Of a DNA stretch of 64,000 nt, positions 1-64,000 are shown one piece after another (position 1 is the stretch's first letter; every line of letters begins with the position of its first letter). Source of the stretch: an uncultured Clostridia bacterium (lineage in GTDB: Bacteria > Bacillota > Clostridia > Christensenellales > Borkfalkiaceae); contig CAKQRD010000002.1 of the NCBI GenBank assembly GCA_934271275.1, forward strand, positions 99,925 to 163,924, given 5' to 3'. The notes below the pieces were generated by a model, which was not told the DNA's origin, ran no database searches, and was given only the letters and a program-made list of their open reading frames with translations. The position numbers and the translations under genes were made by a program.

Positions 1-472
1 ATATAAATTTTTTGCCGCGGTAAAAGCCTTCCATAACGCCTATAACCTGCTCTTCTTTTACCCGCTCCAAAGCGAACTGGCTGTCCCCGCAAATGATATA
101 GCCGCCGCCCGTCGCTTCCATTACTCTGTGGAGAACGTATTTATTCCCCGCGCGGATATACAGCGCGACGTCGTACCGTTTGAGCCGTTCTTTTTTTGCG
201 GTCACTATCACGGACTGCCCGCGGTTTTTAAGCGTAGGCCACATACTCACGCCGCTCGGAACGAACGCTATCGCTCCGTTTTTAGCAAGCTCCGCCGCAT
301 AGTCGCTTTTCTCCGCACCCGCGTTTTCCGCGCCCGTTTCGTTTTCGGATACCGAATTTTCCGCGCCCACGATTTCGGCTACCGTTTTTTTTACTGTCGC
401 AGTTTCGGCGGCTTCGCTTTTTTCGGATTTGATGTTTTCGGCTTCGGTTTCGGCAACCTCTTTCCCGGACAT
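1..472 (-). CDS. Partial CDS, 3' end cut by the window edge. Acidic low-complexity N-terminus followed by an S24/S26 (LexA/signal-peptidase-like) serine peptidase domain (GVSMWPTL motif).
   Basis: Manual minus-strand translation from ATG at 472..470 gives MSGKEVAETEAEN...AFVPSGVSMWPTLKNRGQSVIV...YVLHRVMEATGGGYIICGD... with no stop before position 1. No TM helix seen, so a signal peptidase is unlikely. Confidence 0.4.
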   Translation of the reverse strand, partial: MSGKEVAETEAENIKSEKSEAAETATVKKTVAEIVGAENSVSENETGAENAGAEKSDYAAELAKNGAIAFVPSGVSMWPTLKNRGQSVIVTAKKERLKRYDVALYIRAGNKYVLHRVMEATGGGYIICGDSQFALERVKEEQVIGVMEGFYRGKKFI

Positions 473-473
473 A

Positions 474-1154
474 TTAAGCCTCTGCGTCCATACCGGCGAT
501 ACCGGCAACCGCGTCTATCGGGAGCGAGAACACTATGCCGTGCGCACCCGAGGCTTTGCCCGCCTTTTCCATAATGGCGTGCATAATATCGTCTCGTTTT
601 TCGCGCTTTGCGACTATATAAATAATCTCTTTATCCGCGCTTATGGTTATGCCGAAAAATTTGGCGATAGCCGCGCCCGTGCCTTTCGCGCGGACGACCG
701 TGCCACCCGTAGCTCCCGCACCGCGAGCCGCTTCCATAACCGTGTCGCTGTTGCCCTTATCCGCGATTACCGTAAGCATAACGCATTTATATTCAGTATT
801 TTCCATAGCAATCCGCTCTCCTTTATCCGTTTCTTCCGAAAAATATTTTAAGGACGACTCTCCGCCTATTCCGTCTATCGGCAGTATCACGGCTATTCCG
901 CCGCCCGCCGCCGCAAGATTCATTTCATCATACAGTCCTTTTCTTATCTCCGCGGCTTTACCGCCCTCCGCAATGAAACCGAGTATGATTTTTTCGGTTT
1001 TTTCAAGTCCGAACGAGTCGAGAACCGAGGGCATCGCCGTGCCGTTCGCAAGCGTTTCTATAATGTTTTTAACGCCGCGACCTTTCAGAAATTCCTCGAA
1101 ATCCCCGCCGTATTCTCTGTCCGTTATTATCATAACGTATTTATATCCCGTCAT
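474..1154 (-). CDS. Tandem P-II (GlnB-like) domain protein.
   Basis: Two GlnB-like halves are visible (MLTVIADKGNSDTVMEAARGAGATGGTV... and an N-terminal repeat). It lies directly downstream of a DUF1538 membrane protein, which is the typical pairing. Confidence 0.65.
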   Translation of the reverse strand: MTGYKYVMIITDREYGGDFEEFLKGRGVKNIIETLANGTAMPSVLDSFGLEKTEKIILGFIAEGGKAAEIRKGLYDEMNLAAAGGGIAVILPIDGIGGESSLKYFSEETDKGERIAMENTEYKCVMLTVIADKGNSDTVMEAARGAGATGGTVVRAKGTGAAIAKFFGITISADKEIIYIVAKREKRDDIMHAIMEKAGKASGAHGIVFSLPIDAVAGIAGMDAEA

Positions 1155-1167
1155 AAAACCTTCTCTC

Positions 1168-2703
1168 CTATCCTATTATCTCTTCCTTTTCGGAAGCTTC
1201 CGCCTTTCTTTCCGCCGCCTTCTGTTTGAGCTTATACACGAGTCCTAATATCTGAATCGTGATAAGCGGCGTCATCGCGACGAATGCAACCACGCCGAAG
1301 CCTTCGGTTGCGATTGCGGCTTCTCCGCTTACCGCCCTGCAAAAGCCGAGCGCGAGCGGCAGAACGAAGCCCGAGGTCATCGCGCCAGAAGCGACTCCGC
1401 CCGAGTCGAACGCTATCGCCGTGAATATATCCGGTACGACGAACGACAGCGTGAGGGCTATAACGTATGCGGGCAGAAGGAAATACATTATAGGTATATG
1501 TAAAAGTATCCGAAGCATAGACAGCGCAACCGAAACGCCAACGCCTATCATAAGGCTGACCGAGAGTGCCTTCTTCGGTACTGCGCCCGCAGTAATTTCA
1601 TAAACCTGCTTGGTAAGAACGTGTACCGCGGGTTCTGCCGCAACTACGAAAAAGCCTATCAAGAAGCCTATCGGAACCATTATCCATCTGTAAGAAAGAT
1701 TTCCTATCGCCCCGCCGACGTAATTGCCGACCTGCAAGAAGCCCACGTTTACCCCGAGCAAAAACAGCACGAGACCGACGTACGTATACAAAAGACCGAT
1801 TACGATTTTCACCGTGCTTCTTTTATCGTTCTTGTTTCCGAAAAGACGGAACACGAAATAGAAACAGGCTATCGGCAACAACGCTATCGCGACTTCCTTC
1901 ATATACGCGGGAAGTCTTATCGCAAATTCTCTCAACAACTCTCTCGAATCGTTTACGACTATAGTTTCCGTCTGCGTCACGTCGAAAGAGTCGGGACGAT
2001 ATATCATACCGAGTACCATCACCGCGAGAATCGGTCCGACGGAGCAAAGGGCGGTCAGACCGAAGCTGTCTTCTTCCGCGCTGTCGTCGTTACGCATCGC
2101 CGCGATACCCGTACCGATAGCGATTATGAACGGAACGCTCATAGGTCCGGTCGTCACCCCGCCCGAGTCGAACGCGAGCGGCACGAAAGTTTCCGGCACG
2201 AAAAACGAAAGCGTAAACACCAACGTATACAACACGAGAAGAACGTATTTAAGCTTTATTTTAAGCACTATACGGAGAAACGCGACGACGAGGAACACGC
2301 CCACGCCCGCGCCGACCGTGAGAAGCAACACCCAACTGTTCACCGTTGCGGAAAGCTGCCCCGCAAGCACTTGAAGGTCTGGCTCCGATATGGTGATAAG
2401 CACGCCGAGAACGAAAAACACGGGAATTATCAGCCAGATTTTCTTTGAACGCATAACCGTCGAGCCGACGTATTCGCCTATCGGCGTCATTGCGGCGTCC
2501 GCACCGAGGGTAAAAAGTCCTATGCCGATTATGGTTAAAAGCGCGCCGAGAAGGAACGTGAGAAAAAGACCGCTCTCTATCGGCGTAACCGTCGCGCACA
2601 GCACGAAAACTATAAGCGTTATAGGCAAAACCGAGGAAAACGCCTCTTTTATCTTGTCTAAAACTACGGTTTTTGTTCTTCTGAAAGCCGTTCTGCCCTT
2701 CAC
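1168..2703 (-). CDS. DUF1538-family integral membrane protein with an internal duplication; partner of the P-II-like protein.
   Basis: 511 aa, polytopic. Repeated motif FDSGGVTTGPMSVPF / FDSGGVASGAMTSGF, as in tandem DUF1538 repeats. Confidence 0.7.
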   Translation of the reverse strand: MKGRTAFRRTKTVVLDKIKEAFSSVLPITLIVFVLCATVTPIESGLFLTFLLGALLTIIGIGLFTLGADAAMTPIGEYVGSTVMRSKKIWLIIPVFFVLGVLITISEPDLQVLAGQLSATVNSWVLLLTVGAGVGVFLVVAFLRIVLKIKLKYVLLVLYTLVFTLSFFVPETFVPLAFDSGGVTTGPMSVPFIIAIGTGIAAMRNDDSAEEDSFGLTALCSVGPILAVMVLGMIYRPDSFDVTQTETIVVNDSRELLREFAIRLPAYMKEVAIALLPIACFYFVFRLFGNKNDKRSTVKIVIGLLYTYVGLVLFLLGVNVGFLQVGNYVGGAIGNLSYRWIMVPIGFLIGFFVVAAEPAVHVLTKQVYEITAGAVPKKALSVSLMIGVGVSVALSMLRILLHIPIMYFLLPAYVIALTLSFVVPDIFTAIAFDSGGVASGAMTSGFVLPLALGFCRAVSGEAAIATEGFGVVAFVAMTPLITIQILGLVYKLKQKAAERKAEASEKEEIIG

Positions 2704-2897
2704 CTTTCGTCTCCTTTTCTCTTTTTCGTTCCCTTTTATAAACCGCTAAAAAATCGGTTCTTTTATCTTCTTCGTAAAATTTATACGCGTAAATCGCAAA
2801 CGCTCGCTAATCAAATTCTCTCCGCGATATAACCCATATAAGCGCCCGTATACGCGACAATCGCGCGAAAACTCCCTGCAAATTCGCGCGGTTCGTT

Positions 2898-3572
2898 TTA
2901 TAAAAACTTTTCTATATCTATAAGTTTTTTTACTTCCGTCACGCCGTCCGGAACGGTTTTGCCGAGTTCTCCTTGGTTAAACCAAAAGGTTTTTATTCCG
3001 TAATTCACCGCCCCCGCGACGTCCGCGGTGAACGAATCACCTATCATAACGGTTTCTTCCTTTTTTACCGGTGCAAGCGTCTTAAAGCAAACGGCGAAAA
3101 AACGCGGATCGGGCTTTGCAAAGCCTATTTCCTCCGAAACGAATTCGTGCGTGAAATATTTTTTCAGTCCCGAAAATCTCAATCTCGTTTTATTCTGTAC
3201 CGTGGGCGCGTTGCTCGCCGTGCAAAGGGTATATTTTGCCGAAAGATAAGTTAAAAGCTCTTCCGCGCCATCCATTTTCACCGCGCAATGATTAAGATTT
3301 TCCAAAAAGGACTTTTCGACCGCCGTTCCGTCGTAATCGAGACCGAGCCGACCGAGAATTATATCAAAACGCTTTGCGTGCAGCTCCGCGCGCGTCAGCT
3401 CCCCGCTTTCTATTTGCAACCACAGAGAGTCGTTCACGCTTTTAAAAGTCGCGAAATGCTCTTTTACGAACGGCAGACCGTGCGATAAAAAGGCTTCTTC
3501 CATCGCGAGCGCGGCGCTTGCGTTAAAATCGAGCAACGTGTTGTCTATATCGAGCAAAACCGCCTTTATCAT
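2898..3572 (-). CDS. HAD-superfamily hydrolase (YjjG/YfnB-like 5'-nucleotidase family).
   Basis: N-terminal DIDNTLLDF motif I; the downstream GDS..D motif is typical of HAD subfamily IA. Confidence 0.75.
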   Translation of the reverse strand: MIKAVLLDIDNTLLDFNASAALAMEEAFLSHGLPFVKEHFATFKSVNDSLWLQIESGELTRAELHAKRFDIILGRLGLDYDGTAVEKSFLENLNHCAVKMDGAEELLTYLSAKYTLCTASNAPTVQNKTRLRFSGLKKYFTHEFVSEEIGFAKPDPRFFAVCFKTLAPVKKEETVMIGDSFTADVAGAVNYGIKTFWFNQGELGKTVPDGVTEVKKLIDIEKFL

Positions 3573-3794
3573 CGGTACTTTATCCTCCGCGCCGACGGAA
3601 ACAAACGGAAACGTAGCGCCACCCGATACGCAATGCGCGGCAAAAGCGAACCGCGGTGCGGACGAAAGCGAAAACGATAAAATAATCGAACGCGAAACGA
3701 GCCACGCCCACGCAAAAACGCCGTTTGTCGTCGGCTTTAATCTTACTTAATACTTACTCACTATATATTGTACTATATTTCCCGCTTTTTTTCA

Positions 3795-3832
3795 ACGAAA
3801 AAATCGTGCAAAATACTCTTTTTTGCACGATT
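3795..3832 (-). terminator. Rho-independent terminator downstream of rlmD.
   Basis: Hairpin aatcgtgcaaaa-tactc-ttttttgcacgatt preceded by an A-run on the plus strand, which is a T-run on the minus strand. Confidence 0.5.
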
Positions 3833-3894
3833 AACGTTAAAATTATTTTTTTTATTTCTTCGTTTAATAACTTTTACGCGCTCCCGCCTCTTTT

Positions 3895-5301
3895 CTACAC
3901 GATTTTGGAAAGCACGCACAAGGTCTCTATATGTTTCGTCTGGGCGAACATATCGAACGGCTTCACCCCGATTATTTTGTAACGCGGTTTATACTCCGCC
4001 GCGCGCTTTATTCCGTTTTCCGCAAATTCGAGACTCCCGACCAGCAGCCCCACGTCTCTTGCTAGCGTCGAAGGTTTGCACGAAACGTACACGATTTTAT
4101 CTACGTCGCTTTCTATAAGAGCTTTTATTACCTTCCCGTCGCAGCCCTTTCTCGGCGGGTCTAATATAACGGTAACCTTGCCTCCCTCCGCCTTTTCTCT
4201 CTTTACCACGTCGGGCAGAATATCTTCGCACTTGCCGAGTATATTCTGCATTTTATCTTCTAACCCGTTAGCCTTTTTAACCTCGTCCGCAAACGCGACG
4301 GCTTCCGGCACGATTTCTATCCCTATCGCCTTTTTCGCAACGCCCGCAAGGAGCGCGGTCATCACTCCCGCGCCGCTGTAAGCGTCTATCACCGTAACGT
4401 TTTCGTCCGCGCCCGCCGCCGCAAGCACCGAAGAATATAGTTTGTTGCACACCGCGGAATTGACCTGCATAAAGCTTCTCACTCCCGCCTTATATTTCAC
4501 CCCGAGCATTTCCGCAGAAAAATTCGCAGGACCTTTTATCAGTCTGAATTCTTCGCCGTAAATTACGTTGGTATTTTTCGGGTTTACGTTAACGTACAAT
4601 GCAAACGGATATTTTACGGTTTCTTCTAAAATTTTCTCGAATTTCTCCGCGCCGCGGAAATTTTTGTCAGGCGTAACGACGGTTATAAGCAGACTGCCTT
4701 TAACCTCTTTGACGGTTATTTCGCGAACGTCGCCCTGCCCCGTCGTCTCGTCGTACCCGCGATAGCCGTATTCCGACATAAATCTTTTTACGGCGGCAAT
4801 CACACGCCCCGTCCAAGGCGCGTTTATCGGGCAATCGTTTATCGGCACTACTCTGTGCGAATTTTCGGCGTAGAACCCGACGACCGTTTCGCCGTTCTGC
4901 TCCGCCACGGGCAGTTGAAGATTGTTTCTGTATCCGTATTCCTCGCCGTGCGCCGCAGGACGAACCGAAACGTCCAGCCCCGCTATCTTTTTAAAGCAGT
5001 TCTCGACGTTTTTCTCTTTGATTCTAAGTTGTACGGGATATTTTATATGCTGAAGTCTGCACCCGCCGCACTTTCCGAACGCGGGACACGCGGGACGAAC
5101 GCGCTCTTCCGCAGGCGTTAAGATTTCGAGGGCTTTGCCGTACGCGACGCCGTCTTTCACTTTAAGCACCTTATAGCGAACCTTTTCGCCCTTTACGGTG
5201 AACGGCACGAAAACGACTTCTTCGCCGTCCTTTATAACGCCCTCGCACTCCGAACCTATCGCGACGACCGTTCCCACTCTTTCTTCGTTCTTCCTTAGCA
5301 T
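3895..5301 (-). CDS. rlmD: 23S rRNA (uracil-5-)-methyltransferase RlmD/RumA (TRAM domain, Fe-S cysteines, SAM methyltransferase domain).
   Basis: N-terminal TRAM-like beta-barrel; CPAFGKCGGCRLQH cysteine cluster; C-terminal class I SAM methyltransferase motifs (DAYSGAG...). Confidence 0.85.
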   Translation of the reverse strand: MLRKNEERVGTVVAIGSECEGVIKDGEEVVFVPFTVKGEKVRYKVLKVKDGVAYGKALEILTPAEERVRPACPAFGKCGGCRLQHIKYPVQLRIKEKNVENCFKKIAGLDVSVRPAAHGEEYGYRNNLQLPVAEQNGETVVGFYAENSHRVVPINDCPINAPWTGRVIAAVKRFMSEYGYRGYDETTGQGDVREITVKEVKGSLLITVVTPDKNFRGAEKFEKILEETVKYPFALYVNVNPKNTNVIYGEEFRLIKGPANFSAEMLGVKYKAGVRSFMQVNSAVCNKLYSSVLAAAGADENVTVIDAYSGAGVMTALLAGVAKKAIGIEIVPEAVAFADEVKKANGLEDKMQNILGKCEDILPDVVKREKAEGGKVTVILDPPRKGCDGKVIKALIESDVDKIVYVSCKPSTLARDVGLLVGSLEFAENGIKRAAEYKPRYKIIGVKPFDMFAQTKHIETLCVLSKIV

Positions 5302-5430
5302 ATCTTAAAAGTATCCTGTTAGTTTTTTCGTCTTAACCCGTTTTTCCGCCGCTGAGCGGGCTGCTTTAAGTAGCCGTTCCGCCCGCCTCTTCCGCTACCT
5401 CGCGTTCTTTTGCTTCCTTATTCTTTATCG

Positions 5431-5979
5431 CTATTTTACTATTCTTTTAAGAACGCCGTCTAAAAAAGTTTTCGTGACGACGACGTATCTGTCGTAAATA
5501 AAAAAGAAAATCAAGCCGATTACGGGAAGAATATACAAAATTCCGTCGCGAATCCATTCCGCCCACGCGGGAAGCGCGTCGAAAAAATTCACGCCCAGCA
5601 CGAGCGAATAGTAAAAATACATTCCGTATACCGCCGCGACGCACCATATCGCCCCGACGATATAAATTATCGTTTTTTTAACCTGCTTTTCCGCCGCGAA
5701 ATGCCTTATTATCGGGTATAGCCCGAAAAACGCCGCATACGCGGGAAAAACTATCGTGAGCGCGATTTTCGGGAGTGCGATTAAAAGAGCTATCGTTCCG
5801 CCCGCGAGAAACGAAAGCGCCGCGCCCTTATAAGAGCCGTAATACAGCGGCAGAATAACGAACGCGGAAGCGAGTACGAGCGCGATTAAATCCGCAAAAT
5901 CCAGATACGCGCCTACGATAAGACATATTGCGGTAAAGCCCGCGGAAACCGCAGACAACGCGATTACCTTGCTTTTCAT
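5431..5979 (-). CDS. Small polytopic membrane protein; an ECF-transporter S-component is possible.
   Basis: 182 aa with 5-6 hydrophobic helices and no soluble domain. Confidence 0.4.
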   Translation of the reverse strand: MKSKVIALSAVSAGFTAICLIVGAYLDFADLIALVLASAFVILPLYYGSYKGAALSFLAGGTIALLIALPKIALTIVFPAYAAFFGLYPIIRHFAAEKQVKKTIIYIVGAIWCVAAVYGMYFYYSLVLGVNFFDALPAWAEWIRDGILYILPVIGLIFFFIYDRYVVVTKTFLDGVLKRIVK

Positions 5980-6007
5980 TCTTTACGCCTTTTTACGCTT
6001 TTCGCGG

Positions 6008-6625
6008 TTATCTGCAACACATATTGCATAAAAGGTTTACACAACACCAAGTTCCGCAGAAAGAAAGACAATCGTTTGCGGCGCTTCCGCCCATCTGTTT
6101 ATCGTCGCGATAGCCGTTCGCGCCGCCCGCGCCGTACGCGGTATTGCCCGAAGTGAACTGCCGCTCGTTAAATTCCATTTTCTGCTTTAATTTGGTATAA
6201 GCGTCCGAATATTTCTGATTATGCGGCTCTATGTTCATAGCTATTTCGAGTTGCTTTTTACTCTCGTTAAGCCAGTTCTTTTTATAGAAAACGACCGATT
6301 GCAGATAGTGCCATTCCGCGCTTCTGTCGGTAACGTTATCGAGCGCGGTCTGCGCTTCCGCTATCTTGCCCGCTTTAAGAAGCTTTTCAACCTCTTCGAG
6401 ACTTTCGGGTTCTTTGCCGTCGGGCTTTGCGGTATTTCTTCTCGACTCTTTTATTTCCTGATACGCCGTCTCGAGCTTGGTAAGGTTTTTGGCGGCGAGA
6501 TTGCCCGCCTCGCCCTCTAAAAAACGATCTCTCGAATATTCGTCTTTAAGCCGCGAGTAAGCCGCTTCGATTTCTTCGTCGGTAGCGTTTTCGCTAACCC
6601 CTAAGATTTTGTAGAATTCTTGCAT
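6008..6625 (-). CDS. J-domain-like protein lacking the HPD motif, with a Cys-rich C-terminal tail.
   Basis: N-terminus FYKILGVSENATDEEIEAAYSRLKDEYSRDRF aligns to a DnaJ J-domain but carries SRD where HPD is expected. The C-terminus CLSFCGTWCCVNLLCNMCCR has 8 Cys in 20 residues. Confidence 0.6.
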   Translation of the reverse strand: MQEFYKILGVSENATDEEIEAAYSRLKDEYSRDRFLEGEAGNLAAKNLTKLETAYQEIKESRRNTAKPDGKEPESLEEVEKLLKAGKIAEAQTALDNVTDRSAEWHYLQSVVFYKKNWLNESKKQLEIAMNIEPHNQKYSDAYTKLKQKMEFNERQFTSGNTAYGAGGANGYRDDKQMGGSAANDCLSFCGTWCCVNLLCNMCCR

Positions 6626-7467
6626 TTTTTATTCTCCGTTATGCGTTTGGTTTCCGAAAGCAACCCGCGCTTCAATACGTTCTTCACGAGGTCGCCGTTG
6701 AATTTGTAGTCTATTTTATCTGTAAGCTCTGAAATTTCGCTTAAAACCGTGCCGAACAGAACGGCAAGTTCCGCGCCCTTTTCTTTCACGAGCGATTCTT
6801 TGCTTTCTATATCTTTATAAGCGTTTACGAATACGTTGAATTCGCCGCGCTTTTTATCCTTGTCGAAGTCGTCTAACGCGTCGATTAAATATATCCATTT
6901 ACCGAGATCGTACGAGAGGGTTTTGACCTCTTCCGTCGCGGATTCGCCCGCAAGTTCGGTGACGATTTCTTTCATCATATTGCCGAAAGGATCGGCTACC
7001 ATATCGGGACTGTCCGAACCGTTTTTCTCGTACCCGAGAAGCTCCGCGTATCTGTCTTTTACGATTTTATCGAGAACGGGTTCGCGTTTTTTGGCTTTTT
7101 TGTAGCCGCCCGCAAAAAACGAGCGTTTGAGCCGACCTTTTCCCGAATCCATAACGTCGTCCGAAAGCTTGTACCTTGCGAGAATAACGTTTAAGCAAGC
7201 GATTCTTTCGGTAAGCTCGTCGCGGGAAGCGACGGGGCGTTTTACGATATGGTGAATTATACAGCGTTCCTTTTTTATTTCTACGTCTTTTCCGCAAACG
7301 TTATGCAGAAAAGCGGACAAAAACGTGAGGTCATAGTTAAGGAGAAAGCGCGCGTTCGTGCCGCAGGTTTTGCCTATGCTTTTACAAAGACCGCAATACA
7401 TAGCTTTATAAAGAACAGTGTCCTTTACGAACATATACGGCATATCGGTTTTAACGTACCCGAACAT
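6601..7467 (-). CDS. DUF5685-like hypothetical protein, conserved next to the J-like protein in Clostridia.
   Basis: 288 aa, with cysteine pairs (YCGLCKSIGKTCG) at the N-terminus. Its 3' end overlaps the J-like gene by 25 nt, suggesting co-transcription. Confidence 0.5.
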   Translation of the reverse strand: MFGYVKTDMPYMFVKDTVLYKAMYCGLCKSIGKTCGTNARFLLNYDLTFLSAFLHNVCGKDVEIKKERCIIHHIVKRPVASRDELTERIACLNVILARYKLSDDVMDSGKGRLKRSFFAGGYKKAKKREPVLDKIVKDRYAELLGYEKNGSDSPDMVADPFGNMMKEIVTELAGESATEEVKTLSYDLGKWIYLIDALDDFDKDKKRGEFNVFVNAYKDIESKESLVKEKGAELAVLFGTVLSEISELTDKIDYKFNGDLVKNVLKRGLLSETKRITENKKCKNSTKS

Positions 7468-7599
7468 TTGCGATTTCCTCCTTTACTTATTTTAACGAAA
7501 CTTGTTTTTGAGATTCTTCGTAAGCACGTCAATGACGGTCGGACTCAGAATGACGCCCGCTTTGATTCGGCACAAAAAATATTTTACGCCGCCGAATAT

Positions 7600-7875
7600 G
7601 CAGTCGCAAGACTTGCTTGCCGCTAAACTCTCACTTAATTGAGGACGAAGAATCGTGCGGATTGCGACAGCCGGCAAGCGAGACCGCAGGGAGTGTACAA
7701 AAGCGTACACGACCAAGGCGAGCGAAGCACGCAGTCGCAAGACGTTCTCTGTAAAGAGTGCGGAGAGTGGTGAAGATTGCCGCAGCAGGCGAGAAGGCAC
7801 GAAGGGCGCATACAATACCGTATGTAACCGAGTGCCGCCAAGCACGCAGCGGCAAGATTTGCCGCTATACGCGCT
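7600..7875. repeat. Diverged tandem direct repeats: about 131 nt, then 115 nt, then a partial third copy, each starting GCAGTCGCAAGAC / GCAGCGGCAAGAT.
   Basis: Copy 1 is 7600-7730, copy 2 is 7731-7845, and a partial copy starts at 7846. Shared blocks are gcagtcgcaagac, gattgcgacagccggcaagcgagaccgcagg versus gattgccgcagcaggcgagaaggcacgaagg, and gcgagcgaagcac versus gccgccaagcac. Confidence 0.55.
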
Positions 7876-7877
7876 CG

Positions 7878-8888
7878 TCAACCCCTTTTGAGAGGAACGA
7901 GTCCTACTTTCTTATACACCTTATTCAAAGTTCTGTACGCAAGTCTCGAAGCTCTTTCCGCACCGTTTTTTAAAACGTCGTCTAAATAATCTTTATTCTG
8001 CAAAAGTCTGTTCTTTTCCTGACGGATAGGCTCTATAGTCTCGGCGACGGCTTCCCCTGCCGCAAGCTTGAAATCGCCGTAGCCTTTGCCCGCAAATTCC
8101 TTTTCCGCATCCTCGATGCTCTTATCGGTAAACGCGGAATAAATCGTAAGAAGATTCGTTATCCCCGGCTTATCGGGCGAAGCGATGATTTTGTCGTCGC
8201 TGTCCGTGACTGCGCGCTTGAATTTTCGCACTACCGTCGCGGGATCGTCGTCCATAGAAATAAATGCGTTCAGGTTCGCGTCCGACTTACTCATCTTTCT
8301 GTCGGGTTCGGCTAAACTCATAACGCGCGCCGCGGACTTACTTATATATCCCTCGGGTATCTTGAACGTTTCTCCGTATCTGTTGTTAAAGCGTATCGCA
8401 AGGTCGCGGGCGATTTCCAGATGCTGTTTCTGATCCGCGCCGATAGGCACAAGCTCCGTCTGATACAAAAGTATGTCCGACGCCATAAGTACGGGATAAT
8501 CCATAAGTCCCATGTTCACGTTGTCCTCGTGCTTTAAGCTTTTGTCCTTAAACTGCGTCATTCTCGAAAGCTCGCCCGGATAACATATCGTATTCAATAT
8601 CCAGGTAAGCTCCGCGTGCGCGGCGACGTGCGACTGCAAAAATATAACCGACTCTTCGGGATTAAGTCCGCACGCAAGGTACAGCGCGCAAAGCTCGTAG
8701 GTGTTTTTGCGAAGCACCGCGGGATCCTGCCGCACCGTAAGCGTATGAAGGTCCGCAAGCATAAACACGCTTTCGTAGTCGTTCTGCAACTTCTTGAAAT
8801 TTTTAAGCGCGCCGAGATAGTTGCCTATCGTGAGTATTCCGCTCGGCTGAATCGCGCTGAACATAACCTTTTTGTCTGACATAATCAT
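7878..8888 (-). CDS. trpS: Tryptophan--tRNA ligase.
   Basis: The N-terminal region (FSAIQPSGILTIGNYLGALKNF) and the KMSKS motif match class I TrpRS. Confidence 0.9.
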   Translation of the reverse strand: MIMSDKKVMFSAIQPSGILTIGNYLGALKNFKKLQNDYESVFMLADLHTLTVRQDPAVLRKNTYELCALYLACGLNPEESVIFLQSHVAAHAELTWILNTICYPGELSRMTQFKDKSLKHEDNVNMGLMDYPVLMASDILLYQTELVPIGADQKQHLEIARDLAIRFNNRYGETFKIPEGYISKSAARVMSLAEPDRKMSKSDANLNAFISMDDDPATVVRKFKRAVTDSDDKIIASPDKPGITNLLTIYSAFTDKSIEDAEKEFAGKGYGDFKLAAGEAVAETIEPIRQEKNRLLQNKDYLDDVLKNGAERASRLAYRTLNKVYKKVGLVPLKRG

Positions 8889-8919
8889 ACCCTTTTTCTA
8901 TTGAAAATACCTTGAATTT

Positions 8920-10404
8920 TTACTTTTTAACCGCGAAATCCTTTACAAGCTCTTTAAGCTCTGTTTTATCCGCAACCGTCGTAAATCTTTTCTCTTTCGA
9001 CTTTAATGCGGTTATCGAATGAGGCACGGGACAAGCCGTTTCCTTATACAATTTTTCCGCGCTTTTGAACGCGTCCGAAACCCTTTCGCCCGTTATCGCG
9101 CGAAGAACGCTTTGCGGGAATTTATACGGGCTTGCGGTAGAGAGGGTTACCATAACCTTGCTATCCCCCGAATACCTCCGGTACTTTTCTGCCACGCAAA
9201 CGGCGACGGCGGTATGCGGATCGAGAACGTAGCCGTACTCGTCGAAAAACCCGCCGATTTCCTCTTCGCACTCCTCTTCGTCCGCGCAGTCCGCGTAGAA
9301 CTCCTTTTGAAGCGAAGAAAGCTCTTCCTTCGTGACGGAGTATACGCCGCTCTTTTTAAGCTCCTGCATACGAGCTGCGGTAAGTTCCGCGTTCCTTCCC
9401 GAAATTTCAAATATAAGGCGTTCCAGATTGCTTGAAACGAGTATATCCATAGACGGCGAGGTCGTTTTGAAAAATTCTCTGTTCGCGTCGTAAGTTCCGT
9501 CCGCGAAAAACTCGGTAAGCACGTTGTTGGAGTTGGAAGCGCAAACCAGCTTCCCCACGGGAAGCCCCATTTTTTTCGCGTAATACCCCGCGAGGATATT
9601 GCCGAAATTCCCCGTCGGCACGACGAAATTCACTTCTTCTCCGAGCTTGATTTCCCCGCTCGAAACGAGGTCTGCGTATGCGGAAAAATAATAGGTTATC
9701 TGCGGCACGAGTCTTCCAAAATTTATGGAATTCGCACTCGAAAGCACCGCTCCGTTTTCTTTAAGCTCCGCGCAGAATTTTTCGTCAGAAAAAATGTTTT
9801 TGACGGCGGTCTGACAATCGTCGAAATTGCCTTTTACCGCCACGACGTTCACGTTATCACCTTCCTGCGTGCACATTTGCAGTTTCTGCATATCGGAAAC
9901 GCCTTGAGAAGGATAGAAAACCATAACTTTTATGCCTTCCGCGTTTTTAAAGCCTTCGAGCGCGGCTTTACCCGTGTCGCCGCTCGTCGCGACGAGAATA
10001 AGTATTTCTTCTTTTATGCCGCTTATATCCGAACCTTTACGGAGAAGATACGGAAGAAGAGTGAGAGCCATATCCTTGAACGCGAGCGTCGGTCCGTGGA
10101 AAAGCTCTAAAATAAAGAACCCGTCGTCCGTTTTCACGATGGGCGCGGCGTCGCCGTCCTCGAACTGCCCGTAAGCCTTTACGCAGGCGGACAAAAGCTC
10201 CTTCCCGTCGTATTCGGGAAGAAAACTGCCGATAACGAGCGCGGCGCGTTCCGCATACTCCATATCGAGCATCGCTTCTATTTTATCGCCGAGTTCGGGA
10301 AAGCTTTCCGGCACGAACAATCCGCCGTCCTCTGCCAGACCTTTCGCAATAGCGTAAGCGGCGGTTTCCGCAACCGATTTTCCTCTCGTACTTATAAATT
10401 TCAT
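8920..10404 (-). CDS. thrC: Threonine synthase (long form).
   Basis: Starts MKFISTRG; PLP-lysine region FHGPTLAFKDMAL; 494 aa. Confidence 0.88.
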   Translation of the reverse strand: MKFISTRGKSVAETAAYAIAKGLAEDGGLFVPESFPELGDKIEAMLDMEYAERAALVIGSFLPEYDGKELLSACVKAYGQFEDGDAAPIVKTDDGFFILELFHGPTLAFKDMALTLLPYLLRKGSDISGIKEEILILVATSGDTGKAALEGFKNAEGIKVMVFYPSQGVSDMQKLQMCTQEGDNVNVVAVKGNFDDCQTAVKNIFSDEKFCAELKENGAVLSSANSINFGRLVPQITYYFSAYADLVSSGEIKLGEEVNFVVPTGNFGNILAGYYAKKMGLPVGKLVCASNSNNVLTEFFADGTYDANREFFKTTSPSMDILVSSNLERLIFEISGRNAELTAARMQELKKSGVYSVTKEELSSLQKEFYADCADEEECEEEIGGFFDEYGYVLDPHTAVAVCVAEKYRRYSGDSKVMVTLSTASPYKFPQSVLRAITGERVSDAFKSAEKLYKETACPVPHSITALKSKEKRFTTVADKTELKELVKDFAVKK

Positions 10405-10508
10405 ATATACTCCGTTTTTTTTGGAAACTTCGCCGCGGCGCGCGTTTTTTTAAGCTTCACGCACTTTTTCTATGGCATCTGCCGAAGCGAAGAATTTTTC
10501 GTAAACAA

Positions 10509-10546
10509 ATAAAAAAATAGTCGGGACTTATTAAAGCTCCGACTAT
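10509..10546 (-). terminator. Rho-independent terminator downstream of the small P-loop gene.
   Basis: Hairpin tagtcggg-acttattaaagct-ccgacta followed by T-run on the minus strand (A-run on the plus strand). Confidence 0.5.
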
Positions 10547-10576
10547 TATTTTACAACATTTTTGCGTTAAAAACAA

Positions 10577-10984
10577 CTATTCTACGTGCTTTAACACGAA
10601 TTCGGGCAAATCTTCTTTCGTCGCGCTTACGGTAAGGACGAATTTCACGCCTTTTTCCTTTTCCAAGGTCTCCATCGCGTTGAAAATATTTTCAAGCTCA
10701 TTAAGCGGCTTATCGGTGATGCGGGCTATGCCGTCTATGAATATGTATTCGTTATCCCCGTTTGCGGCGACTATTCCTTTAAGGAAGCCGCGGAAGCCTT
10801 CCATACCCTGTATATCGAAATCTTCGGTGTTGATAAACCTTATCTGGTAATTTAAGTCGTAAGCGTATCTGTTGGTGTTCGTTATAAAGACGACGTGACC
10901 TTTTGCGGTTTCGAGAGCTTTTACCGCGCCGTCTATGATGGCTTTGGTTTTGCCTGTTCCCTTAGGTCCGTAAATAATCTTCAT
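10577..10984 (-). CDS. Small P-loop NTPase of unknown function.
   Basis: Walker A GPKGTGKT at residues 6-13; a Walker B-like YIFIDG; 135 aa. Confidence 0.45.
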   Translation of the reverse strand: MKIIYGPKGTGKTKAIIDGAVKALETAKGHVVFITNTNRYAYDLNYQIRFINTEDFDIQGMEGFRGFLKGIVAANGDNEYIFIDGIARITDKPLNELENIFNAMETLEKEKGVKFVLTVSATKEDLPEFVLKHVE

Positions 10985-11063
10985 AATTAGTTTTCCTCCT
11001 GCGGATTTCTTTTTCTTATATTCTATAACACTTTTCGGAAAATTACAATAGGTTTTTGAAAAT

Positions 11064-12464
11064 TTATTTGCTTAAAAGCAATAATTTTTTATGAAAAGCC
11101 TTATCGCACATAAGAATGAGGTCGTCAAGCTCGTCGTCGCCCATCACGCTGCAACGCCCTTCTTCGTATTCTTTATCGATAAGAGCTTTGACCTGCGCGA
11201 CTATCGGGTGCGTTTTATCTATCTTGTCCGCGTCTTCCAAAGCGTAGTACTGATTTATCCAGTACGCGATACCGGCAAGTCCGCTCGTGTTGTTTATGGA
11301 AACGCACATCGGGCGGTTAAGCAGTTTTTTCGTGTTGAACACGTTGTAAATCTCTTCGTCTTTGAGCATACCGTCCGCGTGGATACCCGCGCGGGTGGAA
11401 TTGAAGCTCCTTCCGACGAACGGTGTTCTCGAAGGTATGACGTACCCTATTTCCTTCTCGAAATAGTCCGCGATGTCGGTTATCGCGGTAAAGTCCATAC
11501 CGTCCTGCGTGCCTTTAAGCGAAGCGTATTCGATAGCCATCGCCTCTAACGGGCAGTTACCCGTGCGCTCGCCTATGCCGAGGAGGGCGCAGTTAACCGA
11601 GGAACAGCCGTAAAGCCACGCCGTGTCCGCGTTGGTAACGACCTTATAGAAGTCGTTGTGACCGTGCCATTCCAAAAGTTCGCTCGGAACTTCCGCATAG
11701 TGCCGAAGTCCGTATATAATTCCCGGAACGCTTCTCGGAAGAGCCGCGCCGGGGAAGTTTACGCCGAAGCCCATAGTGTCGCACGCCCTGATTTTTATCG
11801 GGATTCCGCTTTCGTTATAAAGCTTCATAAGCTCGGTTGCGAACGGAACGACGAAGCCGTAGAAATCCGCCCTCGTAATATCCTCGAAGTGGCACCTCGG
11901 ACGGATACCCGCGGAAAGCGCGTCTTTTACTATGCCCAGATATTTATCGAGCGCCTGTGCGCGCGTCAGATTCATTTTTTTGAAAATGTGATAGTCCGAA
12001 CAGCTTACGAGAACGCCCGTTTCTTTAAGCTCCATTTCCTTGACGAGCTGAAAGTCCTTCGCGTTGGCACGAATCCAGCTTGTGACCTCGGGAAATTCAA
12101 GTCCCAAATCTCTGCACGCTTCCGCCGCCTTTCTGTCCTTTTCCGAATAAAGGAAGAACTCCGACTGACGGATAAGCCCTTTTTTGCCGCCGAGACGAGA
12201 CATAAGCTTAAAAAGTTCTACTATCTGCTCCACCGTGAACGGCGACATAGACTGCTGCCCGTCGCGGAAAGTTGTATCGGTAATCCAGATTTCCTCGGGC
12301 ATGCCCATCGGCACGAAACGCGAATTGAATATTACCTTCGGCACGCTGTCGTAATCGAAAATATCGCGATAAAGCTGCGGTTCTTTAACGTCCTGTAAAG
12401 AGTAACTGTATATTTTCTCTTCCAGCAGGTTGGTTTTTTTGTTTAACGTAACTTTTGTTTCCAT
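11064..12464 (-). CDS. HMGL-like / LeuA-family acyl-CoA-dependent synthase. Candidates are citramalate synthase, homocitrate synthase or Re-citrate synthase.
   Basis: TDTTFRDGQQS motif at the start of the TIM barrel; HxH metal site (WHGHND); 466 aa with an N-terminal extension of about 50 aa. Confidence 0.65.
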   Translation of the reverse strand: METKVTLNKKTNLLEEKIYSYSLQDVKEPQLYRDIFDYDSVPKVIFNSRFVPMGMPEEIWITDTTFRDGQQSMSPFTVEQIVELFKLMSRLGGKKGLIRQSEFFLYSEKDRKAAEACRDLGLEFPEVTSWIRANAKDFQLVKEMELKETGVLVSCSDYHIFKKMNLTRAQALDKYLGIVKDALSAGIRPRCHFEDITRADFYGFVVPFATELMKLYNESGIPIKIRACDTMGFGVNFPGAALPRSVPGIIYGLRHYAEVPSELLEWHGHNDFYKVVTNADTAWLYGCSSVNCALLGIGERTGNCPLEAMAIEYASLKGTQDGMDFTAITDIADYFEKEIGYVIPSRTPFVGRSFNSTRAGIHADGMLKDEEIYNVFNTKKLLNRPMCVSINNTSGLAGIAYWINQYYALEDADKIDKTHPIVAQVKALIDKEYEEGRCSVMGDDELDDLILMCDKAFHKKLLLLSK

Positions 12465-12490
12465 TTTATAGTCTCCTTTTTTTTCGGCGG

Positions 12491-13684
12491 CTAATTCAGT
12501 TCCGCAATAAAATCTTTTAATCTTTTCAAGCCTTCTTTAATGTCCTCTATGGATATTGCGTAAGAAAGTCTTATACAATCGTCGTCGCCGAAGGCTATAC
12601 CCGGCACGACCGCCACGCCCTTTTTGAGCGCAAGCTCCGCAAACGAAAGAGAACCCGTGACCTTTTCGTCCTGAAAGCTCTTGCCGTAAAAAGCTGAAAC
12701 GTCCGCGAAAACGTAGAACGCGCCCTTCGGTTCGGGAAGAACGACTCCCTTTATCGCTTGCAGGGTTTTCACCATATAAATTCTTCTTTCGTCGAAGGTT
12801 TTCTGCATTTTTTCTATAAACTTATCGCTTTCTTCCGATTCGAGCGCGGCGACCGAAGCGTACTGCGCGATAGAACACGCGTTACTGGTCGTGTGGCTCT
12901 GCATAGAAGAAACGGCTTTCGCTATATCCTTGGGCGCGGCAAGATAGCCTATACGCCAGCCCGTCATAGAATACGACTTGCTCATTCCGTTCACGACTAC
13001 GGTATGCTCTTTCATATACGGCGAAAGCGCGGCTATCGAATAATGTTTTTCTCCGCCGTAAACGAGCTTTTCGTAAATTTCGTCCGAGATCACGTATACG
13101 CCTTTCTCCTCGCATATCTTTGCTATCGCAAGAAGTTCTTCTTTTGAATAAACAGCTCCCGTAGGATTATTTGGCGAATTGAGAATGAGGAGTTTGGTTT
13201 TATCCGTTACCGCGGCGGAAAGCTCTTCCGCGGTCATTTTGTAGCCGTCGTTTGCCGTCGTTTTTATAAATACCGTTTTGCCGCCCGCAAGCTTTACGAG
13301 TTCGGGATAAGTAAGCCAGTAAGGAGACGGCAAAATCACCTCGTCGCCCTCGTCTACCATCGCGCAAATCGCGTGGAAAAGCGAGCTTTTCGCTCCGGTC
13401 GAAACGACTATTTGCGAAGGCTCGTACGAAAGCCCGTTGTCTTTAAGAAATTTCTTGCAAATCGCTTCCTTAAGCTCGGGCATACCCGCGGCGGGAGTAT
13501 ATTTCGTAAAGCCTATGTCGAGCGCGTGTTTTGCGGCGTTCGTTATGTATTCGGGGGTATTGAAATCGGGTTCGCCCGCGCCGAAACCGATTATGGAAAC
13601 TCCCTCCGCTTTGAGTTTCTTCGCCTTCGCGGTTATTTCAAGCGTCAACGAGGGTGCGATTTCTCCGACTTTTTTTGATACCAT
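12491..13684 (-). CDS. Aspartate/aromatic aminotransferase (class I PLP fold).
   Basis: Motifs SPNNPTG, YSKEEL and the PLP-lysine region NGMSKSYSMTGWRIGY. The ORF-track start at 13798 adds an implausible extension, so the start is placed at the internal Met of MVSKKVGEI. Confidence 0.8.
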   Translation of the reverse strand: MVSKKVGEIAPSLTLEITAKAKKLKAEGVSIIGFGAGEPDFNTPEYITNAAKHALDIGFTKYTPAAGMPELKEAICKKFLKDNGLSYEPSQIVVSTGAKSSLFHAICAMVDEGDEVILPSPYWLTYPELVKLAGGKTVFIKTTANDGYKMTAEELSAAVTDKTKLLILNSPNNPTGAVYSKEELLAIAKICEEKGVYVISDEIYEKLVYGGEKHYSIAALSPYMKEHTVVVNGMSKSYSMTGWRIGYLAAPKDIAKAVSSMQSHTTSNACSIAQYASVAALESEESDKFIEKMQKTFDERRIYMVKTLQAIKGVVLPEPKGAFYVFADVSAFYGKSFQDEKVTGSLSFAELALKKGVAVVPGIAFGDDDCIRLSYAISIEDIKEGLKRLKDFIAELN

Positions 13685-13751
13685 AATAGTTTTTCTCCTT
13701 TCTTCCTTGCATGCTTGTTGGTTTTTGGCTGGTTGTCTGAGCGAACGTATA

Positions 13752-14831
13752 TTACTCCTCGTCGGAGCTGCCCGCGAGCTTTCTTTCTCTGTCCGCAATA
13801 GACAAGCGTTCTATCATCTCGTCTATGTCGCCCATTATAAATTCTTCTATATTATACTGCGTAAAACCGATTCTGTGGTCGGTAACTCTTCCCTGCGGGA
13901 AGTTATAGGTTCTGATACGCTCCGAACGGTCGCCCGTGCCGACCTGACTGCGGCGGTTTTCCGAGTATTCCTTATCCGCCTGCGACTGATAATAATCGTA
14001 AAGACGGCTTTTTAATACCTTCATCGCCTTTTCGCGATTTTTGGTCTGCGAACGCTCGTCCTGACACAGCACGACTATTCCCGTGGGAATGTGCGTAAGT
14101 CTTATGCAGGACTCGGTTTTGTTTATGTGCTGACCGCCCGCGCCGCTGCTCCTTAAAGTATCTACGCGGAGGTCTTTTTCGTCTATATGCACTTCGACGT
14201 CCGTCGCTTCGGGAAGCACCGCCACCGTCGCCGTGGAGGTGTGAACGCGCCCCTGCGATTCGGTTTCCGGCACTCTCTGCACCCTATGCACGCCGCTTTC
14301 GTATTTAAGCTTTCCGAACGCGGACTTGCCGCTTATCGAAAACACGACTTCCTTAACGCCGCCGAGTTCGGTGGAGTTATTCTCTATCTCTTCCGTTTTC
14401 CAGCGGTTCTTTTCGGCGTATTTAACGTACATTCTGTAAAGCTCGTAAGCGAAAAGGCTCGCCTCCTCGCCGCCCGCGCCCGCGCGGATTTCCATTATAA
14501 CGTTTTTGTCGTCGTCGGGATCTTTCGGGAGAAGCAGAATACGCAGTTCTTCCGAAAGCTTTTCGAGCTTAACCTTATCGCTTTCTATTTCCTCTTCGAT
14601 AAGCGCGCGCATTTCGGCGTCTTTCTCTTCGGGAAGCTGAACTTTAAGACTTTCCATATCCTCGCCGACTTTTTTATACTCCGTATATTTTTCAACCGTT
14701 TCGGACATATCGGCAAGCTCTTTGGTATAAGCCTTCCACTCGTCCATTTTCGCGATGACCTCCGGATCGGACACGAGTTCGTTCAGTTTTGCGTATCTTT
14801 CGAGCATTTTGTCGAGTTTTTTAAACATCAA
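13752..14831 (-). CDS. prfA: Peptide chain release factor 1.
   Basis: GGQ motif ([13 protein letters not shown]) and the RF1-type PxT tripeptide region ([17 protein letters not shown]). Confidence 0.88.
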
Positions 14832-16765
14832 TATACCGCCTTGATTATTCTGTCTTTCCCTTCGTAGTCTTTTATAACTTTAATTTCTTCGGCTTTCTTT
14901 AATAACTTTACGACTTCTTCCGCCTGATCGTAACCTATTTCGAGAAAAAGCGCGCCGCCCTTTTTAAGATGCTTTTTAGCGGCTTTCGCTATTATTCTGT
15001 AAAAATCGAGTCCGTCCTCGCCGCCGTCGAGCGCGATTTTCGGCTCGAAGCTTATTTCTTTTTGCAGACTGTCTATATCGCCGGTTTTAATATACGGCGG
15101 ATTAGAAATAATAACGTCGAACTCTCTGTCCTTCAGATTTTCAAACGCGTCCGACAAAACGAATTCTATCTCCGCGCCGTTTATTTCCGCATTCCCTTTC
15201 GCGAGCGACAACGCGCCCTCCGAAATATCGGAAGCGGTCACCTTTGCCCCGCTTTCCTTTTTTACCGCCACGGCTATCGCGCCGCTGCCCGTGCAAAGGT
15301 CGAGAACCTCGCTGTCTTTTCCTATAACGCCGAGCGCGTTTTCAACTAGCAGCTCCGTTTCGGGACGAGGAATAAGCGCTCTTTCGTCCACTTTGATTTT
15401 ATAACCGTAAAAATCGGTATCGCCGACACAATACCAAAGCGGTTTGCCCGTCAGCCTTTCTTCAACGAGTTTATTCACCTTTTCGACGAGCGACGGCGAA
15501 ACGAGTTTATCGGAGTCAAGCTCGTCGCGTTTTACGCCGATAGTTAAAGAAACTATCCACTCCGCTTCCGCGCTCTCGTCTATTCCGCCCGCTTTCAATT
15601 TCTCTGAAACACGAGAAAGAAGTTCGCGGCGTTTTTCCGCGGTGACGAATTTCTTTTCGGGGATAGTCGGATCCGCGTCCATTTGAAGCACCGCGTTAAA
15701 GGCGGTTATGGCGACTTCGAGCATATCGTCCGTAGGCTCTTTGGTGGTTATTCTTTGCAGAAGAAGACCGGGGACTTTCAGCGGAAGCACGAGCGGGCTT
15801 TTGGTTTTGGCAAGAGCTTTTAACAGCTCGTAAGAAAGTCCCGCGACGACGGGCAGAAGAAGGAGTTTACACAAAACCCTCAACGCCCCGTTAAGCTCCC
15901 CTCCGACGAGCGACTCGAAGCACGCGAAAACTATTATGCTGATAACGAGTACGAAAACGATAAAGGTAGTTCCGCACCTGTCGTGAACTCGGGTGCATTT
16001 TCTCGCGTTTTCAACGGTTAAAGGAAGCCCTTTTTCGTAACAGCTTATCGTTTTATGCTCCGCGCCGTGATACATAAACGTTCTTCTTATATCTTTAAGA
16101 AGGGAGCATAAAAGTATATACGAAACGAATATGAGGAGCTTTAAGCCGCCCTCGATAAAGTTTTTAGCCCATACGCCGAACGTTTGATTTTCGGGAAGAA
16201 ACCATTTTTCAAACAATCCGCGCACGAACTGCGGAAGCCACATAAACAATAGTATTGCGAGCGCAAGCCCTATTATCATAGATATTCCGCTCACAACGCT
16301 CATTACGTTGATTTTAAGCTTTTCCGAAACCCATTTCTCGAATTTAGAGGGTTCTCCCTCGCCGTAAACGTCCGCGGAACGCATAAGACACGCCGTGCCG
16401 CCGACGAGCGACTGCACGAACGAATATACCCCGCGCACTATCGGCAGACGGAAAAAGAAATTTCTTTCTTTTACGGGCTTAACGCGCTTCGTTTCGAGAC
16501 GGATAATTCCGTCTTCGTCTCTTACGGCAAGAGCCTCCGAGCTTGCGCCGCGCATCATAACGCCTTCCAAAACGGCTTGACCGCCGATAGAAGTTACGCG
16601 CTTTTTAGCTTTCGCCGCCTTTTTCTCGGCTTTTCTTGCCGCTTTTATCTCGGCCTTGATTTTCGGGTTTTCGCCGCTTGCATTGCCGTCGCAGACATTT
16701 TCCGCCGCACCGCCGCTCTCGCCGAAGTTATCGGCATTAAGTTCTTTAATATTTTCGTCAGACAT
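14828..16765 (-). CDS. prmC: Fusion protein: DUF1385 (YqhQ-like) membrane domain plus release-factor glutamine N5-methyltransferase PrmC.
   Basis: Central [13 protein letters not shown] block (DUF1385) with TM helices; C-terminal class I methyltransferase with VIISNPPY. It overlaps prfA by 4 nt. Confidence 0.75.
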
Positions 16766-16767
16766 TA

Positions 16768-16829
16768 AGAAAAAAAATAAAAATAAAAGAAAAAGCGGCT
16801 TTAAGGGTAGTAAATACTCTTAAAGCCGC
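16768..16829 (-). terminator. Rho-independent terminator downstream of rpmE.
   Basis: Hairpin gcggctttaag-ggtagtaaatactc-ttaaagccgc with a long T-run on the minus strand. Confidence 0.55.
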
Positions 16830-16841
16830 GAAGCAAACGTA

Positions 16842-17051
16842 TTATTTTGCCTTGCCGTATCTCTTGTTGAATTTGTCAACGCGGCCGCCGGTATCCACCA
16901 ACTTTTGCTTACCCGTAAAGAAAGGATGGCATTTGGAACAAATATCAACCTTTATAACGTCAGTTTTTTTAGTAGAACCGGTTTTGAAAGTTTCGCCGCA
17001 GGCACATTGAACCGTTACTTCATGATAATCCGGATGTATTCCCTGTTTCAT
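16842..17051 (-). CDS. rpmE: 50S ribosomal protein L31 (Zn-ribbon C+ form).
   Basis: [22 protein letters not shown]...[13 protein letters not shown]. Confidence 0.9.
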
Positions 17052-17163
17052 AAAACACCTCAAAATTTATTTACCGTGTAATTATAAAACATTTTTTATT
17101 TTTAGTCAACTATATCCGCCTTATTTTTCGCGTTTTTATCAAAAGTTTTACTTATACCCCGCG

Positions 17164-17204
17164 CAATCGGAGCGTAATCGGGGAACAATCGGGGTGTAAT
17201 CGCG
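17164..17204. repeat. Four phased copies of (C/T)AATCG(G/C)GG at an exact 11-bp period in the divergent rpmE / oxidoreductase promoter region.
   Basis: aatcg begins at 17165, 17176, 17187 and 17198. A further pair, gcgagcaaga, sits at 17231 and 17263. Confidence 0.5.
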
Positions 17205-17410
17205 GCGCAAACGTAGACGCGAACGGAGAGCGAGCAAGACTATCCCCAAACACAAGCGGGGTGCGAGCAAGATGCAAACGGGCGCTACGAGAAATTCGGT
17301 CAGATTCTCCCGCCCGCGAGGCAATATTTTTTCGCGGCGTGGTTATTTGCTTGATTTTTTTTGCGTTTTGATATATACTTTATTGCAAAGTTCAAAAAAA
17401 CGGAGTGCTT

Positions 17411-18427
17411 ATGAAAGGTTGGAAGCTCGTTAAGCCCCATACTCTCGAAGAAAAGGAGCTTGCGGAAACCGAAAATACAACGGCTTGCACGAAGGTGAGA
17501 ATTACTAAGGCTCTCCTTTCCCTTTCGGACGTTTTGTGCTATCGCGGCGATATCGACTGCGAAAACGTCGTTCTCGGAAGCTCGGGCATAGGCGTCGTTT
17601 CCGAAACGGAAGCGAACCTGTTCGGTTTAGAGAAAGGCAAGCACATTTACGTCGAACCGTGTAAGGAATGCGGCGAATGTTACAACTGCAAAAACCGCGA
17701 ATTCGACAAATGCCTCGACAGGCTCGTCGCGGGCGAAGATTACGACGGATTTTTAAGCGACTTTATGTCCGTTCCGCACGAAAAACTGTTCGTTCTCCCC
17801 GAGAGCGTTTCCGATTTCGAGGCGTTGTTTATAGACCATATTTCCCTTGCCGTCGCCGTGGTTGATAAGCTCGGCGTGCAGAAGGGCGATTACGTCGCGA
17901 TACTCGGCGCGAACAACTTCGGCAACATTCTCGCCCAGCTCCTCATTTATTATCAGGCGGTTCCCATCGTTTTAACCAACGACGAAGAAGATTACGAAAT
18001 AGCCAAAAAGTCGGGCGTTTACTACGTTTTGGGCAAAGACGACAATTGGCAGAAAGAAGTCTCTTCCATAACGAGCGGCAGAATGGCGGATAAAGCGGTG
18101 TTCATTTACGAATCTAATATCCCCATAATAAAAGCCTTCTCCCTCGCCTCGTTCAACGCGGCGGTGGCGATAACGGGCGTGACTTCGGGCAGTATTTCCA
18201 TTTCTTTTACGCAGGCAATCAAAAAACAGCTCGACATTCTTTGCATAAACAACGGCTACGGCAACGCGGCTTCCGCGATAAACCTTATCGCGAACAAGGC
18301 GATAAATCTTTCGCAGTTAAAGCTCGCTTCCGCAACCTACGAATCCGTTCCCGAAACGTTTGAAAAACTCTCGAAAGAATACGACGAGACGGGCAAAATT
18401 TACGAAACGGTCATCGACCTTATTTAA
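17411..18427 (+). CDS. Medium-chain dehydrogenase/reductase (MDR)-family oxidoreductase-like protein.
   Basis: GroES-like N-domain and Rossmann region (VAILGANNFGNILAQLL). Confidence 0.5.
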   Translation: MKGWKLVKPHTLEEKELAETENTTACTKVRITKALLSLSDVLCYRGDIDCENVVLGSSGIGVVSETEANLFGLEKGKHIYVEPCKECGECYNCKNREFDKCLDRLVAGEDYDGFLSDFMSVPHEKLFVLPESVSDFEALFIDHISLAVAVVDKLGVQKGDYVAILGANNFGNILAQLLIYYQAVPIVLTNDEEDYEIAKKSGVYYVLGKDDNWQKEVSSITSGRMADKAVFIYESNIPIIKAFSLASFNAAVAITGVTSGSISISFTQAIKKQLDILCINNGYGNAASAINLIANKAINLSQLKLASATYESVPETFEKLSKEYDETGKIYETVIDLI

Positions 18428-18589
18428 TTTACGAAACGGTTTCGTACTTTAATTATTGATTTTATATAATACTTTTTTTATTAAAAACCTCCCGCGGCGG
18501 CTCGTTGCCGCCGCGGGAGGTTTACTTTTTTTCAATAGATTTAATTTTGGTTTTACTTCGCGTTTTGAATTTACTTCGCTTTTTGGACT

Positions 18590-19687
18590 TTACTTCGCGT
18601 ATTTTCTTATAATCGCCTGCATTTCGGGAAGGCGTTTTTCCATAAGCGAAACGAGCTTAAACTGCGTTCTCGCGCGGTCGAGATTGTGATTTTCTCTCGA
18701 AGTTCTGAAATACACGTCGCCGCGGAGATAATCTTCTAAAAATCTTATGCCGCACTCGTAGGTCATCATAATCGCGCCGAGCGGCAAATTATCGAGTTCC
18801 GCTTCCGTCAGGCAGCCTTTAAGCTCGGACAAATACCCCTTTGCGTACACGTCGAAAAGCTCCAAAGAGAAATCGACTTTATCGAGATTCGGTTCGTCCT
18901 CCGCCGCGGTATTGCAGCCGAAACGAATACTGTCGCCGAAGTCGTAACACGTCGAACCCGGCATAATGGTATCGAGATCTATAACCGCAAGGGCTTTATT
19001 CGTCTTCGCGTCGAACAAAACGTTGTTAAGTTTGGTGTCGTTATGCGTAACCCTCGAAGGAATTTCCTTAGAAGCAAGCTTATCCACGATTTTACCCGTC
19101 ATGTCCTTTCTCGCAAGCGCGAATTCTATTTCCGCTTTTACGGAATCTTTTCTTCCCGCTTCGTTTTCTTCTATCGCGTTAAGAAGGTCGTTAAAACGCT
19201 TTTTCGTATCGTGGAACTGCGGAATCGACTCGTATAAAAGCGACGCGTCGAAATCCGCAAGCATTGCCGCGAAACGCCCGAACGCAACCGCCGACTGATA
19301 AAATATTTCGGGGTTTTCCGCTATCTGATACGCCGCGGAATCTTCTATGAAAAGATATACTCTGAAATAATTTTCGCCGTCCGTCCAGAACACTTTTTCG
19401 TCTTTTGCGGGAATAAGCGTCATGGTTTCTCTGTCGGAATCGCCTCCGCGCGCCGTAACGATTTTTCTCGCAAATTCGGTAACGAGTTTAATGTTGTTCA
19501 TAAGCCGCGGAACGTCTTTGAAAATCTTGTTGTTCACGCGCTGCAATATATATTGTTTTTTACCGCCGTTCGCGGTAGTTTTAACAAGATAAGTATCGTT
19601 TATATGTCCTGCGCCGTAGCGTTCGCAATAAGTGACTTCTCCTTCAATCCCGAAATGCGCGCACGCACCCAAAGCGTCGTAACCCAT
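18590..19687 (-). CDS. Phosphotransferase of the APH/choline-kinase-like family; a sugar or N-acetylhexosamine kinase-like function is possible.
   Basis: Nucleotide-binding block GAGHINDTYLV; Brenner motif HNDTKLNNVLFD; DxD (IDLDT) activation segment. Confidence 0.6.
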   Translation of the reverse strand: MGYDALGACAHFGIEGEVTYCERYGAGHINDTYLVKTTANGGKKQYILQRVNNKIFKDVPRLMNNIKLVTEFARKIVTARGGDSDRETMTLIPAKDEKVFWTDGENYFRVYLFIEDSAAYQIAENPEIFYQSAVAFGRFAAMLADFDASLLYESIPQFHDTKKRFNDLLNAIEENEAGRKDSVKAEIEFALARKDMTGKIVDKLASKEIPSRVTHNDTKLNNVLFDAKTNKALAVIDLDTIMPGSTCYDFGDSIRFGCNTAAEDEPNLDKVDFSLELFDVYAKGYLSELKGCLTEAELDNLPLGAIMMTYECGIRFLEDYLRGDVYFRTSRENHNLDRARTQFKLVSLMEKRLPEMQAIIRKYAK

Positions 19688-19901
19688 AAAGCTTTAATTC
19701 CTCCGTAAAATCGGCTCTGTGCCGAATGCTTTTTCATTCTACTATATTGTAAGTTTTCGGAGGGGTTTTGTCAAGCTAAATTTTGCCGTTTTCTTTGTAT
19801 CTGAAAAGGTTTTTTCGTTTTTACGCATACAAAAAAAGCGCGGGCGAGAAAGTAATCTTTCTCGCCCGCGCTTTACTCTTATCGTCGCGCCGATAAAATT
19901 A

Positions 19902-21842
19902 TTATTTCTTCTCCTCTTCGCCGCCGAGGACGAATACGTTGACCTTTTTAAGAGTCGGGTTATCATCCGCGTTCATTTCGTATTCACTTTCTAAGTTTTC
20001 GACAACGTTTTCGTAAAATTCGCTTTCGACGTACAGATTTTCCGTTAATCTCAAAATCGTCCTGAATTCTTCCCATTCGCGACTAACGCGCTGATAAACG
20101 TCGGGATTCTCGGTTTTATAAGCGTAAAAATTAGTAACAAAGGCTTCCGTCTTTTCGTACCCGCGAAGCTTTGCGTACTCGAAATAAGCCTCTTTTTTCG
20201 GAACTTCCTGCGGAATACGTTCGTCTACCTTTGCCCAGTATTCGTTATACGGCTCGTATGTTTCGTCGGGACATTCGTAAGTATATTCACGTCCGAACAC
20301 AGCGACTTGCACGCTGCAATTATCGTTTATATAAAGATTTTCTATCGAACCGAGTTCCTTATAAATACCGTCTTCGTAAAACGGCAACGTTCCGAATACT
20401 ATACTTATATCGCCCGTTTCGCTCTTGCCGGTATACGCGGTTAAATCCAGCGTTTCCATAGCCGAGGTTACGATTATTTTTCCCGCTATCTTTTTCACCG
20501 TTTTCGGCAATACGAAATTTTTAACTTTGGTAAAAGACGTTAAAAAATATCTCGTCTTGTTATAAACGTGATCCTTGCCCGCAAAATACTCGTCGTCCTC
20601 GCCTATCTGCGTAAGCGCGCCGTTATCGGGATCTTCAAAAACGATTTCCTCTAAATATTGCGGATAGCAAAGCGCGGAATCGCCTATTTTCTTGACGTGC
20701 TTCGGTATAATCAGCTTTTTCGTTGCGGGAACGGAATATTTGCCGAGAACGGTAACGCCTTCGGGAACTGTATAGCTGTCTCTGACGGACACCGAGGGCA
20801 TATCGCCTATATAGTCGTTGACGAACGTATTATCCCTCTGCTTCGCCACGATAGCCACAGCGTCCTTTTCCACGAGCGTTTCGCCTTTCGTAAGACTTTT
20901 TGCCGTCAGGTACTTATCGCCCGTATAGCCCATAGTATCGGTCATAAACGGAATTATGCAGGCTTTGGCAAAACCGAAGTCCTTTTCCTCCACGACGTAA
21001 TTATGCCCGTCGAAGGTAGCGAAAGAAAATTCTTTAAGCAACAATCTGAAATCGGAAAGTTCGAGTTTGGAAAAGTCGTAACTGCCCTTTTCTTCAAATT
21101 TCGCGTCCACTATGTATTTTTCGCTGTCGTAATATACGAAACGCATCTGATACTCGTTGCCGTACCTCTGATAATGCGCGAGCGTAAAGTCGAACTTGCC
21201 GTTCTCGTATTCTTTGAAAAACATATTCACGCAACTTTCGTTCTCTTCTCCATAGCTTACCGCGTCTACGCACGACGAACCGAGAAATTCGTACCCGCCG
21301 TCCTTTTCGGTCACGCGGACGTGCATATACGAATCGCCTTCTATAAAGCTGTACGTTTTGCCGAAGCTCCCGTCGCCCATAACCTCCGCTACGGACTTTG
21401 CAAGAACGGCTATATTAAGCCCCTGATAAAGCGCGCTGCTCGTCGCTTTGTATCTTTCCCGCGCGTCAAGCTCCACGTCTTTAAGATCGTCGCCGATATG
21501 TGCTTTAAGCGCGGTAAAGAGAGGCGCGGTGACGGACGCAGGGCGATCCGAATAAACGCTTACCCCGCTTTTTGCCGCGACGGCAGACCGCATTGCCTGC
21601 GCACCCCGAACGCCCTGTGCGCTTTGCTCGGAAGCCGCCGAAGAGTCGGAAGAAGCGGCTTTTTTGGTGTAGCCGGCAGATTCAAACGTGCCTTCCACGA
21701 CCTCGGACATTATGCCGACCTTCTCGAACGTTCTTTTACTTCCGCCGAGACCGCCCAAAATACTGCACGCGGAAAGCGTAAACGCCGAAATCGCAAGGCA
21801 CGCCGCCGCGGTTATCGCTAAAAATTTCTTTCTTGTTTTCAT
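19902..21842 (-). CDS. Large secreted lipoprotein of unknown function.
   Basis: Signal peptide with lipobox (AFTLSAC at about residue 26); 646 aa; no recognisable enzymatic motif. Confidence 0.55.
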   Translation of the reverse strand: MKTRKKFLAITAAACLAISAFTLSACSILGGLGGSKRTFEKVGIMSEVVEGTFESAGYTKKAASSDSSAASEQSAQGVRGAQAMRSAVAAKSGVSVYSDRPASVTAPLFTALKAHIGDDLKDVELDARERYKATSSALYQGLNIAVLAKSVAEVMGDGSFGKTYSFIEGDSYMHVRVTEKDGGYEFLGSSCVDAVSYGEENESCVNMFFKEYENGKFDFTLAHYQRYGNEYQMRFVYYDSEKYIVDAKFEEKGSYDFSKLELSDFRLLLKEFSFATFDGHNYVVEEKDFGFAKACIIPFMTDTMGYTGDKYLTAKSLTKGETLVEKDAVAIVAKQRDNTFVNDYIGDMPSVSVRDSYTVPEGVTVLGKYSVPATKKLIIPKHVKKIGDSALCYPQYLEEIVFEDPDNGALTQIGEDDEYFAGKDHVYNKTRYFLTSFTKVKNFVLPKTVKKIAGKIIVTSAMETLDLTAYTGKSETGDISIVFGTLPFYEDGIYKELGSIENLYINDNCSVQVAVFGREYTYECPDETYEPYNEYWAKVDERIPQEVPKKEAYFEYAKLRGYEKTEAFVTNFYAYKTENPDVYQRVSREWEEFRTILRLTENLYVESEFYENVVENLESEYEMNADDNPTLKKVNVFVLGGEEEKK

Positions 21843-21917
21843 ATTTTTTCCCCGTCTGACAAACCTTAAAAGCGACTCCGAAAAAATATCTTTCGGAGCC
21901 GCTTCTCGGATTATTGA

Positions 21918-22931
21918 TTATTTTTTAAGGCACTCTTCGACCGCGACCGCGCAAGCGACGGTTGCGCCTACCATCGGGTTGTTTCCCATACCGATAAGTC
22001 CCATCATCTCTACGTGAGCGGGAACGGACGAAGAGCCCGCGAACTGCGCGTCGGAGTGCATTCTGCCCATCGTGTCGGTCATACCGTAAGAAGAAGGTCC
22101 TGCAGCCATATTGTCGGGGTGGAGCGTTCTGCCCGTGCCGCCGCCAGATGCAACGGAGAAATACTTCTTGCCGTTTTCTACGCACCATTTTTTATAAGTG
22201 CCTGCAACGGGGTGCTGGAATCTCGTCGGGTTGGTGGAGTTGCCCGTTATGGATACGCCTACGTTTTCGAGCTTCATTATAGCCACGCCTTCGGGAACGT
22301 TGTCCGCTCCGTAGCATTTTACGTTAGCTCTCGCGCCCTTGGAGAACGCGATTTCCTTTACTACCTTAACCTCTTCTTTATAAGGATCGAAGGTGGTTTC
22401 TACGTAAGTGAAGCCGTTGATTCTGGAAATGATATACGCCGCGTCCTTGCCGAGACCGTTGAGGATAACGCGGAGGGGTTTTACCCTTACTTTGTTTGCG
22501 TTAAGCGCGATTTTGATTGCGCCCTCCGCCGCCGCAAAGGATTCGTGTCCCGCAAGGAAGCAGAAACACTCGGTTTCTTCTGAAAGAAGCATTTTGCCGA
22601 GGTTGCCGTGACCTAAACCGACCTTTCTGTTTTCCGCAACCGAACCGGGGATACAGAAAGACTGCAAACCGACGCCGATATTCGCCGCCGCGGTAGCCGC
22701 GCTCTTGTCGCCCGTCTTTTCCGCCGCCTTTATGGCGATTGCAGAACCCACGGTGTACGCCCATTTAGCGTTTTCAAAACAAATCGGCTGGGTTTCCTGC
22801 GTTATGGTATAAGGGGAAATGCCCTTTTCTTCGCAAATTTTCTGACATTCGTCTATGGACGAAATGCCGTATTCTTTAAGAGTGGCGAGGATTTTCGCTT
22901 CTCTTCTTTCGTAACCTTCAAACTGAGCCAT
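21918..22931 (-). CDS. GGGtGRT-family protein (conserved protein of unknown function).
   Basis: Contains the signature SGGGTGRT near the C-terminal third; 337 aa; directly downstream of a NifU-like gene. Confidence 0.65.
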   Translation of the reverse strand: MAQFEGYERREAKILATLKEYGISSIDECQKICEEKGISPYTITQETQPICFENAKWAYTVGSAIAIKAAEKTGDKSAATAAANIGVGLQSFCIPGSVAENRKVGLGHGNLGKMLLSEETECFCFLAGHESFAAAEGAIKIALNANKVRVKPLRVILNGLGKDAAYIISRINGFTYVETTFDPYKEEVKVVKEIAFSKGARANVKCYGADNVPEGVAIMKLENVGVSITGNSTNPTRFQHPVAGTYKKWCVENGKKYFSVASGGGTGRTLHPDNMAAGPSSYGMTDTMGRMHSDAQFAGSSSVPAHVEMMGLIGMGNNPMVGATVACAVAVEECLKK

Positions 22932-22945
22932 AGTTCAACACCTCC

Positions 22946-23647
22946 TTACTCTTTGCGCGGGTCGATGTATTTGACCGCGCCGTCTTCTTTCTTAAAGCGA
23001 CCGTAAGTGCCTTTCGCCTTTTCGTAAGCTTCGTTAGGCTCCATGCCCTTCTTTATAAAGTCGGTCATCTTGCCGAGCGATACGAACTCGTAGCCGATTA
23101 CTTCGTCGTTCTCGTCGAGAGCCATTCTCGTGCAGTAACCTTCGGTCATTTCAAGGTATCTTACGCCCTTCGCTTTCGTGCCGTACATAGTGCCGACCAT
23201 AGAACGCGCGCCCTTGCCGAGATCTTCCATACCCGCGCCGATTACAAGACCGTCTTCGGAGAACGCGGACTGCGAACGACCGTATACTATCTGTAAAAAG
23301 AGTTCGCGCATCGCGGTGTTTATAGCGTCGCAGACAAGGTCTGTGTTAAGAGCTTCCAGAATGGTTTTGCCGGGGAGAATTTCCGCCGCCATAGCCGCCG
23401 AATGAGTCATTCCCGAACAGCCTATGGTTTCTACCAAAGCTTCCTCTATAATGCCGTTTTTAACGTTCAACGACAATTTGCACGCGCCCTGTTGGGGTGC
23501 GCACCAGCCTACGCCGTGCGTATAAGCGGAAATATCTTTTATTTCCTTTGCTTCTACCCATTTGCCCTCTTCGGGAATGGGAGCAGGTCCGTGGTGCGGA
23601 CCTTTCGCTACGCAGCACATTTCTTTTACTTCTGCCGAATACTGCAT
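22946..23647 (-). CDS. NifU/IscU-like Fe-S scaffold-domain protein with a C-terminal extension.
   Basis: ETIGCSGMTHSAAMAAEILPGKTILEALNTD aligns to the IscU C-terminal motif (GCGSAIASSS...KGKTLEEA). Upstream Cys are at WCAPQQGAC. Confidence 0.6.
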   Translation of the reverse strand: MQYSAEVKEMCCVAKGPHHGPAPIPEEGKWVEAKEIKDISAYTHGVGWCAPQQGACKLSLNVKNGIIEEALVETIGCSGMTHSAAMAAEILPGKTILEALNTDLVCDAINTAMRELFLQIVYGRSQSAFSEDGLVIGAGMEDLGKGARSMVGTMYGTKAKGVRYLEMTEGYCTRMALDENDEVIGYEFVSLGKMTDFIKKGMEPNEAYEKAKGTYGRFKKEDGAVKYIDPRKE

Positions 23648-23815
23648 AAAAATATGCCCTCCATAAAATTTCGTAATGTATTAACTACGGTTTCAGTATA
23701 CCACATTTCGTTTGCGATTGACAATCGTTTTTTAATGTTTTTAACCGCGTTTTTCGAGATTTTTCGTCTAACTATCTCGTGCGGTTTTATTTTATCGTTC
23801 ATTGCGAAGTCCGTT

Positions 23816-24796
23816 TTACGGCTTCGCTTCCGACTTTTTTTCGAGGCTTCTTTTATAATAGAAAAGGTATTGCTGAAAATAACCCGCGTTTTTTCCGAAC
23901 CTGTTCACAAAGTACTCAGAAATCTTTTTTCTGTCCGAAAGCGTTCCGCCGAAATCTTCTTTATAAACCTTCTCTATCCAGGTATCCACGGGAAAGCCGT
24001 CCGCACGATGAAAACCGAACAGCACGGCGCAGTCCGCGACCTTAGGACCTACCCCCTTAATCGAAACGAGTTCTTTGCGAAGCTCTTCGGTAGAAAGTTC
24101 CGACAACGCGGCAACCGAAAAACCGTCCGCAATTTTTTCCGCAAGACATTTAACGTACCCTGCGCGGTATCCGAGTCCCGCTTCCTTAAAAAAACTTTCC
24201 GGCATTTCGGCAAGAGTTTCCGCGCTCGGAAACGCGCGATATTTAAGCCCGTTTTTTCCGAAACGCTCGCCGTAAAACACTTTTTCCTCTCCCGCTCCCG
24301 CGCAAAGCTTTTCTATTATTCCCTTTATTCTCGGAATATTGTTATTTTGCGAAACGATAAAAGAAAAAAGGGCTTCCTCTGGATTCTGGTTTAATATTCT
24401 TACGCCCTTACCGAGATTTGCCGCCGTTTTAAGCACGGGAACTCCGGAACTTAACGCCGCCGAAACGATTCCCGCGTAATCCCTTTCAAGGTCGAAAAAA
24501 TTATAAAAATATTCTTCGTCGCCAGCCGCACACTCGATAACCGTTTTATCTTTTTCGCAATAGCAAAACGCGCATTTATCAGCCGAAAAAACGAGATAAC
24601 CGCAACCGAAATCGTCGCCGCCGTTTGTTCCGCCCGCCGCCGCGGCGGTTGGCGGGCAAACCGCTCCGCCGAGCTTTGCCGCACCGTCGCCGTAATCTCC
24701 GCCCGTTTCTCGGAATCGGAAAATCTGCCCGCAACAAAGCGTGTCTTTGATATCGAAATATTCTTTATCGAACGTTATTTTAACCGTTTTTTCCAT
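23816..24796 (-). CDS. ogg: 8-oxoguanine DNA glycosylase / HhH-GPD family DNA glycosylase.
   Basis: OGG N-terminal motif TLCCGQIFRF; HhH-GPD helix-hairpin-helix (IKGVGPKVADCAVLFGF) with a catalytic Asp. A Gly/Ala-rich insertion (GGAVCPPTAAAAGGTNGGDD) is present. Confidence 0.7.
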   Translation of the reverse strand: MEKTVKITFDKEYFDIKDTLCCGQIFRFRETGGDYGDGAAKLGGAVCPPTAAAAGGTNGGDDFGCGYLVFSADKCAFCYCEKDKTVIECAAGDEEYFYNFFDLERDYAGIVSAALSSGVPVLKTAANLGKGVRILNQNPEEALFSFIVSQNNNIPRIKGIIEKLCAGAGEEKVFYGERFGKNGLKYRAFPSAETLAEMPESFFKEAGLGYRAGYVKCLAEKIADGFSVAALSELSTEELRKELVSIKGVGPKVADCAVLFGFHRADGFPVDTWIEKVYKEDFGGTLSDRKKISEYFVNRFGKNAGYFQQYLFYYKRSLEKKSEAKP

Positions 24797-24899
24797 AGCG
24801 TTTCACCTTTTAAAAAGCCCGTCGCCGCTTTCGGATTTTATAAAAGCATAGCCGAAAAAGAAAAAGCGAGCCGAAAAACAGCTCGCAATCTTTCTTTAA

Positions 24900-25178
24900 T
24901 TAGTTTTCTTTGGCGTAGACGCTGACTTTCTTGTCGTCCCTGCCCATTCTTTCAAACTTAACCACGCCGTCGATAAGAGCGAAAAGCGTGTCGTCTCCGC
25001 CGATACCTACGTTGTTACCGGGGTGAATTTTCGTGCCGCGCTGACGAACTATAATGCTGCCGCCTTGTACGAACTGACCGTTAGCCGCTTTGATGCCTAA
25101 TCTTTTAGCGTTGCTGTCTCTGCCGTTTTTGGTGCTGCCGCCACCTTTGTGGTGAGCAAATAATCTGAATAATATCAT
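24900..25178 (-). CDS. rpmA: 50S ribosomal protein L27 with a Firmicutes-type N-terminal propeptide.
   Basis: MILFRLF|[15 protein letters not shown]...; a strong RBS (aaggagg) lies upstream. Confidence 0.9.
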
Positions 25179-25196
25179 ATATAATTGCCTCCTTTC

Positions 25197-25505
25197 TTAT
25201 TTCGCGACGATCTCGGTGATCTTAACCGCGGTGAAAGGTTGTCTGTGTCCCTGTTTCTTCCTTTCGTTCTTCTTGGCTTTGTACTTGAAGACGACTATCT
25301 TCTTGTCTTTGCCCTGTTCTACGATTTCGCCTACGGCCTTAAAAGCTTTGGCTTCCTCCGCAACCTTAACTCCGTTTTCGTCCGACACCATTAAAACGCC
25401 GAATTCCACTTTGTCGCCTACGTTTCCCGAAAGTTTCTCGAATCTTATGACCGAACCGACTTCCGCTTTGTACTGCTTAGAACCGTTTTCTACGATAGCG
25501 TACAT
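25197..25505 (-). CDS. rplU: 50S ribosomal protein L21.
   Basis: MYAIVENGSKQYKAEVGSVIRFEKL... The ORF-track start at 25613 is an upstream in-frame extension, so the start is placed at MYAIV. Confidence 0.88.
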   Translation of the reverse strand: MYAIVENGSKQYKAEVGSVIRFEKLSGNVGDKVEFGVLMVSDENGVKVAEEAKAFKAVGEIVEQGKDKKIVVFKYKAKKNERKKQGHRQPFTAVKITEIVAK

Positions 25506-25794
25506 ATCTTCGTTACCTCCTGTAACCCGTCTCGCCGAATTTTGATTTCGGGGCGGTGCTTTTTTGCTTCGTTCAAACAGTTTTCCCTGCCGGACTCTGC
25601 GATTTAAGCGCACTTAAAAATAACCCCATTCGAGCGGCTCATTCGGTATTCTACTAAATTTACGGCGAAATGTCAAACGATTTTGATATGTTTACGATAA
25701 CTTTTACGGCGGTTTTCATATTTTTTTCAAAGGCGGCACGAATGATTTTATTTTAAACGCGCAAACTACGCTAAAAAGCTATAAGGAGGCTTAT

Positions 25795-26232
25795 ATGGCA
25801 GACGAAAACGTAAATCGCAAAGCAGTTACGGACGTTTATAAAAACGCGCACCTCGCGCTTCAAAGTATCTCGGATATTCTTCCCGCGGTCGAAGACGAAA
25901 AACTTAAAAAGGAACTGAAAGACGAATACGACGGTTACGAAAAAATTATAGGTAAAATCTCTTCTTATCTCGCGGAAAAAAACATCGAACCCAAAGACGT
26001 GAACGTTTTTAAAAAGGCAATGATGTGGAGCAGCGTTAAAATGAAAACGCTTATCGACGATTCTAAAAACAATATCGCGGACATGATGATTAAAGGAACG
26101 GTTATGGGCATCAACGAACTTACCGCGATGAAAAACGAAAAGGAAAACTACGACGAAAATGTGGAAGGCTTTATTTCGGAACTTCTTTCTCTCGAAGAGG
26201 GCTATTACGAAAAACTGAAAAGCTTTCTGTAA
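25795..26232 (+). CDS. Hypothetical protein; helical and charged.
   Basis: 145-aa ORF with an RBS (aaggagg) 8 nt upstream; no recognisable motif. Confidence 0.45.
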   Translation: MADENVNRKAVTDVYKNAHLALQSISDILPAVEDEKLKKELKDEYDGYEKIIGKISSYLAEKNIEPKDVNVFKKAMMWSSVKMKTLIDDSKNNIADMMIKGTVMGINELTAMKNEKENYDENVEGFISELLSLEEGYYEKLKSFL

Positions 26233-26350
26233 CGAACGTGCAAAAAACCGACCTTCTTCCCCCACCGATAAATAAAGAATAATTTCTCCCCGTCACATTT
26301 AACCTTCCCGAACAATATTATAATAATAAACGAAAGACGGGATATTACTA

Positions 26351-26950
26351 ATGACGGGATTTCTTTTTATTACCGCGTTTACGGTGAGTATAGACTCGTT
26401 CGCGTGCGGCTTTTCGCTCGCCTTTAACGGGAAAGGTAAAAATAAATTTATCGTCGCGCTCGTTATCGCGCTGACGGTCTTTGCCATGTGCGCCGCCGCT
26501 AACTACGCGGCTGCCGCGCTTGCGGAAATTTTAAGCGAAAAAACAGCTTCGCTCGGCGGTCTGATTCTCGTAGGCGTGGGCGTTTTTAACCTTATTAAAC
26601 CTGCGGAAAACACGGAAACGACAAAAAAACTCAACGGTGGGAACGAGGATTTAAAAAACGAAAAATCAGATTGCGCAAAACGTGAAAAAGGAAAGCTCGT
26701 ACGGCAATCTTTACTTGCGGGTTTTGCGGTGGGGCTCGACGGCGCGGCGGCAAATCTTTCGCTCGCGATAATGGGGATAAACGGATTCTACGTCCCCGTA
26801 GTCATTGCGGTCATGCACGCCGTGATGATAGTTTTGGGCATAGTTCTTTCAAACGTGCCGTTTATAAAACGATTCGGAAAACTTAAATTTCTCCCTCCGC
26901 TCGTGCTGATACTTTTGGGACTGTATAAACTTTTGCCGCTGTTTTTATAA
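26351..26950 (+). CDS. MntP/YtaF-family (DUF204) membrane protein; putative manganese efflux or sporulation membrane protein.
   Basis: Two homologous TM halves separated by a charged loop; 199 aa. Confidence 0.55.
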   Translation: MTGFLFITAFTVSIDSFACGFSLAFNGKGKNKFIVALVIALTVFAMCAAANYAAAALAEILSEKTASLGGLILVGVGVFNLIKPAENTETTKKLNGGNEDLKNEKSDCAKREKGKLVRQSLLAGFAVGLDGAAANLSLAIMGINGFYVPVVIAVMHAVMIVLGIVLSNVPFIKRFGKLKFLPPLVLILLGLYKLLPLFL

Positions 26951-27105
26951 ACGCCTATTTATTTTCGGTTATCTTCGTCGCGATTATTTATTTCGTGACT
27001 ATATATATCAAAGTTAATATATATCGTGACTACACTAAAAAATACTTTCGGCTGGGCGCGAAAAATTTTCGCGCCCAGCCGATTTTTTATCACTTCTACC
27101 GTCTT

Positions 27106-27324
27106 CTACTTTCTAAAATCGTCGTCAATCCCCAAAAGATAATCGGAAGAAACGCCGAGCGAAAGGCTCATTTGCCTTAAAATATCGTAGCTCGGCTTCG
27201 CCTTACCTTTCAGCCACTCGCTCACCTGACTTTGTTTAACACCCACTCTTTTCGCAAATTCCGTCTGCGTCATATTGTTTATAGTAAGAAATTCCCTTAA
27301 TATTTCCGAAAAATTATAGTCCAT
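27106..27324 (-). CDS. XRE-family (Cro/C1-type HTH) transcriptional regulator.
   Basis: MTQTEFAKRVGVKQSQVSEWLKGKAKPS is a classic HTH_3 motif. Confidence 0.8.
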   Translation of the reverse strand: MDYNFSEILREFLTINNMTQTEFAKRVGVKQSQVSEWLKGKAKPSYDILRQMSLSLGVSSDYLLGIDDDFRK

Positions 27325-27334
27325 ATTTTTATAA

Positions 27335-27379
27335 TATAGAAAATTCTATATTTTCTCTTGACATATAGAATATTCTATA
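27335..27379. promoter_or_regulatory. Two near-identical palindromic operators (TATAGAAAATTCTATA and TATAGAATATTCTATA) flanking a TTGACA -35 box between the divergent XRE and lipoprotein genes.
   Basis: Palindromes at 27335-27350 and 27364-27379; TTGACA at 27356-27361. Confidence 0.5.
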
Positions 27380-27411
27380 CTATAATATGGTTAATTCAGG
27401 AGGTATTATTT

Positions 27412-27897
27412 ATGAAACACAAAAGACTATTTACTATCGGCATACTTTTTCTTATTGTTTGCGTCACCGCTTTTTCAACAGCCTGCGGAAACAACTCAAA
27501 CGCTAAAGAAGACAACCCCACAGAATTTTACGATACCGTAAAAGAAAGCGCAGACCTACTCGAAATCGTTGCTGACGAAATTTATTCTTACTGGTACGAC
27601 GCTATTTACAACAAAAAGTATTCCGGAAATATCAATTTGGCAATAGCTTATGCCCAAGCGGATAACTCGGAAAACATTGAGAAAATAAAAAGCAACGACA
27701 AGAAAATTAAAGAGCTTTATGCAAAAGCAAAAGATTGTGATTGCTCCGATGAGGTAAAAGAAGTTATGCACGCATATAACGACTTCTATTCCTTTGTTAT
27801 TGACGTCAGCGGATCTTTTAACTCATATTCGGCAGGAAATGAAACAAAAAAGAAAGCATTATCAACCGCGCTTAAAAATCTTTCTTTTGAGCTATAA
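27412..27897 (+). CDS. Small lipoprotein of unknown function.
   Basis: MKHKRLFTIGILFLIVCVTAFSTAC lipobox. The start was moved to the internal Met at 27412, which has an RBS (aggagg) upstream. Confidence 0.5.
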   Translation: MKHKRLFTIGILFLIVCVTAFSTACGNNSNAKEDNPTEFYDTVKESADLLEIVADEIYSYWYDAIYNKKYSGNINLAIAYAQADNSENIEKIKSNDKKIKELYAKAKDCDCSDEVKEVMHAYNDFYSFVIDVSGSFNSYSAGNETKKKALSTALKNLSFEL

Positions 27898-27957
27898 TAA
27901 CTCAAAAGCCTTTCGGAAAAATTGTCCGAAAGGCTTTTTTATAACCGTATTCTCTCG

Positions 27958-28755
27958 TCATTTTGTTTTCAAAATACGCCTGATTATTTTAAGTTGCAGT
28001 CCTTTCGGTAGAATATTCAGCAATAAAAGAAGCGGATTGCGGTTTATGGAATATGCAAAACGCGGGGTTTTTTTATTTAAAATCTTAAAAGTTTTTTCCG
28101 CGATTTTTTCGGGAGGCACGCACTTTGCCTCCACCGTGTCCACTATTTTTTTAAACCTCGCCGCGTTATATGTATAAAGCTTCGTTGTTTGGCAAAATCG
28201 GTCGAGTGCGGAAGTGGATACCCCCAGCATATCCGTTTTCACCGCCCCCGCGCGCAATACCGATACCGATACGCCGATCAATTGCATTTCCATGGCAAGC
28301 GAAAACGCGTATTTGTCGAGCGCGGCTTTCGTTACGGCGTATATCCCCGTAAAAGGAAGCGGATTAAGTGCGGCAAGTTCGCTCGTAGTCATCACTATGC
28401 GAGCGCCGATTTTCAAAAATCCCGCAAAAATTTTGTTTACGAGTATCGCCCCGAACAAATTGATTTTGAAGATGCTTTCAAGTTGCGCCGTTTCGATTTC
28501 TATAAAAGAATCGAGCGCGTATATCCCCGCAAAATGAATTATCGCATACAGCTCCCCCGTAACCTCGTTTACGCGCCGAGCCGCCTCCGCAACGCTCGCC
28601 TCATCCGTAACGTCCGTTTCTAACCAAATAACGTTTTCTTTCGGCTCGCCCGTTTTTTTGTCGAGCGCAAACACGCAAAAGCCGTTTTTCACGAGAAGTT
28701 CTACGGTTTTTCTTCCCATTCCGCCGCTCGCACCCGTCACAACAACGTATTTCAT
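27958..28755 (-). CDS. SDR-family oxidoreductase.
   Basis: TGASGGMGRKT Rossmann motif; the YxxxK catalytic dyad region follows. Confidence 0.8.
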   Translation of the reverse strand: MKYVVVTGASGGMGRKTVELLVKNGFCVFALDKKTGEPKENVIWLETDVTDEASVAEAARRVNEVTGELYAIIHFAGIYALDSFIEIETAQLESIFKINLFGAILVNKIFAGFLKIGARIVMTTSELAALNPLPFTGIYAVTKAALDKYAFSLAMEMQLIGVSVSVLRAGAVKTDMLGVSTSALDRFCQTTKLYTYNAARFKKIVDTVEAKCVPPEKIAEKTFKILNKKTPRFAYSINRNPLLLLLNILPKGLQLKIIRRILKTK

Positions 28756-28837
28756 ATATTTTAACCACCTTTTATTTTCCGCATTGCTTAACTATTTACT
28801 TTACGATTCCGATATGCGAAGTTTGGCAGCGACAGCA

Positions 28838-29371
28838 TCACAAATCGCCGCCTTCCTTTTTGATTCTACCATAAACCAGCGATAATTCGGTATTATATCC
28901 TTTACCTCCTCCTTGCAAAGCGTAAGCCCTGTCGGCACAACCTTTCGCAGAAACGTAATCGCCGACGTCGCAATACGCCGCCGCCAGAGAAGTCAACAAA
29001 GGCGTACTTAAACAGCACCTGAACAAGCTTCTGTTTTCCATCCAGAAATCTATTGCCTTTTGCGGCTGACCGAGCGCCCTGTAACAACTTGTAATAATCG
29101 GAAAAACCGTACTGTAATAGTCTACCGAATCCGTAAATTTGTTCAATCCGAACGAAACGGCAGTCTGGCAAGTCGAGTACAATTCGGCGATTTTAAGCTC
29201 TTTTATATATTTCAACAATTCGTTTTCTCCGTAGCCTGAATAATCAACGTTTTTCAAATATTCGTTTAATATCGGACGAGAAACGATTTTCGGAATTTCT
29301 ATAAAAGAGCCGTCGTAAATTCTCCCGTTAAGATAGTAAAAAGTTTCACCTTGATAAATAATTTTTTCCAT
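28838..29371 (-). CDS. Hypothetical protein.
   Basis: 177-aa ORF with no recognisable motif. Confidence 0.35.
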   Translation of the reverse strand: MEKIIYQGETFYYLNGRIYDGSFIEIPKIVSRPILNEYLKNVDYSGYGENELLKYIKELKIAELYSTCQTAVSFGLNKFTDSVDYYSTVFPIITSCYRALGQPQKAIDFWMENRSLFRCCLSTPLLTSLAAAYCDVGDYVSAKGCADRAYALQGGGKGYNTELSLVYGRIKKEGGDL

Positions 29372-29575
29372 TCTCCCTCTATGACCTCGTTTGTTATTGT
29401 ATCATAATCAAAACGATTTTTCAATTTTTTAGTTAAAAATGTGAAAATAAAGGAAAAATCGAAATTTTTGCATACTAAAAAATCAAGGAATATTGAGGTT
29501 TTTTTTAACAGTTTTACTGCCCGATTTACTGCCCAAACTTTGCGGAAAAACGGCAAAACGCGTGTTAAAAAACGC

Positions 29576-29618
29576 GAAAAAACGCAGAAAAAACGGCAAA
29601 AATCATACGATTTTTGCC
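29576..29618 (-). terminator. Rho-independent terminator after tRNA-Ser.
   Basis: Hairpin ggcaaaaat-catacg-atttttgcc plus a T-run on the minus strand. Confidence 0.5.
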
Positions 29619-29622
29619 GTTT

Positions 29623-29715
29623 TGGCGGAGAAAGAGGGATTTGAACCCTCGCTACGGTTTAAGCCATACTACTCCCTTAGCAGGGGAGCCCCTTGAGCCA
29701 CTTGGGTATTTCTCC
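29623..29715 (-). tRNA. tRNA-Ser(GCT), class II with a long variable arm.
   Basis: Reverse complement GGAGAAATACCCAAGTGGCTCAAGGGGCTCCCCTGCTAAGGGAG...GAGGGTTCAAATCCCTCTTTCTCCGCCA. Anticodon loop CTGCTAA; encoded CCA. Confidence 0.85.
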
Positions 29716-29962
29716 GCACCGTCAAGTTGTTACGCTTTACCTCTCCCCGCGTTCCCGCTTTAATAAAGCGTTTCGCGATTTTCCATTCAGCGTCTACGAT
29801 ATATTATCATAATTCTTTCCTTTTGTCAAAGCATTTAACTAATCTTTTTCATATTTTTTCTCCGTTTTGCGGTTTTTGCTCCTGTCTCCCCCGTCTCGTC
29901 CTGCCGTTTACGACGATATTCGCCAAAACTTCACGTCTGCAAAGCGTCGCCACCCGCTCGCG

Positions 29963-31075
29963 CTATCTCCCGTTATCAAAGTCCGGTTCGTCGATATAAT
30001 CAATATAGTCGGTCTCGTCAAAGTCGTTAAACTTATCAAAATCGTCAATCTCCGTTATTCCGAACGAATTTTCCTCTTCGTTACCTTCGGGGCGTTTTGC
30101 CCGTCCTTCCACGATCTTACCTTTGAGCGACGCGTAAGTGTCCGAGCGAATTTTTATCGAAGCAACGGGCGCACCGTCTATAAGCTTTATCAGATACCCC
30201 TCGCTTTTATAGCCCTCTTTACTATACGAAACAACCTTTCTCTCTCCCTCGTATAGTTCGGGAAACTCGCCGTCGTCATCCGCAATGACCTCTTCTTCGG
30301 GTGCGGCGATTTTATCCGTTATCACGCTTTTTCGCACGAATTTTTCTTTCATCGGCTCGCCGTACAAAGTTATCCTTATAGTGGATTCGTTTGCCGTCGC
30401 CTTGATTATCACGGGGTTATGCGTATCGTTGATAAATCTTAAATCCGCCGACCCCGAGTTCACCATAGCGTCGAATGACGGCGCGATATAAGAAACGGGC
30501 AGGCTGTGCGAATGGTATTCGGTTATTTTTAGTCCCGAAAGCAACGCGGCGTTATAGAGCGTCGTTGAAACCTGACAGACTCCCCCGCCGACTCCGTCCA
30601 CGAATTTGCCGCCGACGATTATTTTCGCCTTTTTGTATCCGCGGGCTTCCGTCCTTGCTCCAACCGTATCGTTAAACGAAAATTCGCCGCCGACGTCTAT
30701 AAACGTATTGTCGAGAGCATTCGCCGCCACCGAAATATTGTTTTTGCGTTCAGGTGAGGAAGTAGTGTACGAGGTATAAAACTCCGCGCGTTTAACTATT
30801 TTCTGCGGGCGAAGGTCATAAAAAGGCATTTCCGCGTAAACGACCGCCGCCCCGCCCGTACTTCCCGCGCCGCCGTCACAAAAATTTTTTATCGCAAAAG
30901 ACGGAATCAAGATAAACGCCGCAAAAAACGAGCATGACAGAACGACGAGGGCGAAAATCGGCGCAGTTATCGCCGTCGAAACCGACTTCCTTCCGCGCGT
31001 TGATTTATGTTCGGCGAGTTCGGAAAACTTATTTGTTTTTTTCGTGACAGAATTGTTTTTCATTATATAAAGCAA
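29963..31075 (-). CDS. VanW-family protein (YoaR-like).
   Basis: N-terminal TM anchor; VanW core with GGGVCQVSTTLYNAALLSGL; acidic C-terminal tail. Confidence 0.78.
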   Translation of the reverse strand: MLYIMKNNSVTKKTNKFSELAEHKSTRGRKSVSTAITAPIFALVVLSCSFFAAFILIPSFAIKNFCDGGAGSTGGAAVVYAEMPFYDLRPQKIVKRAEFYTSYTTSSPERKNNISVAANALDNTFIDVGGEFSFNDTVGARTEARGYKKAKIIVGGKFVDGVGGGVCQVSTTLYNAALLSGLKITEYHSHSLPVSYIAPSFDAMVNSGSADLRFINDTHNPVIIKATANESTIRITLYGEPMKEKFVRKSVITDKIAAPEEEVIADDDGEFPELYEGERKVVSYSKEGYKSEGYLIKLIDGAPVASIKIRSDTYASLKGKIVEGRAKRPEGNEEENSFGITEIDDFDKFNDFDETDYIDYIDEPDFDNGR

Positions 31076-31231
31076 GTATGCGTATTTTTATCGGAAAAAA
31101 TTCTTAATCGGATATGCAAAAAGCTTTTTCGCCGAAAACTTTGCCGCGGCTGAAAATAAGTTTTACGAGAAGCGTTAAAAATACTTGCAAAACTCCTCCC
31201 GATATGATAGAATAAGAAAAGTATTCGGGAT

Positions 31232-31308
31232 GGAGACGTAGCTCAGTCGGTTAGAGCGCTCGCTTCACATGCGAGAGGTCCAGGGTTCGAGTCCCTGCGC
31301 CTCCACCA
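31232..31308 (+). tRNA. tRNA-Val(CAC).
   Basis: GGAGACG-TA-GCTC-AGTCGGTTA-GAGC-G-CTCGC-TTCACAT-GCGAG-AGGTC-CAGGG-TTCGAGT-CCCTG-CGCCTCC-A-CCA. There is one A-C mismatch at positions 5-68 in the acceptor stem. Confidence 0.7.
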
Positions 31309-31349
31309 CTTCTTATGAACGCGGCTTATGCGGCGCATCGTAACCTTTG

Positions 31350-31426
<77 letters not shown>

Positions 31427-31480
31427 AAGCGTATCGGTCGAAAGGCTTTGCCCTTTCGACCGATATAATTAAAACGATAA

Positions 31481-31599
31481 ATTTTTATATTTTTTGCTTC
31501 CATAGTTAAATGGATATGTCGCAATGCGCGACGGCGTTCGCAAGCTTTGCTTGCTCGGCTAAACGGAACCGTTACATCCATTTAACAAAACAAGTTTCG
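31481..31599 (+). ncRNA. Partial duplication of the tRNA-Arg promoter and 5' part (first 22 nt, GCTTCCATAGTTAAATGGATAT) fused to a roughly 70-nt cluster of three hairpins closed by an 11-bp stem, giving a cloverleaf-like fold.
   Basis: 31481-31517 is near-identical to 31600-31637. The closing stem pairs GTTAAATGGAT with ATCCATTTAAC. Internal hairpins are gtcgc-aatgc-gcgac, gcaagc-ttt-gcttgc and aacgg-aa-ccgtt. Confidence 0.45.
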
Positions 31600-31615
31600 A
31601 CTTTTTATATTTTTC

Positions 31616-31690
31616 GCTTCCATAGTTAAATGGATATAACGGCCCCCTCCTAAGGGGCAGTTGTGGGTTCGATTCCCGCTGGGAGTACCA
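31616..31690 (+). tRNA. tRNA-Arg(CCT).
   Basis: GCTTCCA-TA-GTTA-AATGGATA-TAAC-G-GCCCC-CTCCTAA-GGGGC-AGTT-GTGGG-TTCGATT-CCCGC-TGGGAGT-A-CCA. Confidence 0.78.
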
Positions 31691-31736
31691 AAGCACAACT
31701 TTGCACCTTGCGTGCGGAGTTGTGCTTTTATATTTT
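31691..31736 (+). terminator. Rho-independent terminator after the tRNA cluster.
   Basis: aagcacaact-ttgcaccttgcgtgcgg-agttgtgctt followed by a T-rich tract. Confidence 0.5.
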
Positions 31737-31984
31737 CGGCGACTCGAAATTTGTCTTGTCATCGTTTTTTACACTTTTCGATTTATTTAATTACGACCAC
31801 TCCTCTTCCCCGCTGCAAAAAATACTTTCCGCAATATTCAAAAAACATTCGGATACTTTACAAGTCAAAACTATTCCGTGTATAAATCTTCGAGTTTCGG
31901 GTATCATTACTTTACCCCCGTAACCACTGACAAGCTTATTTACATAAACTGATAACGGGAATTACTTGAAACGTCGGAGATATT

Positions 31985-32353
31985 ATGATTAAAAGAGGCG
32001 AATTATATTATGCGGACCTCAGTCCCGTAGTAGGAAGCGAACAAGGCGGAGTAAGACCCATTCTCATCGTTCAGAACGATACGGGTAACAAATACAGCCC
32101 GACGATTATTGCCGCGGCGGTTACAAGCCGTCTTACAAAAGCCAAACTTCCGACTCATATAGAAATCAACGCAAACGATTTCGGGCTGAACAAGGATTCC
32201 GTAATTCTGCTCGAACAAATCCGAACGCTCGATAAACGAAGGCTGAAAGAACGCATAGGCGAACTTTCCCCCGTTACTATGCGAAAAGTGAACGCGGCTC
32301 TTCTCGTAAGCCTCGGATTTACGCAGACAAACGGACATAGTGTAACCGTATAA
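31985..32353 (+). CDS. mazF: MazF/EndoA (PemK-family) endoribonuclease toxin, with no adjacent antitoxin gene.
   Basis: Near-colinear with B. subtilis EndoA: [44 protein letters not shown]...KLPTHIEI...[16 protein letters not shown]. Confidence 0.85.
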
Positions 32354-32372
32354 CTTTTATTTTTAAGACTCA

Positions 32373-32406
32373 AAGCCCGCGGCGCGAAAATTCGCGCCGC
32401 GGGCTT
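32373..32406. terminator. GC-rich hairpin between the convergent mazF and MATE genes; likely a bidirectional terminator.
   Basis: aagcccgcggcgcg-aaaa-ttcgcgccgcgggctt. Confidence 0.45.
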
Positions 32407-32473
32407 CCCGTATTTCCCTTATACTCCGTATTCCTTTATCTAATAAATCTCTTTATCTGATAATTCCATTTCA

Positions 32474-33805
32474 TCAATAATATCCGTACTTTTTATGCTT
32501 TGCGACGAGGAAAGTAATCGACAACGCGAACGCGCAGACCTCCGCCACGGTTATCGCCAGCCAGATGCCGCCTTTTCCCATAATCATCGGCAGGAATATA
32601 ACCGCCGCCGCCTGAAACACGAGCGTTCTCAAAAACGATATTATCGCGGAAATCGCGCCGTTGTTCAGCGCGGTGAAAAATCCCGAAGAAAATATATTGA
32701 ACCCCGACAACAAAAACGCAAACGAAAACAATCTGAAAGCTTTTACGGTAAGAGTTAAAAGTTCTTGGTCGTAGCCGACGAAAAGTTTGGCAAACGGCAC
32801 GGCGAGCGCCTGCGCAAGTCCGGAAAGCACCACTCCCGATACAGCCATACATATCACGCTTTTTCTGAACACGTTTTTAAGCTCTTCCCGATTGTCCGCG
32901 CCGTAGTTATACGAAACGATTGCCGCGCTGCCTATGGTATAGCCTATCGAAATCGCCACGAACACGAACTGAACGTACATCAAAACGCCGTACGCGGAAA
33001 CGCCGTTTGCCCCGAACAGCCGCAAAAGCCGATAGTTATACAACAGCCCTATAAGCGACGAGGCGATGTTGCTCATAAATTCCGAAGAACCGTTCGAGCA
33101 AGCCGCGAGTATCGGCTTTATTTCGAGCTTGGTTTTGGTTATCCTTAAAAGGCTGTCGTTTTTTCTCAAAAAGTACACGAGCGGAATAACGCCGCCGACC
33201 GTCTGCCCTATACCCGTCGCGACCGCCGCGCCCGCAAGCCCCCATCTGAACCCCGCGATAAAAACGGCGTCTAAAATTATGTTCGTCACCCCCGCGGCTA
33301 TCGTGACGTACAGCCCGAGCTTGGGTTTTTCCGCCGTAACGAGAAAGCTCTGGAACAGATTTTGGAGCATAAACGTAGTCGTGAAGGCTATTACGATAGA
33401 ACCGTACAGCACGCAATCGTCAAGCATCTCTTCTCCCGCGCCGAGAGCTTTTGCAACCGGTCTTACGAGCAACAAGCCTGCGGCGGTGAGAAAAACGCCT
33501 ACGATAAGCGTTAAATATATCATCATCGTAAAAACCTCGTTCGCCCGCTCGCGATCGCCCGAACCGAGTATTTTGGCAACGAGCGCGCTGCCGCCCGTGC
33601 CTATCATAAAGCCCGTCCCGCCAAGAATCATTATGAGCGGAAACACGAAATTGAGCGCGGCGAAAGCCGTTTTGCCCGCCACGTTCGACACGAAAAACCC
33701 GTCCACTACGCCGTATATGGATGTGAAAATCATCATTATTATAGACGGAAACACGAATTTGAAAAGCTTTCGGTATGTAAAATGGTCGGATAATTTAATT
33801 CTCAT
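32474..33805 (-). CDS. MATE-family efflux transporter.
   Basis: 443 aa; 12 predicted TM helices; an N-terminal region typical of MATE. Confidence 0.82.
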   Translation of the reverse strand: MRIKLSDHFTYRKLFKFVFPSIIMMIFTSIYGVVDGFFVSNVAGKTAFAALNFVFPLIMILGGTGFMIGTGGSALVAKILGSGDRERANEVFTMMIYLTLIVGVFLTAAGLLLVRPVAKALGAGEEMLDDCVLYGSIVIAFTTTFMLQNLFQSFLVTAEKPKLGLYVTIAAGVTNIILDAVFIAGFRWGLAGAAVATGIGQTVGGVIPLVYFLRKNDSLLRITKTKLEIKPILAACSNGSSEFMSNIASSLIGLLYNYRLLRLFGANGVSAYGVLMYVQFVFVAISIGYTIGSAAIVSYNYGADNREELKNVFRKSVICMAVSGVVLSGLAQALAVPFAKLFVGYDQELLTLTVKAFRLFSFAFLLSGFNIFSSGFFTALNNGAISAIISFLRTLVFQAAAVIFLPMIMGKGGIWLAITVAEVCAFALSITFLVAKHKKYGYY

Positions 33806-33962
33806 AATCTCTTTCTATGCCCTTTCTCTCTGTTTTAATCGTTCTCTTTCGGTTATTTATCTATTCTTTATTTATTCTATATTTGTCGCGTAGCTTTTAA
33901 AACTTATTAAGGGCGTTCGCTTTCACACGAACGCCCGCCTTTTAATCTTTTAATAAGCGATG

Positions 33963-34580
33963 CTAATCTTTAACGTAAGAAGTTATGTATTGCGCGATAC
34001 ATTTTGCGATTTCTTTTATGTTCGCGCCCGAAGTATTTACGCAAAGATTGTACGTCCGCTTATCTCCCCACACCGTGGAAGAATACATGTCGTGCGTCTG
34101 TTTCCTCACTTTATCGAGTTTTTTTATTCGCCTTACGAGCTGTTTGTCCGTAAGGTTTTTCTCGGTTTCGCCCGCGCGCGCTCTGCATCTCGCGAGCTTG
34201 GATTCCGTGTCGGCATACACGAAAATTTTGAACGGATTATATTCCGCAAGCACCGAATCCGCACTTCTGCCGACGATGACGCAATCGCCGTGTTCGGGCA
34301 GTTTTTTGATAATATCCTGCTGACTTGCGAGTATCTCGAAATAATGGGTATTTACGGGCGCGATATACCCGAACGAACGCGAAAACGTAATGGGATAAAC
34401 CGCCGCGCCTACGCCGTTTTCCAAAGTTCTTTCTATATAATTCTCGTCAAGCGAGGTGTCTTTCGCGATTTTTTCTATGATCTCTCTGTCGTAGTAGCGG
34501 AAATTCAGCTCGTCGGCAAGTCTTTTGCCCAGTTCTCTCCCGCCGCTGCCGAACTCTCTGCTTATCGTTATTATTTTCAT
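33963..34580 (-). CDS. Cytidylate-kinase-like family P-loop protein.
   Basis: MKIITISREFGSGGRELGKRLADEL is the signature N-terminus of this family. Confidence 0.65.
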   Translation of the reverse strand: MKIITISREFGSGGRELGKRLADELNFRYYDREIIEKIAKDTSLDENYIERTLENGVGAAVYPITFSRSFGYIAPVNTHYFEILASQQDIIKKLPEHGDCVIVGRSADSVLAEYNPFKIFVYADTESKLARCRARAGETEKNLTDKQLVRRIKKLDKVRKQTHDMYSSTVWGDKRTYNLCVNTSGANIKEIAKCIAQYITSYVKD

Positions 34581-34605
34581 GTTTTCTTCTCCTATTTTTC
34601 CTTTA

Positions 34606-35805
34606 TTATTTACGGTCGTTTCGCCCGCTTTTTTCTTTATAATCTTTATTTACGTTTTTATCGTTATTTTCGTTGTTTCCGTTTCTTTCGTCGTTCGCGG
34701 TTAAGCCCGTCTCGTAAAGTCTTTTCGCAAGCCGCTCGGCGCGGGAAAAGTCCTTCATCGCCGCCTTGAAAAAGCTTGCCATCTCCTTTTCTGTACAGTT
34801 ACGCCGCAAAAGTTCGGCGTTAAGAAGATATTTGAGAGTAGCCGAAGAAGGCAACTTCCTCTCCTCGCCGTTTTGCACCGTTCCCGCCGAATCGTCGCCG
34901 CCAGACAAAAACTCATTTTTAAGCTCGGATTTCGCAAGCTTTATCGCATTTTCGCCGTCTTTTTCTATCAGTTCGTCTATACCTCCGAGAGTGTTTATCC
35001 CGAGGTATTTGAGCTGAACGAGATACGGATCGGAAGGCGATTCGGTAACGCCCGCAAGCCCGCATGCCGCCGCGAGTCTTTCGGTAAACGCGCGCATAGC
35101 CGCGTTCTGCTTCATATAGATGGCAAGGGTGGTCAAATCCGCTTCCATATCGCCCGCCGTGCCGTTGCCTATTTTTTCCTCTATTTCTTCGCCGTAACGC
35201 TTAACGCCGTCGCGGATTTCGCAGAACATTTTATCAGCGATTTCCAGAAGTCCCGCCACGCGCGAAAATTCTCTTACCACGTTTTTAGGCGTGCCGAACG
35301 CGCTTTTATAACCCATATCGTGCTGCATTTCCGCCCAGGCATGTTGCAGGAGGGAGCGTATTTGCAGCTCGAAACGTATTTCGCAAAGCTCGTTTTCGTA
35401 CCCGGCGTTTTTCGGGAGCGAAAAGACGAAATGCAACGAAAGATACCCGAACGCATCGGGACTCAAAACCGCGCGTTTATCCACCGAATTTTCTTCGTCC
35501 ACGACGAAAAGTTTGCTCGCCTCCGCCGCGAATTTATCCACGTCGTCGGAGAAAAAGCAGATAACGCGCGCGCCGTAAACGTCCGTAATATCGGTAAGCG
35601 TGCGATATTTATCGCCCTTTCTCGTCAGTTTGCCTTTAAGGCTCTCCTCCGATTTTACTCGCCCTTCGATTGCCATAACGCGCACGCCGGTATTACTTGC
35701 GACTTCGCCGAGAAGTTTTTCGACTATTTCGCCGAGCCGTTCGTACCTCGCCCTTTTTTCGCGATATTCTTTTATTATTTTTTCGGAAACGTCCATAATT
35801 TTCAA
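34606..35805 (-). CDS. RelA/SpoT-family (p)ppGpp synthetase domain protein (SAS-like N-domain plus an uncharacterised C-terminal domain of about 190 aa).
   Basis: Nucleotidyltransferase block ...AIEGRVKSEESLKGKL...DITDVYGARVICFFSDDVDKF...LQIRSLLQHAWAEMQHD. Confidence 0.68.
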   Translation of the reverse strand: MKIMDVSEKIIKEYREKRARYERLGEIVEKLLGEVASNTGVRVMAIEGRVKSEESLKGKLTRKGDKYRTLTDITDVYGARVICFFSDDVDKFAAEASKLFVVDEENSVDKRAVLSPDAFGYLSLHFVFSLPKNAGYENELCEIRFELQIRSLLQHAWAEMQHDMGYKSAFGTPKNVVREFSRVAGLLEIADKMFCEIRDGVKRYGEEIEEKIGNGTAGDMEADLTTLAIYMKQNAAMRAFTERLAAACGLAGVTESPSDPYLVQLKYLGINTLGGIDELIEKDGENAIKLAKSELKNEFLSGGDDSAGTVQNGEERKLPSSATLKYLLNAELLRRNCTEKEMASFFKAAMKDFSRAERLAKRLYETGLTANDERNGNNENNDKNVNKDYKEKSGRNDRK

Positions 35806-36329
35806 GCCTTTCCGCCGAGAGATTTTTTAAGCTCCTCTATCGCGGCGGGAATTTCGGGATTAAAATCCGAATAATATTTCAGACTTTCTTCTATATATCT
35901 TTTGCGAAAGCTTTCGTCGCAGAAAAACGCGCTCTTTAAGTTATGCAATCTGTCCGCGCCTTTAACCGCAAACGCAACGGGGTTTTTGCGGATATTGCGG
36001 ACGTATTCGTCCATAGAAAGTCCCTCGCGTTTTGTTAAAAGCTTTACCGCTTCCAACACGGTTTCGCCGCCCAAAGCCGCTATTTCCGCTTCGGCAGCGT
36101 TCGTATCCTCCAAGAGGTCGTGAAAGAGGGCGGTAAGAACGTATACCTCGCCGTAACCTTTTTCTTTCAAATACTGTGCGACCGCTATCGGGTGCGTTAT
36201 ATAAGGCTCGCCGCCCGCACGGAATTGCCCCGCGTGTTTTTTTGCGGCATATTCCTTTGCCGCGGCATAACGCTCTCTTTCGTCGTTAGATTTCTGCATA
36301 AAACTACCGTGAACCATTGTTCTTAACAT
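35802..36329 (-). CDS. HD-domain small alarmone hydrolase-like protein (SpoT/Mesh1-type HD).
   Basis: YITHPIAVA...HDLLEDT motifs of the Rel/SpoT hydrolase domain. It overlaps the synthetase gene by 4 nt. Confidence 0.62.
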   Translation of the reverse strand: MLRTMVHGSFMQKSNDERERYAAAKEYAAKKHAGQFRAGGEPYITHPIAVAQYLKEKGYGEVYVLTALFHDLLEDTNAAEAEIAALGGETVLEAVKLLTKREGLSMDEYVRNIRKNPVAFAVKGADRLHNLKSAFFCDESFRKRYIEESLKYYSDFNPEIPAAIEELKKSLGGKA

Positions 36330-36477
36330 ATTCTACCACATAAAAAATAAAGTTGCAACCCCATACGGACAACGAAAAAGGATAAAACGTAAAAAAAATT
36401 AAAGTTTTTTGAAAATACGGCGCGTAAACGCTTGTAAAAAGAAAAACTATTTGATAGAATATATCCGTTAAATATTT

Positions 36478-36553
36478 AGGGGTATCGCCAAGCGGTAAGG
36501 CAACGGACTCTGACTCCGTCACTTCGGTGGTTCGAATCCATCTACCCCTGCCA
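36478..36553 (+). tRNA. tRNA-Gln(CTG).
   Basis: AGGGGTATCGCCAAGCGGTAAGGCAACGGACTCTGACTCCGT...GGTTCGAATCC...TACCCCTGCCA. Near-colinear with E. coli tRNA-Gln(CUG). Confidence 0.8.
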
Positions 36554-36556
36554 CTG

Positions 36557-36594
36557 AAATCGTAGATTTTATCTACGATTTCTTTGTTTTTTTT
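36557..36594 (+). terminator. Rho-independent terminator after tRNA-Gln.
   Basis: aaatcgtagat-ttt-atctacgattt followed by T8. Confidence 0.55.
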
Positions 36595-36829
36595 CGACAT
36601 ATTTTCTTAAATCGAAAATCATTGAAAAAATAGCGTTTTTAGGGGGTATTGGGAAGTTTTTGGGAAGTAAAACCGATTTATAAATTATATTTTACCTTTT
36701 CCGCTTAGTCCTGCGTAGCGATTATCGCGAAGCAGTAAGGTTATTATCCTTTACAACTCAAACGACAGAGAAACTAAACGCTTAACTAAAAAACAATTAA
36801 AAGAAATAGAGAGTTGTAAAAATCTATAA

Positions 36830-36876
36830 GAGATAAAAGAAAACTCGTCTGAACTTAAAGAGTTCAAACGAGTTTC
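36830..36876 (-). terminator. Rho-independent terminator of the ATPase-DUF2971 operon.
   Basis: aaactcgtctgaact-taaag-agttcaaacgagttt with a T-run on the minus strand. Confidence 0.5.
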
Positions 36877-37047
36877 ACTTGGCAAGCCCGCTCAAAACAG
36901 ATACATTTTCTATTTTGAAAGACAGATTTGAACTCATGTACATACTTAATGAAACGATCCGTAATACACAAATTTCCGCTCACATATTCTTTATTTTTAG
37001 TATCATACAAGAAGATTTTTTGCAAGCGTTTTGAAAGAACAAGATAC

Positions 37048-38172
37048 TTATGTACTATATTCTTCATATAAATGCCCCGTTCCGATTCGTGTTCTTTTTC
37101 TGATTGTAATGCTCCAATTTTTTTCTTTTGCCAAATTTAATAATTTAATTCCGTTTTCCGAGTTCATTATTCTTTCATCTAAAATAAGACCAGACACAAT
37201 ATCCGCAAATATTTTATTTTTCTCATCAAGATTAAAAAGAAAAACTCGCCATTCTTTTTCTTCTTTCCAGCGACTCAGCTTTGTAACCATGCAGGTTAAT
37301 GTTTGCATATTCGCTCTTTTTAGTAGTTCATCATCTTTTTTGCCACCCAAAAAATATTGCAACATATCAGAAAAAGAGTATTCATCGAAGTTATCTTTAT
37401 ACACGACCTTATACAGGCTAATTAACAATTTTTTTTTGTCAAATGGTAAGTCTTTTACTTTATTATAATCGTATTCAATACAAAACCCCTTATTACTGTT
37501 TGCATAATAGGCCCACATTGTATCCGAATCATAAGCTTCCGACATAGAGAAAATGTAAATATCTTTCCTGCTCTCATTATTAAAATTTATCAATGCACTC
37601 AGTGGCTTTTTTAAGTTTTCGGCGTTATTTCTAATCTCATTTTCCACCATTTCCAAAATCTTATTAATATAATTTTCTGAAGTTCGCCTATCGATGCCAA
37701 TTTGAGAAAAAACATTTAACGCCTTCTCTCTATCAAGCTCGTAACTTTCATAGTTAACACAACCCATCAACATTTGATATGCTTCTTTATCATAAGGACT
37801 CAAAAAAATCTGTCGTTGTTTGAAACTTTCTCTCACCCATGCTTCAAGATAAAGCCACGGCTTTTTCAGAAAAAGTTCCATTTGTTTATTTACATCTTTT
37901 TCCAAATCAAAATTTAATGTTGAATCAAAATCGTCATTTAAAGTATTTGCTCTTGCCATATATAAATAACCATTTTTTAAGCCATCATAGGCATAGTCAA
38001 ACGATTTGCCTTCGATAGAACGATATTTATATAATTTCCCATTATTCGGCAAAAAATCTATTATTCTCGTTATAATGTCATCTACGTTACTTTCGGACAA
38101 GTTTTCTAATGTAGTCGTGCCAAACATTAAATCCAAATGTTCTTGATATAATTGTTCTTTATTCATAAGCAA
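37048..38172 (-). CDS. DUF2971-family protein (second gene of the candidate defense cassette).
   Basis: Core block IYIFSMSEAYDSDTMWAYYANSNKGFCIEYDYNK matches the DUF2971 signature (F-S-hS...MW.YA...KG.Ch.a). 374 aa, about 30% GC. Confidence 0.6.
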   Translation of the reverse strand: MLMNKEQLYQEHLDLMFGTTTLENLSESNVDDIITRIIDFLPNNGKLYKYRSIEGKSFDYAYDGLKNGYLYMARANTLNDDFDSTLNFDLEKDVNKQMELFLKKPWLYLEAWVRESFKQRQIFLSPYDKEAYQMLMGCVNYESYELDREKALNVFSQIGIDRRTSENYINKILEMVENEIRNNAENLKKPLSALINFNNESRKDIYIFSMSEAYDSDTMWAYYANSNKGFCIEYDYNKVKDLPFDKKKLLISLYKVVYKDNFDEYSFSDMLQYFLGGKKDDELLKRANMQTLTCMVTKLSRWKEEKEWRVFLFNLDEKNKIFADIVSGLILDERIMNSENGIKLLNLAKEKNWSITIRKRTRIGTGHLYEEYST

Positions 38173-38247
38173 TTCTCTAAATCAAACAATATTTTCTTTA
38201 TATGTTAGTTAAAAGAGATTTAATTGTTTATTCTTAACGAAAATATT

Positions 38248-40788
38248 TTATTTATTAAATATAGCATCCAATGCCTTAAGCTCGGTATAGCATTCATTTA
38301 AAATTTCTATTGTTGGTTCAATCCTTGCTTGTGGCGAAGAACTATGTGCCGGAATAAATCTGCAGACCTTAGAAAATAGAGCAGAAATTCTACAACCACT
38401 ATTTTTCAAAGCGTCTGTGTTTATGTTTTCGAATTTTGTCATTTTTATATCTGGCTCATATCTATTTATGGTCCCATTAAAAACTTTTTCTGCGACCATA
38501 AGCTCTAAAGCACTTCTCATATAACTGAAGCAATCATAAATATGATTCTTGTTTTCTCTTAAATCCGCTTTATTGGAGACTAAAGAATTCACTTTAGATT
38601 TGTAATATTTATATGTTTCAATGTTTGGAAATTCATATTTAATTTGCCCTGTATAAGGTTTTCCATCTATATTGCCTCTTTCAAGACAAATAAAAGTGTG
38701 CTCTTCATTGTCAAGGATTTCCTTTGCATATTTAGATAAAAAACCTACAAAAACCAAATTGTGTGTTAATATTATAATTTGTTTTTTTTGTGATAACTGA
38801 ACTAAAACTCGGGCAACTGTTTCCATTCTTTGCAAATCCAAACTATTAACTGGATCATCCAAAACTAAAACATTATCCTTGTCCTCTATTAAGTTTTCTG
38901 CTATAAAATGAGACAAAGCTATTACTTTTTGTTCGCCCTCGCTCAATATACTACTTAAATCATATTTTTTATCAAGAAAAGTTTGTTTTAATGAAAGTTT
39001 TGATGCGACAATGTTGGGGGCAAAGTTTATATTTTTAGGCGCTTCAAGACGAACTAATTGTTCCTCTAAGCAAAGGGTAAACTTTTCTTTGTATTGGGTC
39101 GATAATATTTTTGATTGAATAGCAGACAAACTACTATTAGAGATTTTAGATAAAGGATTTAGGTTTAGTTGTTCGTTTATATTTGAAATAATAGCTTCTA
39201 CGTTCTTTAATAAAATTGCGATACTGTTATATTCATTTAACTGAGCTCGATTATCACTTATCTCTTTCTCAATATTATCTTTTTGTTTATTAAGTATACT
39301 AATTTCTTCAATATACTTCTGTAAAGTCGCGTCTAATATGCTTTTGAAAAATCTTAAGTCACAAGAAGAATCAAAGTCTCCTAAATTTGAAAGAGGGTTA
39401 TAATCTAATCTAACTAATTTTTGTAGAATTGTTGTAACTTTAATTACTTCTTTATAAAAATCACTATCTTCATTTTCAAAAAAAGGTACTATTTGTCCTA
39501 TTTCGCTTATACAACTTTTTATTTTATCTTTAAATTTGTGTATTTTGTCAACTATTATGTTGATTTTTGCAGAGTTATCATTAGTAATAAATCTTGAATA
39601 AGACGATAGCAAGTCTTTTGCCTCTTCATTAATTGCTTGTCCACAAAAAATACAAGTTTCTTCTTCTTCAAAACTAATTCCATTCCTCGACTTAAGGAAT
39701 TTATCAGCTACAAGTAAAAACTCCTTAAATAGTTCCTTTTGTTTTTCCTCCAAATTAAGTCCCGTTACAAAATCTTCAATCTTTACATTACCAGATATTA
39801 ATTCGCTTGCTTTAATTAATTCACTTTTATATTCTTGCCAAAATTCTTTATTTTGTAATCCTGAAGATAGAAAAATTAAATTACTTAATTCTTCTATTTT
39901 GCTCTTTAATTTTTGTTTATTGCGTATTTGGAGTATGATTACATCTGTATTTAACATTGATGTTTTTTTGTTTAATTCTTCTAACTTTGCCTCAACAACA
40001 TCTAAATTATAACTGTTATTATTAATAAAGTCTTCGATATTTTTCCGAGCGTTTCCTACTCTCATAATCGAATCAATTAGTAAGTGAACTTTCGTTCCAT
40101 CAATGATCCCAAACAAGGTCATATCAGACTTTAATTGTGCTATACGTTCTTTTGCTTTTTTTGCCAAATCGCTTGTTGCCACATTAATTATGTTAAAAAA
40201 ATTAAAGTCTTGGGGCATAAAAAGAATTTCTTTTTTATTTCCCAAAGAAAACTTAACACAATTAGAGTTGAATATTTTTAAATTAAGATTACGACAATTG
40301 GTTTTACTCCAAACGAAAGTTTCTTCTGTATTCCCATGTGTAATAGTAACATCCGCTGATTGCAATCCTATATCATCTTCTAAAAGATTGGTGTAAATTG
40401 TATTTTCCGAATCCAAAGAATTACCCATTGATTTAACAATTCTTACATACCCAGTTTTTCCCGTACCATTTGGACCATAAACGACTGTTAAGTTATTGTT
40501 AAAATTCATTTCCTGATTATTTAAGAGAAGGTTAACGTTTTTAACATTCTTTATAGAATTTAAGAATAATTTCGATGAAGGTTCACTTTCTAATTTCTTA
40601 AATATTATAGCAGGAAAAGAATTTGATATGTAGCAATTGATAATATTATCTAATTCTTCTTGTGAAATTTCTTCATATTTAAAGCAGAGATTTAATAGAT
40701 ATTGTGCCCAATATCCATTCGAATTTGCCCATGTTATTAATTTATCATATATATTTTCCATCATACTTCCCTTTGTACTTCTTATCAA
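38248..40788 (-). CDS. Rad50/RloC-like ABC-type ATPase with a coiled-coil insert, a CxxC hook-like motif, an N-terminal extra domain and a C-terminal extra domain of about 160 aa.
   Basis: Walker A VVYGPNGTGKTGY at about residue 95; a helical insert of about 500 residues containing ETCIFCGQ; ABC signature LSEGEQK; Walker B/D-loop VLVLDDPVNSLD; H-loop ILTHN. The C-terminal domain has a RSALE...H arrangement. Confidence 0.7.
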   Translation of the reverse strand: MIRSTKGSMMENIYDKLITWANSNGYWAQYLLNLCFKYEEISQEELDNIINCYISNSFPAIIFKKLESEPSSKLFLNSIKNVKNVNLLLNNQEMNFNNNLTVVYGPNGTGKTGYVRIVKSMGNSLDSENTIYTNLLEDDIGLQSADVTITHGNTEETFVWSKTNCRNLNLKIFNSNCVKFSLGNKKEILFMPQDFNFFNIINVATSDLAKKAKERIAQLKSDMTLFGIIDGTKVHLLIDSIMRVGNARKNIEDFINNNSYNLDVVEAKLEELNKKTSMLNTDVIILQIRNKQKLKSKIEELSNLIFLSSGLQNKEFWQEYKSELIKASELISGNVKIEDFVTGLNLEEKQKELFKEFLLVADKFLKSRNGISFEEEETCIFCGQAINEEAKDLLSSYSRFITNDNSAKINIIVDKIHKFKDKIKSCISEIGQIVPFFENEDSDFYKEVIKVTTILQKLVRLDYNPLSNLGDFDSSCDLRFFKSILDATLQKYIEEISILNKQKDNIEKEISDNRAQLNEYNSIAILLKNVEAIISNINEQLNLNPLSKISNSSLSAIQSKILSTQYKEKFTLCLEEQLVRLEAPKNINFAPNIVASKLSLKQTFLDKKYDLSSILSEGEQKVIALSHFIAENLIEDKDNVLVLDDPVNSLDLQRMETVARVLVQLSQKKQIIILTHNLVFVGFLSKYAKEILDNEEHTFICLERGNIDGKPYTGQIKYEFPNIETYKYYKSKVNSLVSNKADLRENKNHIYDCFSYMRSALELMVAEKVFNGTINRYEPDIKMTKFENINTDALKNSGCRISALFSKVCRFIPAHSSSPQARIEPTIEILNECYTELKALDAIFNK

Positions 40789-40805
40789 TTTTATTTATTG
40801 TCAAA

Positions 40806-40827
40806 ATAGCAAAATTAATATTGCTAT
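40806..40827. promoter_or_regulatory. Palindrome ATAGCAA-AATTAAT-ATTGCTAT just upstream of the ATPase gene; candidate operator.
   Basis: A perfect 7-bp inverted repeat lying 18 nt upstream of the ATPase start codon. Confidence 0.3.
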
Positions 40828-41085
40828 GTTTTTAATAATTGAATTCGGCAAAAAATTACGCTGTTTAATTTTACGCGTGGAGACATATCACAGTATTCCA
40901 AATTAGTTCATTCATTTGTGACATAGTAAATTTTCTTATCAATTACAGTGCGATTAAGTAAAATCACTTTTTTTATTATTATAGCATATCTTATCAAATA
41001 TTACAAGTCGTTTTTATCACCACACCCAAGAGCAAAAAAAGTTTATTTGCATTATTTTTGAAACTTTTACATATAACAAATTTTT

Positions 41086-42723
41086 CTACACTTCCTGCTC
41101 TACTTCATAGCCGCCGATGAAAATTACTTTTATTTTTTCTTTTGACTCGACTATTACCGCCTTGATTATTTGGCGGACAAGTGTATCGTCGTATATCAGC
41201 GTCCGATTCTTCAACCCGTCGATTAAGTCCATTATTTCGGCTATACGCGATTGATTATTTTTATCCTTTTGATGCTGCTCCGCCAGCCTGTCTAAATCTG
41301 ACTGTAATTTATTTTTCTCTGCCAATAATTCTTCTGCTTTCTTTTCGTCGAACGACTCTATCGTATCCGCGGAAATCGTATTAAACAACTCGTTTATTTC
41401 TTTCTCTATGGTTGCAAGTCTTAACTTAATTTCTATATCTTCACCTTCACACTTCGTGCAGCTAATACCGTTTTCTATATGCGTTTTTAGATTTTTAAGT
41501 AACTGCGGATCTTGCTGTGCAAATTTTTGTATAGCGTTTACTATCGCTGTCTGTATTCGATTTTCTTCTAATGTGGGCGAGTTATGGCAATATTTCTTAC
41601 CATAGTCCAATCGCTTTACGCAACGCCACACTATCTGTTTTCTTCCGTGTGCCGTCCATGTACATCGTCTGTATGGCGTATGGCATTCTCCGCAGATAAG
41701 CAACTCCGTCAGAGCGTACTTACTCGAATACTTACCCTGCTCTGTTTTTGTACCGATTTCTTTAATCTTTTTCTTTCCGATTCTTCTTGCGAGTTCTTCT
41801 TGAACTCTGCCAAACGTTTCGGCATCGATTATAGCGGGATGACTGTTTTCAACGTAATATTTAGGGCGTTCACCCCTGTTTTTACGAACTTCTTTAGTTA
41901 AACAGTCTACCGTAAACGTTTTGTTTATAATAGCGTCGCCCTTATATTTTTCGTTCGAAAGTATCGAACGAATCGTTGACGTACTCCATTCTTTTTTCCC
42001 CGCCGGGGACAGCCTCTGTTCGTTTTGTAGTCTCTCAGCAATTTGTTTCAAACTATCGCCGACAAGGAATCTATCGTATATCATTCTTACCGTTTCAGCC
42101 TGCTCTTCGTCTATTTCGGGCTTATCGTCCGCACCTTTACGATAGCCGAGAAAGTTTTTGTAAGAAAATACGACTTTCCCTTCTTTCGCACTTTGCAGTT
42201 TACCCCATTTTACGTTAGCGCTTATATTTTCCGATTCGCTCTGCGCTATCGTTCCGTATATCGAGATATAGAATTCGGCATCCGACTTTATACTGTGTAT
42301 CCCTTGCTCTTCGAAAAACACATCAACCCCTAACGCTTTCAGCATTCGCGTATAATGCAGGCAGTCTACCGTATTCCTTGCAAATCTTGAAATCGACTTC
42401 ACTAAAATCATATCGATTTTCTTATTTTTGCAGAGTTTTATCATCTTGTTGAACTCATCGCGTTTCAGCACGCTCGTTCCCGTAATGCCCTTGTCGGCAA
42501 AAATGCCCACCATTTGCCATTCGGGATTGGAATTGATTTTCTCGGTATAGAATTTCTTTTGTACTTCGTAACTGTTTAGTTGTTCTTCCTGCTTTGTCGA
42601 AACTCGACAATAAGCCGCAACACGAATTCGGCGGTACGATTGAAATGTGTTTTCTTGCACATTTATTGCTTCGTGAATCAGTCGTACTTTCTTTTCTCTT
42701 GTGTTTTCAGCTATGTTTTCCAT
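41086..42723 (-). CDS. Large serine recombinase (resolvase catalytic domain, recombinase domain and zinc-ribbon).
   Basis: VAAYCRVSTKQEEQ catalytic Ser motif; recombinase domain begins ...FLGY; Cys-rich zinc beta-ribbon (CGECHTPYRRC...C); C-terminal coiled coil. Confidence 0.85.
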   Translation of the reverse strand: MENIAENTREKKVRLIHEAINVQENTFQSYRRIRVAAYCRVSTKQEEQLNSYEVQKKFYTEKINSNPEWQMVGIFADKGITGTSVLKRDEFNKMIKLCKNKKIDMILVKSISRFARNTVDCLHYTRMLKALGVDVFFEEQGIHSIKSDAEFYISIYGTIAQSESENISANVKWGKLQSAKEGKVVFSYKNFLGYRKGADDKPEIDEEQAETVRMIYDRFLVGDSLKQIAERLQNEQRLSPAGKKEWSTSTIRSILSNEKYKGDAIINKTFTVDCLTKEVRKNRGERPKYYVENSHPAIIDAETFGRVQEELARRIGKKKIKEIGTKTEQGKYSSKYALTELLICGECHTPYRRCTWTAHGRKQIVWRCVKRLDYGKKYCHNSPTLEENRIQTAIVNAIQKFAQQDPQLLKNLKTHIENGISCTKCEGEDIEIKLRLATIEKEINELFNTISADTIESFDEKKAEELLAEKNKLQSDLDRLAEQHQKDKNNQSRIAEIMDLIDGLKNRTLIYDDTLVRQIIKAVIVESKEKIKVIFIGGYEVEQEV

Positions 42724-42724
42724 T

Positions 42725-43573
42725 TTAGCTCCTTATCTCTTGCCCGTTTATCAGAACGATTGCGACATCGCCGTCGGGATAAAGTTTTATAGATTCCGCA
42801 ATCGAGCTTAACAATTTGGGTGAAAATTTCATCTGTAACGGGGTATTTTTAAGAGTATTTTTTATTCTCATAGTCTTACCCACGTTTTTATCAACGCTTT
42901 TATATAGTTCATAAAAATAGCTGTTTAACTTATTGCGTATACTCTCTTCGTTACTGCGTGGATTTACATACAGGTTTTCTATTTCATTTTCGAGCAATAC
43001 AAGTTTAGTGTTGTCTCCTTTTTCTTGCGAAGTATACTCGATGTCATTGTTTTTTTCGATTAACATGTTCACGATATCTATAAGACAATTTATAAGTGCT
43101 TCGTCTTTAATCGTTATTATTTTTCGGCATTCCTTATTACTACAATACCATTTTTCGGGATCCTTTTTCCGACAATCACATTTTCTTTTCATGATACTGC
43201 CGCACACAGGGCATTTTATAGGCACGCCTATGCGATGCACTTCTTTATCGAGAAAATCTTCCTTTATCGTTCGCTTTTGACTATTCAAAGACTGCGCGGC
43301 ATAAAATACCGACTTATCTATCAGCGGCGGGAATCTATCCGCTCCTATATACCGTTCATCCTTCACAACCCTTAGAACCCGTGACTTGTTCCATTCATAC
43401 CTGTTCGGCACATATTCGATTCGCCTTTTCGTCAGGTCGTTTGCTATTGCCAAAACGGTTTCGCGTTTCAGATACCTTGTATAGATTTCAACGACTATCT
43501 TGGATTCCTTTTCTTCTATAACTTTTTGACCGTTTTCGACCTTGTACCCGAACAGCATATTTCGTTTTTTCAT
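42725..43573 (-). CDS. Serine-recombinase C-terminal fragment (recombinase domain plus zinc-ribbon only; no catalytic domain).
   Basis: Starts MKKRNMLFGYKVENG..., which is the start of the recombinase domain. CPVCGS...C zinc ribbon. Confidence 0.65.
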   Translation of the reverse strand: MKKRNMLFGYKVENGQKVIEEKESKIVVEIYTRYLKRETVLAIANDLTKRRIEYVPNRYEWNKSRVLRVVKDERYIGADRFPPLIDKSVFYAAQSLNSQKRTIKEDFLDKEVHRIGVPIKCPVCGSIMKRKCDCRKKDPEKWYCSNKECRKIITIKDEALINCLIDIVNMLIEKNNDIEYTSQEKGDNTKLVLLENEIENLYVNPRSNEESIRNKLNSYFYELYKSVDKNVGKTMRIKNTLKNTPLQMKFSPKLLSSIAESIKLYPDGDVAIVLINGQEIRS

Positions 43574-45105
43574 TTACTAACCTCTTCTTCGATTTTTAGT
43601 CCGCCAATTAAGCAGAAGGTTATAACGTTATCGGCGCCTATGATTATCTTTTCAACCATCGAATTAAATGTCTCCTCGTTAAACTCCGAGATAGATGGTG
43701 TATTTTGTATTATTTCATTTAGCTCACTTATTTCACCAACCTGATTATCTCGTCCTTCCCCGATCAATTTTTTCCGCGCGGCCCTTAATTCTGCCAGTTT
43801 CGCATTAATTTCGGAAGCCCGCTCATTATAGTCCGCAACGGATAACGAACCATTCGTATATAACCTTGTTATTACGAGATTTTTTGCGCTTAAATTTGCC
43901 ACTTTTATGTCTATTTCTTTGATTTTTTCATCAATGTCCGATACTGATTCATTCAAACGATTAATCTCGAAGATATATTTCTCTATTATTTCGGTTCTAT
44001 ATGCCTTCAGTGTATTGAAAACATTTATGAATGCATTACAAACTGCGTTTTCGCTTATTCTTTTACTTTTACAATGCGAGACGCCTGTTGATGTCCGCAT
44101 ACAATTCCATGATACTTTTTGCCCGTTAATATTTTCTCGTCTATATACACCACCGCATTCGGCACAGTAAATTTTATCGGATAACGGATATTTAATCTTT
44201 GTACCAATCGTTCTGCCCTTTTCCTTCCGAAGTTGTTGCACTTTTTCAAACGTTTCTTTCGATATAATCGGTATATTGCTGTTTTCAACGTAGTATTTAG
44301 GCTTTTGCCCCACGTTTTTAATCTTCTTATGCGGAAATATATCGGTTGTACATTTCTTTTGCAATACCGCGTCACCCATATAACGTTCGTTGTTAAAAAT
44401 ATACAATAAATTGCTTTTATACCACTTTTTATCATTATATCGTTTCTTTATATTGTTATCGTTCAGAATATCGACGATTTGTTGCATTCCGTATCCATGA
44501 AGATACAGATCGTATATTTCTCTTACAATTACAGCTTCCTCTTCATCAACCTGCAATTCGCCGTCTACAAACTTAAACCCGAACGGTGTTCGGGTACAGT
44601 TATACTCACCCGATTCCATTCGTTTTTTATAACTCCAACGTAAATTCCCCGATATGGTTTCGCTTTCTTTCTGCGCTGCCATACCGGGGAACGTTACTAT
44701 CATTTCTATATTCAGTTTATCAGTATCTATTTTCTGTTCTTCAAAATATACGCTTACGCCTACGCTTTTCAACAATCGTAACACTGTGAGCAATTCTTCC
44801 GTGTTTCTTGCGAACCGTGACACGGATTTAGTTATTATTTTATCTATTTTTCCGCGCTTGCAATCGTCAATCATACGAAGAAACTCGTCGCGTTTTTTCA
44901 TTTCAGTACCGCTCAAGCCCTCGTCGAAATACATATCTACAAGCTCGCATTCGGGACGCTCATTGAAAAATTCTTTATAATACCGTATTTGCGCAGCAAA
45001 GGAGTGCAACTGCTCTAACGATTTACTAGATACTCTCCCGTAAGCAGCCCATCGCTCTTTTCTTTCGGATTGTATAGTTTTTGGCGTTATATCAGTTATT
45101 TGCAT
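43570..45105 (-). CDS. Large serine recombinase (full length).
   Basis: WAAYGRVSSKSLEQ catalytic motif; recombinase domain; CAECGGVYRR...C zinc ribbon. The start was moved to the Met of MQITDITPK. Confidence 0.82.
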   Translation of the reverse strand: MQITDITPKTIQSERKERWAAYGRVSSKSLEQLHSFAAQIRYYKEFFNERPECELVDMYFDEGLSGTEMKKRDEFLRMIDDCKRGKIDKIITKSVSRFARNTEELLTVLRLLKSVGVSVYFEEQKIDTDKLNIEMIVTFPGMAAQKESETISGNLRWSYKKRMESGEYNCTRTPFGFKFVDGELQVDEEEAVIVREIYDLYLHGYGMQQIVDILNDNNIKKRYNDKKWYKSNLLYIFNNERYMGDAVLQKKCTTDIFPHKKIKNVGQKPKYYVENSNIPIISKETFEKVQQLRKEKGRTIGTKIKYPLSDKIYCAECGGVYRRENINGQKVSWNCMRTSTGVSHCKSKRISENAVCNAFINVFNTLKAYRTEIIEKYIFEINRLNESVSDIDEKIKEIDIKVANLSAKNLVITRLYTNGSLSVADYNERASEINAKLAELRAARKKLIGEGRDNQVGEISELNEIIQNTPSISEFNEETFNSMVEKIIIGADNVITFCLIGGLKIEEEVSK

Positions 45106-45263
45106 ATTTCCTCCTTTCGGCAACACAAACAATATCATATCATGGCTTTTCAGTCCAGCGTTTAGCAATATCTTTTTTGTGCAACCTTATTTTCTACCTT
45201 TTATACGAAAAACGGCGTTTTATCTATTAAATTTAGACAAAACGCCGCTCTTTAAGCTTCCGG

Positions 45264-45701
45264 TTACAACCCCATCTGCATTTTAGGTCCGTGGTCGTAT
45301 TTTGTCGCGAAGAATTCTCCGTCTGAGGTTATAGTGTGAAGGTTTTGCTTTTCAAAATATACGTCCACGCCGTAATCTTTCAGTTCTTTCGTATACTGCA
45401 ACATTTCGAGCGTATTCCGTGCGAACTTTGAAACTGATTCCGCTATTATCATATCTACTTTATTCTGTCTGCATAATTCTAACATTTTATTAAACTCGAT
45501 TCGTTTATCAGCCTCTGCCCCTACCGTTTTATCGTCGATAAATATTCCGACAATCTCCCAATCCGGATTTGCTTTTATTTTATCTGTATAATAACGCTTT
45601 TGAGTCTCATAATCGGGTTCATCTTGATTCTTTGTAATCACGCCATATGCCGCGACTTTAAATTTACTTTGCTGTTGACTTTTGTTTTCTTCTTGATTCA
45701 T
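45264..45701 (-). pseudogene. Serine-recombinase N-terminal (resolvase) domain fragment with the catalytic Ser replaced (AAYGVITK in place of AAYxRVSxK); probably inactive.
   Basis: 145 aa. Aligns to the resolvase domains of the two full-length recombinases up to ...FEKQNLHTITSDGEFFATKYD, then runs into unrelated sequence and stops. Confidence 0.55.
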
Positions 45702-45874
45702 TGTTTTTCTCCTTATACATTTTTTGTTAATCTACTATTATCCGCTCACACTTATAATGCTTCGCGGACAGTCGGACAATTCTTTTATACTCATCTTCCG
45801 TTATTAAACCGGAGCGTAACAACAGCCGTAACATATTTATACAATAATAGAACGCGGCGTTATTCTTATCCTGT

Positions 45875-46240
45875 TCAGCCGCCATCTTTATCTCCCGCTT
45901 GGTTTAAGCCAAGGCTTACGCTTATCGCTTCGTTTATCTCTTTTACGGTCGCTCCGTCGAGTTCTCCGACGTACTTTATAAGCCGACTTTTATCTATCGT
46001 CCGTATCTGTTCCAGCAAGGCAAGCGATTTCCTCTCTACCCCGCAGTTAATCACCTCGACATGCGTCGGAAGCTTTGCTTTTTCCTCTTTACTCGTTATC
46101 GCAGCCACTATCGTCGTCGGACTATGTTTGTTGCCCGTATCGTTCTGTATAACGAGTACAGGTCGTATCCCGCCCTGTTCGCTGCCTCTTACGGGATTTA
46201 AATCCGCATAATATATTTCGTTTCTCTTTATTTCTTTCAT
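45875..46240 (-). CDS. mazF: MazF/EndoA-family endoribonuclease toxin; second copy, island-borne, with no adjacent antitoxin.
   Basis: EIYYADLNPVRGSEQGGIRPVLVIQNDTGNKHSPTTIVAAITS...KLPTHVEV...LLEQIRTIDKSRL. About 60% identical to the copy at 31985. Confidence 0.8.
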   Translation of the reverse strand: MKEIKRNEIYYADLNPVRGSEQGGIRPVLVIQNDTGNKHSPTTIVAAITSKEEKAKLPTHVEVINCGVERKSLALLEQIRTIDKSRLIKYVGELDGATVKEINEAISVSLGLNQAGDKDGG

Positions 46241-46296
46241 ATCTCTTAAAAATTTTACGGGCTTGCCTTTTTTGACAAGCCCGTATCGACTTTTCC

Positions 46297-47679
46297 TTAA
46301 TACGCGTGAGTATATAACATCTTTATCTTTGCGTATAACACAATATCACCGACGGAATTACCCGAAATCGTTCCGTTAAACGGTTGCGTTAAATTCCAGT
46401 CCAAATACCAACCCTCGAACAGATACTCCGCAGGTCCTACGCCTCCGCCGGAATGATACTCTCCTCCACACATAAATCTCGATTTAAGCGTGCTTACCTT
46501 TATATCTCCCGCGCCGTGCGTGTACGTTTCGGGATAAACGCCGCCGTCCACCTTACTCAGTCCGTATTCTGAACCTATCTCGAATAACCCGAGCGTAGAA
46601 GAGCTTTGCCCTTTAAGATAGGTTATCTTATACTCTTTTTTACTCTCGTCGAACACAAAGCCCGTTCTGTCAAGAGATATGCTTTCTATCTTGCCCTGTG
46701 TTTTTACAAGCGTCGTATCGATATCGAACGTATATCTCGTAAGAACGTTTTCATTCTCGTCTTTAAGATATATAATCGCAGTGGAATACAGATTAGAGGT
46801 TATTGCAGTTATTACCTTGTTATGGTTTTCAATCGACAATCCGTCTACAACATCCTTATTAAGAAAACCCGTTATGGTAAAGCCGTTGCCGGTTACCGTC
46901 GCCGTCGGGGCGTTGCCTGCATTCGCTTTGATATTATTCAATGCGGCAACAAACGAAGCTTTATACGCCACTGTCAAAACTGCGGGCTTTACTATTTCGT
47001 TGTCGTCGAGAGCGACGGTAAATACCGTTGATTTGTTATACGAATAACCGACGGTTATAACGTTGTCGCTATTTAAATCCGCCACGAGCTTACCTGTCTT
47101 TCTCGAAGTGTTTACCGTAGGCGACTTTCCTTCCTGCGCAACCGATAAATCATAAGATATCAGTTGTTGCTTGTAATCAAGAATACACGAAGCCGTTGCC
47201 GCGGCGTTCTCTCTTGCCGTTACGGTTAATTTTATCTGCTCGCCGAAAGCGTTGAAACACGAAACGGTAGCAGTTTTTGCTCCGTCTTCCGTTGGAGTTA
47301 CCGTAACGTAATCCGTCACAGTTTTTCCGCTTGCCCATTCAGACTCGGGATTTACGAATTCAATCGACCAGTCCACAGGTCTTGTTGCCGCGGTTATAGG
47401 CGTTACCGTTACGGATACGTTTACCGTAAATTTCGGCGTGGCGTTTGCCGCTTGCAATGCCGCGGGTGCGAACAACATTCTTGCAGGCAGAGAATGGAAC
47501 TCGCCGTCGTTTAATTTGTTGCCGTCGGCATCTATAACGTCGCCTTCGGCTACTATTCCGCCGAGCTCCGCTTGGTCTATCCTCTTAAAACCTTTTGCAA
47601 ACAGTATGCCTGCAAGCGTTAACGTTATTATCGCTACCAGCGATAACATCCATATCGTTATTTTCTTTGTTTTTGTCAC
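46297..47679 (-). CDS. Membrane-anchored surface/secreted protein of unknown function, Thr/Val-rich and beta-rich.
   Basis: N-terminal signal-anchor helix (ITIWMLSLVAIITLTLAGILFA); 460 aa. Confidence 0.45.
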   Translation of the reverse strand: MTKTKKITIWMLSLVAIITLTLAGILFAKGFKRIDQAELGGIVAEGDVIDADGNKLNDGEFHSLPARMLFAPAALQAANATPKFTVNVSVTVTPITAATRPVDWSIEFVNPESEWASGKTVTDYVTVTPTEDGAKTATVSCFNAFGEQIKLTVTARENAAATASCILDYKQQLISYDLSVAQEGKSPTVNTSRKTGKLVADLNSDNVITVGYSYNKSTVFTVALDDNEIVKPAVLTVAYKASFVAALNNIKANAGNAPTATVTGNGFTITGFLNKDVVDGLSIENHNKVITAITSNLYSTAIIYLKDENENVLTRYTFDIDTTLVKTQGKIESISLDRTGFVFDESKKEYKITYLKGQSSSTLGLFEIGSEYGLSKVDGGVYPETYTHGAGDIKVSTLKSRFMCGGEYHSGGGVGPAEYLFEGWYLDWNLTQPFNGTISGNSVGDIVLYAKIKMLYTHAY

Positions 47680-48060
47680 TTTGTTTCTCCTTGACGTAAA
47701 GTCTGTTTATTGTTTTTGTGTTTTGCTATATGCTTTTGTCGCGCCTTTCGGTTGTTTCTTTAACCCATAGGGATTTCACCTCCCCGCGGTTCTCGCCGGG
47801 ATGCCCTCTTTGGTTGCGACGGCTCACGGAGTTATCCCCCGCTTCTACGCTCGACCTGAGACTGGACGTAAGTATCTTTAATTCTCTCGCTTGTCATCGC
47901 CTTATTATCGAAATTCTTCGGTATCATTACGGCTTGTCCGTTTCCGCGGACGGCGAAAGGAATGTTAAAAGACGCGTACTCTATTTAATTTTTTTCGAGG
48001 AATAAAAAATAGCCCCTCACTTTTCATGCCGAAAAATGAGAAGGGCTACAACCAAAAATT

Positions 48061-48570
48061 TTAAAGTTTTATAATTTCTTTAATTTTTGTTAAAACTTTC
48101 TTCAGCCGTTTACTAATCGCCTGTTGAGAAATTCCGTAATAAACTGAAAGTTTTACTTCGGAAAAACCTTTAAAGAATTTTAACATGATCAATTTACGTT
48201 CCTCATCGGAAAGCAGAAGAAAAGCATTATGCAATTGTTCTAAAATAATTTTATTTGTAACTTGTTCCTCCACATTCGTTTCGCAATCGACAAGAACACT
48301 TTCTCCAAGCATATCGGATGAATCCAAAGCATCGTAGGAAACGTCGCCGTTCTCACGGGATCTTTCGTCTATGTACTTTTGCCGACGTTTGTCTTTGTAA
48401 TACGATCTATATTCCTCTTCCGTTACTTCCATAAGCATTCCGTGTAACGGAAGAAAATATTTATTCGCATAATTCTTGTCCGCTTGTTCGAGCGTTTTAA
48501 GTTCGCTATACGTTATCTCCTTGTATTTTCCGTTTTCTAAAACAAATACTTTTTTCGGTGCGTATTTCAC
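48061..48570 (-). CDS. Sigma-70 region-4-like / HTH regulatory protein, typical of mobile elements.
   Basis: C-terminal HTH LKFFKGFSEVKLSVYYGISQQAISKRLKKVL. An inverted repeat tttgaaatttg...caaatttcaaa lies immediately upstream (48587-48626). Confidence 0.5.
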   Translation of the reverse strand: MKYAPKKVFVLENGKYKEITYSELKTLEQADKNYANKYFLPLHGMLMEVTEEEYRSYYKDKRRQKYIDERSRENGDVSYDALDSSDMLGESVLVDCETNVEEQVTNKIILEQLHNAFLLLSDEERKLIMLKFFKGFSEVKLSVYYGISQQAISKRLKKVLTKIKEIIKL

Positions 48571-49006
48571 TTTTTTCTCCTCCTGTTTTTGAAATTTGTT
48601 TTTTAGTCAAATTTCAAAAACGGAGGCGCGCGTATTCGCTTTGCTTTATTTACTTTTAAAAATACAAAAATGCGCCTATATCGCTTTTTGCTTTGCAATA
48701 TATGCGCATTATGAATTTCGCTTTCATTTCTCTTTTGTTTCCCGATTACTCTACATAAAACCTTATCCCTATCTAACCGCTATCTACAAATCCGTCGCTT
48801 TTTACGAGCGACGGCGCGCAGAAATAATTCCAACGCATAAAAAACCCTCCTTCCAAAAAACTCGGAAAGAAGGTTCTTTATTACATATTCAATCCGTCCC
48901 GTACTAACCTCGTTTTTTTATTACGGAACTGAAACTTTTGATAAAAATTTTTACTTTATTTTAAAAAACAGAAATAATTAACTCGTTATATATGTTTAGT
49001 CTGTCG

Positions 49007-49837
49007 CTACACTCCGGAATAAGCGGAGAAGCCGCCGTCTACGGGAAGTATCGTTCCCGTTATAAACCCGCTCGCCTTGTCGTCCGCAAGGAACAGTAAC
49101 GCCCCTATAAGGTCGCTTATCTCCCCGAACTTCTTCATTGGCGTTGCCGCCAATATCTTACCCGTCCTCGCCGTCGGCGTGCCGTCAGCGTTGAACAGTA
49201 AGTCTTTATTCTGTTTCGTCACGAAAAATCCGGGCGCTATCGCGTTGCAACGTATTCCGCACGGCGCAAAGTGTACCGCCACCCACTGCGTAAAGTTGTT
49301 TATCGCCGCTTTCGCCGCCGAGTACGCGGGTATCTTCGTAAGCGGTCTGTATGCGTTCATCGACGAGATATTGATTATATTCCCGCCCGTTTCAAGCATA
49401 TCTTCCGCAAACACCTGCGTGCATAAAAACGCGCTCGTCAGGTTCACGTCGAACACGAACTTGAACCCGTCCTCTTCTATCCCGAAAAAGTCCTTATTTA
49501 CTTTCGTTTCGGGAGTCATCGTTTCGTTATCCGTGGTCGCTTTGGGGTTGTTTCCGCCCGCGCCGTTGATTAGGAAGTTTACCTTCCCCCATTTTTCGTT
49601 TATAATCTTTTTCGCCGCGAGTATATCTTCTTTTTCGGTGCAGTCCGCGGATATTCCTATCGCGTTTTCTCCTATCTCGGTTGCAAGGGCTTCCGCAGTC
49701 GCTTTCGTTCTGTTAATGACCGCTACCTTCGCCCCGCATTCCGCAAGCGCGCGGCAGAAGTCGCTCATCATCACTCCCGCTCCGCCCGTCACAGCCGCTA
49801 CTTTGTCGCTTAAATCTACTTTGAACGGTATTTTCAT
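49007..49837 (-). CDS. uxuB: SDR-family oxidoreductase; from context likely D-mannonate oxidoreductase (UxuB-type).
   Basis: TGGAGVMM Rossmann motif. It overlaps uxuA by 4 nt. Confidence 0.6.
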   Translation of the reverse strand: MKIPFKVDLSDKVAAVTGGAGVMMSDFCRALAECGAKVAVINRTKATAEALATEIGENAIGISADCTEKEDILAAKKIINEKWGKVNFLINGAGGNNPKATTDNETMTPETKVNKDFFGIEEDGFKFVFDVNLTSAFLCTQVFAEDMLETGGNIINISSMNAYRPLTKIPAYSAAKAAINNFTQWVAVHFAPCGIRCNAIAPGFFVTKQNKDLLFNADGTPTARTGKILAATPMKKFGEISDLIGALLFLADDKASGFITGTILPVDGGFSAYSGV

Positions 49838-50868
49838 TTTCTCTCCTTTTCAATCGCTTCAAATAATCCGTTAAGATACGCCGCCCCTAACGCGCGGTCG
49901 TATAACCCGTACCCCGGTTTCGCGTTCTCGCCCCAGATGTTTCTTCCGTGGTCGGGGCGCAAGTACCCGTCGAATCCGTTATCTACGAGCGCTTTCACTA
50001 TCGCGTATATATCCACGTTCCCTTCCGCCGTCTGATGCCCGTTTTCGTAAAAATCGGTGTCGTTTACGAACTTCAACTGCCTTAAATGCGCAAAATATAT
50101 TCTGTCCGCATACTTCGCCGCCTTCTTCGGCAGGTCGTTGAATCTTCCCGCGCCGAGGCTTCCCGTACAGAAGGTCATTCCGTTGTGCCTGTTCGGCACC
50201 GCCTTAAACAGTCTGTCGTAGTCCTCTTCTTTTCCCACTATTCTCGGCAATCCGAATATATCCCACGGCGGATCGTCGGGGTGAATAGCCATATCTATTC
50301 CCGCTTCGTCGCACGCCGGCATTATTCCGTTTAAGAAATACACGAGGTTATCGAACAGTTTTTCGTGAGTCATTCCCTCGTACTCTTTGAGCAGCCCGTT
50401 AAGCTCCTCGCTCGTATAACTCTCGTCCCAACCTGGGAGGCGCAGATTCGTTTTATCGAGTTTATTAAAGTCCTCTTCACTGTACGAAAGGGAGGTCGAG
50501 CCGTCCTCGTGTTTATAATAGAGGTTCGTTCTGAACCAGTCGAACACGGGCATAAAGTTGTAACAGATACACTTTACACCCGCCTTGCCGCAGTTGATTA
50601 TATTCTGCCTGTAATTTTCTATCAACCTATCGCGGGAGGGCTTTCCGAGTTTTATATCCTCGTGTACGGGAACGCTTTCTATCACTTCCATTTTTAGTCC
50701 CGCGGCGTTTGCAAGAGATTTTAATCTCAACAATTTATCGAGTTCCCATACCTCTCCCACGGGCGTGTCGTACACGGCGGTCACTACTCCCGTCATTCCC
50801 TGTATCTGCTTTATGTAGTTAAGGGGAATACAATCTTTTTCCCCGTACCATCGAAACGTTAGCTTCAT
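49834..50868 (-). CDS. uxuA: Mannonate dehydratase.
   Basis: MKLTFRWYG... start; ...VIESVPVHEDIKLG...CYNFMPVFDWFRT... is near-colinear with E. coli UxuA. Confidence 0.85.
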   Translation of the reverse strand: MKLTFRWYGEKDCIPLNYIKQIQGMTGVVTAVYDTPVGEVWELDKLLRLKSLANAAGLKMEVIESVPVHEDIKLGKPSRDRLIENYRQNIINCGKAGVKCICYNFMPVFDWFRTNLYYKHEDGSTSLSYSEEDFNKLDKTNLRLPGWDESYTSEELNGLLKEYEGMTHEKLFDNLVYFLNGIMPACDEAGIDMAIHPDDPPWDIFGLPRIVGKEEDYDRLFKAVPNRHNGMTFCTGSLGAGRFNDLPKKAAKYADRIYFAHLRQLKFVNDTDFYENGHQTAEGNVDIYAIVKALVDNGFDGYLRPDHGRNIWGENAKPGYGLYDRALGAAYLNGLFEAIEKERK

Positions 50869-50908
50869 AAATAAATCCTTACTTTCTCAATCAATAAATA
50901 TTGCAGAA

Positions 50909-52054
50909 TTAAATTTTCATTTTTCCGCCGACGAACACGCTTTCTATCGTTATATCGTCGTCAAAAACCGCTACGTCCGCGTCGTAACCCTTTTCGATTC
51001 TACCCTTTTTTACCTTTAACAGTTTCGCGGGAACTTCGGTAAGCGTTTTTATCGCCTCGCACACCCCGTACCCGCAGGTCTTTACGAGCGTTCGGAGCAA
51101 ATCGTCCGCCATTGCAACGCTCCCCGCGAACGCGCTTCTGTCTTTTAACTTACACACGCCGTCCTCTACTATAAAGTCAGTTCCGCTCATCGTCCCCTCC
51201 TTTATTTCCGTTCCCGCTATCGCCAAGCTGTCGGTACAGGCAACCGTTTTATCAAACCCTTTTATCTTTATTATCATCTTTATAAGCTCGGGCGGGAGGT
51301 GCTTGCCGTCCGCAATTATCTCCGCGTACAGCTCGTCGCGAAGAAACGCGCTCTCTATCACCCCGAGCGAACGGAATCCGTGGTCGCGCGTCACAGTGGA
51401 TGTGCAGGAATATAAATGCGTAACGAGGTTACAACCGTTTTCTATCGCGGTTTTCATATCCTCGTACTTCGCGTCGGTATGCCCCGCAGACGCTATTATC
51501 CCGTTTCCCGTTATATACTTACAAAACTTCCCGTTCTCGTCGTTTTCGGGCGCGTAAGTCCATCTCGCTATATCGTTTCCGTACTCTTCTATAAGCGACT
51601 TATAATCTCTTTCGACGGGCTTCGTTATGAATTTAGGGCATTGCGCTCCGCACTGCTTTGCCGACAGATACGGTCCTTCCAGATGCGCGCCGATTATATT
51701 ATTTTCCGTTTTTCCGCTTCTCTTCGCCGAAGATATTTTTGCGACCGCGTCTTTCATCGTATCGAACGCCCCCGCGGTTACCGTCGGCACGACGCTCGTC
51801 GTCCCGTGTCTTAACTGAAAATTGCACGCGTTTATAACGTCCTCTTCCGTGCAGTTTATAAACGGATACCCGCCCGCTCCGTGCGTGTGCATATCTATAA
51901 ACCCTGCCGAAACGTACTTTCCCGTGTAATCGTATACCTTTTCTGCGGGAAACTCCTTCTCCGAAACCTCTCGTATAACCCCGCCTTCTATATATACAAA
52001 ACCCTTAAACAGTCCGTTCGGCGTAATTATTCCGTCGCTTTTTATCGCTATCAT
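50909..52054 (-). CDS. nagA: N-acetylglucosamine-6-phosphate deacetylase-like amidohydrolase.
   Basis: GFIDMHTHGAGG metal-binding motif. The start was moved to MIAIKSDG, whose ATGA overlaps the nagB stop. Confidence 0.7.
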   Translation of the reverse strand: MIAIKSDGIITPNGLFKGFVYIEGGVIREVSEKEFPAEKVYDYTGKYVSAGFIDMHTHGAGGYPFINCTEEDVINACNFQLRHGTTSVVPTVTAGAFDTMKDAVAKISSAKRSGKTENNIIGAHLEGPYLSAKQCGAQCPKFITKPVERDYKSLIEEYGNDIARWTYAPENDENGKFCKYITGNGIIASAGHTDAKYEDMKTAIENGCNLVTHLYSCTSTVTRDHGFRSLGVIESAFLRDELYAEIIADGKHLPPELIKMIIKIKGFDKTVACTDSLAIAGTEIKEGTMSGTDFIVEDGVCKLKDRSAFAGSVAMADDLLRTLVKTCGYGVCEAIKTLTEVPAKLLKVKKGRIEKGYDADVAVFDDDITIESVFVGGKMKI

Positions 52055-52809
52055 AACAGTGCCGAGCTTTTTTCGTCGAGATATAATTTCGCGGCGTCTC
52101 GCGTTCTCAATATACTCGCGGGGCAATGCTCGTCTATGCTGCCGTTAAGCGTTTCGTATACCGCTTTCGCTTTCGTCTCCGCGGGAACTATGCAGAAAAG
52201 CCACGGCGCGGAAACAAGCGTGGGAACGGTCAGAGTCATAGCGTGCGTAGGCACTTTTTCTATACTTTCAAAGCAACCGTCGTTCACCTGCTGATTGCGG
52301 CAGATTTCGTCGAGCTTTACGGGTTTTACAACCCTTTTATCGTTAAAATCAGCAACGTCCGGATCGTTAAAGGCTATGTGTCCGTTTTCCCCTATTCCCA
52401 TTACTACTATGTCCGTCGGGTTGTCTTTAAGGAGTCTTCCGTACCTCTCGGCTTCTTTTTCGGGATCTTTTGCGGTTATGTCTATATAATGTACGCTTTT
52501 AAGCGACACGAGTCCGAATATATGTGCCTTCAAAAAATTGCCGAAGCCCTGCGGCGCGTCCTCATCGAGTCCTATGTACTCGTCCATATGGTAGGCGTTT
52601 ATTCTGTTCCACTCTATCGTTTTATCTTCGACAAGCGCTTTCAGAACGTCGTTCTGACTCGGCGCGGCGGCGAATATCATATTGATTTCGTCCTTTTCGG
52701 CTAGTAATTCTCTGATTTTTGCCGCAATATCTTTTGCCGCCGCTTCGCCCATTTCTTCTCTGTTTCCATAAATCTTTACTTCTAATTTATCTTTAAAAAA
52801 TTCCTTCAT
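52051..52809 (-). CDS. nagB: Glucosamine-6-phosphate deaminase.
   Basis: MIFAAAPSQND...YHMDEYIGL...; 252 aa. Confidence 0.82.
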   Translation of the reverse strand: MKEFFKDKLEVKIYGNREEMGEAAAKDIAAKIRELLAEKDEINMIFAAAPSQNDVLKALVEDKTIEWNRINAYHMDEYIGLDEDAPQGFGNFLKAHIFGLVSLKSVHYIDITAKDPEKEAERYGRLLKDNPTDIVVMGIGENGHIAFNDPDVADFNDKRVVKPVKLDEICRNQQVNDGCFESIEKVPTHAMTLTVPTLVSAPWLFCIVPAETKAKAVYETLNGSIDEHCPASILRTRDAAKLYLDEKSSALL

Positions 52810-53648
52810 AATAAATCCTTTAATTTTTCTACCGCGTCCGAAAACGCTTCTTCCTGATTTCCGTATTTATACGGGTTATCGAACTCCTTTCCTACGAGAG
52901 CGTTAAGTCCCGAAAACGTTTGCAAATGCGGTTCAAGCGTTATAAACGTATCTTTTTTCCCGTTTACTTTGTAGTCGTCGAGAATTTTCTTTATCTTTGC
53001 TTCGCCCTTGCCCGCGGGGACTATCGCCCCCGCATAAAGAGCGTCTTTTATATGAAAATATTCGATATAATCAGATAAAAGCTTATACGCCGCAAACGGC
53101 TCGTATCCGTCTAACACAAAGTTGCCCATATCGAAAACGCATTTTACCTTGCCGTCGAAATGCTCGGCTATTTCAAGACATCTTTCAGGGCTTTCGCCGT
53201 AAATCAACGCCTCGTTTTCGTGACATAAGGTCAAGCCGAAGCTTTCGGAAAACTTAACAAGTTTTTCTAATTCTCCGAAAACCTTGCTTTTGCACTCGTC
53301 GAACGGAACGTTCTTTGAATAGAACGAGAAAATTCTTACGTTTTTCGTTTCAAGTTCGTTCGCCGTTTCAAAAACTCTTTCAGCCGCTTCGAGATGCACG
53401 TTCAAATCGCCGCTTACGTCGATTTTCCCTATCGGCGAACCTATCGACGAAACCTTAATACCGTACTCGTCGAGCGTTTTTTTAACTTCCTTAACCTCGC
53501 TTTTCGTTAAAGCCGAAACGTTTTTGCCGTTCACCCCGCGAAGCTCGATATGTTTTATGCCGAAGCCGTTCAAAGCCTCGCATTGCGTTTTTAAATTTTC
53601 CGCATATTCGTCCGCAAAAGCGGATAAAATCAATTCAGCCATCAACAT
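52806..53648 (-). CDS. Sugar phosphate isomerase/epimerase (xylose-isomerase-like TIM barrel).
   Basis: 280 aa; conserved HENE...D...HIKD...E metal-ligand spacing. Confidence 0.65.
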   Translation of the reverse strand: MLMAELILSAFADEYAENLKTQCEALNGFGIKHIELRGVNGKNVSALTKSEVKEVKKTLDEYGIKVSSIGSPIGKIDVSGDLNVHLEAAERVFETANELETKNVRIFSFYSKNVPFDECKSKVFGELEKLVKFSESFGLTLCHENEALIYGESPERCLEIAEHFDGKVKCVFDMGNFVLDGYEPFAAYKLLSDYIEYFHIKDALYAGAIVPAGKGEAKIKKILDDYKVNGKKDTFITLEPHLQTFSGLNALVGKEFDNPYKYGNQEEAFSDAVEKLKDLL

Positions 53649-53709
53649 TCACCTCTCCCGCACGGAATTAAATATTGAAAATTTTCTTTTCATTTTATTC
53701 TTCTTATTT

Positions 53710-56037
53710 CTATTCGTCACGAACTATGTCTACGCTATACAATCTGCTTCCGAAATCGTACATAATTCTCGTTATATTCGGATCTCCGCCACCCATCCAT
53801 TCAGTGTTTAATCTTATTCCGATTTTTTCAAGCGTCCTGCCGGATACTAAATATCTTTCGTATTCGCTCCGAACGGGTTCGCAAGCCTTTGCCGCGAGAA
53901 TCGTCTCTTCGTCGTCTTTTTCTGCACAATTCTGCCACGTTGCAGTAAGTTTGTCTCCCTTTTTCACAGGAAGGTATTGCACTCTCGTTTTAATTTCGTA
54001 AAGAGCATCCGGTTTAAGCCCGCAAACACGCAAAAACACCTGCGGAACGTATAGCTCCTGAATTTTGTTCGTAATGTTTACTACCGCGTGGTTTTTATCC
54101 TGCGAAACGACCGCCCAACTTGCATGCGTATCAAAAAAAACGCTTTTCAATCTGTAATAGTCGCCAAACTGCAATGTTTTTCTGTATTTTTTATACCACT
54201 CTATCTGCTGCATAACCGCTTTCGTATCTATGTCGGATATCTTCGTCAGATCCATTTCGTACCCGAACGCGCCTATGCAAGCCGTATTAAATCTGTTTTC
54301 AATGGTGCTTGCGCGTAGCGTATGTCCGTTTGGAGAAGCGGAAACGTGCGCACCCATCGCGCTTTGCGGATAACAGGTAAGCGTTCCTTCCTGAATCTTT
54401 ACTCTGTCGAAAAAATCGGTATTGTCGCTTGTCCAAAACTGCGGCGTATAGCAGAGCATTCCCATATCTACTCGATTACCGCCGCTCGCGCAGGATTCAA
54501 ACAATATTTTGGGGAATCGCTCCGTAAGCGTCTGCAAAATCGAGTATAAACCGAGCATATATCTGAAAGAAAACTCCTCTTGCCTGCCTTTAAGCTTCGG
54601 AGAATAGCACTCGGTGATATTACGGTTGCAATCCCATTTAACGTAAGTAACGTTAGTTGACGAAAAAACTCTCGTCATTGCTTCGATTATATATTCACGC
54701 ACTTCTTCATTGCATAAGTCCAGAACATATTGTCCGCAATGAAGAAGGGGCGTATAATCCGGATTTGCAACCGCCCAATCGGGGTGTGCGCGATATAAAT
54801 CGCTGTCCGGATTGACCATTTCAGGTTCTACCCAAATGCCGAAGTTAAGACCTATCGCGTTCAGCTTTTTGCAAAGCCCGTCAAGCCCTTCGGGCAGTCT
54901 TTCTCTGTTTTCGTACCAGTCTCCCAAACCTCTGCTGTTGTCCGTACGATTACCGAACCAACCGTCGTCTAAAACGAAAAGTTCTACGCCGAGAGCCTTC
55001 GCGCGCTTTGCGATTTTCAGCACTATTTCTTCCGAAACCTCAAATCTCGTAGCTTCCCAGTTGTTGCATAAAACAGGACGTTCACGATTCCGCCAATATC
55101 CGCGCACTATATGATTATTTATAAACGAATGATACTGACAAGTTAATCCGTTAGTACCGCAATCACTGAAACAGACCGTGGACTCGGGAGTATAAAAGGT
55201 TTCTCCCGCGGCAAGCCTCCACGAAAATCCGACGTCGTTTATACCGTTAATTATCCTGACCTTACCGAACAAACTCTTGTCGAGATAGGTGGCGTGATTC
55301 CCCGAATAAATCAGGTTAAAACCGTAGCACTCTCCGCTAAAATAACCGCAGTCATTCTTTTTTAGCACGACGTAAGGATTACGCTCCGCCGAAGAATAGC
55401 CGTAATTACTGTCTATTTTGGTAACGCCGCCCGCAAGCTTCGTCGTATTTATCTGCCTTTCCTTTGCCCAATACCCGTTAAGCGTGTCTACCAGAAAATC
55501 GTCGCCGCACACGTCGAGTTGGGCAGAAGAAAGCCGTTCGATAACAACCTCTTTTTCGCTCTCGTTGGTGAGCGCGGCGCTTTTCACTATAACGTCGCTG
55601 CCGTCTGTTAAAGAATAATAAAGGCGTAAAACAAGTTTTTTTGCCTTGTCACGCAACGTTATTTGCAGCGTTTCCGACTTGCCGTCGCTCTGCGGCAATA
55701 CGGGAAAATGAAAATCCGAAATTTTTTCCGCCTTCTCAAACAAAAATTCGTTGACAGAATCACCGTCGCAGTTTACGAGAACAGACGGCTCGCGAAAATC
55801 TCCGCGACCACGAACGGAATATTCAAACGACTTTGAATCAGGATACATAGCATAATCATTTGCCGTCGCCACAGGTCCGCAACCGAAAAGATTGCGTTCT
55901 TCTATAAACGCATAATCCGTTTCGGGAAATTTTGAACCATAATAAACGTTTTCAACGTGACCGGTCGGCAATATTTTCATCAGATAAGTCGTATTTACCG
56001 TATCTAATCTTATATATCCGTCTTTTAACTCAATCAT
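53710..56037 (-). CDS. Alpha-galactosidase, glycoside hydrolase family 36.
   Basis: GH36 N-domain start MIELKDGYIRLDT...; catalytic region KWDCNRN...CASGGNR. The start was trimmed to MIELK. Confidence 0.8.
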   Translation of the reverse strand: MIELKDGYIRLDTVNTTYLMKILPTGHVENVYYGSKFPETDYAFIEERNLFGCGPVATANDYAMYPDSKSFEYSVRGRGDFREPSVLVNCDGDSVNEFLFEKAEKISDFHFPVLPQSDGKSETLQITLRDKAKKLVLRLYYSLTDGSDVIVKSAALTNESEKEVVIERLSSAQLDVCGDDFLVDTLNGYWAKERQINTTKLAGGVTKIDSNYGYSSAERNPYVVLKKNDCGYFSGECYGFNLIYSGNHATYLDKSLFGKVRIINGINDVGFSWRLAAGETFYTPESTVCFSDCGTNGLTCQYHSFINNHIVRGYWRNRERPVLCNNWEATRFEVSEEIVLKIAKRAKALGVELFVLDDGWFGNRTDNSRGLGDWYENRERLPEGLDGLCKKLNAIGLNFGIWVEPEMVNPDSDLYRAHPDWAVANPDYTPLLHCGQYVLDLCNEEVREYIIEAMTRVFSSTNVTYVKWDCNRNITECYSPKLKGRQEEFSFRYMLGLYSILQTLTERFPKILFESCASGGNRVDMGMLCYTPQFWTSDNTDFFDRVKIQEGTLTCYPQSAMGAHVSASPNGHTLRASTIENRFNTACIGAFGYEMDLTKISDIDTKAVMQQIEWYKKYRKTLQFGDYYRLKSVFFDTHASWAVVSQDKNHAVVNITNKIQELYVPQVFLRVCGLKPDALYEIKTRVQYLPVKKGDKLTATWQNCAEKDDEETILAAKACEPVRSEYERYLVSGRTLEKIGIRLNTEWMGGGDPNITRIMYDFGSRLYSVDIVRDE

Positions 56038-56090
56038 AATTCTCTCCTTTCGTCTCAAATAATCGGTCTGAATTATTTTGCGACCGCTCG

Positions 56091-57584
56091 CTATTCCGCA
56101 ACAAAGCATAAAGGAATAAATTCACGCGCATATCCGTTTGAAATAGATACCTCGATAAGCACTTCGTTAACGGCGTTTACCGTTTCACCGGCTTTCAGCT
56201 TTATCGTTTTCGGCTCTGAAATACAGTCGGGCGTAAACGCCGTCCAGTGCGGAGCCAAAATATCGAATTTGGTCTTATCCGCAGTCAGTTCTTCGGGAAG
56301 CCATAACTTTATCCTTACGGTATGCGGTAAATTTCCATACGTCTTGATATTGTTCAAAATTCTTATTTCAAGCGTTCTTTCTTGTCCCGCAGTTATCCCG
56401 AATCCCTCTTTACATCCGATAATCGCCGTCACGCAACCGACCTTTTTCTGCATCGTGTTCTCTTTGAGAGTAAAAAGCGAAGCTCTCATAAGATCCGTTT
56501 CTTCGCTCTTTCCGTAAGGCAAGAAAAATTTCTTTATTTCTCCCTCCTCGCATTCCGATCTTTCGCCAAATTCCACCGTTACGGCATTCATTCTGTTAAA
56601 TCTTAAAACCGAAGGCGCAAGCGACGCTACCTTTTCCGTCAGTTCGACGCAGTTCTTTACACGAGGGAAAGACACGCACGCGTTTATCGTTCCCGTGACT
56701 ATCTCGTCGCCTATATACTCACGCCAATCCTTCGGTGTTCCCTCTGTCCCATGCATAAGTCCGAATATCGCGCCAACCGTACCTGCGGTGCAATCCGTAT
56801 CGTCTCCGCAATTAAGCGCGGTAAGCATTGACTTTTTGAAATCGCCTTCGCCGTACAACAATCCTATAACGACGTACCCGATATTAGACGGCGCCTGAAA
56901 CCACCCGTCCCCTATATCGGCGTTCATTTGCTGAACGGCGTTTCTAGTCTCGATGGTATCTATCCCCTTCCCGTAGCTTTCCAGAACGAATTTTACCGTT
57001 TTTGCCGTCCTGCTATCCGCAGGTATTTTGGACAAGCCTATTTCTATAAGACTTTTTAGGTCGGATACGACGAACGCCGCGCTTTCAAGAGCCGCGACGA
57101 AAGCCGCCGAATGCGTTCCCTCACCGTAGCCGTGATCTACCTTTGCGTCCTCTATCGCAAATCTTACCGCAAGGTCCGGATACGCAGGGGCAAGAGTTGC
57201 CCATACTTCCGTTCTTATCCACGCACCGTTAGAATGCTTCCAAGGGTTTTGAAGTTCGCCACAAAGCGGAGGCATCACTCCCTTTTCCATATTCCTTCTC
57301 GCTATGCCGTATTCGTTCCAATACCCCGTTATGAAAGAAAGCCAGTATTCGCCCAACACCTCGGAAGTTATATTTCTCGGTCCCTCAAACTCCACGGCGT
57401 GCAGCCATACAAGTTGTAAATCGAGGTCGTCGTTAGGCAAAACCTCGCCTTTCTTCGTAGCGAATCCCTTTACGTCGAGAATATCGCGTTTGCTTTCGTA
57501 CGGCGCGCCGATAGTTCCGCCCATATTTTTCCCGAGCCAACAAGCATATACCTTATCCTTGTATTCTTTGAAATTAAGTTTCAT
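56091..57584 (-). CDS. ADP-ribosylglycohydrolase-family protein with a C-terminal beta-rich extension.
   Basis: ACWLGKNMGGTIG N-terminal motif and the downstream GDDTDCTAGTVGAIFG are hallmarks of the ARH/DraG fold. Confidence 0.68.
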   Translation of the reverse strand: MKLNFKEYKDKVYACWLGKNMGGTIGAPYESKRDILDVKGFATKKGEVLPNDDLDLQLVWLHAVEFEGPRNITSEVLGEYWLSFITGYWNEYGIARRNMEKGVMPPLCGELQNPWKHSNGAWIRTEVWATLAPAYPDLAVRFAIEDAKVDHGYGEGTHSAAFVAALESAAFVVSDLKSLIEIGLSKIPADSRTAKTVKFVLESYGKGIDTIETRNAVQQMNADIGDGWFQAPSNIGYVVIGLLYGEGDFKKSMLTALNCGDDTDCTAGTVGAIFGLMHGTEGTPKDWREYIGDEIVTGTINACVSFPRVKNCVELTEKVASLAPSVLRFNRMNAVTVEFGERSECEEGEIKKFFLPYGKSEETDLMRASLFTLKENTMQKKVGCVTAIIGCKEGFGITAGQERTLEIRILNNIKTYGNLPHTVRIKLWLPEELTADKTKFDILAPHWTAFTPDCISEPKTIKLKAGETVNAVNEVLIEVSISNGYAREFIPLCFVAE

Positions 57585-57632
57585 AATCGTTCCTCGTAGT
57601 AAAAACTTCTTTCGGCAAAAGCCAAGCTTTTA

Positions 57633-59453
57633 TTATTTTATAATCAAAGTAACCCCGTCCGGACGTTTCGTAACGTCGTTCTCGTAATACTCTACAGATT
57701 TCGCGTAAATAATAACGTTTTGGTAAACAGAAGTGTTCCTCTCGTTATTATATCCGCCGAAGATTCTTTGAAGCGTTTTTCCTTCGGCGTTTATAGTGAC
57801 GTTTCTGAACGTGCAACGCCGCATATCCTGACTGATAAGTACGCCGCATTCTCTCTGCTCCGAACTCGGTTTGCATGCGGAATCGGCAGTTAAGGTTATC
57901 TCTATATTTTCAAACGTCGCGCCCGCCGCGCATCTTGCAAACAACGCTTCTTTATCTCCTCCGTACGCGTAATTCGGAAAATTGACGTTCTTGATAACGG
58001 CACCTTCGCCCATCTGCGCGGTTAAACCGTAAAACGCAGACTTGACGTTCTTAATCGAGTATCCCGCTCCGTCGAGCGTACCTCTGAATCCGTTAGACCA
58101 ATCGAAATCAGTCGCCCATACGCCCGTTTCCTTCCAACCTAAATCCAAATCACCAGTCAATGCAAAATAACCCAAAATGCGGTCGCCTTTCCACTGCACG
58201 ACGATTGCGGTTACGAAATCGTTAAAAGTTGACAGCTTTTTTGTTATAATAAGTGATTTCAAGGTATAAACCCGAACGCTCCGCGCGCCTTCTAATTCGA
58301 TTTTAAGCGTTTTCTCGCCGTAAATATCCGTGCCGAAAACCTCGGCTTTTATCCTTACAACCCCATCCTTATAATCAAATAAAGAAGCGTCTAATTTTTC
58401 CTCATTTGCGGACGCGCGTACTATTTTACCGATATCCGCAGCTTCGGGAAGCGCGATCTCAAAGGTTTTCGTTCCCGCGCTCTCGTATTTTCTCTTTTGT
58501 TGCGACTTGTCTGCGATGATTTTCGTATCAAGATCGAACTCGAAAGGCTTTTCACTTTCAATCGTCGAATAAAAATAATCTTTAATAACGTAAACGTTTA
58601 CCGATACTTCCGTTCCGTCATAAACGGTGGTAAGCGTGGTCACTCCCTCGTTTCCCATAACGAGAATACCGTTTTCGCCTATCGAAGCAATCGATTCGTC
58701 GGCAATCTTCCAAAGCAGCTCATCATCAGGAACTCGCCCGTTGTCGTCGTAAATTTCCACGTCGGAAGTGAAAACTTCGTTATCCGTTCTCACCTGCAAA
58801 TTACCGTCAACCGCACCCTTACCGTTTACAACATAAACGATTCCGACAGTTCTGACCTCTACGTTTATCGTTTCCGCATATAACACGCCGAATATCGTAG
58901 TGGAAACGGTAAAAGAGGCTTTCCCCGTTTCTAAACCGATGAATTTAACGGTATTTCCGGAAACGACTGCTTCGGCAATTTTCCCCGCGCCTTCCTCGAC
59001 TGCATCGCAGGAAAATTCAAGATACTCGACAAGAGAAACTCCCTTATAGAAAGCGTTTGCCGTAATCGTATATTCTCCGCCTTTCGCTACCACGACGTCG
59101 TTTTCTATAAGAAGCGCAGGAGTTGCATTTTTCTTCAACACCGTCACCGAACAAGTATCGGAGTATTTTCCGCTCGTTGCCGTGATCTCGCATTTACCTT
59201 CCGCATAACGCGAAGTGAGCAAGCCGTTTTCGTCTACCGACACGACGGACGGATCGGAGCTTTTCCAAGTAATTTCGCCGACGTTTTCGGTTTCGCAATT
59301 CAGTAGATAGGTATCGAAATTATCCATTATCAATACGGAATCTACGATATTAAGAACCCCGTTTTCCTCCGAACCGCCGCAAGCGGCAATACAAAAAACG
59401 GATAACATTACAATTAAACAAATCGGTATATATTTTTTTAGAAGATTTTTCAT
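57633..59453 (-). CDS. Lipoprotein with bacterial Ig-like (Big_2-type) domains.
   Basis: MKNLLKKYIPICLIVMLSVFCIAAC lipobox; repeated segments of about 80 aa. Confidence 0.5.
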   Translation of the reverse strand: MKNLLKKYIPICLIVMLSVFCIAACGGSEENGVLNIVDSVLIMDNFDTYLLNCETENVGEITWKSSDPSVVSVDENGLLTSRYAEGKCEITATSGKYSDTCSVTVLKKNATPALLIENDVVVAKGGEYTITANAFYKGVSLVEYLEFSCDAVEEGAGKIAEAVVSGNTVKFIGLETGKASFTVSTTIFGVLYAETINVEVRTVGIVYVVNGKGAVDGNLQVRTDNEVFTSDVEIYDDNGRVPDDELLWKIADESIASIGENGILVMGNEGVTTLTTVYDGTEVSVNVYVIKDYFYSTIESEKPFEFDLDTKIIADKSQQKRKYESAGTKTFEIALPEAADIGKIVRASANEEKLDASLFDYKDGVVRIKAEVFGTDIYGEKTLKIELEGARSVRVYTLKSLIITKKLSTFNDFVTAIVVQWKGDRILGYFALTGDLDLGWKETGVWATDFDWSNGFRGTLDGAGYSIKNVKSAFYGLTAQMGEGAVIKNVNFPNYAYGGDKEALFARCAAGATFENIEITLTADSACKPSSEQRECGVLISQDMRRCTFRNVTINAEGKTLQRIFGGYNNERNTSVYQNVIIYAKSVEYYENDVTKRPDGVTLIIK

Positions 59454-59455
59454 AA

Positions 59456-61450
59456 TTAATCTATACCCCACTGCTTATAGACGGAAGTTATATAGTCGTG
59501 TTCTTTATGCTGGACAAGTCCGAGTTCGTCTGCTTCGGCTTTAAAATCGAGTCGTAATTGTAAAAGCTGTGACGAAGTATAGGTACTTTCGTGCAACGTA
59601 CAAAGAGCGTATTTAGGGAACAACTCTTCTATCTTGATATGCTTTATAATATTTTTGTATAGAGTCGGATTTTCAAGTTCAAGATACGCTACGGCTTTGC
59701 GTGCTTTTTCCATAATCGCAAGCCAGTCTTCGAGCATTTCCCTAGGCCAGTAATGCGGCGTGGTGGAAAGACCTATCTCCTCGTAGATTCCGCCGCCCAA
59801 GCCGTAATCTCTCACCGATTCGAGATAAGTTTCCCATTGCCGCAATTCGTTATAATATTGTTCCATTATATCCGCCGCCGCGCCGTAATAGTTTTTGAAA
59901 AATTTATCTTTCAGTTCCTCATAAGAAACGGTTACGTCAAACTGCGCTTTTGAATCAAGGTATTCTTTAAGCTTTCCGAAGCAGGTTACGTTTTCGCTCC
60001 AACGCTGTCCCTGATTATACATAATGTTCGCGCCCTGCTGCTTAAAGAAATAATAATTATCTATCATTGCCGAATAAGTATTATACGGGAACATATAGTG
60101 ATGAAAGTTCGTTTCGTATAACCAAGACATTATATGGTCGGTATATTTGCTCCACGCGCGAACGGTATCGGCATACACGCGATTTTCCTCGTCGTAAAAC
60201 GAGTAAACGTATTTAGCATAAATCGGAGCGATGAAAACCGTAATATTCGGGCTGCATTTAAGAGTCGGATCTTCTTCTACGGGAGTTGTCGGCGGATTAT
60301 ACGATGTCTGGTACGCGAAAAACGCAATCTGAACCGTCCTGCGCTCCGTTCCCGTTTTTTCTGCATATTCGGTCAATGCCGCCTGAAATTTTTCGTCAAG
60401 GTCGTTAAGATAGCGAATTATCGTCGCCGAAATCGATCCGTCCTTTTCCACGACTTTCGTACATTCGTCGCAATCGCAACAAACGGGTTCATCTGCCTGC
60501 GTTACCGTAACCACGCCCTGATCCGGTTGAGCGAGAACGCATTCAAGCATTACGTTAAGCATCGTTTGCTGCATCTCTTCGTATTCGGCTTTATCACCGT
60601 GCGCCGTGTAACAAAGCTGTTTATTCGTAGAATTATACCATTTATAATGGTCGCCGTACTTTTCGAGCGGTAAATAGTAGAAAATATTATGAACCGCGGC
60701 TTTATTAGTCTTTCCGCCGTCCTGACTTATATAGGTGAAAAGACTTTGATAATTGAAGCCCATTCCATACAACCCGTCCTGAGTCATATAGTTCGTATAA
60801 TTTCTGTAATCGAAATCGGGGCGTTCGATTATTTCCATATCGGGCAGCGTTTCCCCGCCGTTTTCAAAAACAACGGTATCGTGCGCTATCATATCGTAAC
60901 CGACGCACTCTCTCAAAAACGCAAGCGCGCCCATCTGATACCCGTCGTTCATAAACACCTCTATAAACACGGAATCGCCGAACGATTTAATATAATAACC
61001 GGCAGGGCCAAGCTCGTCCTCTGGCATCGTGAGTTTGCACGACGAAAAAATATCTTTACAACCGATTATTATATATTTCGACGACGCGGAAACTTCAAAA
61101 GTCTGCGTACCGTCGTATGCTTCTATCGGAAATTGCGCGCCCGTAGCGTTAAAAAGCTGTCCCGCAATAAAGCTCGCCGCGCGTACAGCGTAATTATTTC
61201 TTGCGTCCGCCACGATTTTGTATTCGGTAATCGCGGCTTTGGTATTCGCGTTTTTGACGAACGTCCGCGAAGACGGAGTAACGTTTACTTTATGCAAAGC
61301 GTTATCGATCTCTCCGCGGTCAAGCCTGTCCGAAACGGTATTTTCGGGCGTTAAAGTGCCGTTTGAATCGCTCTTACACCCTGTAAACAGCATCGCGGTA
61401 AAAGCCATAACCGCGGCTATACCGACGGATAATATTTTATTCATTTTCAT
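59456..61450 (-). CDS. Large lipoprotein of unknown function; possible carbohydrate-active accessory protein.
   Basis: MKMNKILSVGIAAVMAFTAMLFTGC lipobox; 664 aa, Tyr/Trp-rich. Confidence 0.45.
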   Translation of the reverse strand: MKMNKILSVGIAAVMAFTAMLFTGCKSDSNGTLTPENTVSDRLDRGEIDNALHKVNVTPSSRTFVKNANTKAAITEYKIVADARNNYAVRAASFIAGQLFNATGAQFPIEAYDGTQTFEVSASSKYIIIGCKDIFSSCKLTMPEDELGPAGYYIKSFGDSVFIEVFMNDGYQMGALAFLRECVGYDMIAHDTVVFENGGETLPDMEIIERPDFDYRNYTNYMTQDGLYGMGFNYQSLFTYISQDGGKTNKAAVHNIFYYLPLEKYGDHYKWYNSTNKQLCYTAHGDKAEYEEMQQTMLNVMLECVLAQPDQGVVTVTQADEPVCCDCDECTKVVEKDGSISATIIRYLNDLDEKFQAALTEYAEKTGTERRTVQIAFFAYQTSYNPPTTPVEEDPTLKCSPNITVFIAPIYAKYVYSFYDEENRVYADTVRAWSKYTDHIMSWLYETNFHHYMFPYNTYSAMIDNYYFFKQQGANIMYNQGQRWSENVTCFGKLKEYLDSKAQFDVTVSYEELKDKFFKNYYGAAADIMEQYYNELRQWETYLESVRDYGLGGGIYEEIGLSTTPHYWPREMLEDWLAIMEKARKAVAYLELENPTLYKNIIKHIKIEELFPKYALCTLHESTYTSSQLLQLRLDFKAEADELGLVQHKEHDYITSVYKQWGID

Positions 61451-61465
61451 TTTTCGGTTACCTCT

Positions 61466-64000
61466 CTACTTCACAGTAACGTAATGCGTTTCGGAGAAAA
61501 TATTACCGGCTTCGTCCACTGCCATTATTCTCACACGATAAACGCCTTTATGATTCATTTTTATAGAATTTCCGGGCAACATTATAAATTGATGCACAGG
61601 AGTTTCTATGAATACGCGGACGATTATTTTATCTTCCGCCGAATGATTATCGGAAACCGTGTAGTTCGGAACGACAAAAAAATCGCCCGCATTCAGTTCC
61701 GTTGCAAACTCGCCTTTCCATACTATCACGGGCGGTTCTTTATCCGTCACGCTTAAAGAATAACGAAGGAAAGTCGGATTAGTTTTTGAAACGAAGCTCT
61801 CCGCCTCCTCTATCCGATAACTCACCAGATAGTCGCCGATAGAATCCAAAGCAATCTCATAATCTCTGTAAGGATCTGCGTTAGCAAGCAACACTCCGTC
61901 AACGGAGTGCATAGGACTTCCGTCGGGAGCCGTAACCGTCAAAGTATAAACGACGTTGGGAGAATATACGTCGTAAGCCGTAGGCGCGACGATTTTATAT
62001 CTCGTTCCCATATCGAAAACGCCGCCCGTTTCGCTCCTCGCAAATATTACGGGCGCTACTCTGTCCGTTCTCGAAGCGTTCAAAGTACAATTTCCGAATT
62101 CCGAGAACATGAAACCGCCGCCCGCGCCGCAATTTTCGTATCCTACCTCGACAAAAACTTTATCCGAAGCGAAAAGCTCTTCATTGAGTTTGGCAACGAG
62201 ATAACCGTTCACCATTACCGAAAGGTTTTCATAACCGACTTCATATTCTCCGTTTTCTCCGAATTCCTTACCGATAAGATTGTACCTTTTCCCGCTTATT
62301 TCCGCATAAGAATCGTTACCGTTTTTACCTATGATAATTTCAAAGCCCTTGTCGTGTTCAAATGCGTCGGAAAAACGAATCGTAAGGCGAGTATTCTCCG
62401 TCGCCCCCGTCATCGCATTTAATTTAAGATGAGCATAACCCGCGGAGATTACGTTTGCGAAAACCAACGAGAACGAATTTCCATCGGTAGCAGATAAAAC
62501 CACTCCCCGTTCTGTCTTTTCCACATCGAACCCGTCTCCTACAAAATAATTTTCCAGACTGAAACGCTTGCCGTTATCGTTCGACCACGCCAAAACGCCC
62601 ACAGCTTCGTGCCGAGTAAGGACAACGCCGCCGCATACCGCTTCAAAATTTATTTTATCTTTATTTTTATCGACCGTAATAACCGCGTTTTCGCCCGCTT
62701 TATACGTTTTGCTTCCGCTTGCGTCTTTAACGACTACGTCGCATAATACCCTGTTAAGCGTACCGTTTTCGTACGAATACGCGTAATATTCGGGTAAGGC
62801 GTACGTTCCGCCCGAAATATAAGTCGGGTAAAAGTCGTAATCTTTTTCAAACACGGGAGCGTCGTTCATCGTAATATCAAGCTCGTAAGATTTTGTAATT
62901 ACCTTGCCGATATAGTCTGTTACGTCGTATTCTACAATCACCGTTCCGAGAACGCTTGCGCGGAAACCGCCAAAAACTTCCTCCCTGCCTTCATTTGTCC
63001 TTATAAAAGTCCGTATCGTTTTTTTACCGCTTCCGCCTGTTATCGAAGACTCTTCAAGTACAGGTAAGCTTACCCATTCGCCGATTTTTACGCTTTTTAC
63101 CGTGTCATCGGGGAAATCGAAGTCCGCGTCGTCGTAGCTCGCGTAAACGGTAACAAGTCTCACTTCTTTTTTCGTATTTCCCGTTTTATCGCTGCTTTCG
63201 TATACGATTCCGTAAGTTCCTACCCTGTCGGTTTTAAATTTACCGTTTTCAGTCTGCACCTTAACCGCGCCCGACATTCCGTAATTGAACCAAACCGTTG
63301 TCTTTACTTCGCACTCGCCTGAAAAATCATCGTATGCGGAAGCAGACGGAATACCGTACTCATAACCTGTCAAGCCTATCGGCATGGTTTCGTATTCGTC
63401 GTCTATCGTTATAACCGGCGCGACCGAGTCCTTAAAAACGTTGTCGCTTAAATCGCTCGTTCCGAAGACCTCGGTTATACATACCGTAGCTGCGGCTCCC
63501 GTATATCCGTACGCGCTTACCGAAAGGCGCGCTTTGCCGGACGGAAAACCCGTCCAGACTTCACTCGTTAACGTTAAATCGTCAAGGTCGGCGCACATCG
63601 TCTTAACGCCGGGATAGCCTAAACAATATAGCTTTTTTTCCGCGTAATCCATAGCAACGTAGAATTGCGTTGCGTCGGGAGCGGCTACACCGTCCTTACC
63701 TGCGGACTTGAACGAAACGTAACTCCACGTTCCGTAACCGTCGCCGGTGTGTAAGCCTTCGCTTTGATGCACACCGAACGGAGCCTGATTTTGTCCGTTT
63801 GCGGCAACGTAAGTGGAATACGTCCAGTCGTAACCGTAATGATGTACCTGAAAATATACGGAAGAATCTACCGAATCCGTAAAAGTAAACACAAGCTCGC
63901 TGAAATCTGCGGAGTTAGCGGCGTCCGGAACGACGTAGCCCTTGACAAGGTAATCGTCAGCCGTTACTTTTGTAAAATCAATATAATCCGTAAAAGTAAG
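61466..64000 (-). CDS. Large secreted beta-rich surface protein; 5'-partial because the ORF continues past the window edge.
   Basis: The ORF-track start at 63892 is a GTG. Manual reading shows the frame stays open to position 64000 (...LTFTDYIDFTKVTADDYLVKGYVVPDAANSADFSEL-VFTFTDSV...). Confidence 0.5.
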   Translation of the reverse strand, partial: LTFTDYIDFTKVTADDYLVKGYVVPDAANSADFSELVFTFTDSVDSSVYFQVHHYGYDWTYSTYVAANGQNQAPFGVHQSEGLHTGDGYGTWSYVSFKSAGKDGVAAPDATQFYVAMDYAEKKLYCLGYPGVKTMCADLDDLTLTSEVWTGFPSGKARLSVSAYGYTGAAATVCITEVFGTSDLSDNVFKDSVAPVITIDDEYETMPIGLTGYEYGIPSASAYDDFSGECEVKTTVWFNYGMSGAVKVQTENGKFKTDRVGTYGIVYESSDKTGNTKKEVRLVTVYASYDDADFDFPDDTVKSVKIGEWVSLPVLEESSITGGSGKKTIRTFIRTNEGREEVFGGFRASVLGTVIVEYDVTDYIGKVITKSYELDITMNDAPVFEKDYDFYPTYISGGTYALPEYYAYSYENGTLNRVLCDVVVKDASGSKTYKAGENAVITVDKNKDKINFEAVCGGVVLTRHEAVGVLAWSNDNGKRFSLENYFVGDGFDVEKTERGVVLSATDGNSFSLVFANVISAGYAHLKLNAMTGATENTRLTIRFSDAFEHDKGFEIIIGKNGNDSYAEISGKRYNLIGKEFGENGEYEVGYENLSVMVNGYLVAKLNEELFASDKVFVEVGYENCGAGGGFMFSEFGNCTLNASRTDRVAPVIFARSETGGVFDMGTRYKIVAPTAYDVYSPNVVYTLTVTAPDGSPMHSVDGVLLANADPYRDYEIALDSIGDYLVSYRIEEAESFVSKTNPTFLRYSLSVTDKEPPVIVWKGEFATELNAGDFFVVPNYTVSDNHSAEDKIIVRVFIETPVHQFIMLPGNSIKMNHKGVYRVRIMAVDEAGNIFSETHYVTVK

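Follow-up and report, generated by a model that had tools for sequence, protein, structure and literature searches.

An RloC-like ATPase gene and a DUF2971 gene at the cargo end of a serine-recombinase islet: probably two single-gene defence modules

The window (the whole stretch of 64,000 nucleotides analysed here) carries a serine-recombinase islet in which the genes for an RloC-like ABC ATPase and a DUF2971 protein lie next to each other on the minus strand. We consider it likely that these are two autonomous single-gene abortive-infection modules, adjacent at the cargo end of the islet. Both are probably defence genes, as the first-pass annotation had proposed: each matches a PADLOC candidate model, and the neighbours of related loci include R-M, Gabija, PDC-S01, PDC-S35 and GmrSD. 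The same annotation had joined the two into one two-gene cassette, a claim that does not hold since each gene is already catalogued singly, as PDC-S06 (RloC-like) and PDC-S31.

Layout and boundaries of the islet

The islet spans approximately 8.5–9 kb, has serine recombinases as its backbone and lies about 0.3 kb from a tRNA-Gln gene (Table 1). The recombinase array matches the PHROG integrase family phrog_95, and a PemK toxin gene is found at its other side. The placement of the two genes between the tRNA gene and the array, as originally described, is that of a low-GC mobile context. The GC content is 0.282 for the ATPase coding sequence, 0.307 for the DUF2971 gene and 0.288 for the whole stretch holding both, in line with the claimed value of about 30%; the host value is 0.45–0.46, however, and not about 50%.

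Table 1. Features of the islet and its surroundings, in window coordinates
Feature	Position	Strand	Remarks
tRNA-Gln(ctg)	36478..36553	+	ARAGORN; Rfam RF00005, 57.3 bits; some 310 nt beyond the end of the islet
Hairpin, 16-pair stem	36840..36876	-	Weak T-tail (CTTTTATCTC); located where the conserved part of the islet stops or slightly beyond
Conserved terminal block of the islet	36880..36948	-	Kept in the window, L163, L165 and L001
DUF2971 protein, 372 aa, ADP-ribosyltransferase-like	37048..38166	-	PADLOC PDC-S31 family
Intergenic spacer, 81 nt	38167..38247	-	GC 0.185; holds the module junction
RloC-like ABC ATPase with HEPN-type candidate nuclease domain, 838 aa	38248..40764	-	PADLOC PDC-S06 family
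Leader and predicted promoter region moving with the ATPase cassette	40765..41085	-	97.8% identical to L001
Serine recombinase, 545 aa	41086-42723	-	Pfam Resolvase, Recombinase and Zn_ribbon_recom across the array
Serine recombinase ORF, 282 aa	42725-43573	-	Pfam; Recombinase domain only
Serine recombinase, 532 aa	43570-45168	-	Pfam
Serine recombinase N-terminal fragment	45264-45701	-	Pfam

Both of the minus-strand open reading frames that had been listed are present, at 38248..40788 (846 aa) and 37048..38172 (374 aa), each with a TTG start, and both genes are intact. The true starts are, however, probably the ATG codons at 40764 and 38166, which give products of 838 and 372 aa. An exact copy of the 838-aa ATPase is recorded in public assemblies, and the N-terminus of the shorter DUF2971 product (MNKEQLYQEH) is conserved, with Y7 and H10 retained in ≥90% of 34 homologues. 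With these starts, the intergenic gap is 81 nt rather than the 75 nt claimed. No terminator-like site was found in this spacer, and the only strong promoter-like site, which is also the best one (41006-40978; TTGTAA-17-TATAAT with an extended TG), lies upstream of the ATPase gene. Together with the shared strand, these features make co-transcription of the two genes plausible and indeed probable here.

A single terminator had been placed at 36830–36876. The hairpin is present but its strength is not borne out: the T-tail is weak, and the two terminator-like sites observed compare with 1.9 ± 1.5 in shuffled sequences, i.e. there is no enrichment. The hairpin lies at the limit of the islet or slightly past it. 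Homology to L165 and L001 stops at about 36878–36890, while the match to L163 and L164 reaches 36862, inside the hairpin stem; beyond these points, the downstream flanks differ among the window and the related islets. Judging from its conservation, the terminal block is a probable recombinase attachment or end site.

The two proteins and their nearest known relatives

Profile searches bear out the domain calls made for the pair. In Pfam, the Rad50/RloC-like ABC ATPase matches AAA_13, AAA_21 and SMC_N, and the second protein matches DUF2971 (PF11185; 42.4 bits, cutoff 22); both match PADLOC models above threshold. The ATPase aligns with the PDC-S06 model PDLC04888 (E = 1.1e-113) over residues 4–836, corresponding to profile positions 10–849 of 851, and the same model is matched by 37 of 37 sampled homologues. 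Invariance was scored over 37 homologues of 20–31% identity. The head carries the motifs that characterize the RloC head, namely GPNGTGKTG (96–104; G97, N99, G102 and K103 of Walker A invariant), LSEGEQK (607–613; LSEGEQ 607–612 invariant), VLVLDDPVNSLD (632–643; D636 and D637 invariant) and the invariant T667-H668. The head appears to be split, as the SMC_N match spans residues 80–670 for profile positions 14–199 of 220. The candidate hook motif C371-I-F-C374 is invariant, as is Q376, and the Rad50 zinc hook fragment 6zff gives a profile match to residues 380–448 (E = 1.5e-3), in the CxxC region.

The C-terminal domain holds R750-x3-E754-x52-H807, invariant in all 37 sequences together with R768. 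The triad published for RloC is Arg-X3-Glu-X36-52-His, in proteins of 658–897 aa (PMC2610378), so that the spacing found here lies at the published upper limit. The structures nearest to the AF2 model of this domain are HEPN toxins. It is the motif pattern and the fold that suggest kinship to RloC and PrrC; no sequence-level match to the nuclease domain of either was found. The PADLOC PrrC model is matched by 11 of the 37 family members (best E = 4.7e-11), with the match confined to the ATPase part (profile positions 147–265 of 372). Similarity to LmuB (E = 1.5e-12), AriA (3e-08) and mad3 (3e-12) is likewise at the level of the ATPase core.

RloC, known from Geobacillus kaustophilus and Acinetobacter baylyi, is an anticodon nuclease that excises the wobble nucleotide. 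It and the window ATPase have in common the set of ABC head motifs (Walker A, signature, Walker B/D-loop and switch His), the Arg-x3-Glu-x52-His pattern, a length within the range (838 aa) and an occasional linkage to R-M (about 9/83 loci here versus 8/73 published); a long insert centred on CxxC is a further, putative likeness. The window protein differs in having Ser after rather than before the His at the catalytic position and an extra N-terminal region of approximately 70 aa with an invariant W19, and PADLOC files its family as PDC-S06, apart from RloC. The EcoprrI-linked anticodon nuclease PrrC shares the order of an ABC ATPase followed by a HEPN-type domain and the R-x3-E...H triad, but lacks the coiled-coil/hook insert and is always found inside type I R-M, whereas the window ATPase is predicted to have the insert and no hsd gene occurs within the window. 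Lamassu, PARIS and Gabija-type systems resemble the ATPase in its core only; they use a separate effector, in contrast to the fused putative nuclease domain here, and DUF2971 is a component of none of them.

The DUF2971 protein matches the PDC-S31 model PDLC04990 (E = 3.2e-28) over residues 148–350, corresponding to profile positions 58–238 of 259. Its AF2 model (pLDDT 89.2) has a Tpt1/DarT-like ART fold with large helical inserts, in agreement with the published assignment of the family to ART (PMC12522546). PNxGxxYKYR (40–49), GFCxEY (227–232) and E303xE305-W-R are invariant in 34 homologues. The ART signature, consisting of the ExE of catalytic motif III and a conserved Tyr of motif II, is present, with E303-K-E305, Y221 and Y232 all invariant in these homologues. 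DarT, the DNA ADP-ribosyltransferase toxin of DarTG, differs in that no DarG macrodomain antitoxin gene is found beside the DUF2971 gene and in that the helical inserts are large here. The nearest functional precedent is Aristaios, a validated single-gene Abi system with DUF2971 from a lactococcal plasmid (PMC11381338), which shares PF11185, the predicted ART-like fold and the single-gene organization but has 316 aa against 372. The two were compared by domain only, and the relationship therefore stands at the domain level; a tblastn search of PLSDB gave only three weak DUF2971 matches, none of them lactococcal.

Exchange among related islets and co-occurrence of the two families

Related islets provide natural exchanges of the ATPase gene. 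L163 and L164 match the window at 45252 to 41087 and at 38180 to 36862, and between these segments GajA and GajB replace the ATPase; L165 has a Gabija of another subtype in the same slot. These Gabija-bearing islets retain the recombinases and DUF2971 (92–93% amino-acid identity). For L163, the nucleotide identity is 95% over the gene for the 545-aa recombinase, 92% over the 282-aa ORF and 85% over the gene for the 532-aa recombinase. The leader at 40765..41085 is absent in L163 and L165, where Gabija occupies the slot, and similarity to the Gabija-bearing relatives begins at 38180 (L163 and L164) or 38214 (L165). L001, on the other hand, retains the recombinase, the ATPase and 180 nt of the DUF2971 gene, and the following ~1.04 kb is deleted. 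Identity to L001 is 97.8% over the leader and 98.8% (nucleotide) over the ATPase gene, compared with 84% over the gene for the 545-aa recombinase and 90–92% over the 5' end of the DUF2971 gene. This comparison points to a recent exchange in which the ATPase cassette moved in one piece, without DUF2971. The pair was already present in the ancestor common to the window and L001.

The conserved adjacency that a shared system would show was sought in both directions. Among 83 ATPase-homologue loci (22–98% identity), a single one gave a DUF2971 HMM match, a weak hit to the opposite strand. In the reverse search, an ATPase HMM match was absent from all 79 DUF2971 loci, 40 of which have at least 2.6 kb of upstream sequence. 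ATPase homologues at 56–81% identity have R-M methyltransferases, type I HsdR, GmrSD and Fic as neighbours, with DUF2971 absent, and clustering of the neighbours gave no conserved ATPase partner (the largest cluster covers 9 of the 83 loci). The pair does recur on several metagenome contigs, all from the same lineage. A new two-gene system was rejected as a candidate on the lack of co-occurrence of the families, the swaps in L163, L164 and L165, and the DUF2971 deletion in L001.

In the reading that we prefer, the first module (41085 to 38248) would comprise its own predicted promoter and leader and an RloC-type protein with a Rad50-like ABC ATPase head, a long insert with a CxxC zinc hook and a C-terminal HEPN-type domain. 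If the protein works as RloC does, its nuclease would be kept in check by the ATPase and hook region; the trigger would be phage-induced DNA damage, DNA ends or lost restriction, and the output cleavage of the tRNA anticodon loop, with a stop of translation. The second module (about 38180 to 36880) would belong to the islet backbone and encode the DUF2971 protein with its ART fold and intact ExE; infection would lead to NAD+-dependent ADP-ribosylation of nucleic acid and to an Abi phenotype like that of Aristaios. The variable slot would be bounded by the recombinase stop codon on one side and the DUF2971 gene on the other. We attribute the probable co-transcription of the pair to cassette exchange in this slot rather than to functional coupling. 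As the pair is co-directional, has no terminator between its genes and existed before the lineages of the window and L001 separated, there may nonetheless be some local functional interplay.

Competing explanations and implications

An unlikely alternative is that DUF2971 is a PrrC-type second-line effector, latent under a co-transcribed primary DNA-targeting system and firing once a phage has put the latter out of action; the primary system would then, just as doubtfully, be type I R-M in most homologues and Gabija or the RloC-like ATPase in the window's clade. The interval between hsdS and hsdR holds the DUF2971 gene in 40 of 70 informative loci, mostly with overlapping or near-zero gaps, and also houses prrC in EcoprrI and DarTG2 in EPEC (PMC12255303); DarTG2 also shares the downstream M48/YgjP peptidase with most DUF2971 homologues. 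This likeness would favour a second-line role, but the same interval is a known hotspot that gathers unrelated defence genes. In the close clade, the DUF2971 gene abuts Gabija (three subtypes, two orders) or the ATPase, which again fits, yet partners so varied are hard to reconcile with a single specific protein–protein interface. No antitoxin-like partner is apparent, a further point in its favour, but Aristaios functions as a single gene, and L085–L087 have neither R-M nor Gabija close by, although their upstream flanks are short. The DUF2971 gene always lies immediately beside another defence operon, and it could depend on a partner, a point against autonomy.

That DUF2971 serves the mobile islet, as an addiction or stabilization toxin or a counter-defence enzyme and not in host defence, appears quite improbable. 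The gene is a constant backbone element situated right where the islet ends, beside the conserved terminal block, and its divergence is recombinase-like (90–93% nucleotide identity versus 84–95% for the gene of the 545-aa recombinase). Most of the family, however, belongs to type I R-M operons on the chromosome that have no recombinase in their vicinity, and the more distant homologues usually lie between hsdS and hsdR. The match of the family to phrog_1762 (E = 1.4e-28; function not annotated) stands against the lack of any tblastn match in 50,697 phage genomes, and the PemK toxin gene at the other side of the array against the lack of an evident antitoxin gene beside DUF2971. Moreover, the domain is also encoded by a validated anti-phage gene. 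Finally, a true two-gene system, with the SMC/ABC-type ATPase sensing infection and DUF2971 as the effector, is very improbable: the shared strand, the 81-nt gap with no terminator-like site, the one strong promoter-like site 5' of the ATPase, the recurrence on same-lineage contigs and the presence of the pair in the ancestor common to the window and L001 favour it, but co-occurrence is absent outside the window's lineage, related islets hold either gene without the other, the recent swap of the ATPase cassette excluded DUF2971, PADLOC treats each gene as a single-gene candidate, and the ATPase has its own predicted HEPN-like effector domain with an invariant R/E/H triad.

Read as two autonomous modules, the pair brings no new system; it consists of two known single-gene candidates in a swappable cargo slot. 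PDC-S06 and PDC-S31 (Payne et al., bioRxiv 10.1101/2024.01.29.577857) are guilt-by-embedding candidates, defined as single genes that occur inside BREX, DISARM or type I R-M systems. Our survey reproduces the embedding for DUF2971 and independently confirms its hsdS–hsdR position in most loci, whereas neither of the two genes in the window is embedded in another system; their place is the islet's cargo slot. For genome scans, the case advises caution: co-directional low-GC neighbours resembling a sensor ATPase and a small effector can be separate single-gene modules. The same islet backbone occurs with an RloC-like cassette, with either of two Gabija subtypes or with DUF2971 deleted, a natural series that fixes the module boundaries within tens of bases and supplies ready-made constructs for the PDC-S06 and PDC-S31 candidates. 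It is doubtful that DUF2971 ART-like proteins are widespread 'piggy-back' second-line effectors, always co-transcribed with a primary immune system. If they were, the window would show such an effector re-partnered through cassette exchange, with release when a phage neutralizes the primary system, and if the hsdS–hsdR placement reflects coupling rather than a hotspot, the PrrC paradigm would extend to an ADP-ribosyltransferase.

We read the ATPase (RloC-like ABC ATPase) and DUF2971 genes as probably two autonomous single-gene abortive-infection modules, lying in a cargo slot that exchanges cassettes.

Gene models and extent of the islet

Both ORFs of the first-pass annotation are real, but their starts are revised to probable ATG codons, so that the intergenic gap is 81 nt and not 75 nt. 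The low GC content reported for the pair is borne out (0.28 for ATPase and 0.31 for DUF2971, with 0.25 for the ATPase leader and 0.37–0.41 for the recombinases), but a host value of about 50% is not, as the flanks are at 0.45–0.46. The tRNA-Gln neighbour and the upstream serine recombinase array are present as described; besides two full-length large serine recombinases, the array contains an ORF with the Recombinase domain only and a fragment of a resolvase. The hairpin that was read as a closing terminator also exists, but its T-tail is weak and such sites are no commoner than in shuffled sequences; it sits at or just beyond the end of the conserved islet homology. No terminator-like site was found between the two genes, the only strong promoter-like site lies upstream of ATPase, and co-transcription is plausible from the sequence.

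Features of the islet, its surroundings and the comparison loci
Feature	Locus	Coordinates	Strand	Remarks
ATPase ORF	window	38248–40788	-	probable ATG 40764, 838 aa; exact product found on public contigs
DUF2971 ORF	window	37048–38172	-	probable ATG 38166, 372 aa; N-terminus conserved among homologues
Promoter-like site	window	41006–40978
17-aa ORF	window	40870–40923	-	in ATPase leader
67-aa ORF	window	36864–37067	-	overlaps DUF2971 stop
Non-coding block	window	36948–36880		about 70 nt
Hairpin	window	36876–36840		16 pairs
tRNA-Gln	window	36478–36553
HD_4 hydrolase	window	35802–36329	-	pair spans 34606–36329
RelA_SpoT synthetase-domain protein	window	34606–35805	-
PemK-like gene, second	window	31985–32353	+
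tRNA cluster	window	29623–31690		Ser-gct, Val-cac, Ala-ggc, Arg-cct
Recombinase-only ORF	window	42725–43573	-
Recombinase-only ORF	L163	2125–2973
Recombinase-only ORF	L174	5685–6518		same locus as window
SHOCT_2 ORF	window	45727–45885	-
PemK/MazF-like toxin gene	window	45875–46240	-
ADP-ribosylglycohydrolase	window	56091–57584	-	497 aa
36-aa ORF	L171	4325–4435		ATPase homologue locus
36-aa ORF	L172	884–994		ATPase homologue locus
Gabija	L163	4756–7937		adjoins DUF2971
Gabija	L165	644–4701		adjoins DUF2971
Gabija	L166	7713–11563		adjoins DUF2971
R-M operon with DUF2971	L091	2964–12943
R-M operon with DUF2971	L102	3108–12976
R-M operon with DUF2971	L112	1334–10057

The non-coding block at the islet end is common to all four relatives (L001, which has ATPase and a truncated DUF2971, and L163–L165, which have Gabija instead of ATPase), with differing flanks. 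Homology past it ends at about 36878–36890 in L165 and L001 and runs on to 36862 in L163 and L164. The block is probably a recombinase end, recognition or attachment site. A search for repeats marking both islet ends gave only short 75–90% matches of chance quality. The far end is approximate (about 45252, from L163 homology); chromosomal sugar-catabolism genes resume to the right of the recombinases, and the islet is therefore only about 8.5–9 kb. The locus also occurs on a 149-kb metagenome scaffold. A phage origin was rejected, neither protein having a phage match, as was a plasmid origin: plasmid matches to ATPase ('AAA family ATPase') are at about 22% identity at most, and those to DUF2971 are three weak ones.

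Several small ORFs were considered. An Rfam scan of 36300–41300 at E ≤ 1 returned tRNA only: neither a riboswitch nor another known RNA was matched in the ATPase leader of 320 nt, whose only ORF is the one of 17 aa. The 36-aa ORF of two other loci stops 7 nt ahead of the ATPase homologue; such ORFs may encode a leader peptide or a regulator. The 67-aa ORF was dropped as a possible antitoxin because 1-nt indels relative to L163 and L165 break its frame. The Recombinase-only ORF (277–282 aa, without a catalytic resolvase domain) is kept between both full-length serine recombinase genes and has the look of a preserved gene, not of a newly arisen pseudogene.

Further afield, the HD_4 and RelA_SpoT genes, a tight pair immediately to the left of tRNA-Gln, may together make up a toxSAS-like module (small alarmone synthetase/hydrolase). 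The L174 gene calls supply two PemK-like genes and the SHOCT_2 ORF; the PemK/MazF-like toxin gene and SHOCT_2 ORF adjoin a 145-aa resolvase fragment. The tRNA cluster lies 5–7 kb left of the islet.

Identity of the two proteins

The ATPase matches AAA_13, AAA_21 and SMC_N in Pfam, and the PADLOC model PDC-S06, a single-gene phage-defence-candidate family, covers it at full length (E = 1.1e-113). Across two successive alignments (20 homologues, then 37) that reach as low as 20% identity, the invariant residues are those of Walker A (G97, N99, G102, K103), a CxxC motif with a nearby Gln (C371, C374, Q376), the ABC signature (LSEGEQ, 607–612), Walker B (D636, D637), the switch His (H668) and the C-domain (R750, E754, R768, H807). 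Published RloC proteins are defined by Arg-X3-Glu-X36-52-His, measure 658–897 aa and are rarely linked to R-M (PMC2610378); the R-x3-E-x52-H pattern of the C-domain and the 838-aa size fall within these ranges, and R-M linkage is likewise scarce in the ATPase family. A PDB profile search returned Rad50 heads and, over the CxxC stretch, the zinc-hook fragment of Rad50 (6zff); for the C-domain fold, generic helical bundles score almost equally. A Pfam scan of the isolated C-domain gave no match, and PADLOC PrrC matches among relatives are restricted to the ATPase part. Searched exhaustively as a profile, the C-domain recovered 540 clusters, almost all of 820–890 aa and solely of the ATPase's own architecture; matches of 394–458 aa, about the size of PrrC, proved to be N-truncated fragments without Walker A. 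Judged by these comparisons, the ATPase is a PDC-S06 member with RloC architecture and motif pattern, and its nuclease domain has a putative kinship to that of RloC.

The DUF2971 protein passes PF11185 and matches PDC-S31, another such candidate family (E = 3e-28). The motifs common to 34 homologues (PNxGxxYKYR, 40–49; GFCxEY, 227–232; E303-x-E305-W-R) and a confident AF2 model (pLDDT 89.2) agree with the literature, which places DUF2971 among the DarT-like ARTs (PMC12522546). An ART fold is likewise predicted for Aristaios, a validated lactococcal Abi system that consists of a single DUF2971 gene (PMC11381338). Some homologues of about 500 aa (P0152, P0153, P0157, P0161) carry an N-terminal NUDIX domain, which is in keeping with a chemistry related to ADP-ribose or NAD, or with an antidote built into the protein. 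The ADP-ribosylglycohydrolase gene, 18 kb away in a sugar-catabolism cluster (UxuA, melibiase, SDR), is probably unrelated.

Family contexts and cassette exchange

DUF2971 lies within a type I R-M operon in 40 of the 70 loci with informative flanks (examples drawn from L088–L155), in the order hsdM-(rhuM)-(HAD)-hsdS-DUF2971-hsdR-ygjP, with gaps mostly overlapping or near zero and often a stop/start overlap. The hsdS-hsdR slot is a recognized hotspot, occupied by prrC in EcoprrI and DarTG2 in EPEC (PMC12255303), and PDC candidates were defined on the basis of such embedding (bioRxiv 10.1101/2024.01.29.577857). This context would suit a 'guard' dependent on a partner, a reading that we consider unlikely. 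The embedded homologues are distant (at most about 57% identical to the window protein), and in the clade at least 60% identical none of seven informative loci is embedded. DUF2971 is accompanied in this clade by Gabija, PDC-S01, a PDC-S35 TIR protein or unknown genes. Three Gabija subtypes directly adjoin close homologues, upstream in two cases and downstream in one, and a PDC-S01 (AAA_14/DUF4143) gene precedes DUF2971 in L166–L168. A check of the rest of the 64-kb window for partners that could act in trans gave neither hsd nor Gabija genes at E < 1e-8.

L163 and L164 share the recombinase array (window 45252 to 41087) and a DUF2971 module (38180 to 36862; protein 93% identical), with GajA and GajB in between; L165 has the same arrangement with Gabija of another subtype. 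The slot that varies is bounded on one side by the recombinase stop codon (41086) and on the other by a point 14–48 nt ahead of the DUF2971 ATG; DUF2971 is part of the islet backbone. A toxin serving the islet itself might be expected to hold such a position; we regard this as improbable. L001 retains recombinase, ATPase (98% at the amino-acid level) and only the first 180 nt of DUF2971 before a deletion of about 1.04 kb. Identity between the window and L001 is 84% for the 545-aa recombinase, 97.8% for the ATPase leader, 98.8% for ATPase and 90–92% for the intergenic region and DUF2971 5' end; the ATPase cassette and its promoter have therefore moved recently as a unit without DUF2971.

The two-gene anti-phage system of the first-pass annotation is very improbable, its conserved co-occurrence failing to appear: a DUF2971 HMM match was found in one of 83 ATPase-homologue loci (L040; weak, opposite strand) and an ATPase match in none of 79 metagenome DUF2971 loci, in 40 of which the upstream sequence extends for 2.6 kb or more. 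Neighbour clustering of the 83 loci gave no conserved partner of ATPase, its largest clusters being serine recombinase (nine loci), HsdM (nine), HsdR (seven) and HsdS (seven). DUF2971 is never a neighbour of the close ATPase homologues (56–81% identity); these adjoin methyltransferases, R-M of type I or IIG, GmrSD or Fic.

Proposed activities and value of the locus

As two autonomous modules, the genes would act separately. An RloC-type, ATPase-regulated HEPN nuclease would cut tRNA and shut down translation, and DUF2971, as an ART-like enzyme, would transfer ADP-ribose to nucleic acid; these activities, and their triggers, are what the respective families lead one to expect. In a literature search on validation, the sole mentions of PDC-S06 and PDC-S31 were PADLOC calls from surveys of genomes. 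Both genes belong to known candidate families, and what makes the locus useful is its clean set of natural cassette swaps, together with the lead offered by R-M-embedded DUF2971.
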